DNA of 64,000 nucleotides from Myxococcota bacterium (lineage in GTDB: Bacteria > Myxococcota_A > UBA9160 > SZUA-336). Shown here in pieces: positions 1 through 64,000 of this stretch; positions within the stretch are counted from its first letter, which is position 1, and each line of letters starts with the position of its first letter. The position numbers were made by a program, and so were the translations under genes. The DNA is taken from contig CBDFGR010000002.1 in assembly GCA_965247115.1 (NCBI GenBank), positions 1,498,669-1,562,668 of the forward strand, in the 5' to 3' direction. A model generated the notes under the pieces. It had not been told where the DNA came from, did no database searches, and was given only the letters and a program-made list of their open reading frames with translations.

Positions 1-642
1 CAGGGCGCGCACGCTCACGTCTACCGCAACGAGGCCGCGCAGGCTCGTGGTGAGCGAGGGCAGTCCCGTCTCCAGGTTGGCGGTGTCCGAAAGGATGATC
101 ACGTCGGCGGAGAGACGCTCGCGATGGGCGCGCAGGAACTCCGCCAGGTGTGGAGACCCGATCTCCTCCTCGCCCTCGACGATCAGCTTGACGTTCGTCG
201 GCAGCTCGGAGCTCGCCTCGAGCCAGGCGCGCAGCGCAGCAAGGTGCAGCATCAGTCCCGCCTTGTCGTCGACCACCCCGCGTCCATACAGACGACCATC
301 CGCGCGGTATGTGGGCTCGAAGGGCGGCGACTCCCAAAGCTCCTCGCGCCCCGGGGGCTGAACGTCGTGGTGCGCGTAGATCAGCACGGTCGTCGCAGCG
401 GGTCCGTGGTCCACGCGTTCTCCGACGACGTAGGGATGAGCCCCACCCTGGGCCACGACCTCCACCTTCGAAAGCCCCGTGTCCCGCAGCAGCTCGGCCA
501 CCGCGTCGGCCGAGCGCGCCACCTGCGCCGGCTCGAAGCCCGCCGCGGACACACCCGGAATGCGAGCAAGCTCGCACAGTTGCGCGAACGTTCGAGCGAA
601 GCCCTGCTCTAGCGCCGCGAGGGCCTGCTCGAGCTGCGCCAT
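1..642 (-). CDS. M20 family metallopeptidase (ArgE/DapE-like), partial: C-terminal part lies beyond window start
   Basis: Reverse-strand translation from ATG (complement of 640-642) reads MAQLEQALAALEQGF...HHDVQPPG...GRGVVDDKAG...EGEEEIGS, motifs typical of M20 peptidases. Absent from ORF track because no stop codon occurs before the window edge. Confidence 0.7.
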   Translation of the reverse strand, partial: MAQLEQALAALEQGFARTFAQLCELARIPGVSAAGFEPAQVARSADAVAELLRDTGLSKVEVVAQGGAHPYVVGERVDHGPAATTVLIYAHHDVQPPGREELWESPPFEPTYRADGRLYGRGVVDDKAGLMLHLAALRAWLEASSELPTNVKLIVEGEEEIGSPHLAEFLRAHRERLSADVIILSDTANLETGLPSLTTSLRGLVAVDVSVRAL

Positions 643-689
643 CACTCCTCCCCAAACGGCAGAGTAGCAGAGCCGTTAGAATCCCCCGC

Positions 690-2246
690 ATGAGCTGGAA
701 GCCCGAGGTGGACGGAATCGAGCAACGCCGTCGGCTCGCTCTATTGCAGGGCGGAGAGGACGCGATCCGCACCCAGCACGAGCGTGGCCGGCTTACGATT
801 CGCGAACGCATCGACGGCCTATTCGACCGCGGCACATTCCAGGAGCAGGGGCCGATCGCGGGCGTATCTGACGTCGACGACAGGGGCGAGCTCATCGGCT
901 TCAGCCCGGCGAACTACGTGCTAGGCCTCGGGCGCATCGATGGACGCCTCGTCGCGGTGGGCGGCGAGGACTTTACGCTGCGCGGCGGCTCGCCCTCTCC
1001 GGCGGGCTTCCGCAAGTCCGTAATGGCGGAGGAGCTCGCGTGCCGCTACCGGGTACCGCTCGTTCGGTTCCTCGAGGGAGGGGGCGGCAGCGTGGCCCCG
1101 GCTCGGGGACCCGCGTCCGCGGCCACCGTCGAGTCGCCAGCGACCGCACCGCGGTTCATGAGCGTGATGCAGGCCATGGGAATGGTGCCAGTCGTCGCCG
1201 GTGCCATGGGAGCCGTCGCCGGTCTTCCGGCGGCGCGGCTAGCTGCCTCGCACCTCTCGATCATGACTGGGGATACGGCGCAGGTGATGATCGGCGGGCC
1301 CGCACTCGTCGAGCGGGCAACCGGACACTCGCTCTCCAAGGAAGAGCTCGGCGGCCCGAAGGTGCACCTGAAGAGTGGCGTGGTCGACAACGTCGCTCCC
1401 GACGAGCGCGGCGTGTTCGAGCAAGCCAGGCGCTTCCTGAGCTATCTGCCAACGAACGTCTGGGAGCGCGCTCCCCTTACGAGCTGCGACGACGCGCCGG
1501 ACCGCTGCGAGGAGGAGCTCCTGTCCATCATTCCCCGGGATCGCCGCAAGCCCTACAAGATGCGCAGGCTCATCGAGCTCCTCGTCGACCGCGGCAGCTT
1601 TTTCGAGATGTCGGCAGGCTACGGCCAGAGCCAGATCACCGGCCTGGCCCGTCTGAACGGCCAGCCCGTCGGTGTGCTCGCGAACGATCCCTACTTCTAC
1701 GCGGGTGCCATGACGGCAGCGGGCGCGCAGAAGGTGACGCGCTTCGTCGACCTGTGCGACACGTTCCACCTGCCGATCGTGAGTCTTGCCGATGAGCCCG
1801 GCTTCATGATCGGCCCGGAGGCGGAGCGCTCGGCAACGATCCGCTACGGGACCGCCACCCTGTTTGCGATCATGCAGTCGACCGTCCCCTGGGCCACGGT
1901 CATGGTACGCAAGACCTTCGGCGTTGCAGGTGCCGCGCACTTCGGTCCACACGGACACACGCTGGCCTGGCCGTCTGCCGAGTCCGGCGCGCTACCGCTC
2001 GAGGGCGGCGTCGCCGTCGCGTACCGACGAGAGATCGCCGCCGCACCCGACCCAGAAGCCAAGCGCCGCGAGCTCGAAGAGCAGCTCGCGAGCCGCCGCT
2101 CCCCCTACGCCAGCGCCGAAGGCTTCGGTGTCTCGGACCTGATCGACCCCCGCAACACGCGCCCCGCGCTCTGCAACTGGACCGAATGGATCCAGCCCCG
2201 CCTGGAACAGCACCTGGGCCCCCGCGCCTACACCGTTCGCCCGTGA
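690..2246 (+). CDS. acyl-CoA carboxylase carboxyltransferase subunit (propionyl-CoA carboxylase beta-like)
   Basis: In-frame ATG at 690 inside track ORF 309..2246; MSWKPEVDGIEQRRRLALLQGGEDAIRTQHERGRLTIRERIDGLFDRGTFQE... is a typical carboxyltransferase N-terminus; length about 518 aa fits. Confidence 0.8.
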   Translation: MSWKPEVDGIEQRRRLALLQGGEDAIRTQHERGRLTIRERIDGLFDRGTFQEQGPIAGVSDVDDRGELIGFSPANYVLGLGRIDGRLVAVGGEDFTLRGGSPSPAGFRKSVMAEELACRYRVPLVRFLEGGGGSVAPARGPASAATVESPATAPRFMSVMQAMGMVPVVAGAMGAVAGLPAARLAASHLSIMTGDTAQVMIGGPALVERATGHSLSKEELGGPKVHLKSGVVDNVAPDERGVFEQARRFLSYLPTNVWERAPLTSCDDAPDRCEEELLSIIPRDRRKPYKMRRLIELLVDRGSFFEMSAGYGQSQITGLARLNGQPVGVLANDPYFYAGAMTAAGAQKVTRFVDLCDTFHLPIVSLADEPGFMIGPEAERSATIRYGTATLFAIMQSTVPWATVMVRKTFGVAGAAHFGPHGHTLAWPSAESGALPLEGGVAVAYRREIAAAPDPEAKRRELEEQLASRRSPYASAEGFGVSDLIDPRNTRPALCNWTEWIQPRLEQHLGPRAYTVRP

Positions 2247-2328
2247 GCTCGCGCTCAATCGTTCGCGTTCGGCCGGGGCGATCGAATAGCATGGGGTGGA
2301 GGCCCCGAGAACGGGTCGCGGAGCGTCG

Positions 2329-3261
2329 ATGGATCTCAAGGTTCGGATCGGGGTAGGGACGGCGACGTTTCCCTTCTCGAGCGCCGGCGCATACTGGCGT
2401 TGGGTCGACCTGCTGGAGTCGAGCAACGTCGACTCGCTGTGGCAAACGGACCGGCTGACGGGGAGGCAGCCCTTTCTCGAGGCCATGAGCGCGATGGCGG
2501 CACTGGCAGGGGCGACGGACAGGCTCAAGTTCGGGATGAACGCGGTGGTCGTGAGCCTTCGCGATCCGCTACTGCTGGCCAAGCAGTGCGCGACCATCGA
2601 CTACCTGAGCGACGGGCGGCTCTTGCCCGTCTTCGGAGTCGGTGGGGACAACGCGCCGGAGTGGAAAGCCACGGGCAGGAGCCCGAGGCGTCGCGGGCGC
2701 CTGGCAGACGAAGCCCTGGAGATCATGCGCCGACTCTGGACCGAAGAGCGCGTCAGCTTCGAGGGTGAGCACTTCCACTACCACGAGGCCAGCATCGCGC
2801 CGCGCCCGGTCCAGAAACCGCTGCCACTGTGGATCGGCGGCAGCAGCAAGGCGGCGATCCGCCGCACCGCGCGACTCGGCACAGGCTGGCTCGCCGGCAT
2901 CCAGTCTCCAGCACAGGTCAAGCCCGTCGTCGCCGCGATCAAGGAGGCGGCCGCCGAAGCCGGGCGCAAGATCGACGCAGATCACTACGGCGCCGGCATC
3001 CCCTTCTTCTTCGGGAGCTGGGACGATCCGGAGGTCGAGCAGATCGCGCGGGCCCGGGGGAGACTTCCCGGTGGAGCCGATCCCCGGAGCTACTTCGCGA
3101 TCGGCGACGCCGCGGCCGTTCTCAACCGCATCCGAGAGTACCGAGACGCGGGCGCCTTCAAGTTCGTGCTGATTCCGATCGCTCGGGGAGACCGCGCGAT
3201 CAGCGAGCAGACACAGCGCCTGGTCGAGGAGGTTCTGCCCGTCGCGCACGCCTGGACCTGA
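2329..3261 (+). CDS. luciferase-like (LLM class) flavin/F420-dependent oxidoreductase
   Basis: ATG at 2329 inside ORF 2296..3261; MDLKVRIGVGTATFPF...LWQTDRL...GRLLPVFGVGG pattern of LLM family; about 310 aa. Confidence 0.7.
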   Translation: MDLKVRIGVGTATFPFSSAGAYWRWVDLLESSNVDSLWQTDRLTGRQPFLEAMSAMAALAGATDRLKFGMNAVVVSLRDPLLLAKQCATIDYLSDGRLLPVFGVGGDNAPEWKATGRSPRRRGRLADEALEIMRRLWTEERVSFEGEHFHYHEASIAPRPVQKPLPLWIGGSSKAAIRRTARLGTGWLAGIQSPAQVKPVVAAIKEAAAEAGRKIDADHYGAGIPFFFGSWDDPEVEQIARARGRLPGGADPRSYFAIGDAAAVLNRIREYRDAGAFKFVLIPIARGDRAISEQTQRLVEEVLPVAHAWT

Positions 3262-3310
3262 TCGCGCCGCTGCGCTCAGGCCGCTGGCACGACACGCCGA
3301 TCCGGTTCGC

Positions 3311-4927
3311 ATGGCCGTGTCCGAGCAAGCTCATCCCGCGCTAGTCGTCCGCGGCTCCTGTAGCGAGTGCGGCGGTCCGTTTCGCGCCGGCATCTGGGAC
3401 CACTCGTTCCACTGCGAATACTGCGGGTCTCTCCTGCTGTCGAAGCGCGAGCTGGGCGGCGAAGTGTACGTCGTCACCTCGGGGCGGAACCTCGCGGTGC
3501 TCGACGTGATCATCGCGAGGGAGTCGGATGAGCTGCGCTCCAGGCTGGCCGGGCGTTACAGGAGCGATGACGGCCTGAGCCTGGAGCTCCCCGCGTTCGT
3601 CGAGGCCAAGGTGACCACGCTCCAGGCGGAGCTGCGCGCCTCGCTCGAGCTCGTGGAGACGATCGACTTCTTCGCCCCGTACCTGGTTCGCGAGCAGACC
3701 GTCATGCAGGGCATCCTGGGCAGGCGACGGGGCCTGAAGGAGTCCTTCGTCCAGGCTTTTCTCGTGGAAGAGCTGGCGCGCCGGTACGACGCCTCGGACT
3801 TCAACCTGCGGGACCGCGGCCTCAAGATCCGGGGCCTGGAGCTGCAGCTCCTGCGCGACACTCACTTCGCCGAGAGCGAGCCCCGCTTCCTTGAGGCCAA
3901 CACGGCTGCGGAGTTCGACTCGCGTCTGGATCGCTCGGCGTTTCGCGTGCGAGCCGACACCCAGATCATCAGCCGCATTCACGACACGACGCGTGAGCGC
4001 CGCCTCAGCGTCTACAAGCACATGAGCTACGCCTGCGTGAAGCGCGACGCTGCTCCCGAGCGCTACCTGATCGACCGCCAGTTCGACGGCATCGCAGGCA
4101 GGCCCTCGGCGGAGGAGGCCGAGCGGTTTCGAGCCCTGCCGCTCCGGCCGATCTCCCAGGTCCTGGTGCCACCGGACATCCGGGCGATCGCGTCGCAGTG
4201 TCCGAACTGCGGCTGGGAGCTGGAGCTGCCAGCGCGAGAGAGCATCGTCTTCTGTCCTACCTGCTGGCTCGGCGTGTCGGTGACACCGGAGGGGCTTCAG
4301 GCGCACACCTACCGGGTCGAGCAGGCGCAGCCTCTGAGCCATGACCGGCGGCTGCTCTATTTCCCGTTCTGGGCGTTTCCTTTCCGGGTGCGCGCGGAGG
4401 GCGCGCTCTACACGCGACTCTGGGACTGGCTGGCCGCAGTCTCCCCCCAGCCGCTGGCGGAGCAGTTCCGCGAGACGGACCTGCCGGAGAGCACGTTCTT
4501 CCTGCCGGCGCGCGAGGTCTTCGGCAGTCCAGAGCTGGACGACGTGTTTGCCCAGCTCACCGGTTGGGTGAACTGGCGCCAGCCCGAGCTGCTTCGGGAT
4601 CGCCCGCCACCCGCCGAGCGGACGAGCGCGCTCGGCGTGGAGCTCTCGCCCGCCGAGGCCTGGAAGCTCGCTCGCTTTGCCCTGCTCGCACTGCACGACG
4701 ACCAGAGCACGCGCCGCCTGAACGGCGGCAACTTCGGCCGGTACCTGGCGGAGGCGGAGACTCTGCAGGGCTCCGCGTTCCTGGCCCTCGTCCCGCTCAT
4801 CAGCAGGGGCGAGGACTGGGACCCGGGTCTCAAACTACTGGGCTCCAGCGTGCGGGGGTTTCCCATGGCCCGGATCGAGGGCAGCGCCGCCAGGGCGCGA
4901 CTGACCAAGAGCTTCAACCTCGTGTGA
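3311..4927 (+). CDS. hypothetical protein with two CxxC...CxxC zinc-ribbon motifs
   Basis: ORF track 538 aa; CSECGG...HCEYCG near N-terminus and CPNCGW...CPTCW mid-protein; no family recognised by eye. First gene of a co-directional cluster with 5016..5504 and 5510..6646. Confidence 0.5.
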   Translation: MAVSEQAHPALVVRGSCSECGGPFRAGIWDHSFHCEYCGSLLLSKRELGGEVYVVTSGRNLAVLDVIIARESDELRSRLAGRYRSDDGLSLELPAFVEAKVTTLQAELRASLELVETIDFFAPYLVREQTVMQGILGRRRGLKESFVQAFLVEELARRYDASDFNLRDRGLKIRGLELQLLRDTHFAESEPRFLEANTAAEFDSRLDRSAFRVRADTQIISRIHDTTRERRLSVYKHMSYACVKRDAAPERYLIDRQFDGIAGRPSAEEAERFRALPLRPISQVLVPPDIRAIASQCPNCGWELELPARESIVFCPTCWLGVSVTPEGLQAHTYRVEQAQPLSHDRRLLYFPFWAFPFRVRAEGALYTRLWDWLAAVSPQPLAEQFRETDLPESTFFLPAREVFGSPELDDVFAQLTGWVNWRQPELLRDRPPPAERTSALGVELSPAEAWKLARFALLALHDDQSTRRLNGGNFGRYLAEAETLQGSAFLALVPLISRGEDWDPGLKLLGSSVRGFPMARIEGSAARARLTKSFNLV

Positions 4928-5015
4928 GAGCTCCTCAAGCTGGGCCCGGAGCACGCCGAAGCACCTCTTTGCACCTGGCGCTCTTGACCTTCGCTGACGA
5001 ACGGGGAGCACGGCT

Positions 5016-5504
5016 TTGACAGATCTCAATCGAGTGATTCGCGGCCAGAGGAACGCCCTCGAGGCCCTGGTCCAGCACGTCCCCGGCTTTCGCGGCTACT
5101 TCGATCGGGAGAATCGGCGCGAGGCAGACCGTCTGGTCCGCGACTTCGGCGTGACCCGGCTCGAGCGTCTTTGCTCGGAGCTCAGCGAGACCACCAAGCA
5201 GGCTGCGCTCTCCGAGATGGACACCTATCAGGAGACGATCAACCAGGCGGAGACTCTGCGCAACGCCCTGCGCCATGCCGACCAGGGCTACTCGGGCTTT
5301 TTCGCGGAGATCAAGTGGGACGACGAGGACGCCCTGCAGGCCGTCTACTGCCTGGACCTGGAGCTGGTCCTCGACATCGAAGCACTCGTCTCGGACTTCG
5401 ATTCCGGAGCACCCGCGCCCGAACGACTTCGCGGCGAGCTCGTAGGACTCAAACGCAGGCTCGAAGATCGCCGCGCCGCGATCCTCGGCCTGGTCGGGGA
5501 GTGA
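5016..5504 (+). CDS. hypothetical small protein (about 160 aa)
   Basis: ORF track 162 aa; codon at 5016 is TTG (alternative GTG at 5034); stop 6 nt before the next gene start, suggesting co-transcription. No recognisable motif. Confidence 0.4.
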   Translation: MTDLNRVIRGQRNALEALVQHVPGFRGYFDRENRREADRLVRDFGVTRLERLCSELSETTKQAALSEMDTYQETINQAETLRNALRHADQGYSGFFAEIKWDDEDALQAVYCLDLELVLDIEALVSDFDSGAPAPERLRGELVGLKRRLEDRRAAILGLVGE

Positions 5505-5509
5505 GCGGC

Positions 5510-6646
5510 ATGTCGCAGTTCATCGAGGTCATCGAAAGCCTGGACACAACGGGCGACACCATCGTGTCGCGCTATCCCGCGGACGGTTCCGCCGAGATCA
5601 AGCTGGGGGCGCAGCTCGTCGTCCGTGAGAGCCAGGCGGCGGTTTTCTTCCGAGACGGACGAGCTCTGGATACGCTCGGGCCGGGGCGCCACACGCTGTC
5701 GACGCTGAACGTGCCCATCCTGACCAAGGTGCTGTCGCTGCCGACCGGGTTCACGAGCCCCTTCCGCGCGGAGGTCTACTTCCTGAACCTCAAGACCTTC
5801 ACGAATCAGAAGTGGGGAACCACAGAGCCCATCCTGTTCCGCGACGAGGAGCTGTCGATGGTTCGGCTGCGCTCGTTCGGCATGTTCTCGTTCCGGATCA
5901 CAAACGCCCAGGTGTTTCTCAACACGCTCTCCGGGACCGTCGGACGCCTTTACACCGACTGCATCGCGTCGTTCTTCCGCAGCTTCATCATCACGCAGGT
6001 CGCGGACTTCCTCGGCGAGCACCTGCGGAGCGTGCTCGACCTCGCGCAGTACTACAACGAGCTGAGCGCGGGCATCAAGGCGCACCTGATCTCGGACTTC
6101 GAGAAGTACGGCGTCACCGTCAGCGACTTCAAGATCCTGTCGATCTCGCCGCCCGACCACGTCCAGGAGATGATCGACAAGCGGGCCGGCATCGCGGCTG
6201 TTGGCAGCTTGGACAACTTCCTGCGCTATCAGGCCGGACACGCGCTGGGTATGGTCGGCGAGGCGGAGGGTGGAGAGGGCAGCTCCCTCTTGGGAGCCGG
6301 CGTCGGTCTCGGTGCCGGTGTGGGGATGGGCACCGGCGTTGCCGGCATGGTCTCGCAGGCGCTGTCCGGTGCAACGACTGGAGCTGCCGCGACAGGCTCG
6401 GTCTGCGCACGCTGTGCCGGCCAGATTCCGCCGGGCGCCGGCTTCTGTCCTGGTTGCGGAGGCCCGGTTGCGACCGCAACGAGCTGTACCAGCTGCCAGG
6501 CAAACGTCCCCGATGCGGCGAACTTCTGCCCCCAGTGCGGGGCCCAGCAAGGCGGCGCGCCATGTCCGAATTGCGAGGAGCAGATCGCGCTGGAGGCTCG
6601 TTTCTGCCCGAGCTGCGGGCACGGGCTCGAGGATCCCGGCGCCTAG
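5510..6646 (+). CDS. SPFH/band-7 (stomatin/flotillin-like) domain protein with three C-terminal zinc-ribbon motifs (COG4260-like)
   Basis: ATG at 5510 inside ORF 5171..6646; MSQFIEVIES...RESQAAVFFRDGRALDTLGPGRH... SPFH-like N-domain, Gly-rich linker, then CARCAG..CPGCGG, CTSCQ..CPQCG, CPNCEE..CPSCGH. Confidence 0.7.
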   Translation: MSQFIEVIESLDTTGDTIVSRYPADGSAEIKLGAQLVVRESQAAVFFRDGRALDTLGPGRHTLSTLNVPILTKVLSLPTGFTSPFRAEVYFLNLKTFTNQKWGTTEPILFRDEELSMVRLRSFGMFSFRITNAQVFLNTLSGTVGRLYTDCIASFFRSFIITQVADFLGEHLRSVLDLAQYYNELSAGIKAHLISDFEKYGVTVSDFKILSISPPDHVQEMIDKRAGIAAVGSLDNFLRYQAGHALGMVGEAEGGEGSSLLGAGVGLGAGVGMGTGVAGMVSQALSGATTGAAATGSVCARCAGQIPPGAGFCPGCGGPVATATSCTSCQANVPDAANFCPQCGAQQGGAPCPNCEEQIALEARFCPSCGHGLEDPGA

Positions 6647-6685
6647 CAGCAATCCGGGGCGGACCCGCTTAGACTTGGCTCCGAG

Positions 6686-8050
6686 ATGGGTCAGGGCTTA
6701 CTTACCGATCTGTACCAGATCACGATGGCCAACGCCTACTGGAACAGTGGCTTGGCCGAGCGCGAGGCGGTCTTCCAGCTCTACTTCCGCCGGAACCCGT
6801 TCGGCGGGGGCTATGCAGTGGCTGCGGGGCTGGCCGCGGCGATTGACTCACTGGAGTCCCTGTCTTTCGACGACGAGGATCTGGCCTACCTCGCGAAGCT
6901 CCAGGGAAACGACGGCCGCCCGCTCCTGGACCGAGGGTTCCTGGCGGGGCTCCGAAGCCTGCGCTTCGACTCCGACCTCGACGCGGTGCCTGAGGGGACC
7001 GTGGTGTTCGAGGGGGAGCCGTTGCTGCGCGTCCGCGGCGCCATCGTCCAGTGCCAGCTGGTCGAGACGGCTCTCCTGAACCTGCTGAACTTCCAGACCC
7101 TGGTGGCAACGAAGGCGGCCCGAGTCTGCCTCGCAGCGGCCGGAGATCCGGTGCTCGAGTTCGGGCTCCGGCGCGCGCAGGGACCGGATGGCGGGGTGTC
7201 GGCCAGTCGCGCCGCCTATCTCGGCGGCTGCGCCGCGACCTCGAACGTGCTGGCTGGCAAGCGCTTCGGCATCCCGGTCCGCGGCACGCACGCTCACAGC
7301 TGGGTCATGGCCTTCGACAGCGAGCAGGGGGCCTTCGAGGCGTGGGCCGAGGCTATGCCGAACAACTGCGTCTTCCTGGTGGACACCTACGACACGCTGG
7401 CGGGGGTGCGTCTGGCCGTGAAGGTGGGAACCCGTCTGCGCGAGCGCGGCCACGAGCTTGCCGGCGTCCGGCTCGATTCGGGGGATCTTGCCGATCTGAG
7501 TGTGGCGGCGCGCCAGCTGCTCGACGCGAGTGGCTTCCCGAAAGCGGAGATCGTGGCCAGCAACGATCTCGACGAGCACGCGATCGAAGCGCTCAAGCGA
7601 CGAGGCGCTGCCGTCAGCGTCTGGGGAGTCGGGACTCGGCTCGCCACCGCGCACGACGATCCGGCCCTTGGCGGGGTGTTCAAGCTGGCGGCAATGCGAG
7701 ATGCGGAGGGCCGCTGGACCTATCCCGTGAAACACTCGGAGGACCCGGAGAAGTCGACGCTGCCTGGCATCCACCAGACGCGCCGCTTTCTGCACGGCCG
7801 CAAGTTCCTGCGAGACCTGATTTTCGACGCGGAGCTCGGCGCGGACCAGACCGACGAGCCACACGAGGATCTCCTCAGACCAGTTCTGCGGTCCGGACGC
7901 CGGGTCGAAGAGCCCCCTACCCTGGACGAGTCGCGCGCGCACGCGCTCGATCAGCTCGCGCGGCTTCCCGCCGGGACGAAGCGGCTCGTGAACCCCGACC
8001 CCTATCCGGTGGAGGTCGACACCCGCCTCGCAGCCCGCACGCGCACGTGA
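6686..8050 (+). CDS. pncB: nicotinate phosphoribosyltransferase
   Basis: 454-aa ORF; [15 protein letters not shown]...[13 protein letters not shown]...VDTYDT motifs characteristic of PncB. Confidence 0.9.
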
Positions 8051-8175
8051 GAGCACTCATCCTCGTCGACCTGCAGAACGACTTCCTGCCCGGAGGCTCG
8101 CTCGCGGTGCCCGATGGAAACGGCGTGATCGACGTCGCCAACGCGGTCCAACCCCGCTTCCCCCTGGTCGTCTGA
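8047..8175 (+). pseudogene. pncA: nicotinamidase/isochorismatase-family (pncA-like) N-terminal remnant, 42 codons then stop
   Basis: GTG at 8047 overlapping pncB stop; [42 protein letters not shown] matches PncA N-terminus (about 190 aa expected); no continuation in other frames before the convergent gene at 8240. Confidence 0.5.
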
Positions 8176-8239
8176 GTCCGCCGAGGGACGTTCCCGACCT
8201 CCGAGGTCTGGCTGCTTGGGCTTGCGACCGCGGCGCAAC

Positions 8240-9034
8240 TTACGGAGAGATCAGCTTCGAGAGCGTGTGGAGCGCCCGCTCCATGCGCGGGCCGTACCAG
8301 CTCAGGAGCTCGCCCTCGATCACATGGATCCTACCGCTACGAGCTGCGGCGCAATCGAGCTGCAAGAGCTCGTTCCGATCGGACTCACCGAAGCAGTACG
8401 GCTCCGTGGGCAGAAGGATCACCTCCGGTGCGGACTCCTCCAGTCGGCGCTCGTCGATGCGCGGATAGCGCTTCTGGCCAGCAAAGCAGTTGACGCCACC
8501 GCAGACCCGCATGAGATCGTGCGCGAAGGTGTCCTCACCGACCGCCATGTATGGGTGCTTCCAGATGAGCGCCGCCACCCGGTCTCCTTCCTCGCGCGGG
8601 GAGGTCTTTGCCCGCGCGAGTTCGACACGCAGGGCGATCTGCTCCGCTACGGGTGAGGTTCCCGTCAATAGGCCAAGTGTGCGGATGTCTTCGATGGCCT
8701 CGGCGAGCGTGCGCGCGTACGTGACGAACACCCGTACACCCGCGGCTTCCAGGCGCTCAACGTCGCGCCGCCGGTTCTCCTCCTTGTTCGCGATGACCAG
8801 ATCGGGCTCCAGGCCCAGGATCGTGTCGAGCGAGGGATTCTTCGTCCCTCCGACGTGGGTCTTAGAGTGCACGCCCTCCGTCGGGTGAACACAGAACTCG
8901 GTAACTCCAACGATCTCGATGTCCAGACCGAGAGCGAAGAGCGTCTCGGTGATCGACGGGACGAGCGACACGACTCGCTGCGGAGGGCGCTCAAAGTCGT
9001 GGCTCCTGCCGAGCGCGTCCAGGATTCGCGGCAT
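8240..9034 (-). CDS. periplasmic substrate-binding protein, TroA/BtuF-like (ABC-type cobalamin or Fe3+-siderophore binding fold)
   Basis: 264-aa ORF; RVVSLVPSITETLFALGL...VGVTEFC...PDLVIA and ...EVILLPTEPY pattern of class III periplasmic binding proteins. No ABC permease or ATPase adjacent. Confidence 0.65.
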   Translation of the reverse strand: MPRILDALGRSHDFERPPQRVVSLVPSITETLFALGLDIEIVGVTEFCVHPTEGVHSKTHVGGTKNPSLDTILGLEPDLVIANKEENRRRDVERLEAAGVRVFVTYARTLAEAIEDIRTLGLLTGTSPVAEQIALRVELARAKTSPREEGDRVAALIWKHPYMAVGEDTFAHDLMRVCGGVNCFAGQKRYPRIDERRLEESAPEVILLPTEPYCFGESDRNELLQLDCAAARSGRIHVIEGELLSWYGPRMERALHTLSKLISP

Positions 9035-9035
9035 C

Positions 9036-10133
9036 TCAGCTCGGCGCGGCCCACGGATCGGGATCGAGGTCGAGGAAGCTCAGGGTCTCGGCCCCGAGCG
9101 CCGCGAGCGCCGCGTACAGGCGCTCGAGTCCCGGACGCTCCGTCGGGGCGTGTCCGGCATCGAGGAGACACATGCCTCGATCTTGGGCCGCTCGCGCAGC
9201 GTGGTGGCCCAGATCGCCCGTCACGACGGCGTCCGCGCCCGCCGCCGCGGCCAGGCTCAGCAGCTCAGAGCCCGAGCCGGGGATCACCGCGACCCGGTCG
9301 AGCACCCGGTCGGGGTCGCCGGCACGACGCAGCGTCTTCGTGTGTAGCTCCTCGGCCGCGCGCTGCGCCAGCCCCTGGAGCGTGGTCCCCGCGGCGGGTG
9401 TCCCGACTCGCCCGACCATTCCTGCGTTGCCATGGCGCTCGTAGACGTCGTAGGTAGGCTCCTCGTAGGGATGTGCAGCCACGAGCGCTCCCAGTGCCAG
9501 AGCTTCCTTGGATCGCGGCACCACGAACTCGAGCCGTACCTCGGGTTCCTCGTTCAGCCGTCCCTGCTTGCCCGTGCGGGGCTGGGTAGCAGCTCCGGCG
9601 AAGAAGGTCCCCACGCCCTCGGAACGGTAGGAGCAGCTCGAGTAGTTCCCGATCCGCCCCGCGCCCGCGGCGGAGACCGCCTGGAGCACCGACGGCGCGG
9701 CCTCCACGGGCAGAAAGGTGACGATCTTCAGGACATCTTGGCCGTACAGGGGGGCGAAGCCGGAGAGCTCGTCCAGGCCGAGTACCTCCGCCAGTGCGTC
9801 GGAGGTTCCTCCCTCGGCGACGTCGAAGTTCGTGTGGACCACGGCCAGCGCCGTGCCAAGGCGCGCCAGCCGCAACGTCCTGCCTTCCGGCGTCGCTCCA
9901 CTGAGCAGAGTGTTCGTGGACCGGAACAGCAACGGGTGGTAGCTGACGAGCAGGTCCACGGGACCTTGCTCCAGACGCGCGACGACCTCCTCGGTCACCT
10001 CGTGACACACTGCAACTCGTTCCACACGTGCAGAGGCATCTCCAAGCTGGAGGCCGACCGGATCCCAGGCCGCCGCCTTCTCAAACGGCGCACGCTGACC
10101 GAGCGAGGCGAGAAAGTCGGCTACCGTCCGCAC
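9036..10133 (-). CDS. Nif3-like dinuclear metal center protein (GTP cyclohydrolase 1 type 2 homolog)
   Basis: 365-aa ORF (GTG start); C-terminal AVIPGSGSELLSLAAAAGADAVVTGDLGHHAARAAQDRGMCLLDAGHAPTE is typical of Nif3/YqfO family. Confidence 0.75.
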   Translation of the reverse strand: MRTVADFLASLGQRAPFEKAAAWDPVGLQLGDASARVERVAVCHEVTEEVVARLEQGPVDLLVSYHPLLFRSTNTLLSGATPEGRTLRLARLGTALAVVHTNFDVAEGGTSDALAEVLGLDELSGFAPLYGQDVLKIVTFLPVEAAPSVLQAVSAAGAGRIGNYSSCSYRSEGVGTFFAGAATQPRTGKQGRLNEEPEVRLEFVVPRSKEALALGALVAAHPYEEPTYDVYERHGNAGMVGRVGTPAAGTTLQGLAQRAAEELHTKTLRRAGDPDRVLDRVAVIPGSGSELLSLAAAAGADAVVTGDLGHHAARAAQDRGMCLLDAGHAPTERPGLERLYAALAALGAETLSFLDLDPDPWAAPS

Positions 10134-10186
10134 ACGTCGGATGGTAGCGCCTTTGCCGGCGCTGCCGACTGAGGTACGATCCCGTG

Positions 10187-10405
10187 ATGCACATCTCGAT
10201 TACGTACTGCGGGGCCTGAAACTACCTCCCGCAGGCCACCAGTCTGGCGGCCACGATCAAGGCAGAAGTCGGCGTCGAGACCGAGTTGATTCGCGGCGGC
10301 AGCGGCGTCTTCGACGTAGAGGTCGACGGCCGCACGATCTACTCCAAATCCGAGACCGGCCGCTTCCCCGAGCCGGACGAGATCCTCCCGGAGCTCAAGG
10401 GGTAG
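10187..10405 (+). CDS. selenoprotein W-like (Rdx/SelW/SelT family) small redox protein with in-frame UGA (Sec) at 10217-10219
   Basis: Manual translation from ATG 10187: MHISITYCGA-U-NYLPQATSLAATIKAEVGVETELIRGGSGVFDVEVDGRTIYSKSETGRFPEPDEILPELKG*; CxxU motif and FDVEVDG...SK...GRFP signature; not in ORF track because of the TGA. Confidence 0.75.
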
Positions 10406-10411
10406 TGGGCC

Positions 10412-10500
10412 TTTTGGGACCCGGCCGCGGGCGTCCGCGGCCACCCACCTCCGCTCAGGCCAGGGGCCTTCGCTGCGCGCGCCGCTCTCGCAGCGCTTGC
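10412..10500 (+). repeat. GC-rich ~90-bp multi-hairpin repeat, copy A (REP/RPE/MITE-like family)
   Basis: TTTTGGGACCCGGCCGCGGGCGTCCGCGGCCACCCACCTCCGCTCAGGCC-AGG-GGCCTTCGCTGCGCGCGCCGCTCTCGCAGCGCTTGC, immediately after the selenoprotein stop; matches copies B-H. Confidence 0.85.
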
Positions 10501-10570
10501 GCGGGTGCTTGGTCGAGGACGGGGTCGGGAGATGTCGACAGGGATGGAGGCGCGGCCTAGGCTCCGTCGC

Positions 10571-10933
10571 ATGAGGCGTCGGCTTCTGGTTGTCACAACG
10601 GCCGCGATCCTCGGCGTGGGTTGTCTGGGGCCAACGCCGAATCCGGAAACTTGCAGGATCGAGATCGTCGGCGTCGAGAGCGCCGTCAACAACAACAGAG
10701 GCTTCGACATCTCGTACCGCGTGAAGGGGTACGCGGGAACACCAGGGGTCGTCTCACTCGTCGCGCAACGACACGACGGCGGCTACCTGTCGGGAAAGGG
10801 CGTCGACGTCGGCCCCGGAGCTTTCGTCGCAATCATCGAGCAAAAGCTCACCGGTCCCGCAACAGGCTACGTCGCCCTGCTCGAAGTCGCCGACAGCCGC
10901 TCCCGCGCCAACGCCAAACCACCAGAGGCCTAG
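10571..10933 (+). CDS. putative small secreted protein or lipoprotein
   Basis: Within ORF 10505..10933; MRRRLLVVTTAAILGVGC... resembles a signal peptide with lipobox-like LGVGC; bracketed by repeat copies A and B in inverted orientation. Start uncertain. Confidence 0.4.
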   Translation: MRRRLLVVTTAAILGVGCLGPTPNPETCRIEIVGVESAVNNNRGFDISYRVKGYAGTPGVVSLVAQRHDGGYLSGKGVDVGPGAFVAIIEQKLTGPATGYVALLEVADSRSRANAKPPEA

Positions 10934-10953
10934 CAGTCGACCTCGGCACCGCA

Positions 10954-11043
10954 GCAAGCGCCGCGAACGCGGCGCGCGCAGCGAAGGCCCTCGGCCTGAG
11001 CGGAGGTGGGTGGCCGCGGACGCCCGCGGCCGGGTCCCACAAG
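10954..11043 (-). repeat. GC-rich ~90-bp repeat, copy B (inverted relative to A)
   Basis: GCAAGCGCCGCGAACGCGGCGCGCGCAGCGAAGGCCCTCGGCCTGAGCGGAGGTGGGTGGCCGCGGACGCCCGCGGCCGGGTCCCACAAG; ends next to the korB stop codon. Confidence 0.85.
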
Positions 11044-12069
11044 TTACGAGACGGTCCAGCGGTCGCCGGCGAAGAGGAGGTCGGCGAGGCCTGCGTCGCC
11101 ATGCGCGAGCTCGGCCTGGGACTGCTCCTGCGTTTCACCGTCGAAGGTTGGCTCCTCCACGGCCCGCAGCACGCCGATCGGCGTGGGGAAGTCGGGCGCC
11201 TCGCAGCGGGCCAGCAACATGGACAACGTCGGGTCCCGATTCGTCTCGTCGTGCAGGACCTCCACGCCGTCGTCCTTGGCACCGACGTGACCAGCGTAGA
11301 GGCGCAGGTAGGTCGGGTTTAGCTTGAGCATACGATCGTGATCGTTGCCGTAGATGAGCGGCTGACCGTTCTCGAGCACGAGCAGGTGGTCGGACTTGAT
11401 CTTGCGGTCCTTGACCTCATCGAACACACCGTCGTTATAGACCGGGCAGTTCTGGTAGATCTCGAGGAAGGCAGAGCCTTTGTGCTCGGCCATCCGGCGA
11501 ATCATTTCCTGCAGGTGACGGGTCTCCGTGTCTACCGTCCGCGCGACGAAGGTCGCCTCGGCTCCCAGCGCCAGCGAGAGGGTGCGAAATGGCCGGGCCA
11601 CCGATCCGTTTGGCGACGACTTCGTCTTCATGCCGATCTCGGAGGTGGGCGAGAACTGACCCTTGGTCAGCCCGTAGACCTTGTTGTTGAACAGCAGGAT
11701 CTTCAGATCCACGTTGCGACGCAGCATGTGGATCAGGTGGTTTCCACCGATAGACAGCCCATCACCGTCGCCGGTCACCACCCACACGGACAGGTCGGGT
11801 CGTGCGATCTTCAGTCCGGTCGCGATGGCCGGCGCGCGCCCGTGAATCGTGTGAAAACCGAACGTGTCCATGTAGTACGGAAAGCGCGAGCTGCAGCCGA
11901 TCCCGGACACGAAGACGATGTTCTCGCGCGGGACGCCCAGCTCGGGCATGACCTTCTGCATCTGGGCGAGGATGGCGTAGTCGCCACAGCCCGGGCACCA
12001 GCGCACCGCCTCGTCCGGAATGAAGTCCTTCTTGGTCAGCTTCGGGGCATCTGCGGTCTGAATGCTCAT
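11044..12069 (-). CDS. korB: 2-oxoglutarate:ferredoxin oxidoreductase beta subunit
   Basis: 341 aa; WCPGCGDYAIL...GIGCSSRFPYYM...VVTGDGDGLSIGGNHLIHMLRRN, TPP-binding beta subunit signature; 4-bp overlap with korA. Confidence 0.85.
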   Translation of the reverse strand: MSIQTADAPKLTKKDFIPDEAVRWCPGCGDYAILAQMQKVMPELGVPRENIVFVSGIGCSSRFPYYMDTFGFHTIHGRAPAIATGLKIARPDLSVWVVTGDGDGLSIGGNHLIHMLRRNVDLKILLFNNKVYGLTKGQFSPTSEIGMKTKSSPNGSVARPFRTLSLALGAEATFVARTVDTETRHLQEMIRRMAEHKGSAFLEIYQNCPVYNDGVFDEVKDRKIKSDHLLVLENGQPLIYGNDHDRMLKLNPTYLRLYAGHVGAKDDGVEVLHDETNRDPTLSMLLARCEAPDFPTPIGVLRAVEEPTFDGETQEQSQAELAHGDAGLADLLFAGDRWTVS

Positions 12070-13949
12070 AGCCTCGCCTCGTGTAGGGCCCGTGTGGGAA
12101 GCAGCGGGCGAACAGCGTCGATGATCTCCTGAACCTTGAAGGGTTGGCCCTGCACCTTGTTCAGGCCCTTTGCGTCGACCAGGAAGCGGTGCCGCAGGAT
12201 CGAAAGCAGCTGGCCCATGTTGAGCTCCGCCACGATCACGTTGCGGTAGCGGGACAGGAGCTCGCCCACGTTCGACTGCATGGGGTTCAGGTAGCGCAGG
12301 TGGAGATGCCCGACGTCCGCGCCCTCGCTGCGCAGCGCCGCGGCCGCCTGGTGCAGCGAGCCGAAGGTGCCACCCCAGCCGACCAGGAGTACGTCACCGT
12401 GCTCCGGACCGTCGATCTCCGCCAGCGGAATCCGGTGCGCGATGCGCTCGAGCTTGGCGTGTCGGACGCGGTTCATGTGCTCGTGGTTCAGCGGGTCGTA
12501 CGAGACGTTTCCCGTCACGTCCTCTTTCTCCAGCCCTCCGATCCGGTGCTCGAGGCCCGGGGTGCCCGGCACCGCCCACGGGCGAACGAAATCGTCGTTG
12601 CGCAGGAACGGGTGGAATCCCTCGGGATCCACGCAGTTCTCGGAGCGGATCGGCTCGAGCTGCTCGGGGTCAGGCAAGAGCCAGGGCTCCGAGCCGTTCG
12701 CGAGCGACGCGTCGGACAGGTAGACGACCGGCGTCATGAACTCGATGGCAAAGCGGACCGCCTGGATCATGACGTCGAAACAGTCGGCAGGCGTCGCGGG
12801 AGCCACCACGGCCACAGGGCAGTCGCTGTTCCGACCGACCAGCGCCTGCATCAGATCGCCCTGCTCGGGCTTGGTCGGCATCCCGGTCGAGGGTCCGGCC
12901 CGCTGCACGTCGACGATCAGGAGCGGGAGCTCCGTCACGACCGCGAGCGCGATCCCCTCCTGCTTGAGCGTGAACCCGGGCCCGGAGGTTCCAGTCGCCC
13001 CCAGGACACCTCCAAACGAGGCGCCGATCGCTGCCGTCACGGCCGCGATCTCGTCCTCGGCCTGGAACGCGGTCACTCCGTAGCGGCCGTATCCCGAGAG
13101 GTGGTGCAGGATGTCGGAGGCGGGGGTGATCGGATAGCTCGCGTAGAAGATCTTGCGGCCCGCGAGCTGTCCCGCGGCCACGATGCCGAGCGCGGCGGCC
13201 TCGTTCCCCGTCACGTGGCGGTAGGGTCCCGGCTCGAGCTTGGCCGGCGGGACCCGATAGGTCGCGTCCACGAGCTCCGCCGTCTCACCAAAGTGGAAGC
13301 CCGTCAGGAAGACCTTGGCGTTCGACTCGGCGATCTCCGGTCGACGAGCGAACTTGGCTCGAATGGCCTCGACCTCGGGCTCGGGATCGCGGTTGTAGAG
13401 CCAGAACACGACGCCCAACGCAAACATATTTCGCGTCCGCTGCGTGTCCTTGGTCGATAGCCCACTGCCCTTGAGGGCTGCCGTCACGTGCTTGGAGAAG
13501 TCGATCTCGATCACGCGGTAGTCGGCGAGGCTCCCGTCCTCGAGCGGGCTTTTCTCGTAGCCTGCCAGCTCGAGGTTGCGCTTCTTGAACGACGAGTTGT
13601 CGACCAGAAGCATACCGCCGGGAATCAGGTCTGCGATGTTCGTCCTGAGCGCCGCGGGATTCATGGCCACGAGCACGTCGGGGGCGTCGCCAGCAGTAAA
13701 TATTTCGTTGCTGGAGAACTGCAGCTGGAAGCCGGAGACGCCAGCGAGACTCCCCGCGGGCGCGCGGATCTCCGCGGGGAAGTCCGGGAACGTGGCGATG
13801 TCATTGCCGAACAACGCCGCCGAGCGCGTGAACTCCGTCCCCGTGAGCTGCATCCCGTCACCCGAGTCGCCCACGAAGCGGACTACTACGGAGTCGAGCT
13901 CCTGGATGCGCGGATCGCCGACTTCGTCCGGGCCGTTCGGTTTTGTCAT
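12066..13949 (-). CDS. korA: 2-oxoglutarate:ferredoxin oxidoreductase alpha subunit
   Basis: 627 aa; RFVGDSGDGMQLTGTEF...FPDFPAEIRAPAG... typical of KorA/2-oxoacid:ferredoxin oxidoreductase alpha. Confidence 0.85.
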   Translation of the reverse strand: MTKPNGPDEVGDPRIQELDSVVVRFVGDSGDGMQLTGTEFTRSAALFGNDIATFPDFPAEIRAPAGSLAGVSGFQLQFSSNEIFTAGDAPDVLVAMNPAALRTNIADLIPGGMLLVDNSSFKKRNLELAGYEKSPLEDGSLADYRVIEIDFSKHVTAALKGSGLSTKDTQRTRNMFALGVVFWLYNRDPEPEVEAIRAKFARRPEIAESNAKVFLTGFHFGETAELVDATYRVPPAKLEPGPYRHVTGNEAAALGIVAAGQLAGRKIFYASYPITPASDILHHLSGYGRYGVTAFQAEDEIAAVTAAIGASFGGVLGATGTSGPGFTLKQEGIALAVVTELPLLIVDVQRAGPSTGMPTKPEQGDLMQALVGRNSDCPVAVVAPATPADCFDVMIQAVRFAIEFMTPVVYLSDASLANGSEPWLLPDPEQLEPIRSENCVDPEGFHPFLRNDDFVRPWAVPGTPGLEHRIGGLEKEDVTGNVSYDPLNHEHMNRVRHAKLERIAHRIPLAEIDGPEHGDVLLVGWGGTFGSLHQAAAALRSEGADVGHLHLRYLNPMQSNVGELLSRYRNVIVAELNMGQLLSILRHRFLVDAKGLNKVQGQPFKVQEIIDAVRPLLPTRALHEARL

Positions 13950-13957
13950 CGCCTTTC

Positions 13958-14464
13958 TCAGCCGCCGTACTTCTTCGGGATCTTGGCGGGATCAGGGGGA
14001 ACGTTTAGAACTGCGTCCGGAAACATCGACACGATGAACTGCACAATGTCTCGCATGGCGACGATGCCCACCGGCCGACGTTGCCCATCCACCAGCGGGA
14101 TGTGTCGGAAGCCGCCCTCCGCCATCTCGTTCAACGCGAGTGCGAGCCTGTGTTCGGGTCGGAGCACATCGGGGTCAGCCGTCATGACCTCACCTACGGA
14201 GATCGTGGACGTGTTGATTTCCTCCTGCACGATCCGGAGCAGATCGCGCTCGGTGAAGATACCCGCCAGCTTCCCGTCCTCAACTACCAGAACACAACCG
14301 GTGTGGTGCTCGTTCATGAGCCCGATCGCCTCTCGAACCGATAGCTCGCCCGAGACCTCGATCGGCTTCCTCGGGTCCAGTACCGAAATCGGCTCGTTCA
14401 TGATCGCTCCCCGGAGCGAAGTGGAATCCTCGTCGTATGCTTCGGAAAACTCGCTCTCCACCAT
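13958..14464 (-). CDS. CBS domain pair protein
   Basis: ATG at 14464 inside longer track ORF (whose N-terminal extension is translated repeat C); ...PISVLDPRKPIEVSGELSVREAIGLMNEHHTGCVLVVEDGKLAGIFTERDLLR... then a second CBS motif. Confidence 0.7.
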   Translation of the reverse strand: MVESEFSEAYDEDSTSLRGAIMNEPISVLDPRKPIEVSGELSVREAIGLMNEHHTGCVLVVEDGKLAGIFTERDLLRIVQEEINTSTISVGEVMTADPDVLRPEHRLALALNEMAEGGFRHIPLVDGQRRPVGIVAMRDIVQFIVSMFPDAVLNVPPDPAKIPKKYGG

Positions 14465-14653
14465 GAAGGCCTCCCCGAGCCCCTCCGGGCAGTGCGAAAG
14501 AATCCGGCCAGTGGCTCCTGGCGTCGACCTGGAGCGTGTCCGCACCCGCTGGGAGGGGTCGTTTGCGCCTCCGCAGTCTACCCCATCCGCCAGAGCGCAA
14601 CCCGAGATCGACCTAGACGCCGCGCCCGCTGGGTTGAGTACAGGGGCACTACT

Positions 14654-14743
14654 GCAAGCGCCGCGAAGACGGCGCGCGCAGCGAAGGCCGTAGGCCTGAG
14701 CGGAGGTGGGTGGCCGCGGCCGCCCGCGGCCGGGTCCCACAAG
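14654..14743 (-). repeat. GC-rich ~90-bp repeat, copy C
   Basis: GCAAGCGCCGCGAAGACGGCGCGCGCAGCGAAGGCCGTAGGCCTGAGCGGAGGTGGGTGGCCGCGGCCGCCCGCGGCCGGGTCCCACAAG, directly 3' of the alcohol dehydrogenase stop (14755). Confidence 0.85.
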
Positions 14744-14754
14744 ACCCGATCCCA

Positions 14755-15753
14755 CTAGATTCGGAGCACGGCGGACCCGACCACGTCCCCTCGCTTCAGG
14801 CGCTGCAGCGCGACGTTCGCCTGCTCGAGCGGGAAGCTGGTCGTGACGGGTCGGATGGGGATCTCCGCGGCCACGGCGAGCAGCTCCGCCCCGTCCCGGC
14901 GGGTGTTCGCCGTCACGCTCGTCAGTGTTCGCTCCTGAAACAGCTCTCCCTGGTAGCTGAGCGCCGGCACGTCGCTCATGTGGATGCCGGCACAGGCCAG
15001 GGTTCCGCCCGGCGCCAGCGCTCGCAGCGCGAGCGGGACGAGCTCACCCACGGGGGCGAAGTTGATCGCCGAGTCCAGAGCGCACGGAGGCTCCTCCGAC
15101 AGGCCGCCCGCCCAGGTCGCGCCGAGCTCGAGGGCAAGCTCGCGGTGTGACGCCTCTCTCGTCACCACGTAGACCTCGCAATTCCAGTGCCGCGCCACCT
15201 GCAGCGACAGGTGAGCCGAGGAGCCGAACCCGTACAGGCCCAGGCTGCAGCCGGGCCGCACCGCAGCCCGCCGCAGGGCGCGGTAGCCGATGATGCCCGC
15301 GCAAAGGAGAGGTGCAGCCTCTTCTGGGCTGAAGATCTCCGGAATGGCGTACGCGTACGCTTCCGGAACCGTCAGACGCTCGGCGTACCCACCGTCGACG
15401 TGCCAGCCGGTAAAGGTGGGCGCCTGGCACAGGTTCTCGCGTCCGCTCTGGCAGTAGGGGCAGAGGCGGCATGTGTCGTGGAGCCAGGCGACGCCCACCC
15501 GCGTACCAATCGGGAAGCGCGCGGCAGCGGAGCCACGAGCCGAGACGGTTCCCACGACCTGATGGCCGGGCACGACGCGCGGCTGTGCCTGGTCGAGCTC
15601 GCCCTCGATCAGGTGCAGATCGGTGCGGCAGACGCCGCAGGTGGACACCTCGACAAGGATCTCGGCGGGACCCGGCTCCGGATCGGGGAGCGACTCGAGA
15701 ACGAGCGGCGACCGCTCGATCGGGGCGGGGTCGTGCAACACCATCGCGCGCAT
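14755..15753 (-). CDS. zinc-dependent alcohol dehydrogenase family (MDR) oxidoreductase
   Basis: MRAMVLHD...CGVCRTDLHLIEGE...GHQVVGTV... and GLYGFGSSAHL NAD-binding region; start taken at internal ATG near 15753. Confidence 0.8.
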   Translation of the reverse strand: MRAMVLHDPAPIERSPLVLESLPDPEPGPAEILVEVSTCGVCRTDLHLIEGELDQAQPRVVPGHQVVGTVSARGSAAARFPIGTRVGVAWLHDTCRLCPYCQSGRENLCQAPTFTGWHVDGGYAERLTVPEAYAYAIPEIFSPEEAAPLLCAGIIGYRALRRAAVRPGCSLGLYGFGSSAHLSLQVARHWNCEVYVVTREASHRELALELGATWAGGLSEEPPCALDSAINFAPVGELVPLALRALAPGGTLACAGIHMSDVPALSYQGELFQERTLTSVTANTRRDGAELLAVAAEIPIRPVTTSFPLEQANVALQRLKRGDVVGSAVLRI

Positions 15754-15803
15754 CTGCGCCCGCCAGCTTGCCACACGAGCCCGCCGTGGGAACACTCGGC
15801 CGT

Positions 15804-16517
15804 GTGAATCTCATCCTGCTCGATCCCGAGGACTTCGTGTCCCGAGACCGTGTGCGGCTCACGGGTCGACGCCTGGACCACGTGCGCCACGTGTGCCGCG
15901 CCAGCGTGGGCGAGAGTCTGCGCGTGGGCGAGGTTGGCGGCATGCTCGGCTCCGGTCGCGTCCTGAGCCTGGCTGAGCAAGCCCTCGAGCTCGAGGTCAG
16001 GCTCGATCAGGCCCCCCCGGCGCCGCTCGCGGTCACCCTGGCCGTGGCCCTGCCGCGGCCGCCGGCTCTGCGCAGGCTACTGCAGCAGGCAACTGCGCTA
16101 GGGGTCAAGCGCATCCTGCTCTTTCACAGCAGGCGGGTGGAGAAGAGCTACTGGCAGAGCCATGGGCTCGAGAGCGCGGCCATCGAGATGCAGCTGCGGC
16201 TCGGCCTGGAGCAGGCGCGCGACACGATCCTACCCGAGGTCGGAACCCGCCGACGCTTCCGGCCCTTCGCCGAGGACGAGGTCCCGGAGCTGGCGAAAGT
16301 GGGCGCCGTCCTCGTGGCCGACCCGGGCGCCGCGCAGCTCACCGCTCCGGCTGATCCCGGCCAACCCTCGACGCTGATCGTCGGGCCGGAGGGGGGACTC
16401 GTGCCGTTCGAGCTCGAGCTACTGACGACGAGTGGCGCGCGCCTGCTGGGACTGGGCGAGCGCGTGCTTCGCGTGGAGACGGCCGTCGTGGCACTCCTCG
16501 CGCGCCTCGCGCTATAG
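15804..16517 (+). CDS. rsmE: 16S rRNA (uracil1498-N3)-methyltransferase RsmE-like
   Basis: GTG at 15804 in frame of ORF 15471..16517; C-terminal ...STLIVGPEGGLVPFELELL...GARLLGLGERVLRVETAV is RsmE-like. Confidence 0.65.
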   Translation: MNLILLDPEDFVSRDRVRLTGRRLDHVRHVCRASVGESLRVGEVGGMLGSGRVLSLAEQALELEVRLDQAPPAPLAVTLAVALPRPPALRRLLQQATALGVKRILLFHSRRVEKSYWQSHGLESAAIEMQLRLGLEQARDTILPEVGTRRRFRPFAEDEVPELAKVGAVLVADPGAAQLTAPADPGQPSTLIVGPEGGLVPFELELLTTSGARLLGLGERVLRVETAVVALLARLAL

Positions 16518-16526
16518 ACAGGGACC

Positions 16527-17831
16527 ATGGACACGATGGAGAAGCTCGTCGCGCTCTGCCTCAACCGAGGCTTCATCTATCCCTCGAGCGAGATCTACGG
16601 GGGAATCGCGGGATTCTGGGACTACGGCCCCCTGGGAACGGAGCTGCGCAGCAACCTCAAGGCCGCCTGGTGGAACCGCATGGTGCGCGAGCGCGACGAC
16701 GTCGTGGGCCTCGACTCCTCCATCATCGCGAACCCCGAAGCCTGGGTCGCCTCCGGTCACGTCGCGAACTTCAATGATCCGATGGTCGATTGCAGAAGCT
16801 GCAAGCGCCGCTTCCGCCCCGATCAGATCGACGCGAACGACCGCTGCAGCGAGTCGGAGAACGGCGAGCACGACCTGACCGAGCCCAGACAGTTCAACCT
16901 GATGCTCCGGACGCACGTCGGCGCCTCGGAGGACTCGACCACGCAAGCGTACCTGCGCGGCGAGACCTGCCAGTCGATCTTTCTCGACTTCAAACGCGTG
17001 ATGCAATCGAGCCGACTCAAGCCGCCCTTTGGCATCGCACAGATCGGAAAGGCGTTCCGCAACGAGATCACGCCAAGAAACTTCATCTTCCGCTCTCGCG
17101 AGTTCGAGCAGATGGAGCTGGAGTTCTTCACGCCTCCGTCGGATGCTCTCTCCTGGTTCGAACGCTGGCGCGAGCAGCGCTGGCAGTGGCATCTAGAGAT
17201 CGGGCTCCCCGAGAGCAAGCTGCACTGGCACGAGCACGGTCCCGACGAGCTCGCCCACTACGCGAAGCTGGCTTTCGACATAGTGTTTGACTTCCCATTT
17301 GGTCGCCACGAGCTGGAGGGTACGCACTACCGGGGCGACTACGATCTCGCCGCACACGGCGAGCACTCCGGCAAAGACCAGTCGTATACGGATCCCGAGA
17401 CCCGCGAGCGCTACCTCCCTCACGTCGTGGAGACATCCGTCGGTGTCGACCGCTGCATGCTGGCGTTGCTCACGAGCGCATACTCGGAAGACGAGGTCGC
17501 CGGAGACAAGCGCGTTGTGCTACGGCTAGCGCCGCAGATCGCCCCGGTCAAGGTGGGCCTGCTGCCACTCTCGAAGAAGCTGGCAGAGCCGGTCCAGAAG
17601 CTCGCGGTCGAGCTGCGAAGACGCTTTCATGTCGCCTTCGACAGCACGGCCAGCATCGGCAAGCGCTACCGACGGCAGGACGAGATCGGGACGCCGTATT
17701 GCGTGACCTACGACTTTGAGTCGGAGACCGACCAGATGGTCACCGTGCGAGAGCGAGACTCGACGGAGCAAGAGCGCATTGGGCTAAGCCAAGTGGCGAC
17801 GTACTTGAGCGACAAGATCTTCGGAACGTGA
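16527..17831 (+). CDS. glyQS: glycine--tRNA ligase (class II, dimeric type)
   Basis: 434 aa; MDTMEKLVALCLNRGFIYPSSEIYGGIAGFWDYGPLG...FRNEITPRNFIFRSREFEQMELEFF. Confidence 0.9.
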   Translation: MDTMEKLVALCLNRGFIYPSSEIYGGIAGFWDYGPLGTELRSNLKAAWWNRMVRERDDVVGLDSSIIANPEAWVASGHVANFNDPMVDCRSCKRRFRPDQIDANDRCSESENGEHDLTEPRQFNLMLRTHVGASEDSTTQAYLRGETCQSIFLDFKRVMQSSRLKPPFGIAQIGKAFRNEITPRNFIFRSREFEQMELEFFTPPSDALSWFERWREQRWQWHLEIGLPESKLHWHEHGPDELAHYAKLAFDIVFDFPFGRHELEGTHYRGDYDLAAHGEHSGKDQSYTDPETRERYLPHVVETSVGVDRCMLALLTSAYSEDEVAGDKRVVLRLAPQIAPVKVGLLPLSKKLAEPVQKLAVELRRRFHVAFDSTASIGKRYRRQDEIGTPYCVTYDFESETDQMVTVRERDSTEQERIGLSQVATYLSDKIFGT

Positions 17832-17877
17832 GTCGGGCGGGGCGCGCCCGTCGCGAGCTTCGTCTTCCTCTGCGCGC

Positions 17878-18984
17878 TCAGTACTGGATCACGCTGCGGA
17901 TGACCTCGCCAGCGTGCATCAGCTCGAAGGCGTCGTTTATTTTCTCGAGCGGCAGCGTCGCCGTGATCAGCTCGTCGATCTTGATGCGGCCGCTCATATA
18001 GCGATCGACGAAGCCCGGCAGCTGCGTGCGCCCGCGGGTCCCACCAAAGGCGCTGCCCCGCCACGAACGGCCCGTGACGAGGAGGAATGGCCGTGCCCTG
18101 ATCTCTTCGCCGGCGCCGGCCACACCGATGATGATCGCCTCTCCCCAGCCGCGATGTGTGCAGGCCAGCGCGGCGCTCATCACGTCGGTTCGACCGATGC
18201 ATTCGAAGGAGTAATCGACCCCGCCATCGGTCATGTCGACGATCGCGCCTGCGACGTCCTCCACTTCGCTCGGGTTCAGGAAGTCCGTCGCGCCGAGCTT
18301 CTCCGCCAGCTCGAACTTCTTCGGGTTGGTGTCGACGCCAACGATTCGCTCAGCCCCAGCGAGCACGGAGCCCTGGACGACGGAGAGACCGACGCCCCCC
18401 AGCCCGAACACCGCCACACTTGAGCCTGGCTCCACCTTCGCGGTGTGCAGGACAGCACCGATGCCGGTGGTGATCCCGCAACCGAGGAGACAGATTTTCT
18501 CGAGCGGCGCGTCCTTGCGCACCCTGGCGAGCGCGATCTCGGGCACCACACAGTACTCTCCGAACGTGGAGGTGCCCATGAAGTGGTGGATCAGCGTTCC
18601 CGATTGGGACAACCGACTCGTCCCGTCGGGCATCAAGCCCTGACCCTGGGTGGCGCGAATACGGGCGCACAAGTTCGTTCTGCCCGAGAGGCAGAACTTG
18701 CAGTCCCTACACTCGGGAATGTAGAGCGGGATGACGTGATCGCCGACCTCGACCGAGCGCACCCCGGTCCCCAGCTCCTCGACCACCCCTGCGCCCTCGT
18801 GACCCAGGACCGCGGGGAACACGCCCTCGGGATCGGCGCCACTCAGCGTGTAGGCATCTGTGTGGCAGACGCCGGTCGCAGCGAGGCGCACCAGGCATTC
18901 GCCCTCACGAGGGCCGTCGAGCTCGACCTCCTCGACCTCGAGCGGATGTCCCGCCTCCCACGCAACCGCGGCCTTGATCCTCAC
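17878..18984 (-). CDS. adhC: class III alcohol dehydrogenase / S-(hydroxymethyl)glutathione dehydrogenase
   Basis: GTG at 18984; ...RIKAAVAWEAGHPLEVEEVELDGPREGECLVRLAATGVCHTDAYTLSGADPEGVFPAVLGHEGAG... characteristic of FrmA/AdhC. Confidence 0.8.
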   Translation of the reverse strand: MRIKAAVAWEAGHPLEVEEVELDGPREGECLVRLAATGVCHTDAYTLSGADPEGVFPAVLGHEGAGVVEELGTGVRSVEVGDHVIPLYIPECRDCKFCLSGRTNLCARIRATQGQGLMPDGTSRLSQSGTLIHHFMGTSTFGEYCVVPEIALARVRKDAPLEKICLLGCGITTGIGAVLHTAKVEPGSSVAVFGLGGVGLSVVQGSVLAGAERIVGVDTNPKKFELAEKLGATDFLNPSEVEDVAGAIVDMTDGGVDYSFECIGRTDVMSAALACTHRGWGEAIIIGVAGAGEEIRARPFLLVTGRSWRGSAFGGTRGRTQLPGFVDRYMSGRIKIDELITATLPLEKINDAFELMHAGEVIRSVIQY

Positions 18985-19112
18985 GTCTCTGGGCCCCCTC
19001 CAAAGCAACGCTCGCAGCAGTATACTTACAGATGGGCGCTTTGACGGAAATATCACAATCTCTGAGGTTCGAGGGGTACAGGGCAGGTCTGCAACCGGCT
19101 ACTCTGCCACGC

Positions 19113-20168
19113 ATGCGTGAGAAGCGTGTTCTCGGCGACGCGATCGGCGTCCTCCCGACGGATTGCTACGACAACCCGACCTGGAAGGGTGTGGCCTGGC
19201 TGCTGCGCGACCTCGTCATCTACGCGACAGTGGTGATCGCGCTGGTGGCAGCCGATTCGATCTTCCTGGTCGTCCCGCTGTGGCTGCTCGCCTCGCTGAG
19301 CATCGCTGCGCTCTTCACTCTGGGACACGACGCTGCCCACGGTGCGCTGTTCCGCAGCGGGCGTCTGAACTACGTGCTCGGTCAGCTCGCGATGCTGCCC
19401 TCGCTGCATCTCTATGAGGCCTGGTGCTTCGGCCACAACCGGATCCACCACGGCCACACGACGCGCGAGAGCATGGACTACGTCTGGCACCCAGTGACGC
19501 CGCAGCAGTTCGCGGAGCTGTCCACCCGGCAACGGCTCGCACACCGTCTGATGTGGTCGTGGATCGGCGGGGGAATCTACTACCTGCGCGACATCTGGTG
19601 GCGAAACATGGTGCACTTCACGCCCCCGAGCCGGATTGCGGGCAAGGTCCGCCGCGATCGGATCGTCGTGGGGACGTTCTTCGCCGCCGCGAGCCTGGCT
19701 CTGTTCGGGCTCGGCGCATCGCTCTCGGGGACACTTGGCGGCGCGCTCTGGATGTGGGTCAAGGTCTTCGGCGTGCCCTTCCTGCTCTGGAATTACTGCA
19801 TCGGGATCGCCGTCTACGTCCACCACATCGCACAGGACATCCCCTGGAAGAAGCGTCGTGACTGGACGAAGTTCACCGGGCAGGTCGAGGGCACGACCGT
19901 GCTCCATGTCCCGCGCTTCATTAACTTCTTCTTCCACAACATCTTTCTGCACGTTCCCCACCACGTGGACATGCGGATCCCCTTCTACGGCCTCCCCGAG
20001 GCTGTCGTCGCCCTGCGCGAGCATTTCGGCGACGTCCTGCGCGAGCGCGAGTACCGCCTCCGCGACTACATCAAGACCACGCGCGCCTGCAAACTCTACG
20101 ACTTCGAAGCCGGCGTCTGGCGCAACTATTCCGGCGAAGCCGCAGACCCCGCGACTGCCCAGGCCTAG
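19113..20168 (+). CDS. membrane fatty acid desaturase
   Basis: Histidine boxes HDAAH, HNRIHH and HVPHH plus hydrophobic segments; ATG at 19113. Confidence 0.75.
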   Translation: MREKRVLGDAIGVLPTDCYDNPTWKGVAWLLRDLVIYATVVIALVAADSIFLVVPLWLLASLSIAALFTLGHDAAHGALFRSGRLNYVLGQLAMLPSLHLYEAWCFGHNRIHHGHTTRESMDYVWHPVTPQQFAELSTRQRLAHRLMWSWIGGGIYYLRDIWWRNMVHFTPPSRIAGKVRRDRIVVGTFFAAASLALFGLGASLSGTLGGALWMWVKVFGVPFLLWNYCIGIAVYVHHIAQDIPWKKRRDWTKFTGQVEGTTVLHVPRFINFFFHNIFLHVPHHVDMRIPFYGLPEAVVALREHFGDVLREREYRLRDYIKTTRACKLYDFEAGVWRNYSGEAADPATAQA

Positions 20169-20272
20169 GTCACCCGTCCCGCGACTGGAGCCCGAGACGA
20201 AGGGTGGGGTCCGCGCCCCGACCTCCCGGTCGGAGGCGTCTTCCGAGCGCTACAGATTTCCCGAGGAACGAC

Positions 20273-20872
20273 CTAGGCAGGAGAGGCCCGCGTCCCACCT
20301 GGCACCGCCGAGGGATCCAGAAGCCCGTGGCGTCGCCAGCCGACTCTCAGGAGCCAGGTGTGCGCGTTGGCGACTGGTCGAGGCCGCTCTACACGCTCGA
20401 GTCGAGCCGTACCTCTCTTCCACCCATCAAACCACCGGCCCGAGGAGGCGGGATCCAGAGCCGTGCGCGCAGTTCGGCGATGCCGGGCCGCGTTGAGCAG
20501 TACGTACCGGATTGCATTCCGGACTTCGTGCGGCGTCTTCAGAACCCGCATGTGGTAGCGATCCGCCAGCAGCAAACCTCGCCACCCGAACGCCCGCCGC
20601 ATCGCCCAGATCATCCTTCTGCTCAAGGACTTCATCCCACGACCGAGGGCGTGCTGATCCTTCGCCTCAACGATCAGGTGTGCGTGATCCCGCAAGAGAG
20701 CGTAGTGCACCAGCCGAAACTCGCCCCTGTCGCACCCACGAGTGGCGAGCGTATCCTCGAACGCTCGCACAAAGGCCGGAGCCCGTAGCGACGGAACTCC
20801 CTCGCGTACTCGCAGCGTCACGTGGCACGGATGTCTCGACGGCAGCTTTGGCCGACTCCGATGCTGAACCAG
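20273..20872 (-). CDS. Y1 (HUH) transposase, IS200/IS605-like / REP-associated tyrosine transposase-like; start codon unresolved
   Basis: ...HVTLRVREGVPSLR...EFRLVHYALLRDHAHLIVEAKD...LLADRYHMRVLKTPHEVRNAIRYVLLNAARH... then DPASSGRWFDGW tail; HuH motif (H-A-H) and catalytic RY. No ATG/GTG/TTG found just upstream of the conserved core. Confidence 0.55.
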   Translation of the reverse strand: MVQHRSRPKLPSRHPCHVTLRVREGVPSLRAPAFVRAFEDTLATRGCDRGEFRLVHYALLRDHAHLIVEAKDQHALGRGMKSLSRRMIWAMRRAFGWRGLLLADRYHMRVLKTPHEVRNAIRYVLLNAARHRRTARTALDPASSGRWFDGWKRGTARLERVERPRPVANAHTWLLRVGWRRHGLLDPSAVPGGTRASPA

Positions 20873-21024
20873 GGGGTTTGGGCCAGGCTTGCGCCCAGCC
20901 CCCGTGCGCCGCCCGCCATGACGCGCGGGAGGCCGTAGATCAAGGGAGAGCTGTCTGTTTGATTGCGTCACTCTATCACCGATAAGTGTAGAATAGGGCG
21001 TTCTAAGAACGGGCCTTCGGCGAG

Positions 21025-21570
21025 TTTGGCCTGCCCCTGCGTGATCTTGACGGACAACGGGTCCCCTTTCGTGGCTCCGCGGGCTCACCGGCTCAGTGTG
21101 TGATGGAATGAGCCTCGGGATCCGCCCCGTTCGCATCGAGCCTGCCCACCCGGAGCAGAACGGGGCTCACGAGCGCATGCACCGGACCCTCAAGGCCGAG
21201 ACCACGCATCCGCCTGCCGGAAACCGCGGCGTCCAGCAACGCCGCTTCAATCGCTTCCGGCAGATCTACAACGAGGAGCGGCCACACGAAGCGCTCGGTC
21301 AGGTCCCTCCTGCAAAGGTGTGTGGCGCCCTTCGGCTCGAGCCTTTCCCGAGCGGATCCCTCTTCCGGAGTATCCCGAACACTAGACAACAGAGTGTTAC
21401 CCATGTTGCCGGTCTAACCGTTACCCATGTCCCGGGTTGAACAAAGATCGCCGCGCTAGAAGGCCCGCTTTATCGGGCTCGACGAGACCGAGGACGGGAT
21501 CTGGTCGGTCTACTTCAGAGACGTCCTGCTCGGTCGCTACCACGAGGAAGAACGGAGGATCTTCTGGTAA
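21025..21570 (+). pseudogene. DDE transposase (rve integrase-core) C-terminal remnant, frameshifted
   Basis: Three frames carry consecutive pieces: VILTDNGSPFVA; MSLGIRPVRIEPAHPEQNGAHERMHRTLKAE...YNEERPHEALGQVPPAKV; ...RFIGLDETEDGIWSVYFRDVLLGRYHEEERRIFW*. N-terminal half absent. Confidence 0.55.
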
Positions 21571-21655
21571 GGCCGGGCTCCTGCGAGCCTGTGTCTCGAA
21601 GCCAATGAATGCAAGTGGAATAGAGAAGAAAGACAGACGGGCCGATCCAACGGAC

Positions 21656-21943
21656 CTAGCGAGGGGCTCCGGAGGTGCCGTGGGCGTCGCGGCGCGCGGC
21701 TTCGTCGACGTGGATGGGGATCTGGAGGACCTGGCTCGGATAGATGCGGGCCGGGTCTTTGATCTGGTCTCGGTTGAACTTGTAGATGACTGGCCAGAGG
21801 TAGGGGTCGGCGTAGATGTCCGGCTGGCCAGCGATCGACCAGAGGGATTCGCCGCTCTCCACCGTGTGCTCGATGGTCTCGGCTGCGTTCGCTGACAGCG
21901 TCGTCAGGGCCAGGATTCCTATGCTCGCGGCGAAGCTCCTCAC
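21656..21943 (-). CDS. small secreted LysM domain protein
   Basis: 95 aa; signal-peptide-like MRSFAASIGILALTTLSANA then HTVESGESLWSIAGQ...YPSQVLQIP LysM motif; 4-bp overlap with aspS stop. Confidence 0.65.
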   Translation of the reverse strand: MRSFAASIGILALTTLSANAAETIEHTVESGESLWSIAGQPDIYADPYLWPVIYKFNRDQIKDPARIYPSQVLQIPIHVDEAARRDAHGTSGAPR

Positions 21944-23748
21944 TCGTCCGCGCTCTCGGTGACCACGCCGCGCAGCCGGATGCCGAGCTCCTGCAGCTGC
22001 TGGCCGGTCACGCTGCTGGGCGACTCCATGAACATGTCCTGCCCGCGCTGCGTCTTCGGGAAGGCAATCACGTCGCGAAGACTGTCGCCGCCAGCGAGCA
22101 GCAGGCAGAGGCGGTCGAGGCCGAACGCGAAGCCCCCGTGCGGAGGGGCGCCGGTCTCGAGCGCCTCGAGCATGAAGCCGAAGCGCGCGCGCGCCTCGGC
22201 TTCGGGATAACCGAGCAGCTCGAGGATCTTCAGCTGCACGTCGGAGCGATGGTTCCTCAGGCTGCCGGAGCCCAGCTCTACGCCGTTCAGCACCAGGTCG
22301 TAGTGGGTCGTCTTGACCCGAAGCGGCTCGGAGTCGAGCAGCGGGATGTCTTGCTCTTCAGGTGCGACGAAGGGCATGTGCATGGGTGTGAGTCCGCCGC
22401 CCTCCGCCTCCTCGAAGAGCGGGAAGCCGAGCACGAAGTGTACGTCCCAGAGACGGCCGTCGGTGCGCCCGAGGCGCTCGCCAAGCTCGACCCGCAGCCG
22501 CCCCAATACGTCGCTCACCAGGGCGGGCCGGTCGGCGCAGAACAGGAGCACGTGCCCGGGCTCCAGGCCAGCGCGTCCAGCGATCGCGCTGCGCTCCTCC
22601 TCGCTCAGGAACTTCGCGATCGGGGAGGCCCAGGAGCCGTCCTCCTTGACCCGCACCCAGGCCAGACCGCGCGCTCCCCACTTGCGGGCCTGCTCGCCAA
22701 GCCGGTCCAGGTCGCTCCTGGTCACCTCATCGGCGCGCGGGAGCGGGAGCCCTCGTACCACGCCCCCGCGCTCTATGGCGGAGGCGAACACCTCGAAGCC
22801 ACTCTCTGCGACGACATCCGAGAAGTCGACGAGCTCGAGCTGGATGCGGCGATCCGGTCGATCCGAACCGTAGCGCGACATGGCCTCTTCGTAGCTGATG
22901 CGATCGAAGGGGCGCGGTAGCTCGACCCCTACCACGTCCTGGAGCGCGCAGGCGGTGATCTCTTCCAGCACCTGCAGCACCTCGGCAACACCGACAAACG
23001 ACAACTCGAGGTCGAGCTGCGTGAACTCGAGCTGGCGGTCGGCGCGCTGGTCCTCGTCACGAAAGCAACGTGCGATCTGAAAGTAGCTGTCGAATCCGGC
23101 GACCATTAGCATCTGCTTCATGATCTGCGGAGACTGCGGCAGCGCGTAGAAGCTGCCGTGCTGAAGCCGACTCGGGACCAGGAAGTCCCTGGCGCCCTCG
23201 GGCGTGGCCCGCGCGAGCAGCGGCGTCTCTATCTCGTACATGCCAAGGCTCGTGCACGTGCGACGCAATGACTGCAGCAGCCGGTGCCGCAGCTCGAGCC
23301 GACGCTGCATGACTGGGCGCCGCAGCTCGTGGATCCGATGCCGTAGCCTGACGGCATCTTCCACCACCGTGTCGTCCTCGAGAGTGAACGGCGGCGTTGC
23401 CGCCGTGTTCAGGATCCGCACCTCGTCCGCGATCAGCTCGACCTCGCCCGTCGGGAGCTTGGTATTGATCGCGTCGTCGGCACGCCGCTCGAGACGTCCG
23501 CGTACGGCCAGGACCCACTCGGAGCGGATTTGCTGCGCCCGCTCGTGCGCCTCGGGCGCGTTGTCAGGTTTGAACACCACCTGGGCAATGCCGGTGCGAT
23601 CGCGCAGGTCGATGAAGACGACTCCGCCGTGATCTCTGCGGCGTCTTACCCAGCCACACAGGGTGACTTGCTGCCCGACTCGTTCCGCGCGCACCTCGCC
23701 ACAGAATTGTGTGCGACGCAAAGTTCCTAAGGGATCGAGCTGCACCAC
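21940..23748 (-). CDS. aspS: aspartate--tRNA ligase
   Basis: 602 aa; ...FIDLRDRTGIAQVVF..., ...QSPQIMKQMLMVAGFDSYFQIARCFRDED..., ...GGFAFGLDRL class II motifs. Confidence 0.9.
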   Translation of the reverse strand: MVQLDPLGTLRRTQFCGEVRAERVGQQVTLCGWVRRRRDHGGVVFIDLRDRTGIAQVVFKPDNAPEAHERAQQIRSEWVLAVRGRLERRADDAINTKLPTGEVELIADEVRILNTAATPPFTLEDDTVVEDAVRLRHRIHELRRPVMQRRLELRHRLLQSLRRTCTSLGMYEIETPLLARATPEGARDFLVPSRLQHGSFYALPQSPQIMKQMLMVAGFDSYFQIARCFRDEDQRADRQLEFTQLDLELSFVGVAEVLQVLEEITACALQDVVGVELPRPFDRISYEEAMSRYGSDRPDRRIQLELVDFSDVVAESGFEVFASAIERGGVVRGLPLPRADEVTRSDLDRLGEQARKWGARGLAWVRVKEDGSWASPIAKFLSEEERSAIAGRAGLEPGHVLLFCADRPALVSDVLGRLRVELGERLGRTDGRLWDVHFVLGFPLFEEAEGGGLTPMHMPFVAPEEQDIPLLDSEPLRVKTTHYDLVLNGVELGSGSLRNHRSDVQLKILELLGYPEAEARARFGFMLEALETGAPPHGGFAFGLDRLCLLLAGGDSLRDVIAFPKTQRGQDMFMESPSSVTGQQLQELGIRLRGVVTESADE

Positions 23749-23782
23749 CGCAGGCGGAGCCTACCAACCGCTCCCGACGCGG

Positions 23783-25198
23783 TCAAAAAAGACCTGGCAG
23801 CGGTCCGGGGTCGCTGAGCTCGTTGGCCGAGCAGACCTTGTTCCTGCCGAGCGCCTTGCCCAGGTACATCGCCTTGTCGGCGAGATCGAGGATCATCTCG
23901 GACGTTTCGCCGTTACCGGGGAAGCTGGCGACACCGATGCTGAGCGTCAGGCTGAGCTGCAGCCCTCGTTCTGCTCCGAACCGAGCGTCCTCCACGCTCC
24001 GGCGTATGCGCTCCGCGACCTCTAGCGCCTTGTCCTGGTCTGTGTCCGCCAGCAGGATCGTGAATTCGTCGCCGCCGTAGCGCCCGACGGTATCGATCGC
24101 CCGAATCTGCTTGTGCAGGAGCTGGCCGAGCTCCATCAGCACGCGCGAGCCCACCAGGTGTCCGAACTGGTCATTCACGTTCTTGAAGCGGTCCAGGTCC
24201 AGGAACAGCACGCTCAGCTGGCTGTGCGCGCGGGTGGCCCGGCTGACCTCTCGATCGAGGGCGGAGAGCAGGTAGCGTGCGTTGTAGAGCCCGGTCACGT
24301 CATCCACGAACGCGCGCTCGCGCGCCTGGACGAAGCGGTCTGCGTTGATAAGGGCCAGCTCGGACTGGGTGGCCACGAGCTCCCCGCGACGGGTCTCATC
24401 GGGCGTAAAGGCCCGGCCCTCCGGGAGCACCCAGATGCCCCCGGCAACGTGACCGTCGAGACACACGGGTAGACTCAGGATCTCCTCCCCCTCGGCCAAG
24501 CAGCCAAGCTGAGTCAGGAGCGCCTGGCTCGACGCGTCACATCCGCCCTCGGACTCGAGCGCGCCGAGATCGAACAGCTTGTCGCGCTGGATGGAATCCC
24601 GCAGCTCGGGGACCCCTTCCACGGGAAAGCCCCTGAGGTGAACACCCTCCGAGGGACGGGCTTGCTCACCGTACGCGAGTCTCCCGATGGCCATGGAACG
24701 GCTCACGACTCGGAGGACGATGTCCAGAGCCAGGGGCAGCACGTCGGATGTCTCGAGGCAGGAGGCGAGGCTTCGTGTGGCCTCGAAAGCCTGGATGCAG
24801 CCACGCAGGGCTTCGTTCTCCGAGAGGAGATGTCGGCGCAGCAAGGTGCGCTTGACGCAGTAGACGATCTCTGGCGCGGTGACGGGCTTGCGCAGGAAGT
24901 CCGCAGCGCCCAGCCGCATGGCCTGGAGAGCGCTTTCCAGCGAGGCGTAGCCCGTCAGGACCACCACTTCGGTCGACGGCCAGTCCCGCCGCACCTGCTC
25001 CATCAGCTCGAAGCCGTCCATCTCGCGCATGGAGAGGTCCGTCAGGAGCAGCTCGACCGCGCCATTGCGACCCAGCCATTCCAGGGCTTCCATCCCGGAG
25101 GTCGCGAGGTGTACTCGGAAGCCCTCCTGCGCAAGGGCGTCCCGCGTCATTTCGCGAATCAGTAGATCATCGTCGACGACCAGAACTCGCCTGCTCAC
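23783..25198 (-). CDS. response regulator with receiver domain and GGDEF diguanylate cyclase domain
   Basis: N-terminal VLVVDDDLLIREM...LTDLSMREMDG receiver; C-terminal DDVTGLYNARYL...RYGGDEFTILL GGDEF signature. Confidence 0.85.
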   Translation of the reverse strand: MSRRVLVVDDDLLIREMTRDALAQEGFRVHLATSGMEALEWLGRNGAVELLLTDLSMREMDGFELMEQVRRDWPSTEVVVLTGYASLESALQAMRLGAADFLRKPVTAPEIVYCVKRTLLRRHLLSENEALRGCIQAFEATRSLASCLETSDVLPLALDIVLRVVSRSMAIGRLAYGEQARPSEGVHLRGFPVEGVPELRDSIQRDKLFDLGALESEGGCDASSQALLTQLGCLAEGEEILSLPVCLDGHVAGGIWVLPEGRAFTPDETRRGELVATQSELALINADRFVQARERAFVDDVTGLYNARYLLSALDREVSRATRAHSQLSVLFLDLDRFKNVNDQFGHLVGSRVLMELGQLLHKQIRAIDTVGRYGGDEFTILLADTDQDKALEVAERIRRSVEDARFGAERGLQLSLTLSIGVASFPGNGETSEMILDLADKAMYLGKALGRNKVCSANELSDPGPLPGLF

Positions 25199-25275
25199 CA
25201 GATGGGCCCCTGGACAGTCCGTCCCATCGCGCTCTTTCGGCGAGCACTGCCTTTACCCTTAGGGGTGGCGCAGCC

Positions 25276-26463
25276 CTACTTGCGGAGCCTGAGTCGGAGG
25301 GCGTTCAGGCGGATGAAGCCGGTGGCGTCGCGCTGGTCGTAGCTGTCATCGGCCTCGAAGCTCGCGATGTCCTCTCGGTAGAGCGTGTTCGGGGACTTGC
25401 GACCCAGAATCGAGACGGCGCCCTTGTACAGGCGCACGCGCACGGTGCCGGTGACGAGCTCCTGGCTGTGCGCGACGGCTGCGCGCAAGAACTCCAGCTC
25501 CGGAGAGAACCAGAAGCCATTGTAGATCAGCTGCGCGATGCGCGGGATGAGGCGATCCCGCTCCAGCAGGACCTCGCGATCGACGCTGATCGACTCGAGT
25601 GCCCTGTGGGCCGCGTGAAGAACTGTCCCGCCTGGCGTCTCGTAGACCCCCCTCGCCTTCATGCCCACCGCCCTGCTCTCGACGATGTCCACGCGGCCGA
25701 CCCCGTGTGACGCCCCCAGCAGGTTGAGCCTCTCCAACAGCTCGACCGGCCCCAGACGCTCCCCCTCGACCCGCACCGGGGCTCCCGCCTCGAAGTCAAT
25801 CTCGAGCTCGGCAGGTCGGTCTGGCGCGTCTACAGGGGACGTCGTCCACTCGAACATGGCCTCGTCCGGCGAGCGCCAGGGATCCTCGAGGACGCCACCT
25901 TCGTAGCTGATGTGGAAGAGGTTGCGGTCGATCGAGTACGGCTGCTCGAGCGACGCCTCGACGGGGATGTCGAACTTGTCCGCGTAGCTCAGGAGCTCAG
26001 TCCGTCCGCGCAGGTCCCACTCGCGCCACGGGGCGATGATCTTGAGCTCAGGAGCGAGCGCCTGGAAAGCCAGCTCGAAGCGCAGCTGGTCGTTCCCCTT
26101 CCCGGTGCACCCGTGCGAGAGCGCATCCGCCCCGAACTCCCGAGCCACCCTCACCATCTCCTTGGCCAGAACGGGTCGCGCGAGCGAGGTCCCCAGCAGG
26201 TAGCTGCCCTCGTAGACGGCGCCAGACTGGATCGCGAAGTAGCAGAAGTCGCGTACGAACTCCTCGCGCAGGTCCGACACGACGCACTCCACGGCGCCCG
26301 TGTCGAGGGCCTTCTTGCGGACGGCATCGAGGTCTTCGGCCTGGCCGACGTTCCCGCACCACGCGACCACCTCGGCACCGTAGGTCTCGATCAGCCACGT
26401 GAGGATCACGGAGGTATCGAGCCCGCCGGAGTAGGCCAGCAGGATGCGCTTTACGTCCGACAT
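25276..26463 (-). CDS. argG: argininosuccinate synthase
   Basis: 395 aa; ILLAYSGGLDTSVILTWL...SHGCTGKGNDQLRFE. Confidence 0.95.
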   Translation of the reverse strand: MSDVKRILLAYSGGLDTSVILTWLIETYGAEVVAWCGNVGQAEDLDAVRKKALDTGAVECVVSDLREEFVRDFCYFAIQSGAVYEGSYLLGTSLARPVLAKEMVRVAREFGADALSHGCTGKGNDQLRFELAFQALAPELKIIAPWREWDLRGRTELLSYADKFDIPVEASLEQPYSIDRNLFHISYEGGVLEDPWRSPDEAMFEWTTSPVDAPDRPAELEIDFEAGAPVRVEGERLGPVELLERLNLLGASHGVGRVDIVESRAVGMKARGVYETPGGTVLHAAHRALESISVDREVLLERDRLIPRIAQLIYNGFWFSPELEFLRAAVAHSQELVTGTVRVRLYKGAVSILGRKSPNTLYREDIASFEADDSYDQRDATGFIRLNALRLRLRK

Positions 26464-26517
26464 CGTGGCGCATGATAGCCGGCTGGCCGGGGTGACGCGA
26501 CGCCGCGTCGCGTCGGT

Positions 26518-26901
26518 TCAGGCGACGATCTTCTCACGGATCAGGCGCGCCAGCACCTCGAGCGTTCGTTGTCGGCTGCAGGTCGACAGGCTGAGCAGGT
26601 CGCCGATCGACACCTTGCCGTCGATCTGCGAGAGCATGTGGCCTTCCTCTCGGTCGAGCTTCAGCTTCAGCATCTCCTCGGTCGTGCAGTTCAGCTGCAG
26701 CGCGCGTCCCTGGTCTCCGATCTGCTTCGACCACTTCTCGGCGCGCGCGTTGCCGACCAGCTGCAAGTAGCCCTGTACGTCGAGACGCTCCGAGTCGACC
26801 TTGGAGACCTTTTCGAGGTTCTTCCAGGCGTGATCCAGCTCGCCGATCTTGTACGCTGCGAGCGCATCCGCGATCAGCTCCTCGTGGTCCTCTGACTTCA
26901 C
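26518..26901 (-). CDS. hypothetical protein; possibly the C-terminal part of the upstream TPR ORF (same frame, separated by one TAA)
   Basis: Track ORF 127 aa begins at GTG 26901; same reading frame as 26974..27249; no family recognised. Confidence 0.35.
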   Translation of the reverse strand: MKSEDHEELIADALAAYKIGELDHAWKNLEKVSKVDSERLDVQGYLQLVGNARAEKWSKQIGDQGRALQLNCTTEEMLKLKLDREEGHMLSQIDGKVSIGDLLSLSTCSRQRTLEVLARLIREKIVA

Positions 26902-26973
26902 GACAACGACGTCGCCGATCGCTCGCGTCAGCGAGATCTCGTTGGGGTCCGGCGCATCGTCAGTCAGCTCGAA

Positions 26974-27249
26974 TTAGGAGAAGGGCGTGGAATCATCGTC
27001 GAGCGCATCCGCCCCGAGCTCCTCGAGCTCCACGAATTCCTCGACTTCCTCGACTTCCTCGACCTCCGCCACCTCCAGATCTCGTTCCTGGTACGCGTTG
27101 GCAAGGTAATCGTGGATGGCGTTGTTCTCCGGGTCGATCGCCCGCGCTCGCTCCCAGCAATCGATCGCAGCCTCGAGGTTGCTCAGCCCGTAGTGGTTGA
27201 GTCCCCGCTTGAGCAGGCGCGTAACCTCCTTGTTGCGATCCGCGGCCAA
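26974..27249 (-). CDS. small TPR-like protein with acidic tail
   Basis: 91 aa; ...GLSNLEAAIDCWERARAIDPENNAIHDYLANAYQ... TPR-like helix pair, then EVEEVEEVEEF acidic run; stop TAA at 26974-26976. Confidence 0.4.
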   Translation of the reverse strand: MAADRNKEVTRLLKRGLNHYGLSNLEAAIDCWERARAIDPENNAIHDYLANAYQERDLEVAEVEEVEEVEEFVELEELGADALDDDSTPFS

Positions 27250-27253
27250 GCTC

Positions 27254-28816
27254 TCAGCCCTTGACTTGGACCGCGTACTCGGACGAGAGCTTCTCGACCT
27301 CTTCCTCGCTGAGCGCGCCGCGGGGGTTGACCTGGATCGATTGAGCCTGGTTCGTTGCGAGGTCCTTCGCAGAGACGCTCACGATCCCGTTCGCATCGAT
27401 GTCGAAGCACACCGAAACCTCGCACTCCCCCTTGGGAGCCGGGATGATCCCCGAGAGGATGAACTCGCCCAGCAGGTCGTTCTCGTCGGCTCGTTCGCCC
27501 TCGCCCTGGAGCACTCGAACCTTGACCGCCGTCTGATTGTCCCGAGTCGTGGTGAAGATCTCCTTTCGAGACGTGGGCACCTTGGTGTTGCGCTCGATCA
27601 GCCTTGCGAAGTGGCCACCGAAGGTCGCGATTCCGAGCGAGAGCGGCGTCACATCGATCAGCAGCGGGCTCTCGCTTCCCTCGGTCAGCATCGCGGCCTG
27701 GATGGCGGCTCCGATCCCCACGACCTCGTCGGCGTTGACACCCTTGTGCGGTGGCTTTCCAAAGAACTCGGTGACGAGCCTCTGCACGAGCGGAGTGCGG
27801 GTCTGCCCACCGACGAGCAGTACCTGATCGATGTCCGCCACTCCCAGGTTCGCGTCTTCCAGCACCCTCTCGCAGATGGTCTGCGTGCGGGCGACGATGT
27901 CGGTGATCAGCTCCTCGAACTTGGCGCGGTCCAGCAGCATGCTCATGTGCAGGGGCTGCTCATCGGCGTTCGCCGCAATGAACGGCAGGTTGATCTCCGT
28001 CGACTGGACCTGCGACAGATCACACTTGGCTTTTTCCGCCGCGTCTTTCAGGCGCTGCAGGGCCATGATGTCGTCGCTGAGGTCAACGCCTTCCTTGTCC
28101 GCGAAGACGTCGATGAAGTGCTGAACAAGACGCAGATCGAAGTCCTCTCCCCCAAGGCACGTGTCGCCGGAGGTGGCAAGCACCTCGATCAGTCCGGAGC
28201 CCAGCTGCAGAATCGAGATGTCGAACGTGCCCCCACCCAGATCGTACACGGCGATGTGCTCGTTTTGGTCGCGGCCCAGACCGTAGGCGAGGGCCGCCGC
28301 CGTCGGCTCGTTGATGATGCGCAACACTTCCAGCCCCGCGACACGCCCCGAGTCCCGCGTCATCTGGCGCTGGGAATCGTTGAAGTAGGCGGGAACGGTG
28401 ATGACCGCCTCCTGGACGCTGTCCCCGAGATACTCCTCCGCCACGCGCTTCATCTCCCGGAGCACGATCCCCGAGATCTCAGACGTCGTGTAGACGCGCC
28501 CGGCAATCTGAATGCGCGTATCCCCGTTCGGTCCCTCGACCACATCGTAGGGAAGGAGCTCCTTGGCGCGCACCACCTCTTCCGAGTCAAAGCTCCGGCC
28601 GATCAGTCGCTTGGCGGCATACACCGTGTTTCGGGCATTCGTCACCGCCTGCCGCTTTGCCAGATGACCCACCAGCCGCTTGCCCTCCTCGGTCACGGCA
28701 AAGATCGACGGTGTGGTCTTGTAGCCGCCCGTGTTCGGGATGACGACAGGCTGGCCGTCCTCCATGACCGCAACGCAGGAGTTCGTCGTCCCGAGATCTA
28801 TTCCGACTACTCCCAA
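27254..28816 (-). CDS. Hsp70 family chaperone (DnaK-like, short form lacking C-terminal lid)
   Basis: 520 aa, TTG start with AAGGAG RBS; [13 protein letters not shown]...[14 protein letters not shown]...[13 protein letters not shown]; canonical DnaK is about 640 aa. Confidence 0.9.
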
Positions 28817-28837
28817 TCTCTGTGCTCCTTTTTCGGC

Positions 28838-29854
28838 CTAGAGTGTCTGCAGCTCGGCCCGGACTTCTCGATCCATCGGATCCAGCTCCCACGCCCGCTG
28901 CAGGTACTTGCGCGCCGACGCGACCTTGCCGAGCTGCTTGAAGATCTGGCCGAGTACCTTGAGCGAATTGACCGAGTCTCCATCCAGCGAGATCGCCCGC
29001 TCCGCAAACGTTCGGGCCGTCTTGAGGTCTCGTTCCTTGAGCAAGAGCTCTGCTACCGTCGCCGCCAGCTCGGCATCGGTAGGTCGCAGCTGCGACGCCT
29101 CCGAGAGCATCTCGATCGCGTTCTTGCGTTCACCTCGCTTCAGCATGGCGCGCCCGCGCGCCAGCGCTTCGTCCCCACGCGCGGCATTCGCCTGGATCAC
29201 CACCTCGGCGAGCTCGTCGTGGATCGTCGTATCCCGCGGGTCGAAGGCCAGCGCGTGCTTGAGAAGCGAGGCGGCTCGCTCCCAGTTCCCCGCCTCCTTG
29301 TGCTCCAGTGCCTCGTCGACGTGCCGCTTGGCTCTCGAGCGACTCTGCTTCAGCCGCCGCTCCAGGATCTCCAGCTGGCCCTTCGGGGAGCGCAGACCTT
29401 TCCTGTCGCGCAGCGACGGACCGCCGGTCGGCTGTGCAGTAGACGTGGCGTCGCGCGTCGGGTCCTCGTCGGCAGACGACTGGCTCTTCGAGGGAGCTCG
29501 GTCTTTTCTCGGTCCGCCCTCGTTGAGCAGCCGGTCGTAGCTCTGGCGGAGGGAGGGGTCCCGCAGAACGTCGTTCGCTGCAACTACGCGCTTGTAGATC
29601 TCGGTCAGCAGGGGCCCGTACATGCCTGTCTGCTTGTTGAAGTACCGATCGGGATGGAAGCGCTTGGAGCACTCGAAGAAGGCGTCGCGGACCGCGGCGT
29701 CGTCCACGTCAGGCTCCAGGCCTAGCAGCTCGTAGTAGTTGAGGGCGGGCAGAGCGCGAGCGAGGTCGCGGAGCTCAGCCTGGAACTCCGAAGACAGATC
29801 GACGGCCTCGTTGGCCGCCGCTTGTCCCGAAGAGCCTTCCCCGCTTTCGCTCAT
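28838..29854 (-). CDS. J-domain (DnaJ-like) protein with TPR repeats
   Basis: 338 aa; YYELLGLEPDVDDAAVRDAFFECSKRFHPDRY J-domain with HPD; C-terminal TPR-like repeats. Confidence 0.8.
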   Translation of the reverse strand: MSESGEGSSGQAAANEAVDLSSEFQAELRDLARALPALNYYELLGLEPDVDDAAVRDAFFECSKRFHPDRYFNKQTGMYGPLLTEIYKRVVAANDVLRDPSLRQSYDRLLNEGGPRKDRAPSKSQSSADEDPTRDATSTAQPTGGPSLRDRKGLRSPKGQLEILERRLKQSRSRAKRHVDEALEHKEAGNWERAASLLKHALAFDPRDTTIHDELAEVVIQANAARGDEALARGRAMLKRGERKNAIEMLSEASQLRPTDAELAATVAELLLKERDLKTARTFAERAISLDGDSVNSLKVLGQIFKQLGKVASARKYLQRAWELDPMDREVRAELQTL

Positions 29855-29982
29855 ACTTCACCCACTCGGATACGCACCGGATCCCCAAAGCTATCGGGAA
29901 CACTGGCGGGAAAGTTGAGCCAGTCTGGCGGCGGCGGACGTCGCTGACACGTCCTCCGCAGCGTTGGCCAGGACGGGAATTG

Positions 29983-30948
29983 CTACGCGAGCAGCCGCTC
30001 CAGGATCGCCTTTTGCGCGTGCAGGCGGTTCTCGGCCTGGTCGAACACGAGCGAGCGCTCGGATTCGAAAACCTCGGCCGTGATCTCCTCACCCCGGTGG
30101 GCCGGCAGGCAGTGGAGGATCCGAACGGACCCGGGTGCGGCGCGCAGGAGCGTGTCGTTGAGCTGATATGGCGCGAAGACCGAGCGACGCTCGGCCGCCT
30201 CGTCCTCTCTGCCCATGCTCGCCCAGACGTCCGTGTAGAGAAATGACGCATCCTTGACCGCCGCCTGGGGATCGTGCGAGAGGTGGATCTCCGCCCCAGA
30301 GGTCCTGGCGAGCTCGGCGCCGCGCCGAACGATGGCTGGATCCGGGGCGTAGTCCGGGGGCGTACAGACCGTGAGCTTCATTCCCAGGCGCCCGGCCAGG
30401 TGGATTAGCGAGTGGGCCACATTGTTCCCGTCGCCGATGTAGACCACGAGATCCTGGCGGAGGTCTCCGTTCTCACGGATCGTAAGCGCATCTGCCATGG
30501 CCTGGCACGGATGCAGCAGGTCGGTCAACCCGTTCACGACGGGGACACTGCCCCAGCTCGCGAGTTTCTCTACCATGTCATGACCGAAGGTTCGCGCGAC
30601 GATGCCGTGACACCAGCGCGACAGGTTGCGGGCGACGTCCTCGATAGGCTCGCGTTCTCCGATGTTCACCTGGCCCGTCGGTAGCTGTAGCGCGTGCGCG
30701 CCGAGCTCGGAGATGCCCACCTCGAACGTGACAAAGGTGCGCAGGCTCGGCTTCTCGAAGTAGAGCAGGATCGACAAGCCCTGCAGCGAGCGGACCGTCT
30801 CGCGTCGGGCACGGCTGACCTTGAGCTCGCCAGCCCGCTCCAGCATCTTCTCGAGCTCGTCGCGCGGCCAGTCGGCGATCGAGAGGAAGCTGGTGGGGAC
30901 CTTCTCGGTGTCACCTAACGCGGACAAGCTTTGTTCCCACGCCTCCAT
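29983..30948 (-). CDS. argF: ornithine carbamoyltransferase
   Basis: ...[20 protein letters not shown]... (STRTR-type carbamoyl-phosphate motif) and [10 protein letters not shown]; ATG at 30948. Confidence 0.9.
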
Positions 30949-31771
30949 CCGTGAATATCTCGAGCAATAGCGCGTGCGAGACGCGGCCGTCAATGACGTG
31001 GGCTGACGTTACCGTGCCCTCGAGCCCACTGATGCAGCACTCGAGCTTGGGGATCATTCCCCCTTGTACGCTGCCGTCGGCGATCGCTGCCAGCGCCTCA
31101 GCGCTCGTCATTAAGGTCCGCAAGACCCCGTTTTCGTCGAGCACTCCTTCCACGTCGGTGACGAGGATCAGCTTCTCGGCCCCTACGGCCTCCGCGATCC
31201 CGGCAGCCGCAACGTCTGCGTTCACGTTGTAGGTGCGACCCTCCGTATCGAGTCCGATCGGCGCAATGACGGGAATGAGGCCGCTGCGCGTCATGGTGGT
31301 GATCAAGCTCTCGTCGATGTGCTCGGGAGTCCCCACCCGCCCCAGGTCTTCGCCCGATGGCAGCTTGAGGGGACGCACGCGCATCAGCTCCCCGTCCTTG
31401 CCCGTCAAGCCCACTGCCCGACCACCGGCGCGGCCAATCAGCGAGACGATCTCCGCATTGACATGTCCGCCCAGCACCATCTCGACGACGTCCATGGTCT
31501 CTTCGTCGGTGACCCGCATGCCGTCGACAAAGCGGGTCTCTTTGCCGAGCCGCTTTAGCATGTCACCGATCTGCGGACCACCACCGTGGATGATGACCGG
31601 GCGCAGCCCGATGTAGCGCAGAAGTGTGACGTCAGTCGCAAACGAGGCCTTGAGCTCTGCATCGAGCATCGCCGCGCCGCCGTACTTGATGACGATGGTC
31701 TTGTCGTAGAACGCTCGGATGTACGGCAGCGCCTCTACCAGGACGCCGGCCTTCTCGATCAGCTTCTCCAT
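30911..31771 (-). CDS. argB: acetylglutamate kinase
   Basis: 286 aa; [10 protein letters not shown]...[18 protein letters not shown]...; apparent 38-bp overlap with the argF start. Confidence 0.9.
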
Positions 31772-31783
31772 CAGCTTCCGCGC

Positions 31784-33091
31784 CTAGAGCACGAACCGCG
31801 ACAGGTCGCGGTTCCCTGCGATCTCTTCCAGCCGCTTCCTCACGACCGCCGCATCGAGGGTGACGGTTTCCCCTGCCATGTCCGGGGCGCCGAACAGCTC
31901 GAGCTCGAGCAGGCGTTCGAGCACCGTGTGCAGCCTTCGGGCACCGATGTTCTCTGTCGACCGGTTCACCTCCGAGGCGATCCGCGCGATCTCCTGAATC
32001 GCATCCGGTTTGAACTCGAGCTCCACCGCTTCAGTCGCCAGCAGCGCCTCGTACTGCTTTACGAGCGCGTTCTTCGGCTCCTGCAGGATGCGCACGAAGG
32101 CGGCCTCGTCCAGGTCATGGAGCTCGACCCGGATCGGGAAGCGGCCCTGCAGCTCCGGAATCAGATCCGAAGGACGCGAGACGTGAAACGCCCCCGCCGC
32201 GATAAACAGGATGTGATCCGTGCGCACACTGCCGTGCTTGGTCTGCACGCTGCAGCCCTCGATCACAGGCAGCAGGTCGCGCTGCACCCCTTCGCGCGAA
32301 ACGTCGGTGCCCCAGCTCTCGCGTCGTGCGATCTTGTCGAGCTCGTCGAGAAAGACGATACCCGACTCCTCGACACGCTCGATCGCTCGCTCTCGGACAG
32401 CGTCCTGGTCGATCAGCCTGTGCGCCTCTTCGTCCTGCAGGAGCTCGCGCGCCTGGCGCACCTGTACGCGCCGCACGCGTTTGCCCTTGGACATCATGTT
32501 GCCCATCAGGTCCTTGAGGTTGAAGCCCATCTCTTCGACGCCCTGCGGCGAAAAGATCTCGAGCGTTGGACCCGCGCGCTCCTGGGTCTCGATCTCCACC
32601 TCCCGCTCTTCGAGGTCGCCTGCGCGCAGCTTCTCGCGCAGCCGTTCCCGCGTGGCGTCGGCGCCGCCTTCGCCGGGACGGGGAAACAGGGCGTCGAGCA
32701 GCCGTTCCTCCGCGATCCGCTCCGCGGAGGCACGAACCTTGACGGCCTCTTCGTCGCGGACCAGCGTGATCCCTACCTCGACCAGATCGCGCACGATCGA
32801 CTCGACGTCGCGCCCAACGTAGCCCACCTCCGTGAACTTGGAGGCCTCGACCTTGACAAACGGGGCGCCCGAGAGCTTGGCCAGCCGGCGGGCGATCTCC
32901 GTCTTGCCGACACCCGTCGGCCCGATCATGAGGATGTTCTTGGGATGGATGTCCTCGCGAAGGTCACCCTCCACCTGCTGCCGCCGCCAGCGATTTCGCA
33001 GCGCGATCGCGACCGCGCGTTTGGCATCGCTCTGGCCCACGATGTAGCGGTCCAGCTCGGAGACAACCTCGCGTGGCGTGAACGACTTCAA
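31784..33091 (-). CDS. hslU: ATP-dependent protease ATPase subunit HslU
   Basis: 435 aa; [33 protein letters not shown]...[20 protein letters not shown]... Confidence 0.95.
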
Positions 33092-33630
33092 GCCGTGAGT
33101 TCCTCAATGCTGATCTGCTCGTTGGTGTAAAGGCAGATGCCCGCTGCAACCCGCATGGCACGCTCTGCGATCTCCCTCGCGGACAGGTCCGTGGCTTCCA
33201 TCAGAGCGCGCGCCGCAGCGCGCGCGTAGCCGCCTCCCGACCCGATCGCGGCGATTCCGTCGTCCGGCTGGATCACGTCGCCGTTGCCGGAGAGCAGCAG
33301 CGTCTCGTTCGCATCGGCTACCACGAGCAGGGCCTCCAGGCTGCGCATGCTTCGGTCGGTGCGCCAGTCCTTGGCGAGCTCCACGGCCGCTCGTCGCAGG
33401 ACTCCGAACTCCTCCAGCTTCGCCTCAAAGCGCTCGACCAGCGCCACCGCATCTGCCGTGGAGCCTGCGAAGCCCGCCAGTACGCTGCCTCCACGGAGCC
33501 GTTGGATCTTGGTCGCGCCGTTCTTCACCACGGTGTCGCCCATGCTGACCTGGCCGTCGCCCGCGATCACAACCGTATCGCCGCGGCGCACCGCGATCAC
33601 CGTGGTCCCGCGCATCTCGAGCTGACTCAT
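33088..33630 (-). CDS. hslV: ATP-dependent protease subunit HslV
   Basis: 180 aa; [31 protein letters not shown]... with N-terminal Thr after processing. Confidence 0.95.
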
Positions 33631-34565
33631 CCTCTCTCCCTTACTGGAGAGCCCGCAAATCCATCGGGCTCTCGGGAGCGCGGATGCGCCTGCCGGTAGA
33701 CCCGAGCCAGCCGCTCGGCCGACACCTGGGTATAGCGCTGTGTCGTGCTGAGCCGCTCGTGCCCGAGCAGCTCCTGGATCGCGCGGAGATCGACGTCCGC
33801 ATCGAGCAGATGCGTGGCATAGCTGTGGCGGAGAGTGTGCGGGCTCACTTGCCGCGGGATCCCGACCTCGAGCAGGCGACGCCTCAGGACCTTGCGGACC
33901 CCCCGCGCCGAGAGCCGTCCCCCCCGGGCGTTCAGGATCAGCGGCTCGTTCAGCAGTCCCTGTCGCACGCGCGGCTCGAGATACGCGAGCAGGGATTCGA
34001 GCGCCTGCCCTGGGATCGGGACCACCCTCTGCCGGTTCCCTTTGCCCTGGACCCGGAGCTCGGCGCGATCGCGGTCGAGGTCGCGAACGGAGAGACTCGT
34101 GAGCTCACCGACCCGGAGCCCGGTTCCGTAGAGCAGATCGAACACCGCTCGATCGCGAGCGTCCAGGGCCGGCCGCGGGTGCGGGCTCGCGGCGTCGATA
34201 AGTCGCTCGCACTCCGCGGCTCCCAGCGGAGCGGGCAGCCGCCGCTCGGGCTTGGGTCCGGGCAGCCCCTCGCTCGGGTCAGCGGCCCGTGCGCCGAGGC
34301 GCACCTGAAAGCGGAAGTAGGAGCGCAGGGCGGAGAGCCGCCGCGTTCGGGTCGCCGGCGTGTGCGTGCGATGGAAGCCCGCCAGGTAGGCGCGGAGCGA
34401 GAGCGCGTCCACCTGCGCGAGCCCTCCCGCAAGCGCGCACTCCGGACTCGAGGCCAGCCGCCGCACCTCGCTCGTATACGCCCGGACGGTGTGTGGCGAG
34501 AAGCCTCGCTCCGCCTCCAGGTAGCGGCGGAACTCCGCATTGGAGCTGCGTTCCGCGGGCGTCAC
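33627..34565 (-). CDS. xerC: tyrosine recombinase XerC/XerD family
   Basis: GTG at 34565 overlapping the trmFO stop (GTGA); C-terminal ...[39 protein letters not shown]... with catalytic RY. Confidence 0.85.
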
Positions 34566-35884
34566 GGGAGCGAAGCCGGAACGGTGGAGGCCCAGGGAGC
34601 GAGGTCTGCCAGAGCTCGGGCGCTCACCCGCAGGTTGCGTTCGCGCTTCGGTGTGCGCCGAGTGCGGTCCGCGAGCGGCGGGAACAGTCCGTAGTTCACG
34701 TTCATGGGCTGGAAGCTGTCCGGACGCGCATCCCGTAGGTGACGCAGGAGAGCGCCCAGCGCTGTCGTCGGCGGAGGCGCCGTCGCCAGCGCACCCTTCG
34801 CACGGCCTGCGACGAAGATCCCGGCCAGCAGCCCGAGCGCCGCCGACTCCACGTAGCCCTCCACTCCCGCGATCTGCCCGGCAAAGTAGAGGCCGTCGCT
34901 CTTCCTGTGCTGGAGCTGCTCGTCGAGCAGGAGCGGCGCGCGGATGAACGTGTTGCGGTGGGTCGAGCCGTAGCGCGCGAAGACTGCCCCGGCCATGCCC
35001 GGGAGGCTCCGGAAGATGCGCCGCTGCTCGCCGATCCGCAGCTTGGTCTGGAAGCCGACGAGGTTGTACAGCGTCCCCGTCTTGTCTTCCTGGCGCAGCT
35101 GCACGACGGCGAAGGCTGGCTCCCCGCCGCGAGGATCGCGCAATCCGACGGGCTTCATGGGTCCGAAGGCCAGGGTATCGGCGCCGCGCTCCGCCATCAC
35201 CTCGATCGGGAGACATGCTTCGAAATAGATCGCCTGCTCAAAGCGGTGCAGCGGCACCTTCTCCGCCTTCACGAGCTCGTCCACGAACGCGTAGTACTGC
35301 TCGCGATCGAGCGGGATGTTCAGGTAGTCGCCGGCTCCCGCCTCGTAGCGAGAGGCGCGAAAGACTACGTCGTAGTCCAGGCTGTCGGCGTAAACGGTGG
35401 GCGAGATCGAGTCGTAGAAGTAGAGCGAGTCGCCGCAGATCTGCGCGATCGCGGCCGCGAGCCCATCCGAGGTGAGTGGGCCGGTGGCGAGAATCGCGAG
35501 TCCCTCCGGAAGCTCTGTCACCTCCTCGCGCACGACCTCGATACGTGGCTCCTGGGCGATGCTTTCCGTCACCTGGCTCGAGAACTGCGTGCGGTCCACG
35601 GCCAGCGCCTTGCCCGCGGGAACGCGGCACGCGTCTGCCGCACGAAGGATCAGGGAGTCGAGGCACCTCATCTCCGCATGCAGGAGCCCCACCGCGTTGG
35701 CCGGCTGGTCCGAGCGGAAGCTGTTGGAGCAAACGAGCTCCGCCAGCCCCTCGCTCGTGTGCGCTGCGGAGAAGCGCGCCGGTCGCATCTCGTAGAGACG
35801 CACCGCCACACCCCTTCGGGCCAGCTGCCAGGCGGCCTCGCAGCCTGCCAGACCTCCGCCGATGACGCTCACAGGCTCGCTCAT
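34562..35884 (-). CDS. trmFO: methylenetetrahydrofolate--tRNA-(uracil-5-)-methyltransferase TrmFO
   Basis: 440 aa; VIGGGLAGCEAAWQLARRG...YFAGQIAGVEGYVESAALGLLAG. Confidence 0.9.
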   Translation of the reverse strand: MSEPVSVIGGGLAGCEAAWQLARRGVAVRLYEMRPARFSAAHTSEGLAELVCSNSFRSDQPANAVGLLHAEMRCLDSLILRAADACRVPAGKALAVDRTQFSSQVTESIAQEPRIEVVREEVTELPEGLAILATGPLTSDGLAAAIAQICGDSLYFYDSISPTVYADSLDYDVVFRASRYEAGAGDYLNIPLDREQYYAFVDELVKAEKVPLHRFEQAIYFEACLPIEVMAERGADTLAFGPMKPVGLRDPRGGEPAFAVVQLRQEDKTGTLYNLVGFQTKLRIGEQRRIFRSLPGMAGAVFARYGSTHRNTFIRAPLLLDEQLQHRKSDGLYFAGQIAGVEGYVESAALGLLAGIFVAGRAKGALATAPPPTTALGALLRHLRDARPDSFQPMNVNYGLFPPLADRTRRTPKRERNLRVSARALADLAPWASTVPASLP

Positions 35885-35902
35885 GGAACGCCCGAGGATA
35901 GC

Positions 35903-36991
35903 TCAGCGAAGAAGGACCACCCGGGCTCCCTCGCGCGCGATCCGGCCGCCCAGCTCGAGCTCGAGCAGTGTCGCGGCGAGGCTGGCAGCGGGAACGCCCA
36001 GCTTTCGCACGATGTCGTCTGCGGAGAGCGGACCGTCGCGGAGCAGCGCCAGAACCTGCTCGGACACGCCCCTCTCCGGGGTGCCTACTCCGACGTCTCC
36101 CTGGGGACCCTTCTTCCGCGGCGGCCACACATCGACCAGGAGGCGCAGGTCCGTCAGGTCCAGGATCGGCGCGGCCGCGCGCAGCAGCGCGTTCGATCCC
36201 CGACAGAGATCGCTATCCGTCGGACCCGGGATGACGCCGAGATTTCGACCCTGGTCGAGCGCGTGCCGGGCCGTCCACAGGGTCCCGCTCTTCTCGCGCG
36301 CCTCCACGACGAGCGTCGCCCTGGCCAGACCGCTGATGAGCCGATTGCGTTCGGGGAAGTGGTACGGCCGATACTCCTGCCCTGGCGGGTACTCCGAGAG
36401 CCAGGCTCCCCCCGAGTCGAGGATCCGAGTGGCGAGCCGGCGATTTCCCGCTGGGCTTGGTCGCTCGAGGCCGGAGGCGAGAATGGCCACGGTGCGGCCG
36501 GCTCCACGGAGCGCTCCCTCATGCGCCGCTGCGTCGATCCCGTAAGCCAGGCCGCTGACGATGACCGCGCCGTCCACCGCCAGCTGCTCCGCGTACTGCT
36601 GTGCCGCAAGCCGGGCTCGTGAGGACGGGCGCCGCGACCCGACGATGGCGAGTCCCGGCTCAGCGGGGAGCGAGCCGCGAGCGTAGAGGACAAGAGGAGG
36701 GTCGGGCATCTGCAGGAGCGCCAGAGGGAAGCCGGGCATGCCGTAGAGCAGCACCGCCAGCTCCCGCTTCTGAACGGCCGCCAGCTCCTCGGAAGCCGCG
36801 GCCAGGTCCGGACCGCACTGCAGTGCCGCCGCCAGCACCTCGCCACACTCTTCCTTCAGCTCCGAGTAGCCTCGAGCAAAGATCTCGCCAGGCGAGCCCA
36901 GACGCTCGAGCAGGTGCACCGCAATGTCCCGACGCATCCCGGGCACGTTCCGCAACGCGATCCAGAGCAGGGGATCGTCCAAGCTTTGCAT
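35903..36991 (-). CDS. dprA: DNA processing protein DprA (Smf)
   Basis: 362 aa; ...AIVGSRRPSS...VSGLAYGIDAAAHEGAL... Rossmann-like DprA core. Confidence 0.85.
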   Translation of the reverse strand: MQSLDDPLLWIALRNVPGMRRDIAVHLLERLGSPGEIFARGYSELKEECGEVLAAALQCGPDLAAASEELAAVQKRELAVLLYGMPGFPLALLQMPDPPLVLYARGSLPAEPGLAIVGSRRPSSRARLAAQQYAEQLAVDGAVIVSGLAYGIDAAAHEGALRGAGRTVAILASGLERPSPAGNRRLATRILDSGGAWLSEYPPGQEYRPYHFPERNRLISGLARATLVVEAREKSGTLWTARHALDQGRNLGVIPGPTDSDLCRGSNALLRAAAPILDLTDLRLLVDVWPPRKKGPQGDVGVGTPERGVSEQVLALLRDGPLSADDIVRKLGVPAASLAATLLELELGGRIAREGARVVLLR

Positions 36992-37168
36992 CCGCGGGAC
37001 CGCGTACGGGGTGCGAACTCAACCTAGCGAATGCCGCCGCTCGCGCGTCAGATTCCTCGCCTGGCTGCGCTGGGACGGACGCTCACCGCCGCAGACGGCC
37101 GAAAAAGACCCGAGTGGCCTCTAAAGTACGCGTCTGACCCTGCCGACAAGAGATAGCAGGGAGAGACC

Positions 37169-37495
37169 ATGAACGACGAGCGACGCATAACGCCGCGCCA
37201 GGAGATCCGGGCCGCGGTGGCGTACTGGGGCTCCAGCCGCGAGGGCGGAGGCACCCTCGCGAACATCTCCAATACGGGGGCGTTGATCGAGCCCGCGTCT
37301 CCGCCGATCGTTCCCGGGACGCCCATCCGGCTGCGCATCAACGGGGTCACCTTCAGCTCCGTGGAGCTTCAGTCCGAGGTCGTTCGCACGACCCCAGCGG
37401 GCTTTGCGGTCTGCTTCGAGGACCTCGACCCAGAGCCGCGTCGCCTGCTGGAGGAGCTGCTGTCAGGCGACGACACTGCGGGAGCCGTCTACTAG
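37169..37495 (+). CDS. PilZ domain protein (c-di-GMP binding)
   Basis: 108 aa; RRITPR (RxxxR) and NISNTGALIE (D/NxSxxG) PilZ motifs. Confidence 0.7.
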   Translation: MNDERRITPRQEIRAAVAYWGSSREGGGTLANISNTGALIEPASPPIVPGTPIRLRINGVTFSSVELQSEVVRTTPAGFAVCFEDLDPEPRRLLEELLSGDDTAGAVY

Positions 37496-38337
37496 GGCAG
37501 ACCAGCCCCCGGGACCTCGACCTCGGTGAACTCAATTCGCCCCCTAGCCTGAGCGCGCGTCTCGCGAGCGCTCGAGCTCGGAGCAGTGCAGACGAAGAGC
37601 GTGCGCCGCTCGGGACCACCCAGCATGCAGGCAAAGGCCTGCGTTGACACCGAGATGCGTCGCGTCACTTCGCCCCCCTCGCGCACGCGTAGCACTTCCG
37701 CGCTGGTGGGTGATGCCACCCAGATCGCGCCCTCCGCATCCAGGCAGATCCCGTCGGGCACCGCGCCGGGAGTGGCGGCCCACTCGCGCCGACCGGAGAG
37801 CCCGCCGTCGGCTGCCACGTCGAAGGCGGTGAGCCGCGCGCGGAACGACTCGCCGACGATCAGCGTGCCCCCATCGGGCGTGATCACAGTTCCGTTCGGA
37901 AAGCCGAGCTCATCGGCAACGACGCGAGTGTGGCCGTCGGGGGTCGCCAGGACAAGCTCGGCCGTCTTGAAGTCCGCCTGCGCCTCGAGGTCGAAGCCGA
38001 AGTTCCCGACGTAGGCCCGACCCTCCGCATCCACGACCATGTCGTTGCAGTGGAACGACGCCAGAGCGGAGAGGTCCGCATGCTCGACCAGGCCCCCCGG
38101 ATCCAGGCGCAGGAGCTTCCTGTCCGTCATGGAGACGACGAGCAGGCGACCGTCTGGCAGCCAGCCCAGACCAGACGGTTGCTGCGGGACCTCCACGATC
38201 GTCTCCGTGTTCCCCTGCATGTCCACGGCCACGACGCGGTGAAAGTGCATGTCCGAGAACCAGAGCCGCCCGTCGTGCCAGCGCGGTCCCTCGGGGAACG
38301 CGAGACCATCGACGAGGATGGAGAGCTCAGCACTCAC
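37492..38337 (-). CDS. SMP-30/gluconolactonase/LRE family protein
   Basis: 281 aa; ...EGPRWHDGRLWFSD...GNTE... six-bladed propeller motif pattern. Confidence 0.8.
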   Translation of the reverse strand: MSAELSILVDGLAFPEGPRWHDGRLWFSDMHFHRVVAVDMQGNTETIVEVPQQPSGLGWLPDGRLLVVSMTDRKLLRLDPGGLVEHADLSALASFHCNDMVVDAEGRAYVGNFGFDLEAQADFKTAELVLATPDGHTRVVADELGFPNGTVITPDGGTLIVGESFRARLTAFDVAADGGLSGRREWAATPGAVPDGICLDAEGAIWVASPTSAEVLRVREGGEVTRRISVSTQAFACMLGGPERRTLFVCTAPSSSARETRAQARGRIEFTEVEVPGAGLP

Positions 38338-38412
38338 GCTGCTGATTCTAGCAGCGGCCCCTGGACCCGTGGGTGGGACCTCCTATCCTGCAGTGCCCGA
38401 GAGGAGTCCTGG

Positions 38413-41013
38413 TTGCGAGAGATTCCGGAGAAGTACGACCACGCGGAGGGCGAGGCTACCTGGAAGGAGCGCTGGGAGTCGGAGGGTCTCTACCGCTGGG
38501 ACCCAACGCGGCCGCGCGAGGAGACCTTCGTGGTGGACACCCCCCCGCCGACGGTCTCGGGCTCGCTCCACGTCGGGCACGTGTTCAGCTACACGCACCA
38601 GGATGTGATCGCGCGTTACCAGCGCATGCTCGGCAAGAATATCGCCTACCCCATGGGCTGGGACGACAACGGGCTCCCCACAGAGCGCCGCGTGCAGGAC
38701 TCGTTCGGGATCCGTCCCGATCCCGGCCTGCCTTACGACCCGAGCTGGAGACCTCGCCGCGACAAGAGCAAGAAGGAGCCCGTCGAGGTGGTCTCGCGCC
38801 GCAACTTCGTCGAGGCCTGCGCGCTCGTCACGGAGGAAGACGAGGCCGCCTTCGAGGAGCTGTGGCGCAACCTCGGCCTCTCGGTGGACTGGGGGCAGCA
38901 GTACGCGACGATCGACGCGCACTGCCGGCGCCTGGCGCAGCTGTCATTTCTCGACCTCACCGAGAAGGGAGAGGTGTACCAGAGCCTGTCCCCCACCATG
39001 TGGGATGTGGACTTCCAGACCGCGGTCGCGCAGGCTGAGGTCGAGGATCGCGAACGGCCGGGCGCCTACCACGACATCCGCTTCGACATCGAAGGCGGCA
39101 GCGAGCTAGTCATCTCGACGACGCGACCCGAGCTGCTCGGCGCGTGCATTGCGGTCGTCGCCCACCCCGAGGACGAGCGCTACCGGCCGATCTTCGGCAA
39201 GCAGGCGATCGTTCCGCTGTTCGGCGCAGCCGTGCCGATTCTTCCGGCGGAGCACGCGGACCCCGAGCGGGGCACGGGCATCCTGATGGTCTGCACGTTC
39301 GGCGACCTCGCCGACGTCGAGTTCTGGCGCGGTAGCGGGCTGCCACTCCGTCAGCTGCTCGCCGCCAACGGTCGGATCGCTCCGGTGCGCTTCGGCCAGG
39401 AGCCCTTCGCGAGCCGGAACGCCGCGGCTGCCAACACCGCCCACGCGGAGCTCGAGGGCAAGAGCGTCGTGCAGGCACGCAAGAGGGTCGCCGAGCTGCT
39501 TCGCGACGCCGGCCGGCTGGTCGGCGAGCCGCAGCCCGTGCGCCACCCTGTCAAGTTCTACGAGCGCGGCGAGCGGCCGCTCGAATTCGTTCCCACACGG
39601 CAGTGGTTCGTCCGGTTGCTCGAGCACAAGCAGCAGCTGATCGAGCAGGGGCGCAAGATCGCCTGGCATCCGGAGTTCATGCGCGCGCGCTACGAGGACT
39701 GGGTGGAGGGCTTGAACCAGGACTGGTGCATCAGTCGCCAGCGCTACTCGGGCGTGCCCTTTCCCGTCTGGTACCCGCTCTCCGCCGAGGGCGAGGTCGA
39801 GTACGACCGCCCGATCTTTGCGACGCTCGAGCAGCTCCCGGTCGACCCCACCTCCGAGACACCGCAGGGCTACGAGGAGGCCCAGCGCAACCAGCCCGGT
39901 GGCTTCGCCGGCGACCCCGACGTAATGGACACGTGGGCTACTTCCTCCCTGTCGCCGCAGATCATGAGCCACTGGAAGCTCGATCCGGCACGGCACGCGC
40001 GGCTCTTTCCGATGGACGTCCGCCCGCAGTCCCACGAGATCATCCGCACATGGGCCTTCTACACGATCGTCAAGGCGTGGATGCACGAGCGCGAGGTGCC
40101 CTGGCGGAACGTCGTCATCAGCGGCTGGATCCTCGACCCCGACCGCAAGAAGATGAGCAAGTCTCGCGGCAACGTCGTGACGCCCGGCGAGCTCCTTGCC
40201 GAACACTCGGCAGACGCCGTGCGCTACTGGGCGGCGCGCGCTCGCCTCGGCGCGGACACCGCCTACGACCCGAAGATCTTCAAGCTCGGCAAGCGGCTCT
40301 GCACCAAGCTCGTGAACGCGAGCCGCTTCGCGCTCGCGCGTGTGGAGGAGAATGAGGGCGCGAGCCTCGGCGCTGAGCAGATCGTGGAGCCTCTGGACGT
40401 CGACTTCGTGACGCGCGTGCGCCGGGTCGCGGCCAAGGCCAGCAAAGAGCTCGATCGCTTCGAGTACTCCGGCGCGCTGCAGGTGACTGAGCAGGCGTTC
40501 TGGGAGTTCTGTGATCACTATCTGGAGCTGGTGAAGAGCCGCTCGTACGCGCAAGTGGACACACCGGGTCGCCGCTCAGCGCTCGCCACGCTACAGCTCG
40601 CGCTCCGGACCTTCCTGCGCCTGTTCGCACCGTTCCTGCCCTTCGTGTGCGAGGAGATCTGGTCCTGGCGTTTTGCAGGTCCGGGACGGGAGAGCTCGAT
40701 CCATACGGCGCCGTGGCCCACCCCAGAGGATTCGGCCAACGTCGCGAGCGGCGATGGCGCGGATCGCTATGCCTGCGCGATCGAGCTCAGCCAGAAGATC
40801 CGTGCTGCAAAGACTCGCGCGCGGAGGAGCCTGCGCTGGCCCGTCGAGAGCCTCGACGTCTCAGGCCAGGGGGACGACGTCGCTGCCCTGCGCACGGTGC
40901 TGGCCGATGTGCTTGCCGCGGGAACGATCGCCGAGGAGCGCTGCAGAATCCGGACGGGCCCGGCTCCCGAGGGCGAGCGCTTCTCCGTAGAGGTAGTCCT
41001 GGCGGAGGAGTGA
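38413..41013 (+). CDS. valS: valine--tRNA ligase
   Basis: TTG at 38413 preceded by GAGGAG; ...PPPTVSGSLHVGHVFSYT... (HIGH) and ...KMSKSRGNVV (KMSKS); track ORF 37930..41013 has a spurious N-terminal extension. Confidence 0.9.
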   Translation: MREIPEKYDHAEGEATWKERWESEGLYRWDPTRPREETFVVDTPPPTVSGSLHVGHVFSYTHQDVIARYQRMLGKNIAYPMGWDDNGLPTERRVQDSFGIRPDPGLPYDPSWRPRRDKSKKEPVEVVSRRNFVEACALVTEEDEAAFEELWRNLGLSVDWGQQYATIDAHCRRLAQLSFLDLTEKGEVYQSLSPTMWDVDFQTAVAQAEVEDRERPGAYHDIRFDIEGGSELVISTTRPELLGACIAVVAHPEDERYRPIFGKQAIVPLFGAAVPILPAEHADPERGTGILMVCTFGDLADVEFWRGSGLPLRQLLAANGRIAPVRFGQEPFASRNAAAANTAHAELEGKSVVQARKRVAELLRDAGRLVGEPQPVRHPVKFYERGERPLEFVPTRQWFVRLLEHKQQLIEQGRKIAWHPEFMRARYEDWVEGLNQDWCISRQRYSGVPFPVWYPLSAEGEVEYDRPIFATLEQLPVDPTSETPQGYEEAQRNQPGGFAGDPDVMDTWATSSLSPQIMSHWKLDPARHARLFPMDVRPQSHEIIRTWAFYTIVKAWMHEREVPWRNVVISGWILDPDRKKMSKSRGNVVTPGELLAEHSADAVRYWAARARLGADTAYDPKIFKLGKRLCTKLVNASRFALARVEENEGASLGAEQIVEPLDVDFVTRVRRVAAKASKELDRFEYSGALQVTEQAFWEFCDHYLELVKSRSYAQVDTPGRRSALATLQLALRTFLRLFAPFLPFVCEEIWSWRFAGPGRESSIHTAPWPTPEDSANVASGDGADRYACAIELSQKIRAAKTRARRSLRWPVESLDVSGQGDDVAALRTVLADVLAAGTIAEERCRIRTGPAPEGERFSVEVVLAEE

Positions 41014-41026
41014 GTGCGGCGGCGCG

Positions 41027-42295
41027 CTAGCGTTGGCTGCGGAAGCGGTCACCGACCAGGACGTCGGTGCGAGCCCGGGTGACCAGCGCGAGTGAGGTCT
41101 TCTCCGACACTTTGACCACGAAGGCGCCGCCGATCACGTCGTCCGGCACGATCACCCTCTCGAGGGTGGCCGGATCCCGAGCTTCCTGTGACGCGCGGTA
41201 GAGCTCGAAGCGGCGCCCGGGCGTGATCCCCTCGCGCAGCCCACGGTCCAGGATGACCATGTCGCCGGAGCTGGCGCGCAGCCGGTACGGCTGGTAGGCG
41301 AGCACCCGACCCTCTACGCGCTCCTCCGAGTGAACCTCGACGAACTCCGTCGGTTGCTCGACGTAGGGCATCACGCGGTCACCGGGCTCGATCTCCGAAT
41401 AGGACATGGTGATGCGGACGTAGGACGACCCGGGGTGGATCTCGGTGACCTCGGCGTGGCCAAGGACCTGGACGAAGTAGCCAAGGTTCTCGAGCGTCTC
41501 CGGATGGCGGACCCTCTTGATGGTGCGAAAGATGGTCAGCGCATCGCCCATGTGGGCCTTGCCCTCGCCCAGGCTCACGATCGTGCGCTGCCCCTGAGAC
41601 GACCAGTAGTGCGCCTCGTGGCTGCCCATGATCGCTGCGGTGCCCGTGTACTGAAGGTCGCTGACAAAGCCGTAGCGATGCAGACCCGAGAAACGCATCA
41701 CCCGGCTGACACCCGTCTCCCCTTGATCCAGTGCGGCGAAGGGATCGTCCAAGGACGGAGCCTCTTCCAGCTCTTCCCCGAGGTCCGCCGGGTACGGAAG
41801 CAGCCCTTCGTCCCCCGGGATCCCGCCGGCATACTCCGAGCCATCGGAGTACTCCGAGCCGTCACCCGCTTCGGACCCGTCGCGGGCCTCGGAGTCAGCA
41901 GCGGCCATGTCCTCCGAACCGTCCTCGGATCCCAGGATCTCCAGGGCAGAGCTTGCGCTGAAGTCCTCGCCCGCCTCGGCCATTGCCTGCCGCAGCCGTT
42001 CCGCCTCTTCGGGCGTGAGCTTGCGCATCAGCCGCTCGCTGATCCAGACCTCGTCCTTGGGGTAGATCAGGTGAGGATTGGCGATGTACTCGTTCTCGGT
42101 CCAGACCGAGGGCCACACCCACGGAGTCCCCAGATAGTGATTGGAGATGTCCCAAAGGGTGTCTCCCCTGATGATCAGGTGGATGTACCCCTTCTCGCCG
42201 TCCCGAACCTCGACCTTGCCCTGCGCCGAGGACAGACCGGGAAGCGTGAGGACGAGCGCGACGAGTGAGATGAGCCAGAACGAGGGCATGCACAT
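41027..42295 (-). CDS. secreted LysM domain protein with acidic DGSE-repeat linker
   Basis: 422 aa; signal peptide MCMPSFWLISLVALVLTLPGLSSAQG; IHLIIRGDTLWDISNHYLG...ANPHLIYP LysM motif; low-complexity GSEDGSED...DGSEYSDGSEY segment. Confidence 0.7.
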   Translation of the reverse strand: MCMPSFWLISLVALVLTLPGLSSAQGKVEVRDGEKGYIHLIIRGDTLWDISNHYLGTPWVWPSVWTENEYIANPHLIYPKDEVWISERLMRKLTPEEAERLRQAMAEAGEDFSASSALEILGSEDGSEDMAAADSEARDGSEAGDGSEYSDGSEYAGGIPGDEGLLPYPADLGEELEEAPSLDDPFAALDQGETGVSRVMRFSGLHRYGFVSDLQYTGTAAIMGSHEAHYWSSQGQRTIVSLGEGKAHMGDALTIFRTIKRVRHPETLENLGYFVQVLGHAEVTEIHPGSSYVRITMSYSEIEPGDRVMPYVEQPTEFVEVHSEERVEGRVLAYQPYRLRASSGDMVILDRGLREGITPGRRFELYRASQEARDPATLERVIVPDDVIGGAFVVKVSEKTSLALVTRARTDVLVGDRFRSQR

Positions 42296-42356
42296 TCCCC
42301 TTCCGGGAAAGCATCGGCAGCGCGGAAAGTGCCCTTGAGATGGCGAAGCTGCGGCG

Positions 42357-43706
42357 CTAGCCGGACCCCCGGTTCTTCCGCCAGCTCGGGTGGGTGATTC
42401 CGAGGCGCTGCACGCGATAGTTGAGCTTGCGTCGGCTCATGCGAAGCAGATGGGCCGCGTCTTTCTGTACCCAGCTGGCGCGTTCCAGGGCCTGCAGGAC
42501 GAGCGAGCGCTCTACCTCTCGGTAGTCGACACCTTCGGCGGGCAGGCGCACCGCCATGCCTTCCCCGCCCTCGTACTCGGGCGCGTCCAGACACAGGTCG
42601 CAGCGCTCGACGCACTCGGAGTCGCCCATCAAGACCGCTCGCTCGACCACGTTGCGAAGCTCGCGCACGTTCCCTGGCCAGTGGTGTCGCATGAGCGCAT
42701 CCAGCGCCCCGGGCGAGAAGCCGCGCTTGGGTCTGGCCTCCAGCCGGTTGAACTCGCGCAAGAACTCCTGCGCCAGCTCCGGGACGTCGCAAGCTCGCTG
42801 GCGCAGCAGGGGCAGCCGAATGGTGATGACGTTCAGCCGGAAGAGCAGCTCCGCCCGGAACTGACCCGCTCGGATCATCTCGCGCAGGTCCTGGTTCGTG
42901 GCCGCGATCACCCGTACGTCGACGCGCAAGGACTGCGAGCCACCCAGACGCTCGAACTCGCGCTCTTGCAGCGCGCGCAGCACCTTGCCCTGAGTGCGCA
43001 GACTCATGTCTCCGATCTCGTCGAGGAACAGAGTCCCGCCGTCCGCCTCCTCGAAACGTCCGAGACGACGCTGCTCGGCTCCCGTGAACGCGCCACGCTC
43101 GTGACCGAACAGCTCGCTCTCGAGCAGCGGCTCTGGCAGCGCGGCGCAGTTCACCTTGACGATGCGCTGCGTGCGTCGAGGCGACAGAGCGTGAATAGTG
43201 CCGGCAACCAGCTCCTTGCCAGTCCCGGTTTCGCCGATCACGAGCACGCTGGCGCGCGAGCCAGCCACCTTCTTGATCTGCCGTCGCACGGCTTTGATCT
43301 CCGGACCGGAGCCGAGTATCGAGCGCTCGGTCTCGAGCGCCGCACTCTCGCCACGCAGACGCGCGAGCTCTACACGCAACCCAAGCTGTGCAAGCGCGCG
43401 ATCGAGCTTGATGCCCAGCTCGTCCAGATCAAAGGGGAAGGCGACAAAGTCGTCCGCCCCCTGCTTGAGTGCTGCCACCTGTGCCTCGACGCAGCCGCGC
43501 GCGCAGAGTGCCAGGATCGCCGGACGCGGTGAGAGAGCGGCGAGCTCGCGCAGTCGCGCAGCGGCTGCGGGGTAGTCGAGGATCGCTGCCCGCGGGACGC
43601 CTCCCGCCAGGCGCTCCTGTACCTCGTAGCCCTGCCCGGTGAGCCATCGCTCCAACTCCGAGCGGACTTTCGAGTCCCCGCAGACCAAGACCACGCGCTC
43701 GTGCAC
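42357..43706 (-). CDS. sigma-54-dependent response regulator (NtrC family)
   Basis: 449 aa; GETGTGKE Walker A, ESELFGHERGAFTGA (GAFTGA motif), C-terminal HTH. Confidence 0.9.
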   Translation of the reverse strand: MHERVVLVCGDSKVRSELERWLTGQGYEVQERLAGGVPRAAILDYPAAAARLRELAALSPRPAILALCARGCVEAQVAALKQGADDFVAFPFDLDELGIKLDRALAQLGLRVELARLRGESAALETERSILGSGPEIKAVRRQIKKVAGSRASVLVIGETGTGKELVAGTIHALSPRRTQRIVKVNCAALPEPLLESELFGHERGAFTGAEQRRLGRFEEADGGTLFLDEIGDMSLRTQGKVLRALQEREFERLGGSQSLRVDVRVIAATNQDLREMIRAGQFRAELLFRLNVITIRLPLLRQRACDVPELAQEFLREFNRLEARPKRGFSPGALDALMRHHWPGNVRELRNVVERAVLMGDSECVERCDLCLDAPEYEGGEGMAVRLPAEGVDYREVERSLVLQALERASWVQKDAAHLLRMSRRKLNYRVQRLGITHPSWRKNRGSG

Positions 43707-43769
43707 TCGTCACCCGAGTTTCAAAAATGCACTCGAAGTATCGGAGCGCGGCGTCCGGAAGTGAAACCG

Positions 43770-45080
43770 CTAGCGGCCGACTCCCGTATAGCGGAAGCCC
43801 AGCTTCTCGACCTCACTGCGATCGTAGACGTTGCGCAGGTCGACGAGGACCGGGCTCAAGAGGTACTCCCTGAGCCTCACGAAGTCGAGCGAGCGGAACT
43901 CGTTCCACTCCGTGGCCAGGACCAGACAGTCGCTGTCTTTCGCGACGTCGTACGCATCCTTACAGAAGGTCACATCCACGAGCTCTTCCCGAGCCCTCGG
44001 CATGGCTTGCGGGTCGAAGCAGCGCACCCCGGCACCCTCCTCCTGCAGACGTCGGATGATCCCCAGTGCGGGCGAGTCTCGCACGTCGTCCGTGTTCGGC
44101 TTGTAGGAGAGACCGAGCACGCCCACGGTCTTGCCGACCAGGGCTCCGATCTGCTCGGAGATCTTCTCGATCATGCGCTCGCGCTGTGCGTCGTTGGCGG
44201 CGATCGCCGCGGAGACGACGCGCTGCTCGACTCCGAACTCGCGGCTGAAGCTCACGAGCGAAAGGGTGTCCTTGGGAAAGCAGGAGCCGCCGTAGCCCGG
44301 CCCGGGATGCAGGAACTTGCTGCTGATCCTGCCGTCCAGTCCCATCGCGCGCGCCACGTGGTGCACGTCCGCACCGACCCTTTCCGCCAGGTTGGAGATC
44401 TCGTTGATGAAGCTGATCTTCGCCGCGAGGAAAGCGTTCGACGCATACTTGATGAGCTCGGCTGTCGCGATGTTCGTGACGACGAAGGGCACCTCGATCA
44501 AGTAGAGCGGACGGTAGAGGTCCCTGAGAATCGCGATCGCCTCATCGTCCTCCGCGCCGATCACGATACGATCGGGGCGCAGGAAGTCCTCCACCGCGCT
44601 GCCCTCGCGCAGGAACTCCGGGTTCGCGACAACGGAGCAGCGATGCTGTTCGTTGCCGCTCTCTGCCATGGCAGCTTCGATCGTCCTCTTGACCCGCTCC
44701 GCCGTCCGCACCGGGACGGTGCTCTTCGTGACGACCACCTTGTAGCCATCGAGACTGGCACCGATGGTGCGTGAGACGTCGTCCACGTATGAGAGGTCCG
44801 TGCTGCCGTCCGGTTGCGGAGGAGTGGGGACGGCAATGAAGATGACCAGGGCTCGCTCGACGGCTTCGCGCGCGTTCGTCGTGAAGCGGAGGCGGCCGTT
44901 GCTCGTGTTGCGGCGCACGATCTCCTCGAGTCCGGGCTCGAAGATCGGAACCTCGCCCTCCCGGAGCTTGTCGATCTTGGCCCCATCCTTGTCGACGCAG
45001 GTGACACTGATCCCGAACTCGGCGAAGCAAGCGCCCGTAACGAGCCCGACGTACCCCGTTCCGATCACCGCCACGTTCAT
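43770..45080 (-). CDS. ugd: UDP-glucose 6-dehydrogenase
   Basis: 436 aa; MNVAVIGTGYVGLVTGACFAEFG...GGSCFPKD catalytic Cys motif. Confidence 0.9.
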   Translation of the reverse strand: MNVAVIGTGYVGLVTGACFAEFGISVTCVDKDGAKIDKLREGEVPIFEPGLEEIVRRNTSNGRLRFTTNAREAVERALVIFIAVPTPPQPDGSTDLSYVDDVSRTIGASLDGYKVVVTKSTVPVRTAERVKRTIEAAMAESGNEQHRCSVVANPEFLREGSAVEDFLRPDRIVIGAEDDEAIAILRDLYRPLYLIEVPFVVTNIATAELIKYASNAFLAAKISFINEISNLAERVGADVHHVARAMGLDGRISSKFLHPGPGYGGSCFPKDTLSLVSFSREFGVEQRVVSAAIAANDAQRERMIEKISEQIGALVGKTVGVLGLSYKPNTDDVRDSPALGIIRRLQEEGAGVRCFDPQAMPRAREELVDVTFCKDAYDVAKDSDCLVLATEWNEFRSLDFVRLREYLLSPVLVDLRNVYDRSEVEKLGFRYTGVGR

Positions 45081-45451
45081 GACCGCTCCCTCTTTCGCGC
45101 CGAGAACCGGACGCCCTCGAACACCACGATCCCGATCAAGACTCCCACGGCGTTCGCGCGAAGATCAGCGAATGAGGCAACCCGACTGGGAACCGACGCC
45201 TGGAGCCACTCCCCTAGCGCGGCAAAGCCCAGACACGCGGCCAGCGCGATCGGGATCCGTAGCTGGGGAGGACCACCGAGGCTCCACAGGGTAACCCAGG
45301 AAAGACCGACGAACAGCGGGATGTGTACGAGATCCATCGTGGAGGCCGAGAGCCCGAGCCGCACCAGATCTCTCGCCGGCGTGGCGGAGAGCAACAGGAT
45401 CCCGCCGAGGTAGATCAGGACGACCGGGAGCCGCCGCAGCGCTGGAGTCAC
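45077..45451 (-). CDS. VanZ-like membrane protein
   Basis: 124 aa, hydrophobic; ...HIPLFVGLSWVTLWSL... resembles VanZ family. Confidence 0.5.
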   Translation of the reverse strand: MTPALRRLPVVLIYLGGILLLSATPARDLVRLGLSASTMDLVHIPLFVGLSWVTLWSLGGPPQLRIPIALAACLGFAALGEWLQASVPSRVASFADLRANAVGVLIGIVVFEGVRFSARKRERS

Positions 45452-46401
45452 GGAGACTCCTCTCGCAGCCAGCGGACGAACTCGCGCAGACCAAGATCGA
45501 GGTCCACACGAGGCTCGTAGCCAAGCTCGGCGCGGGCGAGATCAATCGCCGCCCAGGTTCTTGGCACGTCCCCAGCCTGAAGCGGGTGCACCTCGCGCTT
45601 GATGGAGACTCCGAGCGCACGCTCCAGCGCGGCGATCGTCTCGTTCAACGTCACCGGTGCTCCCCTGCCGAGGTTGTAGACGTGGAAGCCCTCAGCTCGA
45701 TCGAGGGCACGGAGAATCCCATCGACCAGATCCGAAACGAAGGTGAAGTCGCGCTCGCTACTCCCGTCTCCGAAGACGGGAATGGCCTCGCCGGCCAGAG
45801 CTCGGCGCGCAAAGGTGTGAATGGCGAGATCCGGGCGCTGGCGTGGCCCGTAGGCCGTAAAGAAGCGCAGGCATGTGATGGAAAAGTCAGCACTCGCGTG
45901 GAAGGAGTGACAGAGCAGCTCACCCCCGCGCTTGCTCGCGCCATAGGGCGAGAGCGGGCGGTCCGGGCGGTCCGCCTCGTTGAACGGCTCCCGCGGCCGA
46001 TCTCCGTAGACACTTGCCGAGGAGGCAAAGATCACGCGTGAGACCTCCGCTTGCGCGGCCGCATGGAGCAGCGTCGCCGTCCCCGTCATGTTGACGTCCA
46101 TGTACTCCTCGGGCTCGAGCAGGCTCGGTCGAACACCTGCACGCGCGGCGAGGTGGATCAGCGCAGCGGGACGGAACTCGCGAAGACAACGCGTGACACC
46201 GTCCCGATCGCGGATATCGAGCTCCCAGACACCGGCGAAGCCCCGCTGGCTGCGGGCGCCTGCCAGGTTTCGCTCCTTCATCCGTCGCGGATAGAAGTCG
46301 TGAAAAGAGTCGAGCACAGCGACTTCATCCGAGCGCGCGAGCAGAGCGTCCACCACGTGCGACCCAATGGCCCCAGCCCCGCCCGTAACCAGAACCTTCA
46401 T
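45448..46401 (-). CDS. NAD-dependent epimerase/dehydratase (UDP-glucuronate 4-epimerase-like)
   Basis: MKVLVTGGAGAIGSHVV Rossmann motif; YxxxK region ...YGASKRGGELL; adjacent to ugd. ATG at 46401 (track ORF starts at TTG 46407). Confidence 0.85.
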   Translation of the reverse strand: MKVLVTGGAGAIGSHVVDALLARSDEVAVLDSFHDFYPRRMKERNLAGARSQRGFAGVWELDIRDRDGVTRCLREFRPAALIHLAARAGVRPSLLEPEEYMDVNMTGTATLLHAAAQAEVSRVIFASSASVYGDRPREPFNEADRPDRPLSPYGASKRGGELLCHSFHASADFSITCLRFFTAYGPRQRPDLAIHTFARRALAGEAIPVFGDGSSERDFTFVSDLVDGILRALDRAEGFHVYNLGRGAPVTLNETIAALERALGVSIKREVHPLQAGDVPRTWAAIDLARAELGYEPRVDLDLGLREFVRWLREESP

Positions 46402-46425
46402 GAACAAAGCATAACGAAAAGCAAA

Positions 46426-46471
46426 CCCCTACCCGATCGGCAACCTGAACCCCTAGCCGATCGGCAACCTG
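46426..46471. promoter_or_regulatory. tandem 24-bp direct repeat, each unit carrying the palindrome CCGATCGG; candidate regulator-binding site
   Basis: CCCCTACCCGATCGGCAACCTG-aa-CCCCTAGCCGATCGGCAACCTG located 25-70 bp upstream of the epimerase start. Confidence 0.35.
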
Positions 46472-46553
46472 CAAGCGCCGCAATTGCGGCGCGCGCAGCG
46501 AAGGCCTGAGCGAAGGTGGGTGGCCCGCGGACGCCCGCGGGCCGGGTCCCACA
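46471..46553 (-). repeat. GC-rich repeat, copy D (short variant lacking the GGCC-N3-GGCC hairpin)
   Basis: GCAAGCGCCGCAATTGCGGCGCGCGCAGCGAAGGCCTGAGCGAAGGTGGGTGGCCCGCGGACGCCCGCGGGCCGGGTCCCACAG directly 3' of the sigma-54 regulator stop (46559). Confidence 0.8.
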
Positions 46554-46558
46554 GGGAC

Positions 46559-47986
46559 TCACTCCGCGAGGCCACACTCCTTGATCTTCTGGAGGAGGGT
46601 CTTGTAGCTCACCTCGAGGATCTTGGCGGCCTTCTTGCGGTTCCAGTTCGTCTGATACAAAACTTGTCGCAGCGCCCGCCGTTCCGCCGCTCGAGCGGCT
46701 CGCTTGCCGATCTCGCGCAGCGACACACCCTCCTGCGTCGGATCGAGCTCCGGAGCCGCCTCGTCCTCTTCCTCCACTCTCGGGTGGACCGAAGCACTGG
46801 TTCCAAAAACCTCGTCCGCGATGACCTCCTCGCTTTGCAGCACGACGATGCGCTTCAGCATGTTCTCGAGCTCACGCACGTTCCCCGGCCAGGGATACTC
46901 CTTGAAGCCCTGCCGGAGGCGCTTGGACAGCGTGACTTGCTCGCGCCCGTACTCGCGGCTGTACAGCGTCAGGAAGTGGTCGGTGAGAAGCGGGATCTCC
47001 TCTGGCCGCTCGCGGAGCGGCGGCACGCGGACGTTCACGACGTTCAGCCGGTAATACAGATCCTCGCGGAACGTGCCTTTGCGAACCATCTCCTCCAGGT
47101 TGCGGTTCGTCGCGGCCACGACGCGGACGTCGACGCGGACCTCGGTGTGGCCGCCGAGCCGTGAGAACTCGCCGTCCTGGAGGACCTGCAGGAGCTTCGC
47201 TTGGAGCTTGGGACTCATCTCCCCGATCTCATCGAGGAACATGGTGCCACCGCAGGCGACCTCGAACTTGCCCGGCTTGCGGGACGTCGCGCCCGTGAAG
47301 GCCCCGCGCTCGTAGCCGAACAGCTCGCTCTCGAGCAGCTCCTCGGGCAAGGCCGCGCAGTTCACCTTGACGAAGCGCTTCGTGCGCCGCGTGGACAGCT
47401 CGTGCACGGTACGCGCCACGACCTCCTTGCCCACGCCACTTTCACCGTGGATCAATACGGTCACCCCGGCGTCGCCGATCTGCTCGAGGATCTCCCGGAT
47501 CCGGTTCATCTGCTCGGAGGCCCAGAGGAACGTCGCCTTGCCGCGACCGCGTTGGCTCCCGGGCAGCTCGTCCTGGTGGACCTCGGGGGCAGAGTCGAAC
47601 GCCCGCTCGAGCGCGTCCCCGAGCTCCTTCTCCTCGAAGGGCTTGTTCAGGTAGTCAACCGCGCCGATGTTCATCGCCTCCACTACGGTGGCCGCCTTGC
47701 GCACCACCGAGAGCATGATCACGGGCATGCTCGGCAAGCGGCGGCGAATCTCGCGCAGCGTGTCCAGACCACCCAGGTCCGGCATCATGACATCGAGGAA
47801 GATCGCGTCCGGCTGGGTTTCCCGCTCGAGGAGCTCTAGCGCCGCGGCGCCGTCCGCGGCCAGCACGACGTCGTATCCCAAAAGAGGCAGCAGGTTCTGC
47901 AGGTAAGCCCGAATGGCCTCTGCGTCGTCAACGACCATCACCCGTCTGCGCGAGGGAATACTTCGCGGCGCTCCGGACCTAGTCAT
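46559..47986 (-). CDS. sigma-54-dependent response regulator (NtrC family)
   Basis: RRRVMVVDDAEAIRAY receiver; GESGVGKE; ESELFGYERGAFTGA; C-terminal HTH. ATG at 47986 (track ORF starts at GTG 47995). Confidence 0.9.
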   Translation of the reverse strand: MTRSGAPRSIPSRRRVMVVDDAEAIRAYLQNLLPLLGYDVVLAADGAAALELLERETQPDAIFLDVMMPDLGGLDTLREIRRRLPSMPVIMLSVVRKAATVVEAMNIGAVDYLNKPFEEKELGDALERAFDSAPEVHQDELPGSQRGRGKATFLWASEQMNRIREILEQIGDAGVTVLIHGESGVGKEVVARTVHELSTRRTKRFVKVNCAALPEELLESELFGYERGAFTGATSRKPGKFEVACGGTMFLDEIGEMSPKLQAKLLQVLQDGEFSRLGGHTEVRVDVRVVAATNRNLEEMVRKGTFREDLYYRLNVVNVRVPPLRERPEEIPLLTDHFLTLYSREYGREQVTLSKRLRQGFKEYPWPGNVRELENMLKRIVVLQSEEVIADEVFGTSASVHPRVEEEDEAAPELDPTQEGVSLREIGKRAARAAERRALRQVLYQTNWNRKKAAKILEVSYKTLLQKIKECGLAE

Positions 47987-48044
47987 GGCGGTCACAGCTC
48001 GAGTCCATCGCTCACTCTATCGGCGAGGAACTCCGCGGGCTTGT

Positions 48045-48240
48045 CTTGTGGGACCCGGCCCGCGGGCGGCCGCGGGCCACCCACCTTCGCTCAGGCCAAA
48101 GGCCTTCGCTGCGCGCGCCGCTTCCGCGGCGCTTGCCTTGTGGGACCCGGCCCGCGGGCGGCCGCGGGCCACCCACCTTCGCTCAGGCCAAAGGCCCTCG
48201 CTGCGCGCGCCGCTTCCGCGGCGCTGCGCGCGCCGCTGCA
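48045..48240 (+). repeat. GC-rich repeat, copies E1 and E2 (two tandem units, period 92 bp)
   Basis: CTTGTGGGACCCGGCCCGCGGGCGGCCGCGGGCCACCCACCTTCGCTCAGGCCAAAGGCC(T/C)TCGCTGCGCGCGCCGCTTCCGCGGCGCTTGC twice, in the divergent intergenic region between the sigma-54 regulator and ligA. Confidence 0.85.
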
Positions 48241-48406
48241 TGGGTGGGGACTCCGCAACGGGTTGCCGATTCTTCACGGAATCTGAACTTGGGAATCTGA
48301 ACTTGGGGACGGTCCTTAATCTTGCACTCGCTGCTGGCGCGGAAGGCGTGCGCTGGCGCATGCTGTCGCCACAAAGGTGCGGATTTTTGCTGAGGTCGGG
48401 GCGTAG

Positions 48407-50404
<1,998 letters not shown>

Positions 50405-50434
50405 TCCGGGTGATGCTTTGGGGTTCGTGACGCC

Positions 50435-50468
50435 GTCGGAGGGCGGGGACCACTCCTCGCCCTCCGAC
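50435..50468. terminator. candidate bidirectional hairpin terminator between convergent ligA and rsmI
   Basis: Perfect 11-bp inverted repeat GTCGGAGGGCG (50435-50445) / CGCCCTCCGAC (50458-50468) with 12-nt loop; no U-tract. Confidence 0.35.
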
Positions 50469-50503
50469 TCCTTGCCCGCGCTTCGTGTTCGGGTCGGGGG
50501 AGG

Positions 50504-51358
50504 CTAGTCGGGGGGGTCGGGTTTCTGTGCGGGGACGTGGGCGAGGATGCTGCGGTAGGCGGTAGTTCTGGAGACGCCCAGCTCCGTGGCCAGCTTCCGG
50601 GCTACGTCGCGGACGCTCAGGCCCGAGGCGAGGAGCTCCTCGATGTGGGGGGCGAGGTTCGTGGGGTCGGGCTCCGCGGCGGAGGCGGGGCCCTCCACGA
50701 TCAAGGTGACCTCGCCCCGCGTCCGGTCGAGGTGGACCTCGCCGAGCCGGCCGCGGACGAATTCCTCGTAGAGCTTCGTGAGCTCCCGTCCGATCGCGAT
50801 CCGCCTCGGGCCGAGCGTACGAAACAGGTCCGCGAGCGTGTCGTTCACCCGCCCCGGCGCCTCGTAGAATACGAGCGTTCCCGGGAACGCGGCTACGCGT
50901 TCCAGTGTCAGGTGTCGCGCGCGGCCTTTGCGCGGCAGGAAGCCCTCGAACGCGAAGGGCCGTGTCGCAAAGCCACTGCCAACGAGCCCTGCCAGCAGTG
51001 CGGACGGCCCGGGAACAGGCACGACCTCTATCCCGCCTGCAAGGGCGGCGCTCACCAGCGCAAGGCCTGGGTCCGAGAGCAGTGGGGTCCCCGCGTCCGA
51101 GACGAGCGCGATCGAGTCGCCGGTCTTCAAGCGGCCCAGGAGCATCGGGACACGCCGCGCCTCGTTGTGCGCGTGGAGTGAGACGCGCCGGGTCGGGATC
51201 TCGAAGCGCTGGCACAGGCGCGCGGTCCGCCGCGTGTCCTCGCACGCAATCAGCGCGACCTCTCGCAGCGTGCGCAGCGCTCGCACGCTCGCGTCATCTA
51301 GATTCCCGATCGGCGTCGCGACCACGTAGACGCGGCCCGGATTCTCCGATATCGTCAC
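50504..51358 (-). CDS. rsmI: 16S rRNA (cytidine1402-2'-O)-methyltransferase RsmI
   Basis: ...GRVYVVATPIGNLDDASVRALRTLREVALIACEDTR...; GTG at 51358 preferred over upstream ATG 51448 because of the divergent yraN-like gene. Confidence 0.8.
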   Translation of the reverse strand: MTISENPGRVYVVATPIGNLDDASVRALRTLREVALIACEDTRRTARLCQRFEIPTRRVSLHAHNEARRVPMLLGRLKTGDSIALVSDAGTPLLSDPGLALVSAALAGGIEVVPVPGPSALLAGLVGSGFATRPFAFEGFLPRKGRARHLTLERVAAFPGTLVFYEAPGRVNDTLADLFRTLGPRRIAIGRELTKLYEEFVRGRLGEVHLDRTRGEVTLIVEGPASAAEPDPTNLAPHIEELLASGLSVRDVARKLATELGVSRTTAYRSILAHVPAQKPDPPD

Positions 51359-51392
51359 CCGTGCCTCACCCCGGCTCTCGGTCCCGAAGGCG

Positions 51393-51770
51393 CTGGATAT
51401 TCCCACCGAGCGGAACACGCGAGCACTGGGCCGCCGCGGCGAGGACATCGCACAGTCCTTCCTGGAGGACCGGGGCTACCGTATTCTCGCACGCAACGTT
51501 CACCTCCGGCACGCGGAGCTGGACCTCGTGGCCCTCGACGGCGACACACTCTGCTTCGTCGAGGTACGACTGCGCAGGAGCCGGCGCTTCGGCAGCGCCG
51601 AGGAATCGATCGATAAGCGAAAGCAGCGCCGCATCCTTCGCGCCGCCTCGCAGCTCCTGGCCACCCGAAGCCTCCCTCGCTTCCGCAAGATTCGCTTCGA
51701 CGTAATAGCAATCGACGCCTCCCATCACCCCCCGGAGGTAGGTCACTTCCGAAACGCCTTCCACCGCTAG
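51393..51770 (+). CDS. YraN family (UPF0102) predicted endonuclease; start codon uncertain (no ATG/GTG in frame upstream)
   Basis: ...RRGEDIAQSFLEDRGYRILARNVHLRHAELDLVALDGDTLCFVEVRLRRS...IRFDVIAIDAS...; divergent from rsmI as in the E. coli rsmI/yraN region. Confidence 0.6.
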   Translation: MDIPTERNTRALGRRGEDIAQSFLEDRGYRILARNVHLRHAELDLVALDGDTLCFVEVRLRRSRRFGSAEESIDKRKQRRILRAASQLLATRSLPRFRKIRFDVIAIDASHHPPEVGHFRNAFHR

Positions 51771-51783
51771 CCGAGCCAACCGG

Positions 51784-51876
51784 GCAAGCGCCGCGGAACG
51801 CGGCGCGCGCAGCGAAGGCCGAAGGCCTGAGCGAAGGTGGGTGGCCCGCGGACGCCCGCGGGTCGGGTCCCACAAG
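51784..51876 (-). repeat. GC-rich repeat, copy F
   Basis: GCAAGCGCCGCGGAACGCGGCGCGCGCAGCGAAGGCCGAAGGCCTGAGCGAAGGTGGGTGGCCCGCGGACGCCCGCGGGTCGGGTCCCACAAG between convergent yraN-like and rplS. Confidence 0.85.
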
Positions 51877-51882
51877 ACAGGT

Positions 51883-52233
51883 CTATTCGGCCGTGTAGCG
51901 CTCGCGGATCCGCGCTGCCTTGCCCCGCAGCTCGCGCAAGTAGAAGAGGCGCGAGCGGCGCACGCGGCCGCGCGACTTGAGCTCGATCCGGACCACGTTC
52001 GGCGACTGCAGGGGGAAGACGCGCTCGACGCCGACGCCGTAGGACACCTTGCGTACGGTGAACGTCTCGTGCATCCCACCCCGATGGCGCTGGAGCACAA
52101 CTCCCTCGAAGACCTGCACGCGCTCCTTGTCCCCCTCCGTGATCCGGACGTGCACGCGAACGGTGTCACCGCTGCGAAACTGCGGGTGGTCGGTCCGCAT
52201 GCCCTCTCTCTCGATCTCTCGAATCTCTCTCAT
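51883..52233 (-). CDS. rplS: 50S ribosomal protein L19
   Basis: 116 aa; ...[55 protein letters not shown]... Confidence 0.95.
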
Positions 52234-52958
52234 TTTCCTAACTCCCGGAGGAACTTCCGATCCTCCTCGCTCAAGCGCTCCGTCTCGAGCAGCTCCGGCC
52301 TGCGGCGCCGCGTCACGCGAAGGGACTCCTCGCGCCGAAAGCGTTCGATGCGTGCGTGATTGCCCGACAGCAAGGGCTCCGGGACGGTGCGGCCCCGGAA
52401 CTCCCGGGGTCGCGTGAAGATCGGGTGCTCCAGAAGCCCCTCGCTAAAGGTGTCGGCCTGCGGCGAGATGGGATTTCCGACGACGCCGGGCACGAGCCGG
52501 GTCACAGCCTCGGTCACGACCAGGGCCGCCGCCTCTCCGCCCGAAATCACGAAGTCCCCAATTGAAAGCTCCTCGGCGCCCGTCTCCTCGAAGATCCGCT
52601 CGTCGAAGCCCGCATAGCGGCCACAGAGCAGGAGCAGCTGCCGCTCTGCAGCCAGCTCCTGGGCCAGGACCTGATCGAAGAGGCGTCCTCGAGGACCCAG
52701 CGCGCAGATCCGCGCACCTGGGAACGCGAGGGCCTCGACGGCCGCGACGACCGGCTCGCACTTGAGCACCATCCCGTCGCCCCCACCGTAGGGCTCGTCG
52801 TCCACGCTGCGCTGCTTGTCCGTGGCGTACGCTCGCAGGTCGCTGACCCGAACCTCGACGACCCCCTCGCGGCGAGCCGCGCCGAGCAGCGAGCCCTTGA
52901 GAAAGTGCTCCACCAGCTCGGGAAAGATGGTGACGATGTCGATACGAGGGCCCGCCAT
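52230..52958 (-). CDS. trmD: tRNA (guanine37-N1)-methyltransferase
   Basis: 242 aa; IDIVTIFPE...[13 protein letters not shown]...[13 protein letters not shown]. Confidence 0.95.
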
Positions 52959-52959
52959 A

Positions 52960-53541
52960 TCAGGCCTCGTCCTCGATCATTCCTGCTGGAGGATCCAGCC
53001 AGATCTCTCCCGCCTCGAGATCCACCCGAACTAGGAGCTCGCGCAGGGCGGGTACCAGGTTTTGGTGCGAGCCCTTGCACACCACGAGCACGTCGCTGGC
53101 GCGCGTCGACCAGATCTCTTCGACTCGCCCCAGCTCGCTCCCGTCGGGGAGGCGCGCACGCAGACCGATGATCTCGCGCCAGTAGAACTCGCCCGCCGGC
53201 AGCGCTTGGATCGCTGCTTCGCGCAGCGAGAGCCGCGCTCCCTTCCACTCCACGGCCTGCTCGCGGCTGCCGAGTCCCAGCAGCTCGAGATGGGCCCGCG
53301 CGTGCCCGGCGCGGCTCGGACTCGCCGCCAGCGCGTGGCGGATCCGAAAGGGGATCTCGCCGGGGCCGCCCTCGAGACGGACCTCCGTCGCCTCTAGGAG
53401 ATTCTTGAGATCCTCGCCGTGAAGCTCGACCAGCAGGCGGCCCTCGCGACCCGTCGGTCGCAGCAGCCACCCGATCTCGACCCACGTGCCGCTCCCAGTG
53501 TCGGGCAGGCTCGAAAGCTCACTTGCGCCTCTCGCAGCCAC
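52960..53541 (-). CDS. rimM: ribosome maturation factor RimM
   Basis: Position between trmD and rpsP plus PRC-barrel-like C-terminus; start uncertain (GTG at 53541). Confidence 0.8.
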   Translation of the reverse strand: MAARGASELSSLPDTGSGTWVEIGWLLRPTGREGRLLVELHGEDLKNLLEATEVRLEGGPGEIPFRIRHALAASPSRAGHARAHLELLGLGSREQAVEWKGARLSLREAAIQALPAGEFYWREIIGLRARLPDGSELGRVEEIWSTRASDVLVVCKGSHQNLVPALRELLVRVDLEAGEIWLDPPAGMIEDEA

Positions 53542-53566
53542 GTCCGCACAACCCGATCGCGCTCGC

Positions 53567-53836
53567 TCAGCTGGCCGCGGGCTGCGGCTCTTCCGCTGCC
53601 TCGCGCGCGCGCTTGCGAATGAGCGATGCGACGCTGTCGCTGACGCGCGCTCCCTTACCGACCCAGGCGTCGAAAGCCTGCCGCTTGAGCGAGAGCTCGG
53701 TGCCGGGCGCGAGCGGGTCGTAGGTTCCCAGGAACTCCAGCGCGCGACCGCTGCGCTTGGTCCGGGAGTCGACAGCTACGATGCGGTACTTCGGGCGCTT
53801 CTTGGCACCCGCTCGAAACAGGCGAATGGTCACCAT
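53567..53836 (-). CDS. rpsP: 30S ribosomal protein S16
   Basis: ATG at 53836; MVTIRLFRAGAKKRPKYRIVAVDSRTKRSGRALEFLGTYDP... Confidence 0.95.
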   Translation of the reverse strand: MVTIRLFRAGAKKRPKYRIVAVDSRTKRSGRALEFLGTYDPLAPGTELSLKRQAFDAWVGKGARVSDSVASLIRKRAREAAEEPQPAAS

Positions 53837-53904
53837 ACTGGAGTCCTCACGGAAGGTCCGAGGCGCGCCGCGAGGCACCCTCGGAAGAAGTGAAGTGGGC
53901 GAAA

Positions 53905-54114
53905 TTATAGGCGCTTTGCGCTCGAGTCAAGCGCGCCGGTACGGCGCGCCTCCTTCTCTCGGGAGCAGTCCCGACAGGCGTACCGGACTGGGTGACGCTG
54001 GGGGAGTCTGTCATAGCCCTGATCCAATGCGATCCTGCGCACGTGCGTTACCGGGCGTCCGCAGAAATCGCACTTCTCGAGTCCGCCCTGGTCCACGCTG
54101 GCGCAAGGTAGCAC
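53905..54114 (-). CDS. hypothetical small zinc-ribbon protein (weak call)
   Basis: 69-aa ORF with CDFCGRP...CRDCS; upstream of rpsP on the same strand; could be non-coding. Confidence 0.3.
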   Translation of the reverse strand: MLPCASVDQGGLEKCDFCGRPVTHVRRIALDQGYDRLPQRHPVRYACRDCSREKEARRTGALDSSAKRL

Positions 54115-54148
54115 AGGCGCCGCGGGGGGCGTCTGCTAGGGTTGCGGT

Positions 54149-54466
54149 GTGCGTGGCCGGCACCCAGGACGGCGCAAGAGTGGGCCACCCGAAGCGGTGG
54201 CGACTCTGTTGCCCAGCGTGCTCGACGAAGTGGGACTCGGCGCGACGTCAGACGCGGTGCAGCTCGTCCACGTCTGGGACGAGACCCTCGGCGAGCCCTT
54301 TGCTGCGAACTGCCGCCCCGAGGGTGTCCGCAAGGGGGTGGTGGTGGCCCGAGTCCCCGACTCGGCCTGGATGCAGCGTATCCAGCTCGAGAAGCCACGC
54401 ATCCTGAAGCGCCTGGCAGAAGCGCTCGCGGAGCCCCCGCACGACATCCGACTCCTCATCGGCTGA
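54149..54466 (+). CDS. DUF721 (DciA-like) family protein
   Basis: ...VHVWDETLGEPFAANCRPEGVRKGVVVARVPDSAWMQRIQLEKPRILKRLAEALAEPPHDIRLLIG resembles the DUF721 pattern. Confidence 0.5.
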   Translation: MRGRHPGRRKSGPPEAVATLLPSVLDEVGLGATSDAVQLVHVWDETLGEPFAANCRPEGVRKGVVVARVPDSAWMQRIQLEKPRILKRLAEALAEPPHDIRLLIG

Positions 54467-55055
54467 GCACGGCCGCCTCCAGGATCGCGTCGAAGCGGAT
54501 CGCCCCCTCGCGCAGGAGACGCAGGTTCCCGTCGGGATCGAGTGCAACGACGCTCGACGGGGCAAGATTCCCGGCCGTCCCCGCGACGACTGGCAGCTCC
54601 TGGCCGAAGAGCTCGTGAACCTCGCAAGCGGTCCCACATGGCGCTTCCCCGCTGCGATTGCAGCTCGTCGCGGCGATCGGCCGCTCGTACAGCCGCGCCA
54701 GGCGAGCGGCGACCGGGTGCGAGGAGCACCGAAAGCCGACACCGAACTCTGTAGCCACCTGCGCGAACGCGACGTCGACCTGTTGCAGCACCAGGGTGAG
54801 GGGACCGGGCCAGAAGCGCTTGGTCAAAAGAAGCGCTGGTTCGGGAAGGCTCGGGAGCCAGGCCTCCAGCGCGCTCGCGTCCCGGACCAGCACCGAGAGC
54901 CCGCGCTCGGGCGCCCGCCCCTTGAGGACTTGGAGTGCCTCGAGCGCGCTCGGCTCGAAGACGTCGACACCGAGGCCAAAGACGGTCTCGGTGGGATAGG
55001 CCACGACCCGCCCAGTCCCGAGGAGGCGAACGGCCTCGTCCGCAGAAACGATCAA
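54456..55055 (-). CDS. tsaC: L-threonylcarbamoyladenylate synthase (YrdC/TsaC family)
   Basis: TTG at 55055 overlapping purD stop (TTGA); ...GRVVAYPTETVFGLGVD...KGRAPERGLSVLV... YrdC motif. Confidence 0.75.
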   Translation of the reverse strand: MIVSADEAVRLLGTGRVVAYPTETVFGLGVDVFEPSALEALQVLKGRAPERGLSVLVRDASALEAWLPSLPEPALLLTKRFWPGPLTLVLQQVDVAFAQVATEFGVGFRCSSHPVAARLARLYERPIAATSCNRSGEAPCGTACEVHELFGQELPVVAGTAGNLAPSSVVALDPDGNLRLLREGAIRFDAILEAAVLSR

Positions 55056-56623
55056 CCCGCGTGGTCCCGGAGCGCCCGGAGCGCAATGTCGCTCCTGAGC
55101 TGGGCACCCTCGAACTGGATGCGACGCGCGGCGGCGTAGGCACGATCGCGGGCGGCGGCGATGCTGGCACCGCGGGCCGTGATGCCGAGCACGCGCCCAC
55201 CTGCCGTCTCCCAGCGACCGCCAGAGCGGCGGGTGGCGGCGTGAAACACGAGAACCTCCGGCTCGCTCTCGAGCTCCTCGAGCCCCCTGATCTCTCGCCC
55301 CACCGGGTAGCTGCGCGGATAGCCCTCGCTCGCCAGCACGACGCACACGGCCGGATCCCCGAAGACGGGGCCTGCGGGACCCGGCGCGCGAGCGGTCGCG
55401 CGCCACCCACCTCCGCTCGGCTTCGCCTCGCTGCGCGCGCCGCTATCCGCGGCGCTTGCACCTGCGGGACCCGGCGCGCGAGCGGTCGCGCGCCACCCAC
55501 CTCCGCTCGGCTTCGCCTCGCTGCGCGCGCCGCTATCCGCGGCGCTTGCACCTGCGGGACCCGGCGCGCGAGCGGTCGCGCGCCACCCACCTCCGCTCGG
55601 CTTCGCCTCGCTGCGCGCGCCGCTATCCGCGGCGCTTGCACCTGCGGGATCCGGCGCGCGAGCCGCTTGCAGAGGGAGCTGGCCCTGGGCCGCACCCACG
55701 AGCAGCGGGACGAGGTCGGACTCCATTCGGTACAGCAGAGGCTGCGTCTCCGGGTCGCCGAAGCGGACGTTAAACTCCACCACAACGGGCTCGGCCTCGA
55801 CGACCATCACGCCGACGTAGAGCACTCCCCGATAGGGCGTGCCCTCCGCACGCAGGCCGTCGAGCGTGGGCTGAACGATCTTCTCGATGATTCGCTGCTC
55901 CACGTCGGGGCTCACAACCGGGGCCGGGGAGTAGGCGCCCATGCCTCCTGTGTTCTCGCCGCGGTCACCGTCTAGCGCGCGTTTGTGATCCTGCGCAGCG
56001 GCCAGGCACACGCTGCGCTCCCCGTCGGAGATCGCGTAGTACGAGGCCTCCTCGCCAACGAGCCAGTCCTCGATCACGACCTCGGCACCGGAGTCGCCGA
56101 AGCGCCGCTCGCGCATGATCTCCGAGAGGGCAACGCTCGCCTCATCCGGACCCGCGCACATGTACACGCCCTTGCCAGCCGCGAGCCCGTCCGCCTTCAC
56201 GACAAGCGGCCCGCCGCGAGCGCGCACATACCGCTCCGCTTTGTCTGGGTCCGCGAAGCCCTGGTAGGCGGCAGTCGGGATGCCGTGGCGCTGCATGAAG
56301 GCCTTGGCGAAGCTCTTGCTGCCCTCAAGGCGAGCCGCGGCCGCGCCGGGCCCGAATACCGCGATCCCGGCAGCCTCGAGGTGATCCGCCAATCCCGCGA
56401 CCAGGGGAACCTCGGGACCGACGACCACCAGCTGAACGTCCTCGCGTTTCACGAGCTCCACGACGGAGTCGGGGCTGGCCAGCCGCGCCTCCGCACAGCG
56501 GCCGTGTCGCCCGATGCCGTCGCTGCCCGGGGCGCAGAGCACCTCGTCGACCAGCGGGCTGCGGCCGATCGCCCAGACCAGCGCGTGCTCACGACCTCCC
56601 GAGCCCAGAACCAGGACGCGCAT
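55052..56623 (-). CDS. purD: phosphoribosylamine--glycine ligase, carrying an about 95-aa in-frame insertion of repeat units
   Basis: MRVLVLGSGGREHAL...PLVVKADGLAAGKGV...FNVRFGDPETQ... then (ASAADSGARSEAKPSGGGWRATARAPGPAG)x3 before ...VVLASEGYP...; ATG at 56623 with GGAGGAG RBS. Confidence 0.9.
   Translation of the reverse strand: MRVLVLGSGGREHALVWAIGRSPLVDEVLCAPGSDGIGRHGRCAEARLASPDSVVELVKREDVQLVVVGPEVPLVAGLADHLEAAGIAVFGPGAAAARLEGSKSFAKAFMQRHGIPTAAYQGFADPDKAERYVRARGGPLVVKADGLAAGKGVYMCAGPDEASVALSEIMRERRFGDSGAEVVIEDWLVGEEASYYAISDGERSVCLAAAQDHKRALDGDRGENTGGMGAYSPAPVVSPDVEQRIIEKIVQPTLDGLRAEGTPYRGVLYVGVMVVEAEPVVVEFNVRFGDPETQPLLYRMESDLVPLLVGAAQGQLPLQAARAPDPAGASAADSGARSEAKPSGGGWRATARAPGPAGASAADSGARSEAKPSGGGWRATARAPGPAGASAADSGARSEAKPSGGGWRATARAPGPAGPVFGDPAVCVVLASEGYPRSYPVGREIRGLEELESEPEVLVFHAATRRSGGRWETAGGRVLGITARGASIAAARDRAYAAARRIQFEGAQLRSDIALRALRDHAG
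55371..55674 (+). repeat. GC-rich repeat, copies G1-G3 plus a partial fourth, period exactly 90 bp, inside purD coding sequence
   Basis: CCTGCGGGACCCGGCGCGCGAGCGGTCGCGCGCCACCCACCTCCGCTCGGCTTCGCCTCGCTGCGCGCGCCGCTATCCGCGGCGCTTGCA repeated at 55371, 55461, 55551; a diverged variant of the intergenic repeat. Confidence 0.85.
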
Positions 56624-56631
56624 CACTCCTC

Positions 56632-56751
56632 CTTGTGGGACCCGCGCGCGGGCGGCCCTCCCGCGGGTCAACGACCCGCGGGCCGCTGACGGCTTCCCAC
56701 CTTCGCTCAGGCCTACGGCCTTCGCTGCGCGCGCCGCTATGCGGCGCTTGC
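56632..56751 (+). repeat. GC-rich repeat, copy H (long variant with about 30-bp internal insertion)
   Basis: CTTGTGGGACCCGCGCGCGGGCGGCCCTCCCGCGGG...TTCCCACCTTCGCTCAGGCCTACGGCCTTCGCTGCGCGCGCCGCTATGCGGCGCTTGC; abuts the purD RBS and lies 3' of alr. Confidence 0.8.
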
Positions 56752-56802
56752 AGGCTGCCTATTCTAGCGCTCAGGCTTACGACCTTCGGCGCGTTTCTTG
56801 GG

Positions 56803-57924
56803 TCAGCAGATGACCCGGGGGATGCGCGGGCCGATCCGGACCAGGATCTCGTAGGAGATGGTGTCGGCGGCCAGGGCCAGCTCCTCGACACGAAGCTCGA
56901 GCGCGGCGCGCCGGCCGAAGAGGAGCACCTCGTCTCCCTCGTGGCCCTCCCCGACCCGACCCACGTCGACGGTCGCCAGGTCACAAGAGACGCGGCCCAC
57001 GAGCGGGACGCGTCGGCCGCGATGGCCGACCTGCAGGCGATTCCCCGCCGCCCGCGGCAGACCGTCCGCGTAGCCGATCGGCAGGGTCAGGATGCGCGTC
57101 GCATCCGGCGTCTCGTACGTCCCCCCGTACCCGATGCGCATGCCCGCAGGGACGTCCTTCGCCAGGCAGACACGCGCACACAGCGTCATCACCGCCTCGA
57201 GCGCGTGCCCGCCCTCGAGCGTGGGGTCGGCCCCGTACAGCGCGAGGCCGGGGCGTACTGCCGTCGTGTCCGGGGTCGCGCCCCGCACGATCCCTGCGGA
57301 GTTGTCGATGTGGGTCCACTCCGGCTCGAAGCCCGCGTCGCGGACCTGCGCGAGGAGCTCCCCGAACAGCTTGCGTTGGCGCTCGGTCACGGCGGACGAA
57401 GGATCGTCCGCCTCCGCCAAGTGGCTCATGACCCCTTCCAGACCGACCTCCGGGGTCGAGCCCAGACGCTCGAGGATCGGCGTCAGATCCCGCGGCAGGA
57501 AGCCCAGGCGTCCCATCCCCGTGTCCAACTTCAGGTGGACAGGCGCACGCACTCCCGCCCGCTTCGCCGCAGCCGCGACCGCTTCCAGATGCTGCAGGCG
57601 CAGCAATGTTGGCACCACCTGAAGGGCCAGCAGCTCGTCCGCGTGTTGCGGCGTAAGCGGCCCCGCCAGCAGGAGAATCGGTGCTCGGATCGAGGCCTGC
57701 CGCAGCTCCCGCGCCTCCTCCAGCGTGACCACGGCGAGCGCGTCGCAACCTGCGCGCACGAGGGCATGCGAGACCGGAACGACACCGTGTCCGTAGGCGT
57801 TCGCCTTGACGACCGCGATCACGCGTCGGTCCCGCGCCTGCTGCCGGAGCTGGGCGTAATTCCGCTGCAGCGCGCCGAGGTCGATCTCGGCCCAGGCGCG
57901 CGCCTTCTCCTCGGTCACCTTCAC
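56803..57924 (-). CDS. alr: alanine racemase
   Basis: ...AVVKANAYGHGV... PLP-lysine motif; GTG at 57924 chosen so the gene does not overlap thiS. Confidence 0.85.
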   Translation of the reverse strand: MKVTEEKARAWAEIDLGALQRNYAQLRQQARDRRVIAVVKANAYGHGVVPVSHALVRAGCDALAVVTLEEARELRQASIRAPILLLAGPLTPQHADELLALQVVPTLLRLQHLEAVAAAAKRAGVRAPVHLKLDTGMGRLGFLPRDLTPILERLGSTPEVGLEGVMSHLAEADDPSSAVTERQRKLFGELLAQVRDAGFEPEWTHIDNSAGIVRGATPDTTAVRPGLALYGADPTLEGGHALEAVMTLCARVCLAKDVPAGMRIGYGGTYETPDATRILTLPIGYADGLPRAAGNRLQVGHRGRRVPLVGRVSCDLATVDVGRVGEGHEGDEVLLFGRRAALELRVEELALAADTISYEILVRIGPRIPRVIC

Positions 57925-58002
57925 GCCCCAGACTGTAGGGGCGCCCGCAAGTGGTGTCTTGCGTTTGAACTTCCACACTGCATCGCTTACCGTCGAAACT
58001 GG

Positions 58003-58203
58003 ATGAGATTCGAACTCAACGGCGAGTCTCAGCACGTCCCGGAACCCCTCAGCGTGCGCGATCTGCTGGAACGCTTCGGGCTTGGGAAACGTCGTGTCGC
58101 CGTGGCGATCAACGCCGAGGTCGTGCCGAGATCTCGGTTCGAGCTGGCCCGGATCCACGAGGGCGATCACATCGAGGTCATCCAGGCCGTCGGAGGCGGA
58201 TAA
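58003..58203 (+). CDS. thiS: thiamine biosynthesis sulfur-carrier protein ThiS
   Basis: 66 aa ending ...[10 protein letters not shown]; stop overlaps thiG start (TAATG). Confidence 0.8.
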
Positions 58204-58982
58204 TGTCCGGGAGCTATCGACTCGGGGATGCCGAGTTCCACTCGCGCTTGATCATCGGCTCGGGGAAGTACAAGTCTTTCGAGGAGAACCGCCAGGCGCT
58301 GGACGAGAGCGGTGCGGAGCTGATTACGGTCGCCGTGCGCCGTATCGATCTCTCGAGCCGCGACGCCGGCTCCCTGCTCGATTACATCCCACCGGACCAG
58401 TTCCAGCTGCTGCCGAACACGGCCGGCTGCTACACCGCGAAGGAGGCCGTCACCACCGCCCAGCTGGCTCGCGAGCTCCTCGACACCCCACTCGTCAAGC
58501 TCGAGGTGATCGGCGACGAGCGTACGCTGTTCCCCGACACTAGCGAGACGCTGGAGGCGGCCCGGATCCTGATCGCGGAAGGCTTCACCGTGCTGCCGTA
58601 TATCACCGACGATCCGGTGGCCTGCCTCAGGCTCGAAGAGCTGGGCTGTGCTGCAGTCATGCCGCTGGGGGCGCCAATCGGCTCCGGCCTCGGAATCCGC
58701 AACCCGACGAACATTCGCATCATCCTGGAGAGCGTCAGCGTCCCGGTCATTGTAGATGCTGGTGTGGGCACGGCCTCCGATGCCGCGATCGCTATGGAGC
58801 TCGGCTGTACCGCGGTCCTGATGAACACCGGAATCGCCGCGGCGAAGGACCCCCTCAAGATGGCGCGCGCAATGCGTCTGGCGGTGGAGAGCGGGCGCAT
58901 GGCCTACGAGGCCGGGCGCATGCCGAGCCGACTCTACGCCCAGGCCTCCAGTCCCATGGAGGGGCGAATCGACGTACCGTGA
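58203..58982 (+). CDS. thiG: thiazole synthase
   Basis: 259 aa; ...LIIGSGKY...[10 protein letters not shown]...[13 protein letters not shown]... Confidence 0.95.
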
Positions 58983-59602
58983 TCCCGCGCCTCTGCTACA
59001 TCACAGATGCCGAGCGAGGGACCGGCGGGCGCCCGCTGGCACAAGTGCTGAAGGACTCGGCCCGCGGCGGAGTGGAGCTCGTGGTGCTGAGAGAGCCCCA
59101 GCTAGAGGGCAGCGAATGGGAGGCTCTCTTGCAGCAGATCGCCCCGCTGCGCGAGGAGGGGCTCAGAGTGGTCGCCAGTCGCCGCTTGGACGTGGCTAGA
59201 GCCTGCGAGCTGGATGGCGTCCACCTGGCGGCCGACGCGATCAGCGTAGCCGAGGCTCGCGCCTGGCTGGGGCCGGGGGCCCTGATCGGATATTCGGCCC
59301 ACTCGGGCAGCGAGGCTCGCGACGCTGCCGCCGCCGGCGCAAGCTATGTGACACTTTCGCCGATCTACCAGACAGCGTCCAAACCCGGGACTGCCGGTCG
59401 GGGCTGCGCCTGGCTGGCGCAAGAGCTGCGGGAGGTGGAACTTCCCGTACTCGCACTCGGCGGCCTGACACCGGAACGCACACCGGAGGTGCTGGAGGCC
59501 GGAGCCTGGGGCGTCGCGGCAGTGTCCGCGATCGGCGCGGCTCCGGACGTCAGGGCGGCCGTCGGTGAATTTCAGAACGCACTCAAGGAGAACGCACCAT
59601 GA
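58979..59602 (+). CDS. thiE: thiamine-phosphate synthase
   Basis: 207 aa, GTG start; ...LCYITD...VLALGGL... TMP-synthase pattern; follows thiG. Confidence 0.85.
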
Positions 59603-61053
59603 CTCGCGCCTCACTCCTCGTACCGTTCGTCGCGAGCTTGGTCGGCTGCACAAGCCTGCCGAGCGCGCTCGCGAACGATCCGCTGGAGGCCCTGCAGACC
59701 CGGGTCATCGACGTCAACCACGCGGCGAGCCCCTCCGTCGTCCACATCGAGGCGGCGCTCAAGGTCAACAACCGGCGCAAGCTGGTGACAGGCTCCGGCT
59801 TCATTACCCATCCCGAGGGCATCGTGGTGACAAACGAGCACGTGGTCGAGCGGGCGCAGAAGGTCACCGTCCTGGTTCCTGGACGCGAGGGTCGCTATGC
59901 GGCGCAGGTCGTGGGAACGGACAAGCAGACGGACCTCGCGGTCCTGCGCATCGAGCCGCGCGAGGGGGAGCCGCCTTTCGCCGCAGCCGCACTCGGTGAC
60001 TCCGACCAGCTGCGCGTTGGGGAGTGGGTGATCGCGATCGGAAATCCCTACGGGCTGGAAGGGACGGTCTCGCTTGGGATCGTGTCGGCCAAGGGCCGGG
60101 ATCTGAAAGAAGGGAATCTGCTGAACGACTTCATCCAGACGGACGCCATGATCGATCACGGCTCGTCGGGCGGACCTTTGCTCGATCTGGACGGGCTGGT
60201 CGTAGGCGTGAATTCCCGCGGCCAGGGTCGCGGCATCGGCTTCACCATCCCCATCAACACGGCCAAGCAGGTCGCGGCCGATCTGCTGGGCGAGGGGCGC
60301 ATCGCGCGCGGCTATCTCGGCGTGTCCATTCAGCCGCTCGATCGCGAGCTCGCCCGCTACTGGGGCATCGAGCAGATCCACGGCGTGATCGTCGGCGCGG
60401 TGACGCACCAATCGCCTGCCCAGAATGCCGGGCTCCACGTGGGCGACATCATCACGCGCTTCGACGGCGAGGAGATCCGCGCGGAGAAGGACGAGGACAT
60501 GGGCCAGTTCCAGCGCCTGATCGCGGCCATGCAGGCGGGGGAGGAGGTCGCGATCGACGTATTGCGCGGTGGTGAGCACAAGACCGTTACCGCGACGCTG
60601 AGCGCCCAGCCCAAGGTCGTACCCGATGAGGAAGAGACCGAGCTCGGCTTCACCGCCCAGGAGGTGACCGAGATCCTCTATCGATCCCACCGTCTCGAGC
60701 AACGCTCCGGGGTGCTCTGCTCCTTCGTCGAGCGCGGCTCGGAGGCGGCTGAGGCGGGCATGGCACCTGGAGACCTGATCGTGGAGGTCGAGGGGGTCGA
60801 GATCCGCGACATCGAGGAGTTCCGGCAGGCGATGAGGGACCTGCGTCCTGGCACTCCGTTCCTGATCCGGGCGCTGCGTGGCGACAACATGCGGTACATG
60901 CTGGTCGTGCCGCGTTCCGGCGACTTCCGGGCCGCAAGCGCGAGACCCGAGCGGCAGCTTGCGCGCAAGATCGATGTGCGAGCCAGAGACGAGGGCGGGG
61001 AGGGAACAGATCTTGCGCAGTCATCCTCTGAAGGCAGGCGGATCACCAAATAG
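59599..61053 (+). CDS. HtrA/DegP family periplasmic serine protease with PDZ domains (paralog 1)
   Basis: 484 aa; signal/lipoprotein-like N-terminus; ...VVTNEHVV..., ...DLAVL..., ...GSSGGPL catalytic triad context; PDZ region. Confidence 0.9.
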   Translation: MTRASLLVPFVASLVGCTSLPSALANDPLEALQTRVIDVNHAASPSVVHIEAALKVNNRRKLVTGSGFITHPEGIVVTNEHVVERAQKVTVLVPGREGRYAAQVVGTDKQTDLAVLRIEPREGEPPFAAAALGDSDQLRVGEWVIAIGNPYGLEGTVSLGIVSAKGRDLKEGNLLNDFIQTDAMIDHGSSGGPLLDLDGLVVGVNSRGQGRGIGFTIPINTAKQVAADLLGEGRIARGYLGVSIQPLDRELARYWGIEQIHGVIVGAVTHQSPAQNAGLHVGDIITRFDGEEIRAEKDEDMGQFQRLIAAMQAGEEVAIDVLRGGEHKTVTATLSAQPKVVPDEEETELGFTAQEVTEILYRSHRLEQRSGVLCSFVERGSEAAEAGMAPGDLIVEVEGVEIRDIEEFRQAMRDLRPGTPFLIRALRGDNMRYMLVVPRSGDFRAASARPERQLARKIDVRARDEGGEGTDLAQSSSEGRRITK

Positions 61054-61087
61054 GGCGGCGGAGCCCGCCGTCAAAGGGACTGGCCCG

Positions 61088-62443
61088 ATGAAGAGCACCC
61101 TACTCGCTTGGGTCGTCCTTCCGATCCTCGCGATCGGGAGCACGGCTGTAGCCGACGTCGACACGCGCCGCACCCCCATTGTGAAGGCCGTAGAGCGCGT
61201 TGGCCCAGCCACAGTGAACATCACCTCGACCCAGGAGGTGCGCCAGCGGGCCAATCCCTTCTTCAGCTCGGACCCGTTCATCGAGAAGTTCTTCGGCACC
61301 TTCCTCGATCCCCGGCGCCGAACGGTCAGCAGCCTGGGTACCGGCCTCATCATCGGGCCAGAGGGCCAGGTGCTGACGAACGAGCACGTCCTGGCCGGCG
61401 CGACACAGATCCACGTCGTGCTCGCCGACGGGCGCGAGTTCGACGCCGAGCTCATCGGCGCGGACCCGGAGACGGACCTCGCGGTCGTGCAGATCAGCGC
61501 GGACGAGCCGCTGCCCTTCGTGGAGCTCGGGAGCTCGGAGGATCTGCTGATTGGCGAGACCGTGATCGCGATCGGGAACCCTTTCGGCCTGCACCACACG
61601 GTAACAACCGGCGTGCTCTCAGCGGAGAACCGCTCGATCCGCGCGGGCGACCGCGAGTACCACGGGTTCCTGCAGACCGACGCAAGTATCAACCCAGGGA
61701 ACTCGGGCGGACCGCTGCTCAACATCGACGGCGACGTGATCGCCATCAATACCGCCATCTTTCGCGAGGCGGAGGGAATCGGCTTTGCCATCCCGATAGA
61801 CAGGGCGAAGCGGGTCGTCGACGACCTCTTGACCCACGGCGAGGTCATTCCGGTCTGGCTGGGCCTTCGCCTGCAAGACCTCACCCAGAGCCTCCGCGAC
61901 GCGTTCACTGCCCGCGCGACGGGCGGCGTCCTGATTACGCACGTCTTCGCTGACTCCCCCGCGCAGCGCGCGAAGCTGCGCCGTGGCGACATCCTGCTCG
62001 AGCTGGATGGGACGAAGATCGGCACCGCGCGCAACTACTTCGAGGTCCTGGCCGGGCTGACCGATGGGGACCGCGCCGAGCTCGTGATCGACCGCGGGGG
62101 AGATCAACATCGGCAGGAGACGCACGCTGAGATCTTTCCGGAGAGCAGGGCCGACGAGCTGGCTCAGATCCTTCTCGGTGTGGAAGTTGCGGAGATAGAC
62201 AGTGAGCCGGGGGCCCGCCGCCGGGGCAACCGCGGCCTCGTAGTGCGGCGTGTCATCCCCCGTAGCTCAGCGGATTACAAGAGGATTCGACCAGGCGATG
62301 TGATCCTGAAGATCGACCAGGACCCGGTCGAGGATCGTGTTGCCTTTCGCAAGGCGATTACTAAGCTTCGCGGACGTGGACAGGTGCTCCTTCTCGTCCA
62401 GCGCGAGCGCTATGGCTACTACGTGACCCTGGATCTGTCCTAG
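61088..62443 (+). CDS. HtrA/DegP family serine protease (paralog 2)
   Basis: ATG at 61088; MKSTLLAWVVLPILAIG signal peptide; ...VLTNEHVL..., ...DLAVV..., ...GNSGGPL... Confidence 0.9.
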   Translation: MKSTLLAWVVLPILAIGSTAVADVDTRRTPIVKAVERVGPATVNITSTQEVRQRANPFFSSDPFIEKFFGTFLDPRRRTVSSLGTGLIIGPEGQVLTNEHVLAGATQIHVVLADGREFDAELIGADPETDLAVVQISADEPLPFVELGSSEDLLIGETVIAIGNPFGLHHTVTTGVLSAENRSIRAGDREYHGFLQTDASINPGNSGGPLLNIDGDVIAINTAIFREAEGIGFAIPIDRAKRVVDDLLTHGEVIPVWLGLRLQDLTQSLRDAFTARATGGVLITHVFADSPAQRAKLRRGDILLELDGTKIGTARNYFEVLAGLTDGDRAELVIDRGGDQHRQETHAEIFPESRADELAQILLGVEVAEIDSEPGARRRGNRGLVVRRVIPRSSADYKRIRPGDVILKIDQDPVEDRVAFRKAITKLRGRGQVLLLVQRERYGYYVTLDLS

Positions 62444-62462
62444 ACCGCAGGAGAGGAATTCG

Positions 62463-63911
62463 ATGAGACACGGCAAGGTTCTGGCGGCGATCGGCTTCGC
62501 GTTTGGGGGATTGCTGATCCTCACCCAACCGCTGGGCCTGGAGCTGCGGCTGAGCGAAAAGAGTGCCCACGCCCGCGTCGCGGGCGACGCCTTCTGGACG
62601 GACGGACAACCCGGCCCCACGCTCGGCAGGCCCGACTCGGTGGCGGATCTGGCCGAGGCCCTGTCTCCCGCGGTCGTGAACATCAAAACGGAGCGGAAGA
62701 GCAGCGCTCGCAGTCCCGACATCTTCGAGGAGTTCTTCGGGCGCCGCCGTCCTCGGGGAGGACCGCCTCCACAGTTCCGCACCGACGCGACGGGCTCGGG
62801 CTTCGTAATCTCCGAGGACGGCTACATCGTGACGAACAACCACGTGGTGGAGGGAGCCGACAAGATCGTTGTGGTGCTGGACAACGGAGAGGAGCTCGAT
62901 GCGGAGATCGTCGGTCGTGACCCGGAGACGGACCTGGCGTTGCTCAAGATAGACGCCGATCACGAGCTCAACGTCGCACCGCTAGGTGACTCCGACGCCA
63001 TCCGCGTCGGCGATTGGCTCATGGCGATCGGCAATCCCTTCGGACTCGATCACACGGTTACCCTCGGCATCCTGTCCGCGCGCGGCCGCAACATCAACGC
63101 AGGAAGGTACGACGACTTCCTGCAGACCGACGCGAGCATAAATCCTGGCAACTCGGGTGGACCGCTGTTCGACATGCGCGGGCGCGTGATCGGGATCAAC
63201 ACGGCAATCAACCAGAACGGTCAGGGCATCGGCTTTGCCATCCCGATCAACATGGCGAAGGATCTGCTCCCTCAGCTGCGCGCCGTGGGCGCGGTGACGC
63301 GAGGCTGGCTCGGTGTGCAGATTCAGCGCGTGAACCCGGCCCTGGCGAAGAGCTTCGGGCTCGATGAGCCGCGCGGCGCCCTCATCTCCATGGTCTTCGA
63401 GGACGGGCCGGCGGACAAGGCCCGGATCAAGCGCGGCGACGTGATCGTCGAGTTCGACGGCTCCGCGATCGACGAGTTCAACGACCTTCCGAGAATCGTG
63501 GCGAATACCGCTCCCGAGAGCGAGGTCTCGGTCAAGGTGCTGCGCGACGGTAAGGCCAAGACCCTCAAGGCAAGGCTCGGCAAGCTGGAGGAGGACCAGG
63601 TCCAGCTGGCATCGACCGAGCGCCACGATTCCGAGTGGGGCTTCGAGGTGGAGGCCCTGACCAGCGACATCGTGGAGAGGCTCGATCTGGACAAGGACCT
63701 GTCCGGCGTCCTGGTAACGGGCGTCGATCCCGAGTCAGGTGCCTACGATGAGGGGCTGCGCCAGGGCGACATCATTCTCGAGGTGAACCGCACCGAGGTC
63801 TCCCGGCCCGACCAGGTGACCCGGGCGCTCGAGAAGGAAGACGAGCACGCCGTGCTTCTCGTGCAGCGAGGCGAGGCGACGCTGTATCTCGCGATCGAGC
63901 GGGAGCGGTAG
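62463..63911 (+). CDS. HtrA/DegP family serine protease with two PDZ domains (paralog 3)
   Basis: 482 aa; ...IVTNNHVV..., ...DLALL..., ...GNSGGPL...; two PDZ-like C-terminal regions. Confidence 0.9.
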   Translation: MRHGKVLAAIGFAFGGLLILTQPLGLELRLSEKSAHARVAGDAFWTDGQPGPTLGRPDSVADLAEALSPAVVNIKTERKSSARSPDIFEEFFGRRRPRGGPPPQFRTDATGSGFVISEDGYIVTNNHVVEGADKIVVVLDNGEELDAEIVGRDPETDLALLKIDADHELNVAPLGDSDAIRVGDWLMAIGNPFGLDHTVTLGILSARGRNINAGRYDDFLQTDASINPGNSGGPLFDMRGRVIGINTAINQNGQGIGFAIPINMAKDLLPQLRAVGAVTRGWLGVQIQRVNPALAKSFGLDEPRGALISMVFEDGPADKARIKRGDVIVEFDGSAIDEFNDLPRIVANTAPESEVSVKVLRDGKAKTLKARLGKLEEDQVQLASTERHDSEWGFEVEALTSDIVERLDLDKDLSGVLVTGVDPESGAYDEGLRQGDIILEVNRTEVSRPDQVTRALEKEDEHAVLLVQRGEATLYLAIERER

Positions 63912-63914
63912 GGC

Positions 63915-64000
63915 TCAGCGCGCAATCAGCAGTCGGATCCGATTGCCTGCCTTCTCGGAGTGGTCGGCGAGGTCCCCGATCCACCCAATGATTTGGTACC
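63915..64000 (-). CDS. partial CDS (C-terminal 27 codons only), possibly a PhoU-like domain protein
   Basis: Reverse translation of window end: ...YQIIGWIGDLADHSEKAGNRIRLLIAR*; weak resemblance to the PhoU IGDHA motif; N-terminus beyond window. Confidence 0.25.
   Translation of the reverse strand, partial: YQIIGWIGDLADHSEKAGNRIRLLIAR

Follow-up and report, generated by a model that had tools for sequence, protein, structure and literature searches.

SPFH proteins are found in all domains of life, and to our knowledge their action is understood for a few partnerships only, namely HflK/C-FtsH, stomatin-NfeD and YdjI-YdjGH-PspA. As a general principle, the SPFH oligomer is encoded with, and organises, a dedicated partner (PMC11237479). 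In the pspA-ydjGHI (SamGHI) system of Bacillus subtilis, YdjI is a soluble protein that requires YdjG and YdjH for its membrane localisation and that recruits PspA; YdjI/SamI also restrains signalling by SamGH, and SamI has no anchor, a Gly-rich low-complexity stretch and a C-terminal Zn finger (PMC8581546; bioRxiv 10.64898/2026.02.06.704340). Outside Bacillus, Band_7_1 genes are likewise directly linked to a gene for a Zn-ribbon/PepSY-like partner. Such YdjG-like genes follow Band_7_1 genes in Enterococcus, Paracoccus, Comamonas, Tsukamurella and Vibrio (for example, Paracoccus WGR62703/WGR62702 and Enterococcus WP_005472382/WP_003127086), and the partners are annotated as 'zinc ribbon domain-containing' or 'TFIIB-type zinc ribbon' membrane proteins.

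Here we describe three genes, A, B and C, located in a 64-kb window (the whole stretch of DNA that was analysed). They follow the same principle of an SPFH protein with a dedicated partner as stomatin-NfeD, HflK/C-FtsH and flotillin-YqiJ/YuaF. In contrast to these systems, C is not membrane-anchored; A and B showed no NfeD, protease or YqiJ/YuaF match in Pfam, and no NfeD or protease was found in the flanks either.

Organization of the A-B-C locus

The first-pass annotation had described three co-directional, tightly spaced genes at positions 3311-6646, with gaps of 88 and 5 nt: one for a 538-aa protein with two CxxC...CxxC pairs, one for a protein of about 160 aa with a TTG or GTG start, and one for a COG4260-type SPFH protein with a Gly-rich linker and three ribbons. 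Coordinates and gaps (88 nt between A and B, 5 nt between B and C) proved to be exact, and the cysteine pairs, the TTG start and the six CxxC motifs of the SPFH protein were located as listed in Table 1. In all three frames the GC content at the third codon position (0.81-0.88) was far above that at position 2 (0.40-0.50), which indicates that they are coding. A longer ORF starting at a TTG codon (5171-6646) overlaps B out of frame and was discarded as a high-GC artefact. Neither a sigma-70-like promoter nor a terminator-like site was found in the A-B spacer in a scan of positions 3000-7000 that was uninformative overall. The layout of the B-C junction would allow translational coupling, and the spacing between these genes is similarly short in other phyla.

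Table 1. Position of the genes, domains and motifs of the A-B-C locus in the window.
Feature	Positions	Strand	Description
Gene A	3311..4927	+	ATG start; 538-aa soluble double Zn-ribbon protein, putative accessory subunit
Probable YdjG/SamG-like N-terminal module of A	3344..4114	+	Residues 12-268; Zn ribbon, two helices, long antiparallel beta-sheet
Zn ribbon 1 of A	3359..3424	+	C17, C20, C35, C38 (CxxC pairs 17/20 and 35/38)
Motifs in the N-terminal module of A			VPY(W/E) 122-124, NLRDRGLK 164-172, LxDxxFxxxAG 253-263
Zn ribbon 2 of A	4199..4264	+	C297, C300, C315, C318 (pairs 297/300 and 315/318); invariant across the whole A family
C-terminal alpha/beta module of A	4265..4927	+	Family motifs (L/F)PFW, residues 351-354, and PA(R/F), 399-401
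A-B spacer	4928..5015	.	88 nt; GGGGAG at 5003-5008, 7 nt before the TTG of B
Gene B	5016..5504	+	TTG start; 162-aa acidic soluble protein, predicted four-helix bundle
B motif 1, PGFRGY	5082..5099	+	Residues 23-28; P23, G24 and Y28 invariant in cross-phylum alignments
B motif 2, QGYSGFF	5283..5303	+	Residues 90-96; G91, G94 and F96 invariant; loop between helices 2 and 3
B-C junction	5496..5512	+	GGGGAG for C in the last codons of B (5496-5501); TGA 5502-5504; ATG 5510
Gene C	5510..6646	+	ATG start; 378-aa YdjI/SamI-type SPFH protein
SPFH/Band_7_1 domain of C	5570..6190	+	Residues 21-227; profile positions 3-208 of 211
Gly/Ala/Val/Met-rich hydrophobic, glycine-zipper-like segment of C	6281..6364	+	Residues 258-285; KD19 maximum 1.44
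Three tandem CxxC...CxxC Zn ribbons of C	6404..6616	+	Residues 299-369; six CxxC; sequence and Pfam

C is an SPFH protein of the YdjI/SamI type

C is clearly a COG4260/Band_7_1 SPFH protein of the YdjI/SamI type. It matched Pfam Band_7_1 (PF13421) with an E value of 2.5e-59 and 200.9 bits, against a gathering cutoff of 24, and its tail matched DZR (E 9.4e-19) and Zn_Ribbon_1 (E 3.7e-14); 4383 homologues were retrieved at E<=1e-10. The protein has the layout of YdjI/SamI, that is, no membrane anchor and a Gly-rich stretch followed by C-terminal Zn ribbons. The score of the Gly-rich segment (1.44) is under the usual transmembrane threshold of 1.6, and no transmembrane helix is predicted in C. 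Among 15 Band_7_1 proteins set side by side, most had a comparable Gly/Met-rich stretch, which was clearest in those from B-C and C-A loci. Plasmid-borne Band_7_1 proteins, several of them followed by a YdjG-like gene, share 31-42% identity with C in the SPFH domain; in contrast to C, the SPFH proteins of the YdjI-YdjG pairs often have no Zn-ribbon tail.

Within the C family the tail varies from two or three ribbons to no Zn ribbon. In close relatives, Pfam identifies SHOCT in place of the ribbons, and further tails, read by eye, are SHOCT-like and GYF-like. The replacement of the ribbons by SHOCT suggests that the tail of C has a role in docking to proteins or to the membrane.

A probably resembles YdjG but lacks a membrane anchor

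Apart from its Zn ribbons, A had no match in Pfam, NCBIfam or PADLOC, and single-sequence and profile searches of the PDB returned ribbon matches only, with no solved structure. The four cysteines of ribbon 1 are invariant within the Myxococcota clade; in the family-wide alignment C35 and C38 are kept in at least 90% of the members, and ribbon 1 is absent in some distant ones (L021). An internal duplication of A was considered and rejected, since hhalign aligned just the two ribbons (68%).

Residues 12-268 of A are colinear with YdjG-like proteins (hhalign 96%, E 4.6e-9). The Zn ribbon by itself contributes part of this score, the signal outside it being weak (per-domain E 4e-4 to 0.06); the YdjG-like proteins used for the comparison came from plasmids and chromids. 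The alignment covers the Zn-ribbon and YpeB/PepSY-like core of these proteins and, like them, A is encoded beside an SPFH gene. The N-terminal half of A probably represents a distant homologue, devoid of the anchor, of the Zn-ribbon and PepSY-like core of YdjG/SamG. In contrast to A, all the YdjG-like proteins compared end in a transmembrane helix, and the partners in the YdjI-YdjG pairs carry two N-terminal ribbons before it. A is also about 200 aa longer than YdjG-type proteins and has a second Zn-ribbon plus an alpha/beta module. No hydrophobic 19-mer of A scored above 1.25, hence no membrane anchor is predicted, and such a segment was also absent from 131 of the 144 representatives of the A family. 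This probable soluble branch of YdjG-like Zn-ribbon proteins comprises at least 634 cluster representatives, and no such family is described in the literature searched (Band_7_1, PF13421, COG4260; SPFH with zinc ribbon and operon).

The architecture of the A family is modular. The C-terminal module is a separate 219-aa gene in L022, where A is divided into three Zn-ribbon genes, and it also occurs as stand-alone proteins (about 240-340 aa) in the database. In long homologues, the N-terminal extensions contain extra ribbons only, or nothing known. Fusions of A to B or C were not found among the 144 representatives. A was not found on plasmids, B was not found in IMG/VR, and a published B. subtilis ydjG primer sequence had no match in viral contigs.

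An alternative is that the ribbons of A and C serve for binding to DNA or RNA, like those of TFIIB, RpoP and ribosomal proteins, and that the operon has a role in transcription or translation control. Database annotations of A homologues ('RNA polymerase subunit RPC12/RpoP', 'RNA-binding Zn-ribbon protein'), matches of the A profile to the eS31, eS27, RpoP and LysW ribbons (E 0.01-0.5), and the HTH+REC regulators that adjoin B in some loci point in this direction. However, these similarities are limited to the ribbon of about 30 residues and lie under family thresholds, the remainder of A can be aligned with membrane-stress proteins of the YdjG kind, and SHOCT takes the place of the ribbons of C in close relatives. 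We consider a nucleic-acid module highly improbable.

B belongs to a family of small helical proteins

The predicted structure of the B monomer is a four-helix bundle. This fold is generic and not informative on a specific activity. The length of 162 aa and an M-x-D-L/V N-terminus recur among B homologues, and the cross-phylum alignments also revealed R35, D38 and R42 downstream of motif 1. Judging from the up-down topology of the model, motifs 1 and 2 would share one end of the bundle. Searches of Pfam, NCBIfam and PADLOC gave no family for B, and no solved structure matched it; single-sequence and profile searches of the PDB returned designed coiled coils only, with no PspA, Vipp1 or ESCRT-III. 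The concern, raised with the initial description, that the 538-aa and 160-aa proteins could belong to known unrelated families was not borne out, as neither has a Pfam or NCBIfam family other than the Zn ribbons of A. The same literature search returned no description of the B family. B belongs to a family of nameless proteins of about 160 aa; in every locus with a readable flank, the gene immediately precedes a Band_7_1 gene of this subfamily.

Three candidate identities were rejected for B: PspA (hhalign probability 0.5% against PspA_IM30, no Pfam match), YdjH (1.4% against an Enterococcus TPM protein) and a TelA relative (below 2%). Like PspA, in the PspA/Vipp1/ESCRT-III group, B is small, soluble and all-helical, and its gene lies beside an SPFH gene, an analogy of position only. 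PspA_IM30 was absent from A, B, C and the Pfam-scanned flanking ORFs between 309 and 12069, and a phmmer search of every ORF of the window with E. coli PspA gave nothing at E<=10.

The locus had previously been called reminiscent of pspA-ydjGHI but devoid of PspA. PspA is indeed absent from the module, and none was detected in the entire window. The resemblance holds for C, which shares with YdjI its family, the lack of an anchor and the SPFH/Gly-rich/Zn-finger layout, and for the alignment of A with YdjG-like proteins. It does not extend to B, which is unrelated in sequence to YdjH or PspA, nor to a membrane anchor in A; moreover, A, B and C gave no TPM match, so there is no equivalent of YdjH, and the gene order differs. 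The topology check proposed at that stage predicted no transmembrane helix in A, B or C. Membrane association, a defining property of the Bacillus system, is for these three proteins only putative.

A further possibility is an anti-phage or conflict system in which the SPFH protein scaffolds or restrains B, whose bundle would open and damage the membrane once A or another sensor detects infection. Four-helix bundles that open and damage the membrane are those of MLKL and NLR-CC. PADLOC-DB 2.0 gave only two matches, at the level of the Zn ribbon, to Cas12 C-termini (E about 0.02, 12 bits). We regard a defensive role as quite improbable.

The B-C pair is conserved across phyla

The order A-B-C was conserved in the 17 genome loci with an A homologue (17/17) and in 25 metagenome loci. 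The 17 loci, all from Myxococcota, are not independent evidence, because their flanks (luciferase-like, periplasmic-binding-protein and NIF3 genes) are syntenic too. This conservation would fit three unrelated neighbours inherited together in one lineage without functional coupling. Against this reading, a metagenome scan anchored on B found a Band_7_1 gene directly downstream of it in 73 of 73 testable loci, with unrelated flanks, and the adjacency recurs in several phyla. Besides Myxococcota, B-C pairs were found in Methylomirabilia (L021), Thermodesulfobacteriota (L113) and Dependentiae (L112), as well as in L022 and L023. Outside Myxococcota, A is re-linked in other orders, namely B-C-A in eight metagenome loci, L021 and L023, and C-A without B in L111, and insertions such as a mer operon adjoin the trio but never interrupt it. 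The linkage of A, B and C is far beyond chance, and the cross-phylum data effectively refute inherited synteny, to which we assign hardly any probability.

The proposal of a poorly described three-gene module, with a call to follow its neighbourhood across phyla, therefore stands as regards the linkage, which is not limited to Myxococcota. The triplet itself is not fixed: A may be reordered, split or absent, or a response regulator may be found instead. Some B-C genomes have no A, and of the 32 loci in which B-C occurs without A, 13 have a REC-domain gene immediately upstream of B; the clustering of neighbours from raw ORFs, noisy in high-GC contigs, was used only to spot this response-regulator neighbour. 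C-A in L111 and the B-C-A loci mimic the YdjI-YdjG pairs. L111 also indicates that at least one SPFH protein of the C subfamily can dispense with B, and an HMM search found no B-family gene in six YdjI-YdjG loci (L104-L109). In these gene orders, B-C is the invariant core and A an exchangeable, mobile accessory.

A putative scaffold for the membrane-stress response

We infer, with a probability of roughly 50%, that A-B-C is a variant SPFH scaffold for membrane stress, of the YdjI/SamI type but with a core partner not described before. C would oligomerise on the cytoplasmic face of the membrane, as SPFH proteins do, possibly through its Gly/Met-rich segment, and B would bind it as a dedicated client or adaptor, with the likely contact at the aromatic/glycine patch formed by PGFxGY and GYSGFF at one end of the bundle. 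Structure predictions covered the monomers, and the B-C and A-C contacts are predicted from gene context and analogy. The 5-nt junction, with the ribosome-binding site of C inside B, may help the joint production of both proteins. A would dock on the B-C complex as an optional input or adaptor, in place of the membrane-anchored YdjG of Bacillus, and a phosphorylation-controlled response regulator may take the equivalent position in other lineages. In this scheme, B would be restrained or concentrated by the B-C core until an envelope or membrane perturbation releases or activates it, in analogy to SamGHI, in which the SPFH protein restrains a stress-signalling partner and recruits an effector.

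In vaults, an SPFH-like shoulder domain builds a ring or cage. C could similarly form a cytosolic, membrane-independent ring or cage, with A and B as internal or capping subunits, for sequestration or storage instead of surveillance of the membrane. The absence of a predicted transmembrane helix in A, B and C, the mostly soluble A family and the lack, in the loci examined, of a membrane-protein gene consistently linked to B-C agree with this. However, the hydrophobic Gly/Met-rich segment recurs after the SPFH domain, YdjI, the only family member studied, acts at the membrane (PMC8581546), and one lineage has a gene for a DAGK/YegS-type lipid kinase after C. A cage is, in our judgement, unlikely.

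A further reading can be put forward tentatively, at well below even odds: B-C may form the centre of an SPFH system that spans phyla, has not been described before and runs parallel to the PspA-linked ones. In it, B would be a new kind of effector or signal transducer, a compact helical bundle restrained by the SPFH oligomer and released on stress, and soluble YdjG-like A, the response regulator and TPR proteins would be exchangeable inputs. As no transmembrane helix is predicted in A, B or C, such an assembly might even be a soluble SPFH cage.

These findings alone reveal no new biochemical activity. The locus points to a further SPFH partnership that recurs in several phyla, between a Band_7_1 subfamily and a nameless four-helix protein. 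A and B are now named and bounded as two families, and are candidates for new family models. B and C offer a testable two-protein core for biochemistry and cryo-EM, and the natural series of input modules (A, response regulator, none) could be used to study how SPFH scaffolds are regulated.

Three adjacent genes conserved as a unit in the home lineage

The first-pass annotation, drawn from the sequence only, described a tight, co-directional trio: a 538-aa protein with two CxxC...CxxC pairs (here A), a protein of about 160 aa with a TTG or GTG start (B), and an SPFH protein ending in a Gly-rich linker and three zinc ribbons (C). This description was correct in every detail. The three genes are separated by 88 nt (A–B) and 5 nt (B–C), and a search of all ORFs of the window detected no PspA. 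The third-position GC of the three frames (0.81–0.88) matches the expectation for DNA of 68% GC, indicating that they are real genes. A GGGGAG element lies 7 nt ahead of the TTG of B, and the one serving C is within the final codons of B. In high-GC DNA, long spurious ORFs typically overlap real genes and can mislead a mechanical listing; the longer ORF that overlaps B out of frame was rejected as an artefact, and two others cross the real genes, among many antisense ones in 3300–6700.

Coordinates of the module genes, of rejected reading frames and of features in homologous loci (L-numbers)
Feature	Sequence	Position	Strand	Remark
Gene A	window	3311-4927	+	ATG start, 538 aa
Gene B	window	5016-5504	+	TTG start, 162 aa
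Gene C	window	5510-6646	+	ATG start, 378 aa
Rejected ORF	window	5171-6646	+	overlaps B out of frame
Spurious ORF	window	3341-4696	-	
Spurious ORF	window	5345-6652	-	
REC gene upstream of B	L079	311-931		
REC gene upstream of B	L070	7133-7969		
REC gene upstream of B	L099	4428-4811		
REC gene upstream of B, other loci	L051, L062, L064, L068, L072, L075, L078, L094, L097, L103			
Example of the neighbourhood with a lipid kinase gene	L063	3722-4624		DAGK_cat/YegS type
TPR protein gene	L022	3628-4386		precedes B-C
Distant B family and TPR protein	L002	6001-8487		also L003, L004
TelA, DUF2927, Band_7_1, YdjG-like genes	L105	2692-7410		Paracoccus ferrooxidans pFER4
Mercury-resistance cluster	L001	1239-4437		
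Unannotated gene	L001	4824-5942		372 aa

Word-indexed searches returned about 45 homologues of A and about 38 of B; none has a name, and metagenomes or MAGs are the source of every one. When one genome was scanned for each GTDB species, 16 loci with an A homologue came up, 15 of them labelled Myxococcota, Myxococcales, Deltaproteobacteria or "bacterium" and one Gammaproteobacteria. Together with L001, a locus from a related MAG, the order A-B-C was identical in 17 of 17 loci, which are not independent, since their flanks are partly syntenic too. Identity to the window proteins was 43–86% for A, 45–88% for B and 59–95% for C. Insertions occur beside the trio and never inside it. In L001, the luciferase-like gene and the module are separated by a complete cluster for mercury resistance (merR, mercuric reductase, merT, an HMA/merP-like gene and merB), after which comes an unannotated gene directly ahead of A. 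The locus labelled "uncultured Gammaproteobacteria bacterium" (L017, CAXMNF010000129.1) is probably mis-binned or mislabelled, because its flanks (carboxyl transferase, periplasmic binding protein, NIF3) are those of the Myxococcota MAGs.

The neighbours of the trio in the window encode a carboxyl transferase, a luciferase-like monooxygenase, a nicotinate phosphoribosyltransferase, a periplasmic binding protein and NIF3, and look like housekeeping genes. Scans of the whole 64-kb window found neither tRNA nor tmRNA genes, nor any Rfam family at the gathering threshold. Homologues of A were not found on plasmids, nor those of B in IMG/VR. Given this context, the lack of a PADLOC hit and the failure to find the genes on these mobile elements, a role of the module in defence is unlikely.

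C is an SPFH protein of the YdjI family with a variable tail

The Pfam scan assigned C to the Band_7_1 SPFH profile PF13421 (200.9 bits, E 2.5e-59) and gave double-zinc-ribbon matches in its tail, where six CxxC motifs form three ribbons (residues 299–369) after a Gly/Ala/Val-rich stretch. By sequence, C is placed in the same family as Bacillus subtilis YdjI/SamI; this SPFH protein is soluble and has a low-complexity stretch and, at its C terminus, a zinc finger (PMC8581546; bioRxiv 10.64898/2026.02.06.704340). The first-pass annotation had proposed membrane topology as a check: in A, B and C no hydrophobic 19-residue window exceeded 1.44, so no transmembrane helix is predicted in any of them, and a soluble SPFH assembly is thus possible.

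In most of the 15 Band_7_1 proteins compared, the SPFH domain is followed by a hydrophobic stretch rich in Gly and Met, clearest in proteins of the B-C and C-A loci, which share a near-identical G-x-G/GMM-PGM pattern. The C-terminal tail is modular, its extreme end having two or three ribbons or no zinc ribbon. According to precomputed Pfam hits, SHOCT (PF09851) takes the place of the ribbons in close relatives of C (P0151, P0152, P0157, P0158); the contig of P0151 has the same length, 9887 bp, as that of the A homologue P0034. Read by eye, the Ralstonia tail is SHOCT-like, and those of the YdjG-linked proteins of Paracoccus, Vibrio and Tsukamurella are GYF-like (loci L104, L105, L108 and L109).

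B and C form the core of the module, and A is variable

Identity among C homologues falls from at least 58% to a plateau of 46–50% in proteins of other lineages, labelled Methylomirabilia, Manganitrophaceae, Thermodesulfobacteriota and Dependentiae. We looked up six such loci. In five, a gene for 151–171 aa ends 9–17 nt before the SPFH gene, carries the B motifs and matches the B profile (E 1e-20 to 7e-43). L021 and L023 have an A-family gene (463 and 490 aa; E ~1e-18; motifs CPNCGW, LPFW and FLPAFRY) next after the SPFH gene, and in L022 three genes follow (247, 352 and 219 aa), each starting with an A-type ribbon, the last aligning with the C-terminal module of A. L111 (Manganitrophaceae) has an A-family gene after C and no B gene before it.

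A B-anchored metagenome scan yielded 80 loci, and a Band_7_1 gene was directly downstream of B in all 73 with at least 150 nt after B. A preceded B in 25 and followed C in 8, and went undetected in 13 loci with at least 3 kb of downstream sequence. B-C is the core of the module. The first-pass annotation had proposed to check neighbourhood conservation in Myxococcota and other phyla; the linkage of B with C extends across phyla.

Of 32 B-C loci without A, 13 have a response-regulator (REC) gene immediately ahead of B, against none of 21 A-B-C or 10 B-C-A loci. Some of these proteins begin with an HTH_17/MerR-type domain, and one consists of REC alone. Because REC never precedes B where A is present, the data suggest that A and REC alternate as input modules. 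In one lower-GC lineage (L060, L063, L067, L077, L082, L085), B-C has gap-pgk-tpi on one side and, on the other, a DAGK_cat/YegS-type lipid kinase gene with ExbD/TolQ-like genes after it; the arrangement is a hint of a link to lipids or the membrane, or may be plain lineage synteny.

The N-terminal half of A is probably related to YdjG

A gave only sub-threshold zinc-ribbon similarities in Pfam, NCBIfam and PADLOC, and no PDB match by sequence or profile search. Its CxxC pairs are at residues 17/20 + 35/38 and 297/300 + 315/318. The confident AlphaFold2 model from the family alignment (pLDDT 86, pTM 0.85) predicts a ribbon, two helices, a sheet of very long antiparallel strands, the second ribbon and a mixed alpha/beta module. 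An exhaustive profile search showed the A family to be sizeable, with 634 cluster representatives at E<=1e-3. Its invariant residues are P123, D255, P352, P399 and the four cysteines of the second ribbon, and Y124, R138, G170, F353, W354 and A400 are kept in at least 90% of the family; no catalytic-looking His/Asp/Glu/Ser constellation occurs among the conserved residues, and the pattern looks structural or interaction-related. A nucleic-acid-binding role would draw only on ribbon-level similarity. Of 144 representatives inspected, 131 have no segment of strong hydrophobicity, and fusions to B, C or REC do not occur among the 144. One subgroup (P0209, P0212, P0214, P0215, P0218; 830–870 aa) has a helical N-terminal extension of ~300 aa without a Pfam match; other members differ by having additional TFIIB-type ribbons, a GYF_2 domain or a hydrophobic segment at the N terminus.

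In plasmid and chromid records, Band_7_1 genes come directly before genes whose products are annotated either as hypothetical or as "zinc ribbon domain-containing". Such pairs occur in Paracoccus, Enterococcus, Comamonas, Tsukamurella and Vibrio. The partners start with two ribbons, continue into a core marked by the motifs Y(L/S)P(Y/F)W and LLPVW...VNGQTGxVxG, and carry a TM helix at the C terminus. This layout is that of YdjG, which has two zinc ribbons, a YpeB-related domain and a TM segment (PMC11237479). In Enterococcus a TPM-domain gene comes after the YdjG-like gene, the position of ydjH in Bacillus. Two further SPFH neighbourhoods are undescribed: in Paracoccus, TelA ("toxic anion resistance protein") and DUF2927 genes before the Band_7_1 and YdjG-like membrane protein genes, and in Ralstonia a DUF350 gene, the Band_7_1 gene and a 482-aa protein with two zinc ribbons and a TM region.

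Profile–profile comparison of the A family with five YdjG-like proteins gave 96% probability (E 4.6e-9) over 237 colinear columns, with residues 12–268 of A aligned to 103–375 of the Paracoccus protein. The reversed-alignment control gave 0.2%; block-shuffled controls that kept intact ribbons reached 11–91%, but over 30–74 columns only, with scores up to 58.5 versus 75.5 for the real alignment. With HMMER, the A profile found each YdjG-like protein (E 7e-7 to 4e-15), the non-ribbon sub-hits being colinear and individually weak. Remote homology between the N-terminal half of A and the YdjG core is thus probable, though not certain; unlike YdjG, A lacks a TM anchor. The second ribbon and LPFW strand resemble a repeat of the same starting element.

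B is a predicted four-helix protein

B had no match in Pfam, NCBIfam or PADLOC, and none in the PDB by sequence or profile search. Its confident AlphaFold2 model from the family alignment (pLDDT 80) is a four-helix bundle (25–62, 65–86, 104–130, 135–161) that matches generic helical bundles only, designed proteins foremost. Invariant residues are P23, G24, Y28, R35, D38, R42, L49, G91, G94, F96, L107, D114 and R152. The motifs PGFxGY and GYSGFF flank helix 1 and the helix 2–3 loop; as the modelled bundle is up-down, they would lie at the same end and could form one patch. Kinship of B with PspA, with TPM proteins or with the TelA encoded near the Paracoccus SPFH gene was rejected (probability <2% in each case). 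Distant B-family proteins (31–36% identity) occur in a contig whose genes are of planctomycete type, with a 650-aa TPR protein encoded after them and no SPFH gene nearby; a TPR protein precedes B-C in L022, and TPR proteins may be a further partner class.

A proposed scaffold system with an apparently new component

The proposed likeness to the Bacillus pspA-ydjGHI membrane-stress locus stands in part: it is carried by the family of C and the probable A–YdjG core relationship, and does not extend to B or to a PspA. SPFH proteins generally oligomerise. On the simplest reading, a YdjI/SamI-type scaffold system, C would do so, and B would be its dedicated partner, encoded just upstream across a junction that would allow translational coupling. 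A would be an optional input or adaptor subunit, probably homologous to the Bacillus protein by which YdjI is anchored and modulated, and a response regulator may take the equivalent part in other lineages. Bacillus SamI restrains SamGH signalling and recruits PspA (PMC8581546; bioRxiv 10.64898/2026.02.06.704340); by analogy, B may be held back or concentrated by C until a perturbation of the envelope or membrane occurs.

YdjI, YdjG, YdjH and PspA have been described (PMC8581546, PMC11237479, PMC9239133, bioRxiv 10.64898/2026.02.06.704340), and the searchable literature describes neither a four-helix SPFH partner family nor a soluble YdjG-like family. B is therefore apparently a previously undescribed core component of a known kind of system. 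The present evidence points to no new biochemical principle; for comparative genomics the locus is a good lead, and it offers structural studies a clean target.

Follow-up and report, generated by a model that had tools for sequence, protein, structure and literature searches.

Directly downstream of an intact nicotinate phosphoribosyltransferase gene, pncB, the stretch of DNA analysed here (64 kb, hereafter the window) contains a frame of 42 codons that begins like a nicotinamidase and then ends, raising the question of whether this frame is what remains of a lost pncA gene, a small protein in its own right or a product of faulty assembly. When related species and other contigs of the same species were considered, the region 8047-8239 emerged as very probably a unitary pseudogene of pncA, of the deletion type and produced by ordinary gene decay.

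An intact pncB overlaps a truncated nicotinamidase frame

The two features with which the question begins are as follows.

6686..8050, plus strand: pncB, nicotinate phosphoribosyltransferase, intact, 454 aa (NF006695; Pfam NAPRTase_N and NAPRTase_C)
8047..8175, plus strand: pncA relic 1, codons 1-42 and a TGA (assigned by PRK11609, tblastn and same-species alignment)

PncB scored 537.4 bits against the NCBIfam NAPRTase equivalog NF006695 (cut-off 469), as expected of a full-length member, and 524.8 bits against TIGR01513 (cut-off 297). The gene is undamaged in 7/7 same-species contigs, with dN/dS values of 0.07-0.16 within the species and of 0.13 relative to L001, a related Myxococcota MAG. 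The earlier assertion, made from the sequence alone, of an intact pncB next to a broken pncA is in this respect upheld. The GTG at 8047-8049, which the same sequence-only reading had described as opening a 42-codon frame over the pncB stop, indeed overlaps that stop as GTGA, a coupling signal still present in the window, and leads to a TGA at 8173-8175. The end coordinate given in that reading, 8239, marks the base adjoining the stop of a convergent binding-protein gene, the ORF itself spanning 8047-8175.

The assignment of this frame as the N-terminus of a nicotinamidase/isochorismatase was likewise supported. The NCBIfam nicotinamidase model PRK11609 matched the frame with an E-value of 6.9e-11, at a score (42.3 bits) far under its full-length cut-off of 174 bits, and Pfam PF00857 gave 18.6 bits, short of the cut-off of 27 that marks a full-length domain; in the Pfam/NCBIfam search, profile positions 2-36 were the sole part covered. 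In tblastn, all 42 residues aligned with intact L001 PncA at 95% amino acid identity (E=7e-21). Judged by these scores, the likeness to PncA is far beyond chance. The position of the frame, directly downstream of pncB and with an overlapping start, is moreover that of the orthologous pncA.

Related species carry a full-length pncA at the same site

Two genes on the opposite strand complete the neighborhood.

8240..9034, minus strand: TroA-like (Peripla_BP_2) binding-protein gene, intact (NF038402, 187 bits; PF01497)
9036..10133, minus strand: NIF3-family gene, syntenic context (TIGR00486, 149 bits)

When species-representative genomes were scanned with PncB, one close relative emerged, L001 (PncB identity 90%); a metagenome scan with the same query returned nothing nearer than ~70% identity. 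A protein search with L001 PncA then yielded more full-length relatives of 79-92% identity, namely, L161, L162, L163 and L164-L167. In each, an intact pncA occupies the syntenic site, encoding 203 aa in L001 (where the gene shows the GTGA overlap with pncB), 207 aa in L161, 203 aa in L162, 212 aa in L163 and 203 aa in L164-L167. The synteny comparison proposed in the sequence-only reading thus placed a full pncA at the exact site in five related species, as well as in the same-species contig L172.

Gene order around this site is shared. L161-L167 present an LLM oxidoreductase gene, a 538-aa gene, a 162-aa gene, an SPFH/zinc-ribbon gene, pncB and pncA, followed, where the contigs reach past pncA, by the minus-strand binding-protein gene and, in L161 and L162, by the NIF3 gene. 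In L001, pncA is followed by REP-like repeats and an IS, and then by the same binding-protein and NIF3 genes. The start overlap, either GTGA or ATGA, and the flanking genes are common to L001, L161-L164, L168 and L172, the last two being same-species contigs, and in many more distant loci, pncA adjoins or sits near pncB.

The sequence-only reading had viewed the binding-protein gene as filling the place of the missing part of pncA. This view was not sustained. In the relatives, pncA runs tail-to-tail with the binding-protein gene, the two sharing 4 nt in both L161 and L162 and being separated by 16 nt in L164; in all relatives showing both genes, their stops lie 0-45 nt apart or overlap by 4 nt, the exception being L001, in which REP copies and an IS separate the two. 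The binding-protein gene is similarly oriented beside pncA in L001, L161, L168 and L172 (264 aa), as well as in L162 and L164 (268-278 aa), and is adjoined by the NIF3 gene in relatives too. Given this tail-to-tail order, the binding-protein gene is the native, ancestral convergent neighbor of pncA rather than an insertion; nothing was inserted in the window, and ~460 nt were lost.

A second relic and a map of the missing sequence

The interval between relic 1 and the binding-protein gene could be divided into three parts.

8175..8201, plus strand: junction filler of 27 nt, replacing pncA nt 129-416 (288 nt)
8202..8230, plus strand: pncA relic 2 (the island), pncA nt 417-445, codons 139-149, in frame with relic 1
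8231..8239, plus strand: spacer remnant of 9 nt, CGGCGCAAC, from the ancestral spacer between pncA and the binding-protein gene

Relic 1 is identical at 125/126 nt to L172, the intact same-species allele, and this homology stops at 8174. The TGA at 8173-8175 is a product of the junction, in which the TG of the Cys43 codon, TGC, is followed by an A. Behind this stop, relic 2 reads EVWLLGLAT at 8203-8229, corresponding to residues 140-148 of L001 PncA (tblastn against the window), and is identical at 29/29 nt to L172, 28/29 to L168 and 27/29 to L001. In all relatives, pncA nt 417-445 align with the island, scoring 19-25 locally as compared to shuffle maxima of 10-13. The earlier statement that no other frame continues the 42-codon frame therefore stands for an open frame, but not for pncA sequence, a second in-frame relic lying at 8202-8230. 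An attempt to extend the island leftward through an in-frame 'RRG' was rejected, identity there being ~65% as compared to 97-100% in flanking homologous sequence.

Beyond residues 1-42 and 140-148, a tblastn search with L001 PncA over the 64-kb window found no match, nor was any other nicotinamidase found within the window. The genes of the 64-kb window include glyS, aspS, argG, argF, argB, hslUV, trmFO, dprA, ligA, trmD, rimM and rplS, together with purD, alr, thiG and HtrA paralogues, such that the window contains housekeeping genes only.

The spacer remnant CGGCGCAAC matches the L168 spacer at 9/9 positions, 17-25 nt after the L168 pncA stop. As this match is too short to be significant alone, the remnant was assigned to the old spacer because its position and order fit. 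Missing from the window are pncA from nt 446 to its end, together with the first part of the spacer, and a further 20 nt of spacer, such that the binding-protein stop at 8240 comes directly after CGGCGCAAC. In total, the net loss comes to 459 nt relative to L172 and 463 nt relative to L168. The interval between the start of pncA and the stop of the binding-protein gene is 193 nt in the window, as compared to 608-656 nt in relatives without REP/IS insertions (608-628 nt when contigs of other species alone are counted). The core of the sequence-only reading, loss of pncA by deletion next to a preserved pncB, is upheld.

The origin of the filler was also considered. Local alignment revealed no significant likeness to pncA or its flanks in L001, L161-L164, L168, L172 and L173, there is no second copy within the window, and no donor longer than 14 nt was found in 2.9 Mb of fetched loci. 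Three candidate sources were rejected, namely, the tail of pncA in L163 (a borderline score, 14 as compared to at most 13 in shuffles, within whole-window chance), a mosaic of pncA scraps (spliced alignment, p=0.05-0.6) and the REP elements, comparison with which was negative. The relic region contains no intrinsic terminator or promoter-like site, its predicted fold is no more stable than those of shuffled sequences (z=+0.68), and it matches nothing in Rfam.

Several pncA alleles coexist within the species

A search with the window's binding protein led to a 90% cluster, P0121, whose members are 95-100% identical to the query; one member, P0244, is identical to the window's binding protein at 264/264 positions. 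In the contigs of these members, referred to here as same-species, pncB differs from that of the window at no more than 35/1365 nt (at most 2.6%). Their pncA alleles are as follows.

L172 (12x, 1.18 Mb; ERZ25071132): pncA intact, 203 aa
L173 (11x; ERZ25069191): codon 47 TGG changed to TAG (W47*), together with S116R; flanks identical to L172
L168 (7x, 83 kb; ERZ25072670): full-length pncA, frameshifted by the loss of 1 nt near codon 86
L169 (3x; ERZ25072670): the window's left junction and filler, the island being shortened by 26 nt
L170 (10x, 447 kb; ERZ25067264): the window's left junction and filler, the island being shortened by 26 nt
L171 (4x; ERZ25072076): the window's left junction and filler, the island being shortened by 26 nt

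Across 16.8 kb, the window aligns collinearly with L168 at 95-97.5% identity, gain or loss of REP copies being the main other structural difference between them. Because no second frameshifting indel was seen in the L168 coding sequence aligned with the window (~16 kb), in which the only other gaps (3 nt and 9 nt) are both in frame, the L168 frameshift is probably real, although in a long-read contig of 7x a sequencing error could remain. The window and L169-L171, in which the shared junction is accompanied by a further loss, show a deletion allele that is real, circulating in nature and still shrinking. The window allele represents an intermediate stage of a continuing erosion.

The final five codons of the binding-protein gene contrast sharply between deletion alleles (SKLISP) and non-deletion alleles (RPLLSP), which hints at recombination at the locus, outside a simple stepwise model.

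A proposed course of the deletion

In the ancestor, pncB and pncA were translationally coupled by the GTGA overlap, with a pncA of 612 nt ending 0-45 nt from the stop of the convergent binding-protein gene. In the lineage of the window, ~460 nt were lost in at least three patches. One patch is pncA nt 129-416, replaced by the 27-nt filler at a junction that created the TGA; another runs from pncA nt 446 into the spacer, the beginning of which it includes; and the remaining one is 20 nt of spacer. Codons 1-42, the 29-nt in-frame island and the 9-nt spacer remnant are left. Separate knock-outs, one by the W47* nonsense change and another, probably, by the 1-nt frameshift, arose elsewhere in the same species, with one lineage keeping pncA intact.

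The deletions on the right-hand side probably stem from the instability of REP-like and IS elements that repeatedly insert at the junction of pncA and the binding-protein gene. In L001, this junction holds three copies of a ~100-nt GC-rich REP-like element and an IS. In L163, a REP lies directly after pncA, and in L161, 98.5% identical to it in pncB, there is none. The spacers of L168 and L172 hold a fragment of a REP end, CGCGGCCGGGTCCC. Imprecise loss of such an element is, then, a reasonable source for the right-hand deletions.

Whether the lesion was assembled by serial deletions or arose in one complex event, through error-prone end joining or the inexact removal of a mobile element, accompanied by synthesis of filler, is a closer matter, and the single event is placed a little short of even. 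Untemplated filler is typical of end joining. The window's lesions are common to the deletion clade as a block, with no intermediate found, the relics hardly differ from the intact allele, such that little time has passed, and the end of the filler, GACCTC, is the reverse complement of the start of the island, GAGGTC. Against this, the 6-nt inverted match may be due to chance, no donor for the filler was found in the searches described above, and the loss of 26 nt of the island in L169-L171 is clearly separate, meaning that serial deletion does occur here. With L168 and L172 as references, no clean microhomology was detected at the junctions.

Selection acting on pncA and pncB

Of the changes that separate L172 from L168, 14 in pncA are non-synonymous and 13 are synonymous (omega 0.33), as compared to 6 and 28, respectively, in pncB (omega 0.07). 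Between species, omega is 0.12-0.26 for pncA and 0.10-0.15 for pncB. On these values, pncB evidently evolves under purifying selection in all same-species contigs, and selection on pncA appears to be relaxed in the species. The possibility of relaxation particular to L168 pncA was rejected, given that its private changes (7 non-synonymous and 10 synonymous) are not clearly unlike those of other lineages.

A different view would hold that loss of pncA is adaptive, each knock-out having been favored, for example, because a nicotinamide-analogue toxin is then not activated, as with pyrazinamide in M. tuberculosis, or because nicotinamide is kept as a regulator. The deletion complex, W47* and the frameshift are independent of one another within a clade no more than 2.6% apart in pncB, two different alleles occur within a single assembly record, ERZ25072670 (L168 and L169), and in Mycobacterium tuberculosis, disabling variants across the whole of pncA are a signature of selection (PMC4212837). 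Yet dS between L172 and L168 is ~0.09, a depth at which, by a rough count, 612 nt under relaxed selection would gain a few indels or stops neutrally. Furthermore, the intact allele persists on Mb-scale contigs, and the sample comprises only seven contigs. By this rough estimate, relaxed selection suffices for three independent knock-outs in so shallow a clade, although positive selection could have acted, and adaptive loss is considered unlikely. Its more specific form, in which pncA was lost repeatedly and adaptively in one species under pressure from a natural nicotinamide-analogue toxin activated by nicotinamidase or for the benefit of sparing nicotinamide, is somewhat less likely still.

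Predicted consequences of pncA decay

Residues were mapped by aligning the intact protein to what we take to be the M. tuberculosis PncA sequence. The closest solved structure to the intact PncA is that of an Acinetobacter nicotinamidase (2WT9, E=2e-56), with M. tuberculosis PncA (3PL1) giving E=1.7e-28. Relying on the catalytic and metal-binding roles described for the M. tuberculosis enzyme (PMC6914729), the corresponding positions and their fate in the window are as follows.

M. tuberculosis D8, catalytic: here D8, kept in the relics
M. tuberculosis D49, metal ligand: here D46, lost
M. tuberculosis H51, metal ligand: here H48, lost
M. tuberculosis H57, metal ligand: here H52, lost
M. tuberculosis H71, metal ligand: here H81, lost
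M. tuberculosis K96, catalytic: here K106, lost
M. tuberculosis C138, catalytic: here C151, lost

D46, H48, H52 and H81 all fall inside the deleted pncA nt 129-416, relic 2 ends three codons short of C151, and both K106 and C151 were encoded by deleted sequence. As D8 alone survives, the relics cannot be an amidase. At most, a useless peptide of 42 aa would still be made by virtue of the coupling to pncB.

In the Preiss-Handler route, nicotinamidase supplies nicotinate to PncB, with NadD and NadE then acting (PMC9316036). The locus would no longer feed nicotinamide into this route, whereas salvage of nicotinate presumably persists. Judged at the pncA locus alone, loss of the nicotinamide arm of salvage, as put forward in the sequence-only reading, is plausible; outside the 64 kb searched, the genome may encode a second nicotinamidase, NadV or some other route. 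When the metabolism of this MAG is reconstructed, conversion of nicotinamide to nicotinate should not be credited to the locus at 8047-8239.

It is very improbable that the 42-codon ORF has instead been kept as a working small protein, one that, for instance, is translated through the coupled start and assists or regulates PncB. In favor of this, the GTGA overlap with pncB persists undamaged, gene callers predict the 42-aa ORF in L169-L171, and comparison of the relics with L001 gives 11 synonymous and 1 non-synonymous differences (omega 0.03). Since relic 1 remains all but identical to the intact allele, however, this low value mostly reflects divergence while the gene was still working. Within the deletion clade, where numbers are small, relic 1 shows D12N, at an invariant residue, in L170 and L171, V27S in L169 and one synonymous change, which, together with the 26-nt loss, speaks against a conserved micropeptide. 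Nor is the short ORF conserved independently, as the earlier reading had named as a possible objection: the five related species and L172 carry the full gene, of 203-212 aa in the former, and no short ORF, the latter being confined to the deletion clade and variable there. Its stop codon arose by accident at the deletion junction, and the exact 42-aa sequence has no gene-product record in the collection searched. The region 8047-8239 should, therefore, be annotated as a pncA pseudogene, without a 42-aa protein call.

Least probable of all is an assembly artefact, in which the contig was mis-joined or collapsed across a full-length pncA, for while the junction of pncA and the binding-protein gene is variable, with REP and IS polymorphism at which metagenome assemblies can break, the left junction and the 27-nt filler are identical in L169, L170 and L171, drawn from three other, independent assembly records, these contigs differ from the window at 13-17 pncB sites and therefore are not copies of one assembly, and no flanking repeats that might cause a collapse were found at the junctions, such that the earlier concern over an assembly error at this point falls away.

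Comparison with known systems

The preferred reading, of a pncA pseudogene undergoing ordinary decay, can be set beside three known situations. In M. tuberculosis, many independent disabling pncA variants, point changes among them, are scattered along the gene and segregate in one species (PMC4212837). The alleles considered here are similar in that the same enzyme family is affected, the gene is dispensable and multiple disabling variants exist within a species. They differ in that the selective agent in M. tuberculosis is a known prodrug, pyrazinamide, whereas for the Myxococcota species there is no known agent and relaxed selection is enough, and in that the window allele is a multi-patch deletion in an uncultured environmental Myxococcota and not a point mutation. 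Were the loss of pncA adaptive after all, it would represent an environmental counterpart of pyrazinamide resistance. The series of pncA alleles could serve as a simple test of neutral against selected loss of nicotinamidase in soil or sediment bacteria.

Relative to its own relatives, which hold the classical pncB-pncA salvage pair, the window keeps only the working pncB half.

The third comparison is with pseudogene decay by deletional bias, reportedly treated by Mira, Ochman and Moran in 2001 and by Kuo and Ochman. According to this model, once selection on a gene is relaxed, disabling changes come first, and one deletion after another then wears the gene away until nothing is left. The alleles fit such a course, running from the intact gene of L172 to the point-disabled genes of L173 and L168, to the window and on to L169-L171, which are 26 nt shorter. 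The same-species contigs can thus be read as a natural gene-death series at a REP/IS-prone junction and could be used to illustrate how a gene decays by deletion. As a single locus, the case is routine, and what it adds is modest, namely, that several stages and independent knock-outs coexist in one uncultured species. Beyond the presence of several stages in one species and the 27-nt filler, nothing essential distinguishes this locus from the deletional-bias model.

The 3′ end of the binding-protein gene

Comparison of the final five codons of the binding-protein gene (8240-8257 in the window) with the corresponding codons in the same-species contigs L168, L172 and L173 revealed that some half of the bases differ between the two allele classes. 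The encoded protein ends in ...LSKLISP* in the window, in the same-species contigs L169-L171 and in other species, and in ...LRPLLSP* in L168, L172 and L173. Since this split is perfectly linked to pncA deletion status and does not simply fit the pncB tree, it points to recombination at the junction or to a footprint left there by repair.

The TroA-like binding-protein gene is without ABC-transporter partners within the window. In all related loci showing both genes, namely, L001, L161 and L162 from related species and the same-species contigs L168-L173, it is paired with a NIF3-family gene, and the two together span 8240-10133 in the window. Such constant pairing suggests that the two form a conserved two-gene unit.

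Mobile and repetitive elements

In L001, pncA is separated from the binding-protein gene by an IS element encoding a DDE transposase of 359 aa (7066-8370), which is bounded by inverted REP copies with 41-nt arms that are 100% complementary. A transposase unlike that of L001 (DUF772/DDE_Tnp_1; 6025-6795) is found directly upstream of pncB in L172, at a site occupied by the SPFH gene in the other contigs.

Examination of the window, L001 and L163, the latter also a locus of a related species, revealed an interspersed GC-rich repeat family, REP- or MITE-like, with a unit of roughly 92-100 nt and the core ...GCGCGCAGCGAAGGCC..GGCCTGAGCGGAGGTGGGTGGCCGCGG.CGCCCGCGGCCGGGTCCCACAAG. The family is common to the species of the window and to related species, with copies being intergenic, in either orientation and, in some places, in tandem. 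The presence or absence of copies differs between the window and L168.

REP-like repeat copies
Window: 10403-10494, 10945-11043, 14645-14743, 46469-46553, 48039-48222, 51776-51874, 56655-56746
L001: 7004-7044 and 8375-8570
L163: about 4745-4804

A REP-like element has also multiplied inside purD, an essential gene, with the frame maintained.

55052-56671, minus strand: purD, with a tandem REP-like array within

The array (55371-55663) comprises 3.3 near-identical tandem copies (99% matches) of a 90-nt unit that is itself a member of this REP-like family. The copies sit between the GARS_A and GARS_C domains and leave the reading frame unbroken, such that the predicted PurD, at 539 aa, carries an insert of about 100 aa derived from them.

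Other genes

In L161, a 3x long-read contig, pncB is called as two ORFs of 339 and 118 aa (2666-4031), probably reflecting a sequencing frameshift. In the window, three HtrA/DegP-type paralogues lie in tandem, their mutual similarity being recognisable at the DNA level.

59599-63911: tandem serine proteases of the HtrA/DegP type (three paralogues), with Trypsin_2 plus PDZ domains

Follow-up and report, generated by a model that had tools for sequence, protein, structure and literature searches.

The stretch from 10187 to 10405 on the forward strand of the window (the whole stretch of analysed DNA, 64 kb in length) is a genuine 72-codon SelW-like gene of an uncultured member of the Myxococcota. 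The UGA within its frame is very probably a codon for selenocysteine (Sec), decoded with the aid of a conserved RNA hairpin located just 3' of it. Because of this in-frame UGA, the gene is missed by gene finders. Taken as a whole, a functional SelW-like selenoprotein gene with SelB/SECIS-directed insertion of Sec is the best explanation for this locus, and we hold it with high confidence. The features of the locus are the following:

10171–10174, plus strand: possible ribosome-binding site GAGG, 12 nt 5' of the ATG; a weak candidate, proposed from the sequence only
10187–10405, plus strand: coding sequence of the SelW-like (Rdx family) selenoprotein, 72 codons plus the TAG stop, defined by translation, HMMs, GC content at third positions (GC3) and orthologues
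10208–10219, plus strand: redox motif Cys-Gly-Ala-Sec (CxxU), read from the sequence, with a predicted position between strand beta-1 and helix alpha-1
10217–10219, plus strand: in-frame UGA, the probable selenocysteine codon; TGA conserved, aligned with Cys, coding signal on both sides
10234–10252, plus strand: bacterial SECIS hairpin with 8 stem positions and one A·C mismatch, within the codons for Q-A-T-S-L-A-A
10242–10244, plus strand: apical loop GUC with an A-U closing pair; its G and U are the presumed SelB contact
10423–10442, plus strand: perfect 8-bp GC hairpin, a possible terminator without T-run, 18 nt after the stop

Reading frame and conservation of the UGA codon

The translation of positions 10187–10405 on the plus strand is MHISITYCGA*NYLPQATSLAATIKAEVGVETELIRGGSGVFDVEVDGRTIYSKSETGRFPEPDEILPELKG*, where the internal TGA occupies 10217–10219 and the terminal stop is TAG (10403–10405). 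It is identical to the frame that an earlier, sequence-only reading of this DNA had proposed, with 72 codons and the TGA inside a C-G-A-U motif. The GC3 in this frame is 0.89 overall, with 0.90 in the ten codons 5' of the TGA and 0.90 in the 61 codons 3' of it, while the other two plus-strand frames over the same stretch present third-position GC of 0.47 and 0.58. The frame therefore shows the coding signature of this genome, whose GC content is 67%, on either side of the TGA. The ATG at 10187 agrees with the starts of the orthologues, a Met being found at that codon in 64 of 81 sequences.

The list of open reading frames of at least 40 amino acids has no entry in this frame across the gene, in agreement with the earlier statement that the gene is absent from the six-frame track. 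In other frames, spurious ORFs longer than 100 codons run across it at 10121–10444 on the minus strand and 10141–10560 on the plus strand; with third-position GC of 0.62 and 0.57, respectively, they do not look like coding sequence. An annotation that simply takes the longest ORF could choose one of them over the real SelW-like gene.

Of the 32 confident genes in the window, 17 end with TGA; UGA thus acts as a normal stop under a standard code, and reassignment of the UGA codon was rejected on these grounds. A scan of the window for in-frame TGA codons gave nine sites, and a redox motif together with a clean signal occurs only at 10217. The scan, which looked for an in-frame TGA with coding-like GC3 on both sides, gave no further selenoprotein gene in the window.

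Relatives were collected by a scan of GTDB with one genome per species, in which 465 were confirmed and the best 80 were kept. These 80 come from MAGs or genomes of Myxococcota, 'Deltaproteobacteria' and Planctomycetota including Phycisphaerae, as well as from Acidobacteriota (Vicinamibacteria, Thermoanaerobaculia and Terriglobia), Binatia, Gammaproteobacteria, Spirochaetes, Eisenbacteria and Desulfobacterales. Their orthologues align without gaps, the protein is conserved both 5' and 3' of the TGA, and the TGA is present at the same codon in 80 of 80. With the window sequence included, Cys8 is invariant and codon 11 is TGA in 81 of 81. Orthologues with a Cys codon beside a lone nonsense copy here, the contrary outcome named by the sequence-only reading, are thus not what the best 80 of the 465 relatives present. 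The protein database holds nine relatives: one is a full-length Cys form, and the other eight are fragments of 43–62 residues that start just past the CxxU, which is the mark of gene callers restarting after an in-frame stop.

The closest relative, L001, is a Myxococcota MAG of a sister species, syntenic with the window at 88–89% nucleotide identity. Between the two copies of the gene, which diverge by about 11% at the nucleotide level, 18 codons differ synonymously and 4 nonsynonymously. The segment 5' of the UGA has 4 synonymous and no nonsynonymous differences, and the hairpin has none at all. The SelW-like gene is under purifying selection on either side of the UGA.

This substitution pattern bears on the reading of the gene as a relic, according to which this species has lost the Sec machinery, translation stops at the UGA after 10 codons, and what is left is a recently inactivated gene. 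Selenoprotein losses, those of SelW-like genes included, are documented in deltaproteobacteria (PMC1794560, Table 4), and the 64-kb window contains neither a Sec machinery gene nor a tRNA-Sec, both of which are consistent with such a loss. A dead gene of 219 nt, however, would not give the pattern seen against L001, with changes only synonymous 5' of the UGA and an unchanged hairpin, unless the loss were very recent; a second strain of the species also retains the TGA and the hairpin. We consider the relic very unlikely, and return to a functional selenoprotein gene.

A coding-region hairpin 3' of the UGA

The hairpin has the form GGCCACCA-GUC-UGGCGGCC and starts 14 nt after the UGA, where the sequence-only reading had placed one at 10234–10252, about 15 nt past this codon. 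Its stem contains 7 standard pairs in 8 positions (3 pairs, the A·C mismatch and 4 pairs), and its minimum free energy (MFE) is -9.9 kcal/mol. Between the end of the UGA (10219) and the first loop nucleotide (10242) the spacing is 22 nt, which is identical in all the relatives aligned, since the alignment is ungapped.

The published bSECIS model, that of bSECISearch, requires an apical loop of 3–9 nt on an upper stem of 4–16 bp, a G at loop position one or two, typically as N1-G-[G/U]-N-N2, a distance of 16–37 nt from the UGA to the apical loop, and an MFE of -7.5 kcal/mol or lower (PMC13188914, Fig. 2A). The comparison with bSECIS models, recommended beforehand as a check together with folding of the region, came out in favour of the hairpin, which satisfies all four constraints of this model (PMC13188914, Fig. 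2A). Folding of the window sequence alone was uninformative: single-sequence folds of 10217–10275 and 10205–10300 are no more stable than shuffled sequences (z = 0.53 and 0.26, respectively). Because the single-sequence fold equals the shuffles, the significance of the hairpin comes from comparative analysis only.

That analysis used an ungapped alignment (A2) of 81 sequences, which extends 12 nt to the 5' side and 57 nt to the 3' side of the UGA. Nearly every one of these sequences folds into this hairpin at identical codons, and 72 of the 80 relatives (the best 80 of 465) have an MFE at or below -7.5 kcal/mol (median -9.9). All 81 sequences have the loop G, with U or G as the next base. The loop contexts among the best 80 of the 465 relatives are AGUCU (33), AGUUU (30), GGUCU (11), AGGCU (3), AGGUU (2) and AGUGU (1), the first being that of the window copy. 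The pair that is an A·C mismatch in the window stem is likewise A·C in 34 of 81 sequences and is G-C in 43.

In the stem, formed by columns 30–37 with 41–48 of A2, 89.8% of the cells are standard pairs, and in 34 cells both partners are changed. Covariation scores 0.223, a value that none of 500 column shuffles attains (0.096 ± 0.008); this is a comparison to be read in view of the relatedness of the sequences and of the constraint that the peptide A-x-S-L-A-A also places on the region, although the decisive pair, 33–45, is synonymous. This pair is formed in 81 of 81 sequences by five pair types (C-G in 63, U-A in 7, G-U in 5, G-C in 4 and U-G in 2), and both of its bases are third positions of Ala codons, to which the protein is indifferent. 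Pair 36–42 shows two compensated changes, G-C and A-U. When the 3' arm was slid by 1–3 columns as a control, the covariation was at most 0.083 and 22–50% of the cells were paired. RNAalifold, unaided by a given structure, recovers the core of the hairpin.

The codons themselves also reflect the structure. Third-position entropy is 0.19–0.33 bits at codons 18–20, which form the apex, and 1.2–1.9 in the neighbouring codons; the Ser codon of the loop is AGU, a rare codon, in 76 of 81 sequences. The lack of a conserved structure 3' of the UGA, foreseen as a possible argument against the selenoprotein, is therefore not the case, since a conserved and covarying hairpin was found. Rfam gave no relevant match, either for the whole window at gathering thresholds or for 10100–10500 at permissive E-values. 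An alternative helix of 8 bp (10207–10214 with 10227–10234), which would hold the UGA in its loop, was rejected as incidental, with 53.7% of its cells paired against 54.5% in shuffles.

These data also decide on chance or artefact as the origin of the signal, by which a sequencing error or a nonsense mutation would have hit a Cys-type Rdx gene and the hairpin would be an accident of GC-rich Ala codons. GC-rich DNA easily forms hairpins, and the single-sequence fold is indeed no better than shuffles. Against it, the TGA is found in 80 of 80 independent assemblies (the best 80 of 465) from several phyla and in the second strain, the compensatory changes fall at synonymous sites, and the pairing is specific to its register, as the slid controls make clear beside the 89.8% of the true stem. 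The probability left to chance or artefact is minimal, and the conservation of the TGA together with the covariation effectively refutes it. The selenoprotein reading proposed earlier is supported by the conserved UGA, the covarying hairpin and the family membership described below.

Protein family, proposed mechanism and genomic surroundings

For HMM scoring, the residue at the UGA was written as Cys. The SelW-like peptide matches the Pfam family Rdx (PF10262, formerly pfam05169) with E = 3.8e-18 and 65.9 bits against a cut-off of 22.6, over profile positions 2–71 of 74. The NCBI HMMs, which name SelW-like proteins, also recognize it: TIGR02174 'CXXU_selWTH' of NCBIfam gives 55.9 bits (cut-off 34.2), and the equivalog NF041051 'SelT/SelW/SelH family (seleno)protein' gives 88.6 bits, barely over its cut-off of 88. 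Sequence matches in the PDB are 2LJK, 2FA8, 3DEX, 2OJL, 2OKA and 2OBK, the best being 2LJK (MIEN1) with E = 2.5e-9. The CxxU aligns with the CxxC of the PDB homologues, including 2LJK and 2FA8.

The fold was examined by proxy, on the natural full-length Cys form P0001 from the protein database, which is 67% identical to the window protein and whose CGRC puts a Cys at the position of the UGA. The AlphaFold model of P0001 has a pLDDT of 91.2 and the order beta1 (3–8), CxxC, alpha1 (14–28), beta2, beta3, beta4 and alpha2. In Foldseek, this model matches the 'selenoprotein W-related' crystal structures 2FA8, 3DEX, 2OJL and 2P0G with TM values of 0.90–0.93; below these bacterial structures the list includes MIEN1, mouse SelW and thioredoxins. 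By this model, the SelW-like protein is predicted to have a thioredoxin-like beta-alpha-beta-beta-beta-alpha fold. The curated HMM cut-offs, the PDB sequence matches and the predicted fold of P0001 confirm that the window protein belongs to the Rdx / SelW-SelT-SelH family. The SelW-like assignment of the sequence-only reading, for which an alignment had been advised, is borne out by the three HMM cut-offs passed and by the aligned PDB homologues.

By analogy with what is known of the family, the following mechanism can be proposed. Translation would start at the ATG at 10187, and the mRNA hairpin at 10234–10252, through binding of SelB to its loop, would recruit SelB·GTP·Sec-tRNA(Sec) to the ribosome paused at the UGA (10217–10219). 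Sec would then be inserted as residue 11 in place of termination, and translation would run on to the TAG at 10403. The 72-residue product would take a thioredoxin-like fold (beta1, CxxU, alpha1, beta2, beta3, beta4, alpha2), in which Cys8 and Sec11 may be linked reversibly as a selenenylsulfide, passing reducing equivalents to and from a putative thiol partner.

The machinery for such insertion is absent from the window, as the sequence-only reading had noted for selA, selB, selD and tRNA-Sec. Neither tblastn with the E. coli proteins nor Pfam scans covering about 50 likely genes detected SelA, SelB or SelD in the 64-kb window, and a search for tRNA genes in the same 64 kb gave none. Among the relatives, the orthologue is located about 1 kb from selB, with selA about 3 kb away beyond it, in L042, a 'Desulfurellales' MAG (L042 3408–7965); it is within 7 kb of selA in L032, a Phycisphaerae MAG (L032 16979–18331), and 3.6 kb from a tRNA-SeC with anticodon UCA in L076, a Planctomycetales MAG (L076 13836–13929). 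Along with the purifying selection seen against L001, these three cases give indirect support to Sec machinery elsewhere in the genome of the window.

This proximity weighs on the possibility that the UGA is read through without Sec, by a near-cognate tRNA (Trp or Cys) or under a reassigned code, giving a full-length protein free of selenium. The full-length product is clearly under selection, which such read-through would equally explain. But the presence of Sec machinery genes beside the orthologue in L042, L032 and L076, the use of TGA as a stop under the standard code by the window genes counted above, the covarying hairpin with its SelB-type G[U/G] loop at canonical spacing, and the alignment of the UGA with the redox Cys of Cys-form homologues all stand against it. 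We regard selenium-free read-through as extremely unlikely, and SelB-directed insertion of Sec as the preferred reading.

The SelW-like gene is divergently transcribed from a NIF3-family gene (9036–10133, minus strand). Just 3' of it there is a small gene with its ATG at 10571 (10571–10933, plus strand), whose product starts with MRRRLLVVTTAAILGVGC, resembling a lipoprotein signal peptide with a lipobox; this gene has no Pfam match and is conserved only in close Myxococcota relatives (77% in L001, 45% in L066 and 38% in L023). Further on are the convergent 2-oxoacid:ferredoxin oxidoreductase subunits korB-korA (11044–13949, minus strand), the korB-like ORF being 11044–12069. The order NIF3, SelW-like gene, lipoprotein gene and korB-korA is common only to the three Myxococcota loci L001, L023 and L066; with the gene order confined to these, neither a functional partner nor a function can be deduced from it. 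The comparison of neighbourhoods found no conserved neighbour of the SelW-like locus that hints at a partner.

A scan of 9900–10700 for consensus promoters and terminators found nothing. The hairpin after the stop codon has the form GGCCGCGG-gcgt-CCGCGGCC, and the fold of 10403–10460 has -28.0 kcal/mol; it is retained in the strain contig L087 and absent from the sister species L001. The genes covered by the Pfam scans are housekeeping ones, among them several aminoacyl-tRNA synthetases, argG, argF and hslUV. A DnaK-like gene, dprA, ligA, trmD-rplS, thiG/thiE and two HtrA-type proteases are also present.

The same species occurs in long-read metagenome assemblies of ENA, for example ERZ25071132 ctg819925 (1.18 Mb), with 98.6–99.4% identity to the window. 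The strain copy of the SelW-like gene in the ENA contig differs by 1 nt (I66T), and its TGA and hairpin are intact. The public annotation of the contig has no gene in the 522 nt that separate NIF3 from the lipoprotein gene (L087 9422–9944, approximately 10011–10533 of the window), which confirms that the SelW-like gene is invisible to standard gene calling. A 341-aa TPP_enzyme_C gene is called in a same-species contig at the position that matches the korB-like ORF 11044–12069.

Other regions of the window differ between strains. The segment at about 20173–21442 is strain-variable, being about 94% identical in L083, L084 and L086 and mostly missing in L085, with flanks about 99% identical between strains; the ORF 20273–21136 (minus strand) has no Pfam match. 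A response-regulator/GGDEF gene at 23783–25198 (minus strand) is intact as a 471-aa ORF in the window and with 455 aa in L085, and was called in two pieces (375 + 70 aa) in L083/L084/L086 11314–12680; the split reflects either a frameshift polymorphism or an error of long-read assembly. The two HtrA/DegP-type serine protease genes, each with Trypsin_2 and two PDZ domains, are close together on the plus strand (59599–61053 and 62463–63911). The best ORF between them, 61021–62034 on the minus strand, has an odd composition (GC1 0.46, GC2 0.67) and no Pfam match.

Relation to known selenoproteins and significance

No known prokaryotic selenoprotein family is more abundant than the SelW-like proteins with CxxU and a bSECIS (PMC2398784, PMC1088965), which number 48 genes in the Sargasso Sea and 427 Sec against 56 Cys forms in GOS (PMC1088965, PMC2398784). 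Deltaproteobacteria are among their documented hosts, and earlier work has described the SECIS within their coding region (PMC1088965, PMC2398784, PMC1794560); their redox role is a predicted one (PMC1088965). The window gene resembles them in HMM family, in its N-terminal CxxU and small size, in having, directly after the in-frame UGA, a SECIS hairpin within the coding region whose small apical loop contains a G, and in that Sec forms outnumber Cys forms. There is no essential difference, apart from the window copy being from an uncultured Myxococcota and uncalled in the public contigs. The hairpin likewise agrees with the bSECIS model (PMC13188914), as a coding-region hairpin with a loop of 3 nt, G then U, 22 nt from the UGA and at -9.9 kcal/mol.

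The Cys-type SelW-related structures (2FA8 Atu0228, 3DEX SAV_2001, 2OJL, 2P0G, 2OKA and 2OBK) have the redox motif at the same place. They match the window protein with sequence E-values of 2.5e-7 to 3.5e-3 and the P0001 model with a TM of about 0.9 and an rmsd of 1.0–1.8 A. On the other hand, they carry CxxC and have about 100 residues as deposited, whereas the window protein has CxxU and 72 residues.

The SECIS of E. coli fdhF is another reference, with its loop G/U at nucleotides 23/24, counted from the U of the UGA, and a bulged U17. By this numbering, the loop G/U of the window hairpin is at 26/27, one codon further, and the window hairpin presents the A·C mismatch instead of a bulged U like U17.

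Eukaryotic selenoprotein W and MIEN1 (2NPB and 2LJK) share with the window protein the Rdx family, a CxxU/CxxC after beta-1 and the thioredoxin-like fold, and the eukaryotic SelW 2NPB is structurally further, with a TM of 0.64 to the P0001 model. Eukaryotic SelW depends on a SECIS in the 3'-UTR, with SBP2 and eEFSec; unlike it, the window gene has a coding-region hairpin of the SelB type.

Since all the testable features of the family are present, the gene is an unannotated instance of an already known kind. It is a real but ordinary gene, and its family and mechanism are already well described. Knowledge of selenoproteins is unchanged by it, with a mild novelty only in the uniformity of the SECIS across distant phyla. 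One nearly invariant SECIS, G-GCN-NCC-AGU-YUG-GCN-GCC, might serve the SelW-like subfamily, always at 22 nt from the UGA, although we think this rather doubtful. It is an equally tentative suggestion that this uniform element is embedded in the peptide A-x-S-L-A-A, and we see it as somewhat unlikely that it is common to Myxococcota, Planctomycetota, Acidobacteriota, Binatia, Gammaproteobacteria, Spirochaetota and others. If true, the SelB proteins of very distant phyla would read one minimal hairpin. The common statement is that the bacterial SECIS elements of different genes and taxa show little mutual resemblance, and a uniform SECIS would contradict it. Such an element could also be used as a SECIS tag that is portable and independent of phylum, and as a covariance model by which genes that are systematically uncalled could be recovered.

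The practical value of the finding is that a true gene is dropped by standard gene callers, as are the N-terminal parts, active site included, of eight of the nine relatives in the protein database. The locus also offers a clean, comparatively validated case of a SECIS inside a coding region, where the same seven codons are under constraint from the RNA structure and from the peptide. For the organism, the finding indicates the use of selenocysteine by an uncultured Myxococcota lineage.

Follow-up and report, generated by a model that had tools for sequence, protein, structure and literature searches.

A cassette-like pair of hairpin repeats around an old gene in Myxococcota, best explained by two separate insertions

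Introduction

In a 64,000-nucleotide stretch of DNA from a Myxococcota bacterium (hereafter the window), two copies of a short, structured repeat face each other across a single small open reading frame (ORF). Such an arrangement raises the question of whether the enclosed ORF travelled to its present place between the two repeats, or whether the repeats came to lie on either side of a gene that was already there. The initial annotation of this locus had offered both answers, namely a composite MITE-bounded cassette, or two independent 3'-end elements that serve the two outer genes and happen to face each other. Comparison with related lineages separates these readings; the second of them stands and the first does not.

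The bracket around the ORF is a by-product of two polar elements behind two convergent genes. The best overall explanation, which we consider probable, is that the ORF is old, that two polar repeats were inserted independently after the stop codons of the convergent Rdx and korB genes, and, more tentatively, that the element may act in cis.

Layout of the locus

The two repeat copies lie where the initial annotation had placed them. Copy A occupies positions 10411-10508 on the plus strand and copy B positions 10946-11043 on the minus strand. The arms are 98 nt each, 91% complementary and 437 nt apart, and they have in common an identical stretch of 46 nt, which was matched in none of 100 dinucleotide-preserving shuffles. 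They enclose one ORF only, on the plus strand at 10571-10933, which comprises 120 codons; its ATG at 10571 agrees in essence with the start given earlier, and its stop codon lies at 10931-10933.

On the 5' side of this unit lies an Rdx/SelW-like selenoprotein gene (10187-10405, plus strand; 72 codons and a stop, with the selenocysteine TGA as codon 11). On the 3' side lies korB, encoding the beta subunit of 2-oxoglutarate:ferredoxin oxidoreductase (11044-12069, minus strand; Pfam TPP_enzyme_C, E = 1.1e-30). Copy A is in sense to Rdx and starts 5 nt past its TAG stop (101 bits). Copy B is in sense to korB (108.5 bits); its 5' end, CTTGTGGGAC, follows directly (0 nt) on the TAA stop of korB. Between the ORF and copy B, positions 10934-10945 hold a remnant of the native ORF-korB spacer, CAGTCGACCTCG; the homologous spacers of two related lineages, L027 and L028, are 15 nt long. 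The G at 10946 continues this native spacer and is at the same time the first aligned base of the copy B arm. The outer flanks of the whole unit read GGGGTAG/TGGGC... and ...CACAAG/TTACGAG, with no direct repeat between them. L001 and L002, two further and independent assemblies of the species (98.4-99.7% identical), have the same layout as the window, and an assembly artefact is thereby excluded.

The enclosed gene and its neighbours

The upstream gene carries an in-frame TGA within the motif Y-C-G-A-U and matches the Pfam family Rdx with E = 3.8e-18 when the TGA is read as Cys. Its GC3 is 0.89. The TGA is conserved in six lineages, and so is a hairpin, GGCCACCAGUCUGGCGGCC, about 15 nt downstream of it, in which double compensatory changes are absent. 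Its CxxU redox motif, the UGA in frame and the SECIS-like hairpin after it mark the gene, as far as its sequence tells, as an Rdx/SelW-like selenoprotein gene. On the other side, korA (POR domains) is syntenic with korB at all related loci and comes after korB in the window.

The small ORF shows a coding pattern of G+C content over the three codon positions (0.66/0.50/0.76), and its GC3 of 0.76 is lower than the 0.86-0.89 of the neighbour genes. It has 14 homologues at 68-99% identity, with pairwise dN/dS values of 0.16-0.37. The N-terminus of its product, MRRRLLVVTTAAILGVGC, consists of MRRR, the stretch LLVVTTAAILGV and a Gly-Cys pair, and contains a lipobox-like LGVGC. In the alignment of 15 sequences, the Gly-Cys that ends the hydrophobic N-terminus and Cys28 are invariant, and Cys111 is invariant in all but the window, which has Ser instead (TGC to TCC). 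Lipobox position -2 is V, A or T and position -3 is G, W, A, V or L, thus not consistently the usual L. Because an invariant Gly-Cys follows a hydrophobic stretch in all 15 homologues, the product is probably a lipid-anchored lipoprotein, as the initial annotation had suspected; this call is made by sequence pattern. The AlphaFold model computed from this alignment is all-beta, with a pLDDT of 82.6 and a core above 90, and confidently predicts a single Ig/FN3-like beta-sandwich past the signal peptide. Sequence searches of Pfam, NCBIfam and PDB with the ORF product gave no match, and a profile search of 1.84 billion representative proteins found a tiny family of 19 clusters only. The dN/dS values, the invariant lipobox Gly-Cys and the confident Ig-like model all argue that the ORF is a real gene. 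It encodes a small, lineage-restricted, Ig-like protein that is probably lipid-anchored.

Occupancy of the two sites in related lineages

Relatives were compared at contigs that encode homologues of the ORF, over the orthologous sites together with a few kb of surrounding sequence (8-kb loci). The repeat was searched for with a covariance model built from 28 copies. The gene order, with Rdx followed by the ORF and then by korB in convergent orientation, is kept in five related lineages (L003, L004-6, L026, L027 and L028), whose korB genes are 81-93% identical to that of the window. The initial annotation had proposed looking for relatives in which the selW-like gene and korB are adjacent with no ORF between them; the ORF is present in all five lineages compared.

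The two sites are filled to different degrees in these lineages. In the window's own species (window, L001 and L002; korB identity 99.3% for L001), copy A lies at site A and copy B at site B. The nearest relative, L028 (korB identity 92.8%), has a variant element at site A and an empty site B of 15 nt. Both sites are empty in the remaining four lineages, measuring about 42 nt and -4 nt (overlapping stop codons) in L026 (88.7%), about 31 nt and 15 nt in L027 (88.3%), about 27 nt and 7 nt in L003 (82.6%), and about 33 nt and -4 nt in L004-6 (80.7%), for sites A and B, respectively. Thus, both spacers are at most 42 nt long in the repeat-free lineages; Rdx-ORF spacers without a repeat span about 27-42 nt, and ORF-korB spacers without copy B span -4 to 15 nt. 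The covariance model detected no copy in L003, L004, L005, L026 or L027 at E <= 1. Ordered by korB identity to the window, occupancy is nested, from neither site, to A only, to A and B.

The site-A element of L028 starts 3 nt past the Rdx stop with TGTGGGACCCGGCCGCGGGC. It has the same 3' tail as copy A of the window, and the two have in common a CTCTC loop in the third hairpin that is absent from every other copy; the middle of the L028 element is replaced by another hairpin module. On account of the unique loop and the common tail, copy A is orthologous in L028 as judged from these sequence characters, and the L028 element is best described as a remodelled orthologue of it. The empty sites of the relatives lack, in addition to copy A itself, the sequence past it up to about position 10530. 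Copy B, in turn, is confined to the window's species. In the empty-site alignment it corresponds to exactly the 98 nt between the korB stop and the kept native spacer, CAGTCGACCTCGG, which is homologous to the spacers of L027 and L028.

Empty-site comparators exist for copies A and B only. A target-site duplication, which the initial annotation had suggested looking for, was found neither at the outer ends of the pair (10411 and 11043) nor as duplicated bases at site A or site B in the empty-site alignments (A6, A7).

The nested occupancy implies that copy A is older than copy B and that the ORF is older than both. Most parsimoniously, copy A would have entered the ancestor that the window's species shares with L028, and copy B would have followed later, in the window's species only. 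Additionally, the divergence of the ORF tracks that of its neighbour genes.

The repeat family

The window contains 11 copies of the repeat, about one per 5.8 kb, a density that would extrapolate to hundreds per genome. Apart from A and B, these include copy C (14645-14743, minus strand) behind a co-oriented Zn-dependent alcohol dehydrogenase (ADH) gene; copy D (46458-46556, minus strand), which is without the middle hairpin and follows a gene for a sigma-54-dependent response regulator; the head-to-tail pair E and F (48044-48222, plus strand; 92-nt period), which lies ahead of ligA in a divergent region; and copy G (51776-51879, minus strand), which follows rplS (L19) and lies between convergent genes. 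Further along, three tandem variant copies of the family occupy 55361-55640 (plus strand, 90-nt period), and copy H (56622-56764, plus strand) is a longer, mosaic variant that contains an additional hairpin module, CCCGCGGGTCAACGACCCGCGGG, also present in the site-A element of L028.

Each full copy is an array of three hairpins. The consensus starts with CTTGTGGGAC CCGG, followed by hairpin 1, GGCC(C)GCGG-GCGK-CCGC(G)GGCC, which is closed by GTGGG/CCCAC. After CCACCTYCGCTCA comes hairpin 2, GGCC-nnn-GGCC, and after TTCGCTGCGC comes hairpin 3, GCGCCGC-nnnn-GCGGCGC, which is followed by TTGC. In copy A, these three stem-loops (SL1 to SL3) read GTGGG..GGCCGCGG-GCGT-CCGCGGCC..CCCAC, GGCC-AGG-GGCC and GCGCCGC-TCTC-GCAGCGC, respectively. 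The element has no terminal inverted repeats (TIR), as its 5' end CTTGTGGGACCC and 3' end GCGGCGCTTGC(AGG) are not complementary, and its palindromy resides entirely in the internal hairpins.

Across 28 copies, 97% of hairpin cells are paired, and five pairs are changed on both sides against 1.0 in shuffles, a value that none of 500 shuffles reached. For instance, a compensatory C/G indel in SL1 separates copies A-C from copies D-G, and SL1 of copy B differs between L001/L002 and the window by a compensatory C to AG / G to CT change in strains that are otherwise about 99% identical. By comparison of the copies, the hairpins are thus maintained with compensatory changes. Compensatory changes in DNA palindromes can also come about mechanically, by template switching, and need no selection.

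The mismatches within the hairpins, counted to tell a structure in RNA from one in DNA, comprise 12 G-U against 7 A-C, with no significant excess. Single copies fold with z-scores of -1.2 to -2.9, unremarkable for a sequence of 67% G+C, and the antisense strand folds slightly better. Rfam 15 gave no match at the gathering score across the whole window and chance-level matches only (E >= 1.6) in 10150-11100. A promoter and terminator scan of 9900-11300 on both strands yielded neither a promoter nor a terminator-like site. SL1 is followed by CACCCACC and SL3 by TTGC, with no T run after either, and a canonical intrinsic terminator was rejected on the grounds that the hairpins are without a T-tract.

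Arrays occur as the E/F pair, the threefold array at 55361-55640 and a fivefold array in locus L020. In locus L013, two copies face each other upstream of alaS, only 35 nt apart and enclosing nothing. Copies D, H, L014 and L015 are mosaic or degenerate, and short 5' stubs (duplicated CTTGTGGG) stand at several junctions. Moreover, the ADH-CBS spacer holds one copy in the window and two tandem copies in L001/L002.

The family is narrowly distributed. When one genome for each of 185,579 species was scanned with the exact core, only two genomes had the repeat, neither of them of the window's species. These are the Myxococcota MAG CBDDEE01, with 22 exact-core matches including a fivefold array of 92-nt period, and a 'Deltaproteobacteria bacterium' MAG with two. 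At least 30 copies are present in the loci of these two other genomes. The JGI metagenome collection yielded one contig with the repeat and the plasmid collection no match to it, while a search of the literature for a myxobacterial REP family found nothing relevant. From its sequence, the repeat is a three-hairpin, REP/BIME-like intergenic element of about 90-98 nt in a narrow lineage of Myxococcota.

Polarity relative to stop codons

The positions of copies A and B behind the stop codons of their co-oriented genes follow a wider tendency of the family. Genes in the related loci were called with a simple, purpose-written GC3-based caller, and a site, from any of the three species, entered the counts if a gene had been called on the respective side. 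Rdx was missed by the caller owing to its in-frame TGA and was added separately. The 5' end of the repeat has the end of a verified co-oriented ORF, long and GC3-rich, within 25 nt at 17 of the 31 sites (18 of 31 with Rdx counted); at these 18 sites, the repeat starts 0-22 nt past the co-oriented stop codon. Near the 3' end of the repeat, any gene end lies within 25 nt at 7 of 32 sites only. The median distance to a gene end is 13 nt from the 5' end and 121 nt from the 3' end. In the window, the distances from stop codon to repeat 5' end are 0 nt (B, korB), 3 nt (D, sigma-54 response regulator), 5 nt (A, Rdx), 6 nt (G, rplS) and 11 nt (C, Zn-dependent ADH).

Tight spacers alone are insufficient to account for this polarity, because copy C lies only 11 nt from the ADH stop in a spacer (ADH-CBS) that measures 108-188 nt in relatives. 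Copies A and B are opposite in orientation within 0.5 kb, each after its own gene, and repeat orientation therefore tracks the gene; replication direction as the cause of repeat orientation was rejected for the same reason. About 40% of sites break the stop-codon rule. Among these exceptions, E/F, L008, L019 and L021 lie beside gene starts and H is anti-oriented; the facing pair of L013 is a further one. At the present locus, Rdx and korB are convergent and each copy is polar to its own gene, which accounts for the inverted geometry around the ORF. The second reading of the initial annotation is borne out by this, with the two elements 5 and 0 nt past co-oriented stops, separately acquired, and of a polarity that recurs at most other copies.

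Competing explanations

The geometry itself is what a composite cassette would predict. According to that explanation, the inverted copies are the ends of a MITE-bounded composite transposon that brought the ORF into the Rdx-korB spacer, and 98-nt arms of 91% complementarity around one ORF fit it well, as does an ORF GC3 below that of the neighbours. However, the ORF sits at the same site and in the same orientation in five lineages that have one copy or none, L028 has copy A without copy B, and the native ORF-korB spacer persists beside copy B. Target-site duplications around the unit and terminal inverted repeats are both absent, and the ORF has diverged in step with its neighbours. Since conservation of the ORF where the repeats are absent was the very observation that the initial annotation had named as speaking against a cassette, that explanation is refuted, and we assign it next to no probability. 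An integron cassette with attC sites was likewise rejected, as there is no recombinase nearby, the ORF keeps its position in the relatives, and the repeat beside its 3' end is antisense to it. In a further explanation, A and B act as a pair. A read-through transcript from Rdx across the ORF would fold back so that the two copies form about 100 bp of duplex, a substrate of the RNase III type, with the ORF in the loop; alternatively, the copies would mediate inversion of the 0.44-kb DNA segment between them. The RNA of 10400-11050 does fold from A to B over the full length (-407 kcal/mol, z = -13.8), the scan found no terminator-like site between the ORF stop and copy B, and the 46-nt exact stretch is common to both arms. 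Against this, the predicted pairing has a thermodynamic basis only, and in the course of transcription each copy would first form its own local hairpins. The copies were acquired at different times, relatives have the same gene set with neither copy, and the orientation is the same in 3/3 same-species assemblies, with no inversion seen. In addition, the facing pair in L013 encloses nothing. We therefore regard a functional pair as very improbable.

More weight attaches to the possibility that the repeat is selfish or neutral, spread according to the site preference of a mobilising enzyme, with selection against insertions that disturb promoters or ribosome-binding sites, so that the bracket is without consequence. 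The copy number that differs between near-identical strains in the ADH-CBS spacer (1 versus 2), the tandem arrays (E/F, threefold and, in L020, fivefold), the mosaic or degenerate copies D, H, L014 and L015, the 5' stubs CTTGTGGG at junctions, the strand test with no asymmetry between G-U and A-C, and the restriction of the family to a very narrow lineage are all in keeping with it. The strong orientation bias towards the upstream gene, even in long spacers as for copy C, and the hairpins kept by compensatory change speak against it. Orientation bias and compensatory change are both compatible with a purely mechanistic origin. We hold this explanation to be somewhat doubtful but a serious one; it is as sober as a cis-acting role in RNA, and the polarity would then reflect an insertion preference.

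Proposed mechanism

In the explanation that we prefer, two separate insertions around an old gene, the ORF is ancestral and vertically inherited and has always been located between Rdx and the convergent korB, and the two repeat copies entered, independently of each other, the two very short spacers beside it. The repeat may act in cis on the mRNA of the upstream gene, of which it would form a transcribed hairpin module close to the stop codon; we advance this part tentatively, at not quite an even chance. Such a module would protect the 3' end of the transcript, end or pause transcription, or modulate translation termination. Copy A now separates Rdx from the ORF and may uncouple them, since relatives keep the two genes about 27-42 nt apart and probably co-transcribe them.

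As for the way in which the repeat spreads, a REP/RAYT-type or recombinational mechanism fits better than a DDE-transposase MITE, because terminal inverted repeats and target-site duplications (TSD) are absent. A bolder proposal is that of a mobile 3'-UTR module that homes, in sense, to the first nucleotides after stop codons, with an A-B duplex of about 100 bp in read-through RNA that processes the lipoprotein cistron or insulates it from the selenoprotein cistron. We think it unlikely. If homing were true, the direction of gene expression, and not a DNA sequence, would govern the choice of target.

Comparison with known repeat systems

The closest counterparts are the REP and BIME elements of enterobacteria and pseudomonads. 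Like the repeat described here, these are extragenic, G+C-rich, imperfect palindromes with variable loops, which occur as mosaics, tandem arrays and inverted pairs, have neither TIR nor TSD, and vary in copy number between strains. A large share of REP/BIME copies also lies within about 15 nt of an upstream stop, as stated in PMC12306157 with reference to Liang et al. (2015). According to the same source, about half of the E. coli REPs studied by Liang, Rudd and Deutscher (2015) are located within 15 nt of a stop codon, and REPs so placed stall terminating ribosomes and lower translation and expression. Earlier work cited there ascribes to E. coli REPs a further role in protecting mRNA 3' ends. 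The differences lie in architecture. The present repeat is a fixed array of 90-98 nt with three different hairpins of 20-35 nt, whereas a REP is a single palindrome of 20-40 nt; it mostly keeps one orientation to its gene, whereas BIMEs are made of alternating inverted pairs. REPs number hundreds per genome; for the present repeat, the density in the window would point to a similar number, but MAG CBDDEE01 has only 22 exact-core matches.

MITEs such as Correia/NEMIS of Neisseria, ERIC/IRU and RUP are likewise small, non-coding, dispersed and structured, and are often co-transcribed with neighbour genes. In contrast to them, the present repeat has no TIR, shows no TSD at the two sites with empty-site comparators, and commonly forms head-to-tail arrays, which are unusual in MITEs. 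A DDE-transposon MITE was therefore rejected on the absence of TIR and TSD; the repeat does resemble one in being short, non-coding, multi-copy and dispersed.

MIRU minisatellites of Mycobacterium are intergenic units of 40-100 bp that are gene-oriented, start near the upstream stop and form strain-variable tandem arrays. They are described as non-palindromic, with short ORFs that couple translation. In the present repeat, strong hairpins dominate and the period of 90-92 nt is not a multiple of three. Composite transposons and integron cassettes also have one ORF bounded by structured repeats. Here, however, the ORF is conserved without the repeats, there is no recombinase nearby, and the repeat at the 3' side belongs to korB.

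Significance

The main value of this analysis is a negative one. What looks like a cassette proves to be two separate insertions around an old gene, so that the bracket is explained and ordinary, and the locus is not to be counted as evidence of gene mobility. Beyond that, the repeat family, which belongs to an uncultured lineage of Myxococcota, is REP-like and had not been described before; its polarity is unusually clean, in that the 5' end hugs a co-oriented stop codon. The enclosed ORF adds a tiny, lineage-restricted family of Ig-like, probable lipoproteins that is always linked to the Rdx selenoprotein gene. Furthermore, the occupied, half-occupied and empty states of one and the same locus provide a natural series for the study of insertion without TIR or TSD. 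The same series bears on a possible effect of stop-proximal hairpins on termination, or on the decay of mRNA, in bacteria other than E. coli.

Variation of the repeat among closely related strains

The repeat, a three-hairpin element of about 98 nt, differs between the window and two other assemblies of the same species (L001 and L002). The ADH-CBS spacer holds a single copy in the window (14645-14743, minus strand), whereas two tandem copies are present in both L001 and L002 (10088-10292), although these assemblies are otherwise about 99% identical to the window. This difference is a VNTR-like copy-number polymorphism. Additionally, hairpin 1 of copy B, the minus-strand copy next to korB, differs between the window (11011-11032) and L001 (6488-6510), with the stem changing from GGCCGCGG/CCGCGGCC to GGAGCGCGG/CCGCGCTCC. 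The change consists of C->AG on one arm together with G->CT on the other and is fully compensatory; a further 2-nt indel separates the two assemblies between copy B and the korB stop codon. The stem change may be due to selection, to gene conversion with another copy as donor, or to template switching at the palindrome.

Junctions and arrangement of repeat copies

Just ahead of several copies lies a short duplication of part of the copy's own 5' end, both in the window (14744-14754 and 10406-10410) and in L013, a locus of another genome carrying the repeat (1578-1600 and 5026-5040). Such duplicates, exemplified by TAG-TGGGATCGGGT-CTTGTGGGAC and CTTGTGGGACTGGGC-CTTGTGGGAC, may be traces left by earlier copies or by the insertion mechanism. 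Moreover, L013 contains a facing pair of copies (4784-5040), arranged 3' end to 3' end with a gap of only 35 nt. The spacer that holds them is co-directional, and the product of the gene downstream of it has an alanyl-tRNA synthetase-like N-terminus. The geometry is the same as that of copies A (10411-10508) and B (10946-11043) in the window, but no gene lies between the L013 copies.

The lipoprotein gene between the copies

Codon 111 of the small lipoprotein gene (10571-10933, plus strand) is Ser (TCC, 10901-10903) in the window, whereas Cys (TGC) is found in all 14 homologues, including those of the 99%-identical L001 and L002. Cys111 is likely the disulfide partner of the invariant Cys28, and the Ser of the window may reflect either strain variation or an error in sequencing. 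In L028, the closest of the related lineages, a 21-nt unit is repeated three times in tandem (gatcctcgcggcgggtt.cgc) within the signal peptide of the homologue (760-830); the repeat encodes ILAAGFAILAAGCAILATGC, with two lipobox-like Cys residues.

Other features of the window and strains

The interval 55140-56800 is devoid of confident gene calls and holds a 3x 90-nt repeat array (55361-55640) together with the mosaic repeat copy H (56622-56764); its ORFs are high in GC2 and match no Pfam family. Further downstream, three paralogous genes of about 485-520 aa each lie in succession (59599-63911) and share internal DNA repeats (families D4 and D6) that recur at intervals of about 1.45-1.54 kb. 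L001 carries an IS with a DDE_Tnp_1/DUF772 transposase (268-1479) upstream of the NAPRTase gene. This IS is missing from L002 and from the window (about 6640), and it therefore represents a strain-level IS polymorphism.

The Rdx selenoprotein gene and its upstream spacer

The in-frame TGA of the Rdx gene, within the motif Y-C-G-A-U-N-Y, is kept in six of six lineages (window 10187-10275, L003, L004, L026, L027, and L028). A hairpin, GGCCACCAGUCUGGCGGCC, about 15 nt 3' of this TGA is conserved in the same lineages and is a plausible candidate for a bacterial SECIS; among the six, its changes fall on one side only, with no double compensatory changes.

NIF3 and Rdx are divergent across a 53-nt spacer, and window positions 10140-10189 are conserved in L026-L028. 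The spacer carries a conserved TTGCCG-16 nt-TACGAT, which the promoter scan did not flag. Between the -10-like box and the Rdx ATG there are only some 7 nt, a distance that, judged by eye, suggests a leaderless transcript or one with a very short leader. In L003, a different element occupies the NIF3-Rdx spacer (5545-5715), bounded by the inverted repeats GTGTCCTGTTCCGG ... CCGGAACAGGACAC. It is MITE-like and unrelated to the repeat of the window, so a second kind of repeat has colonised the same neighbourhood in a different lineage.
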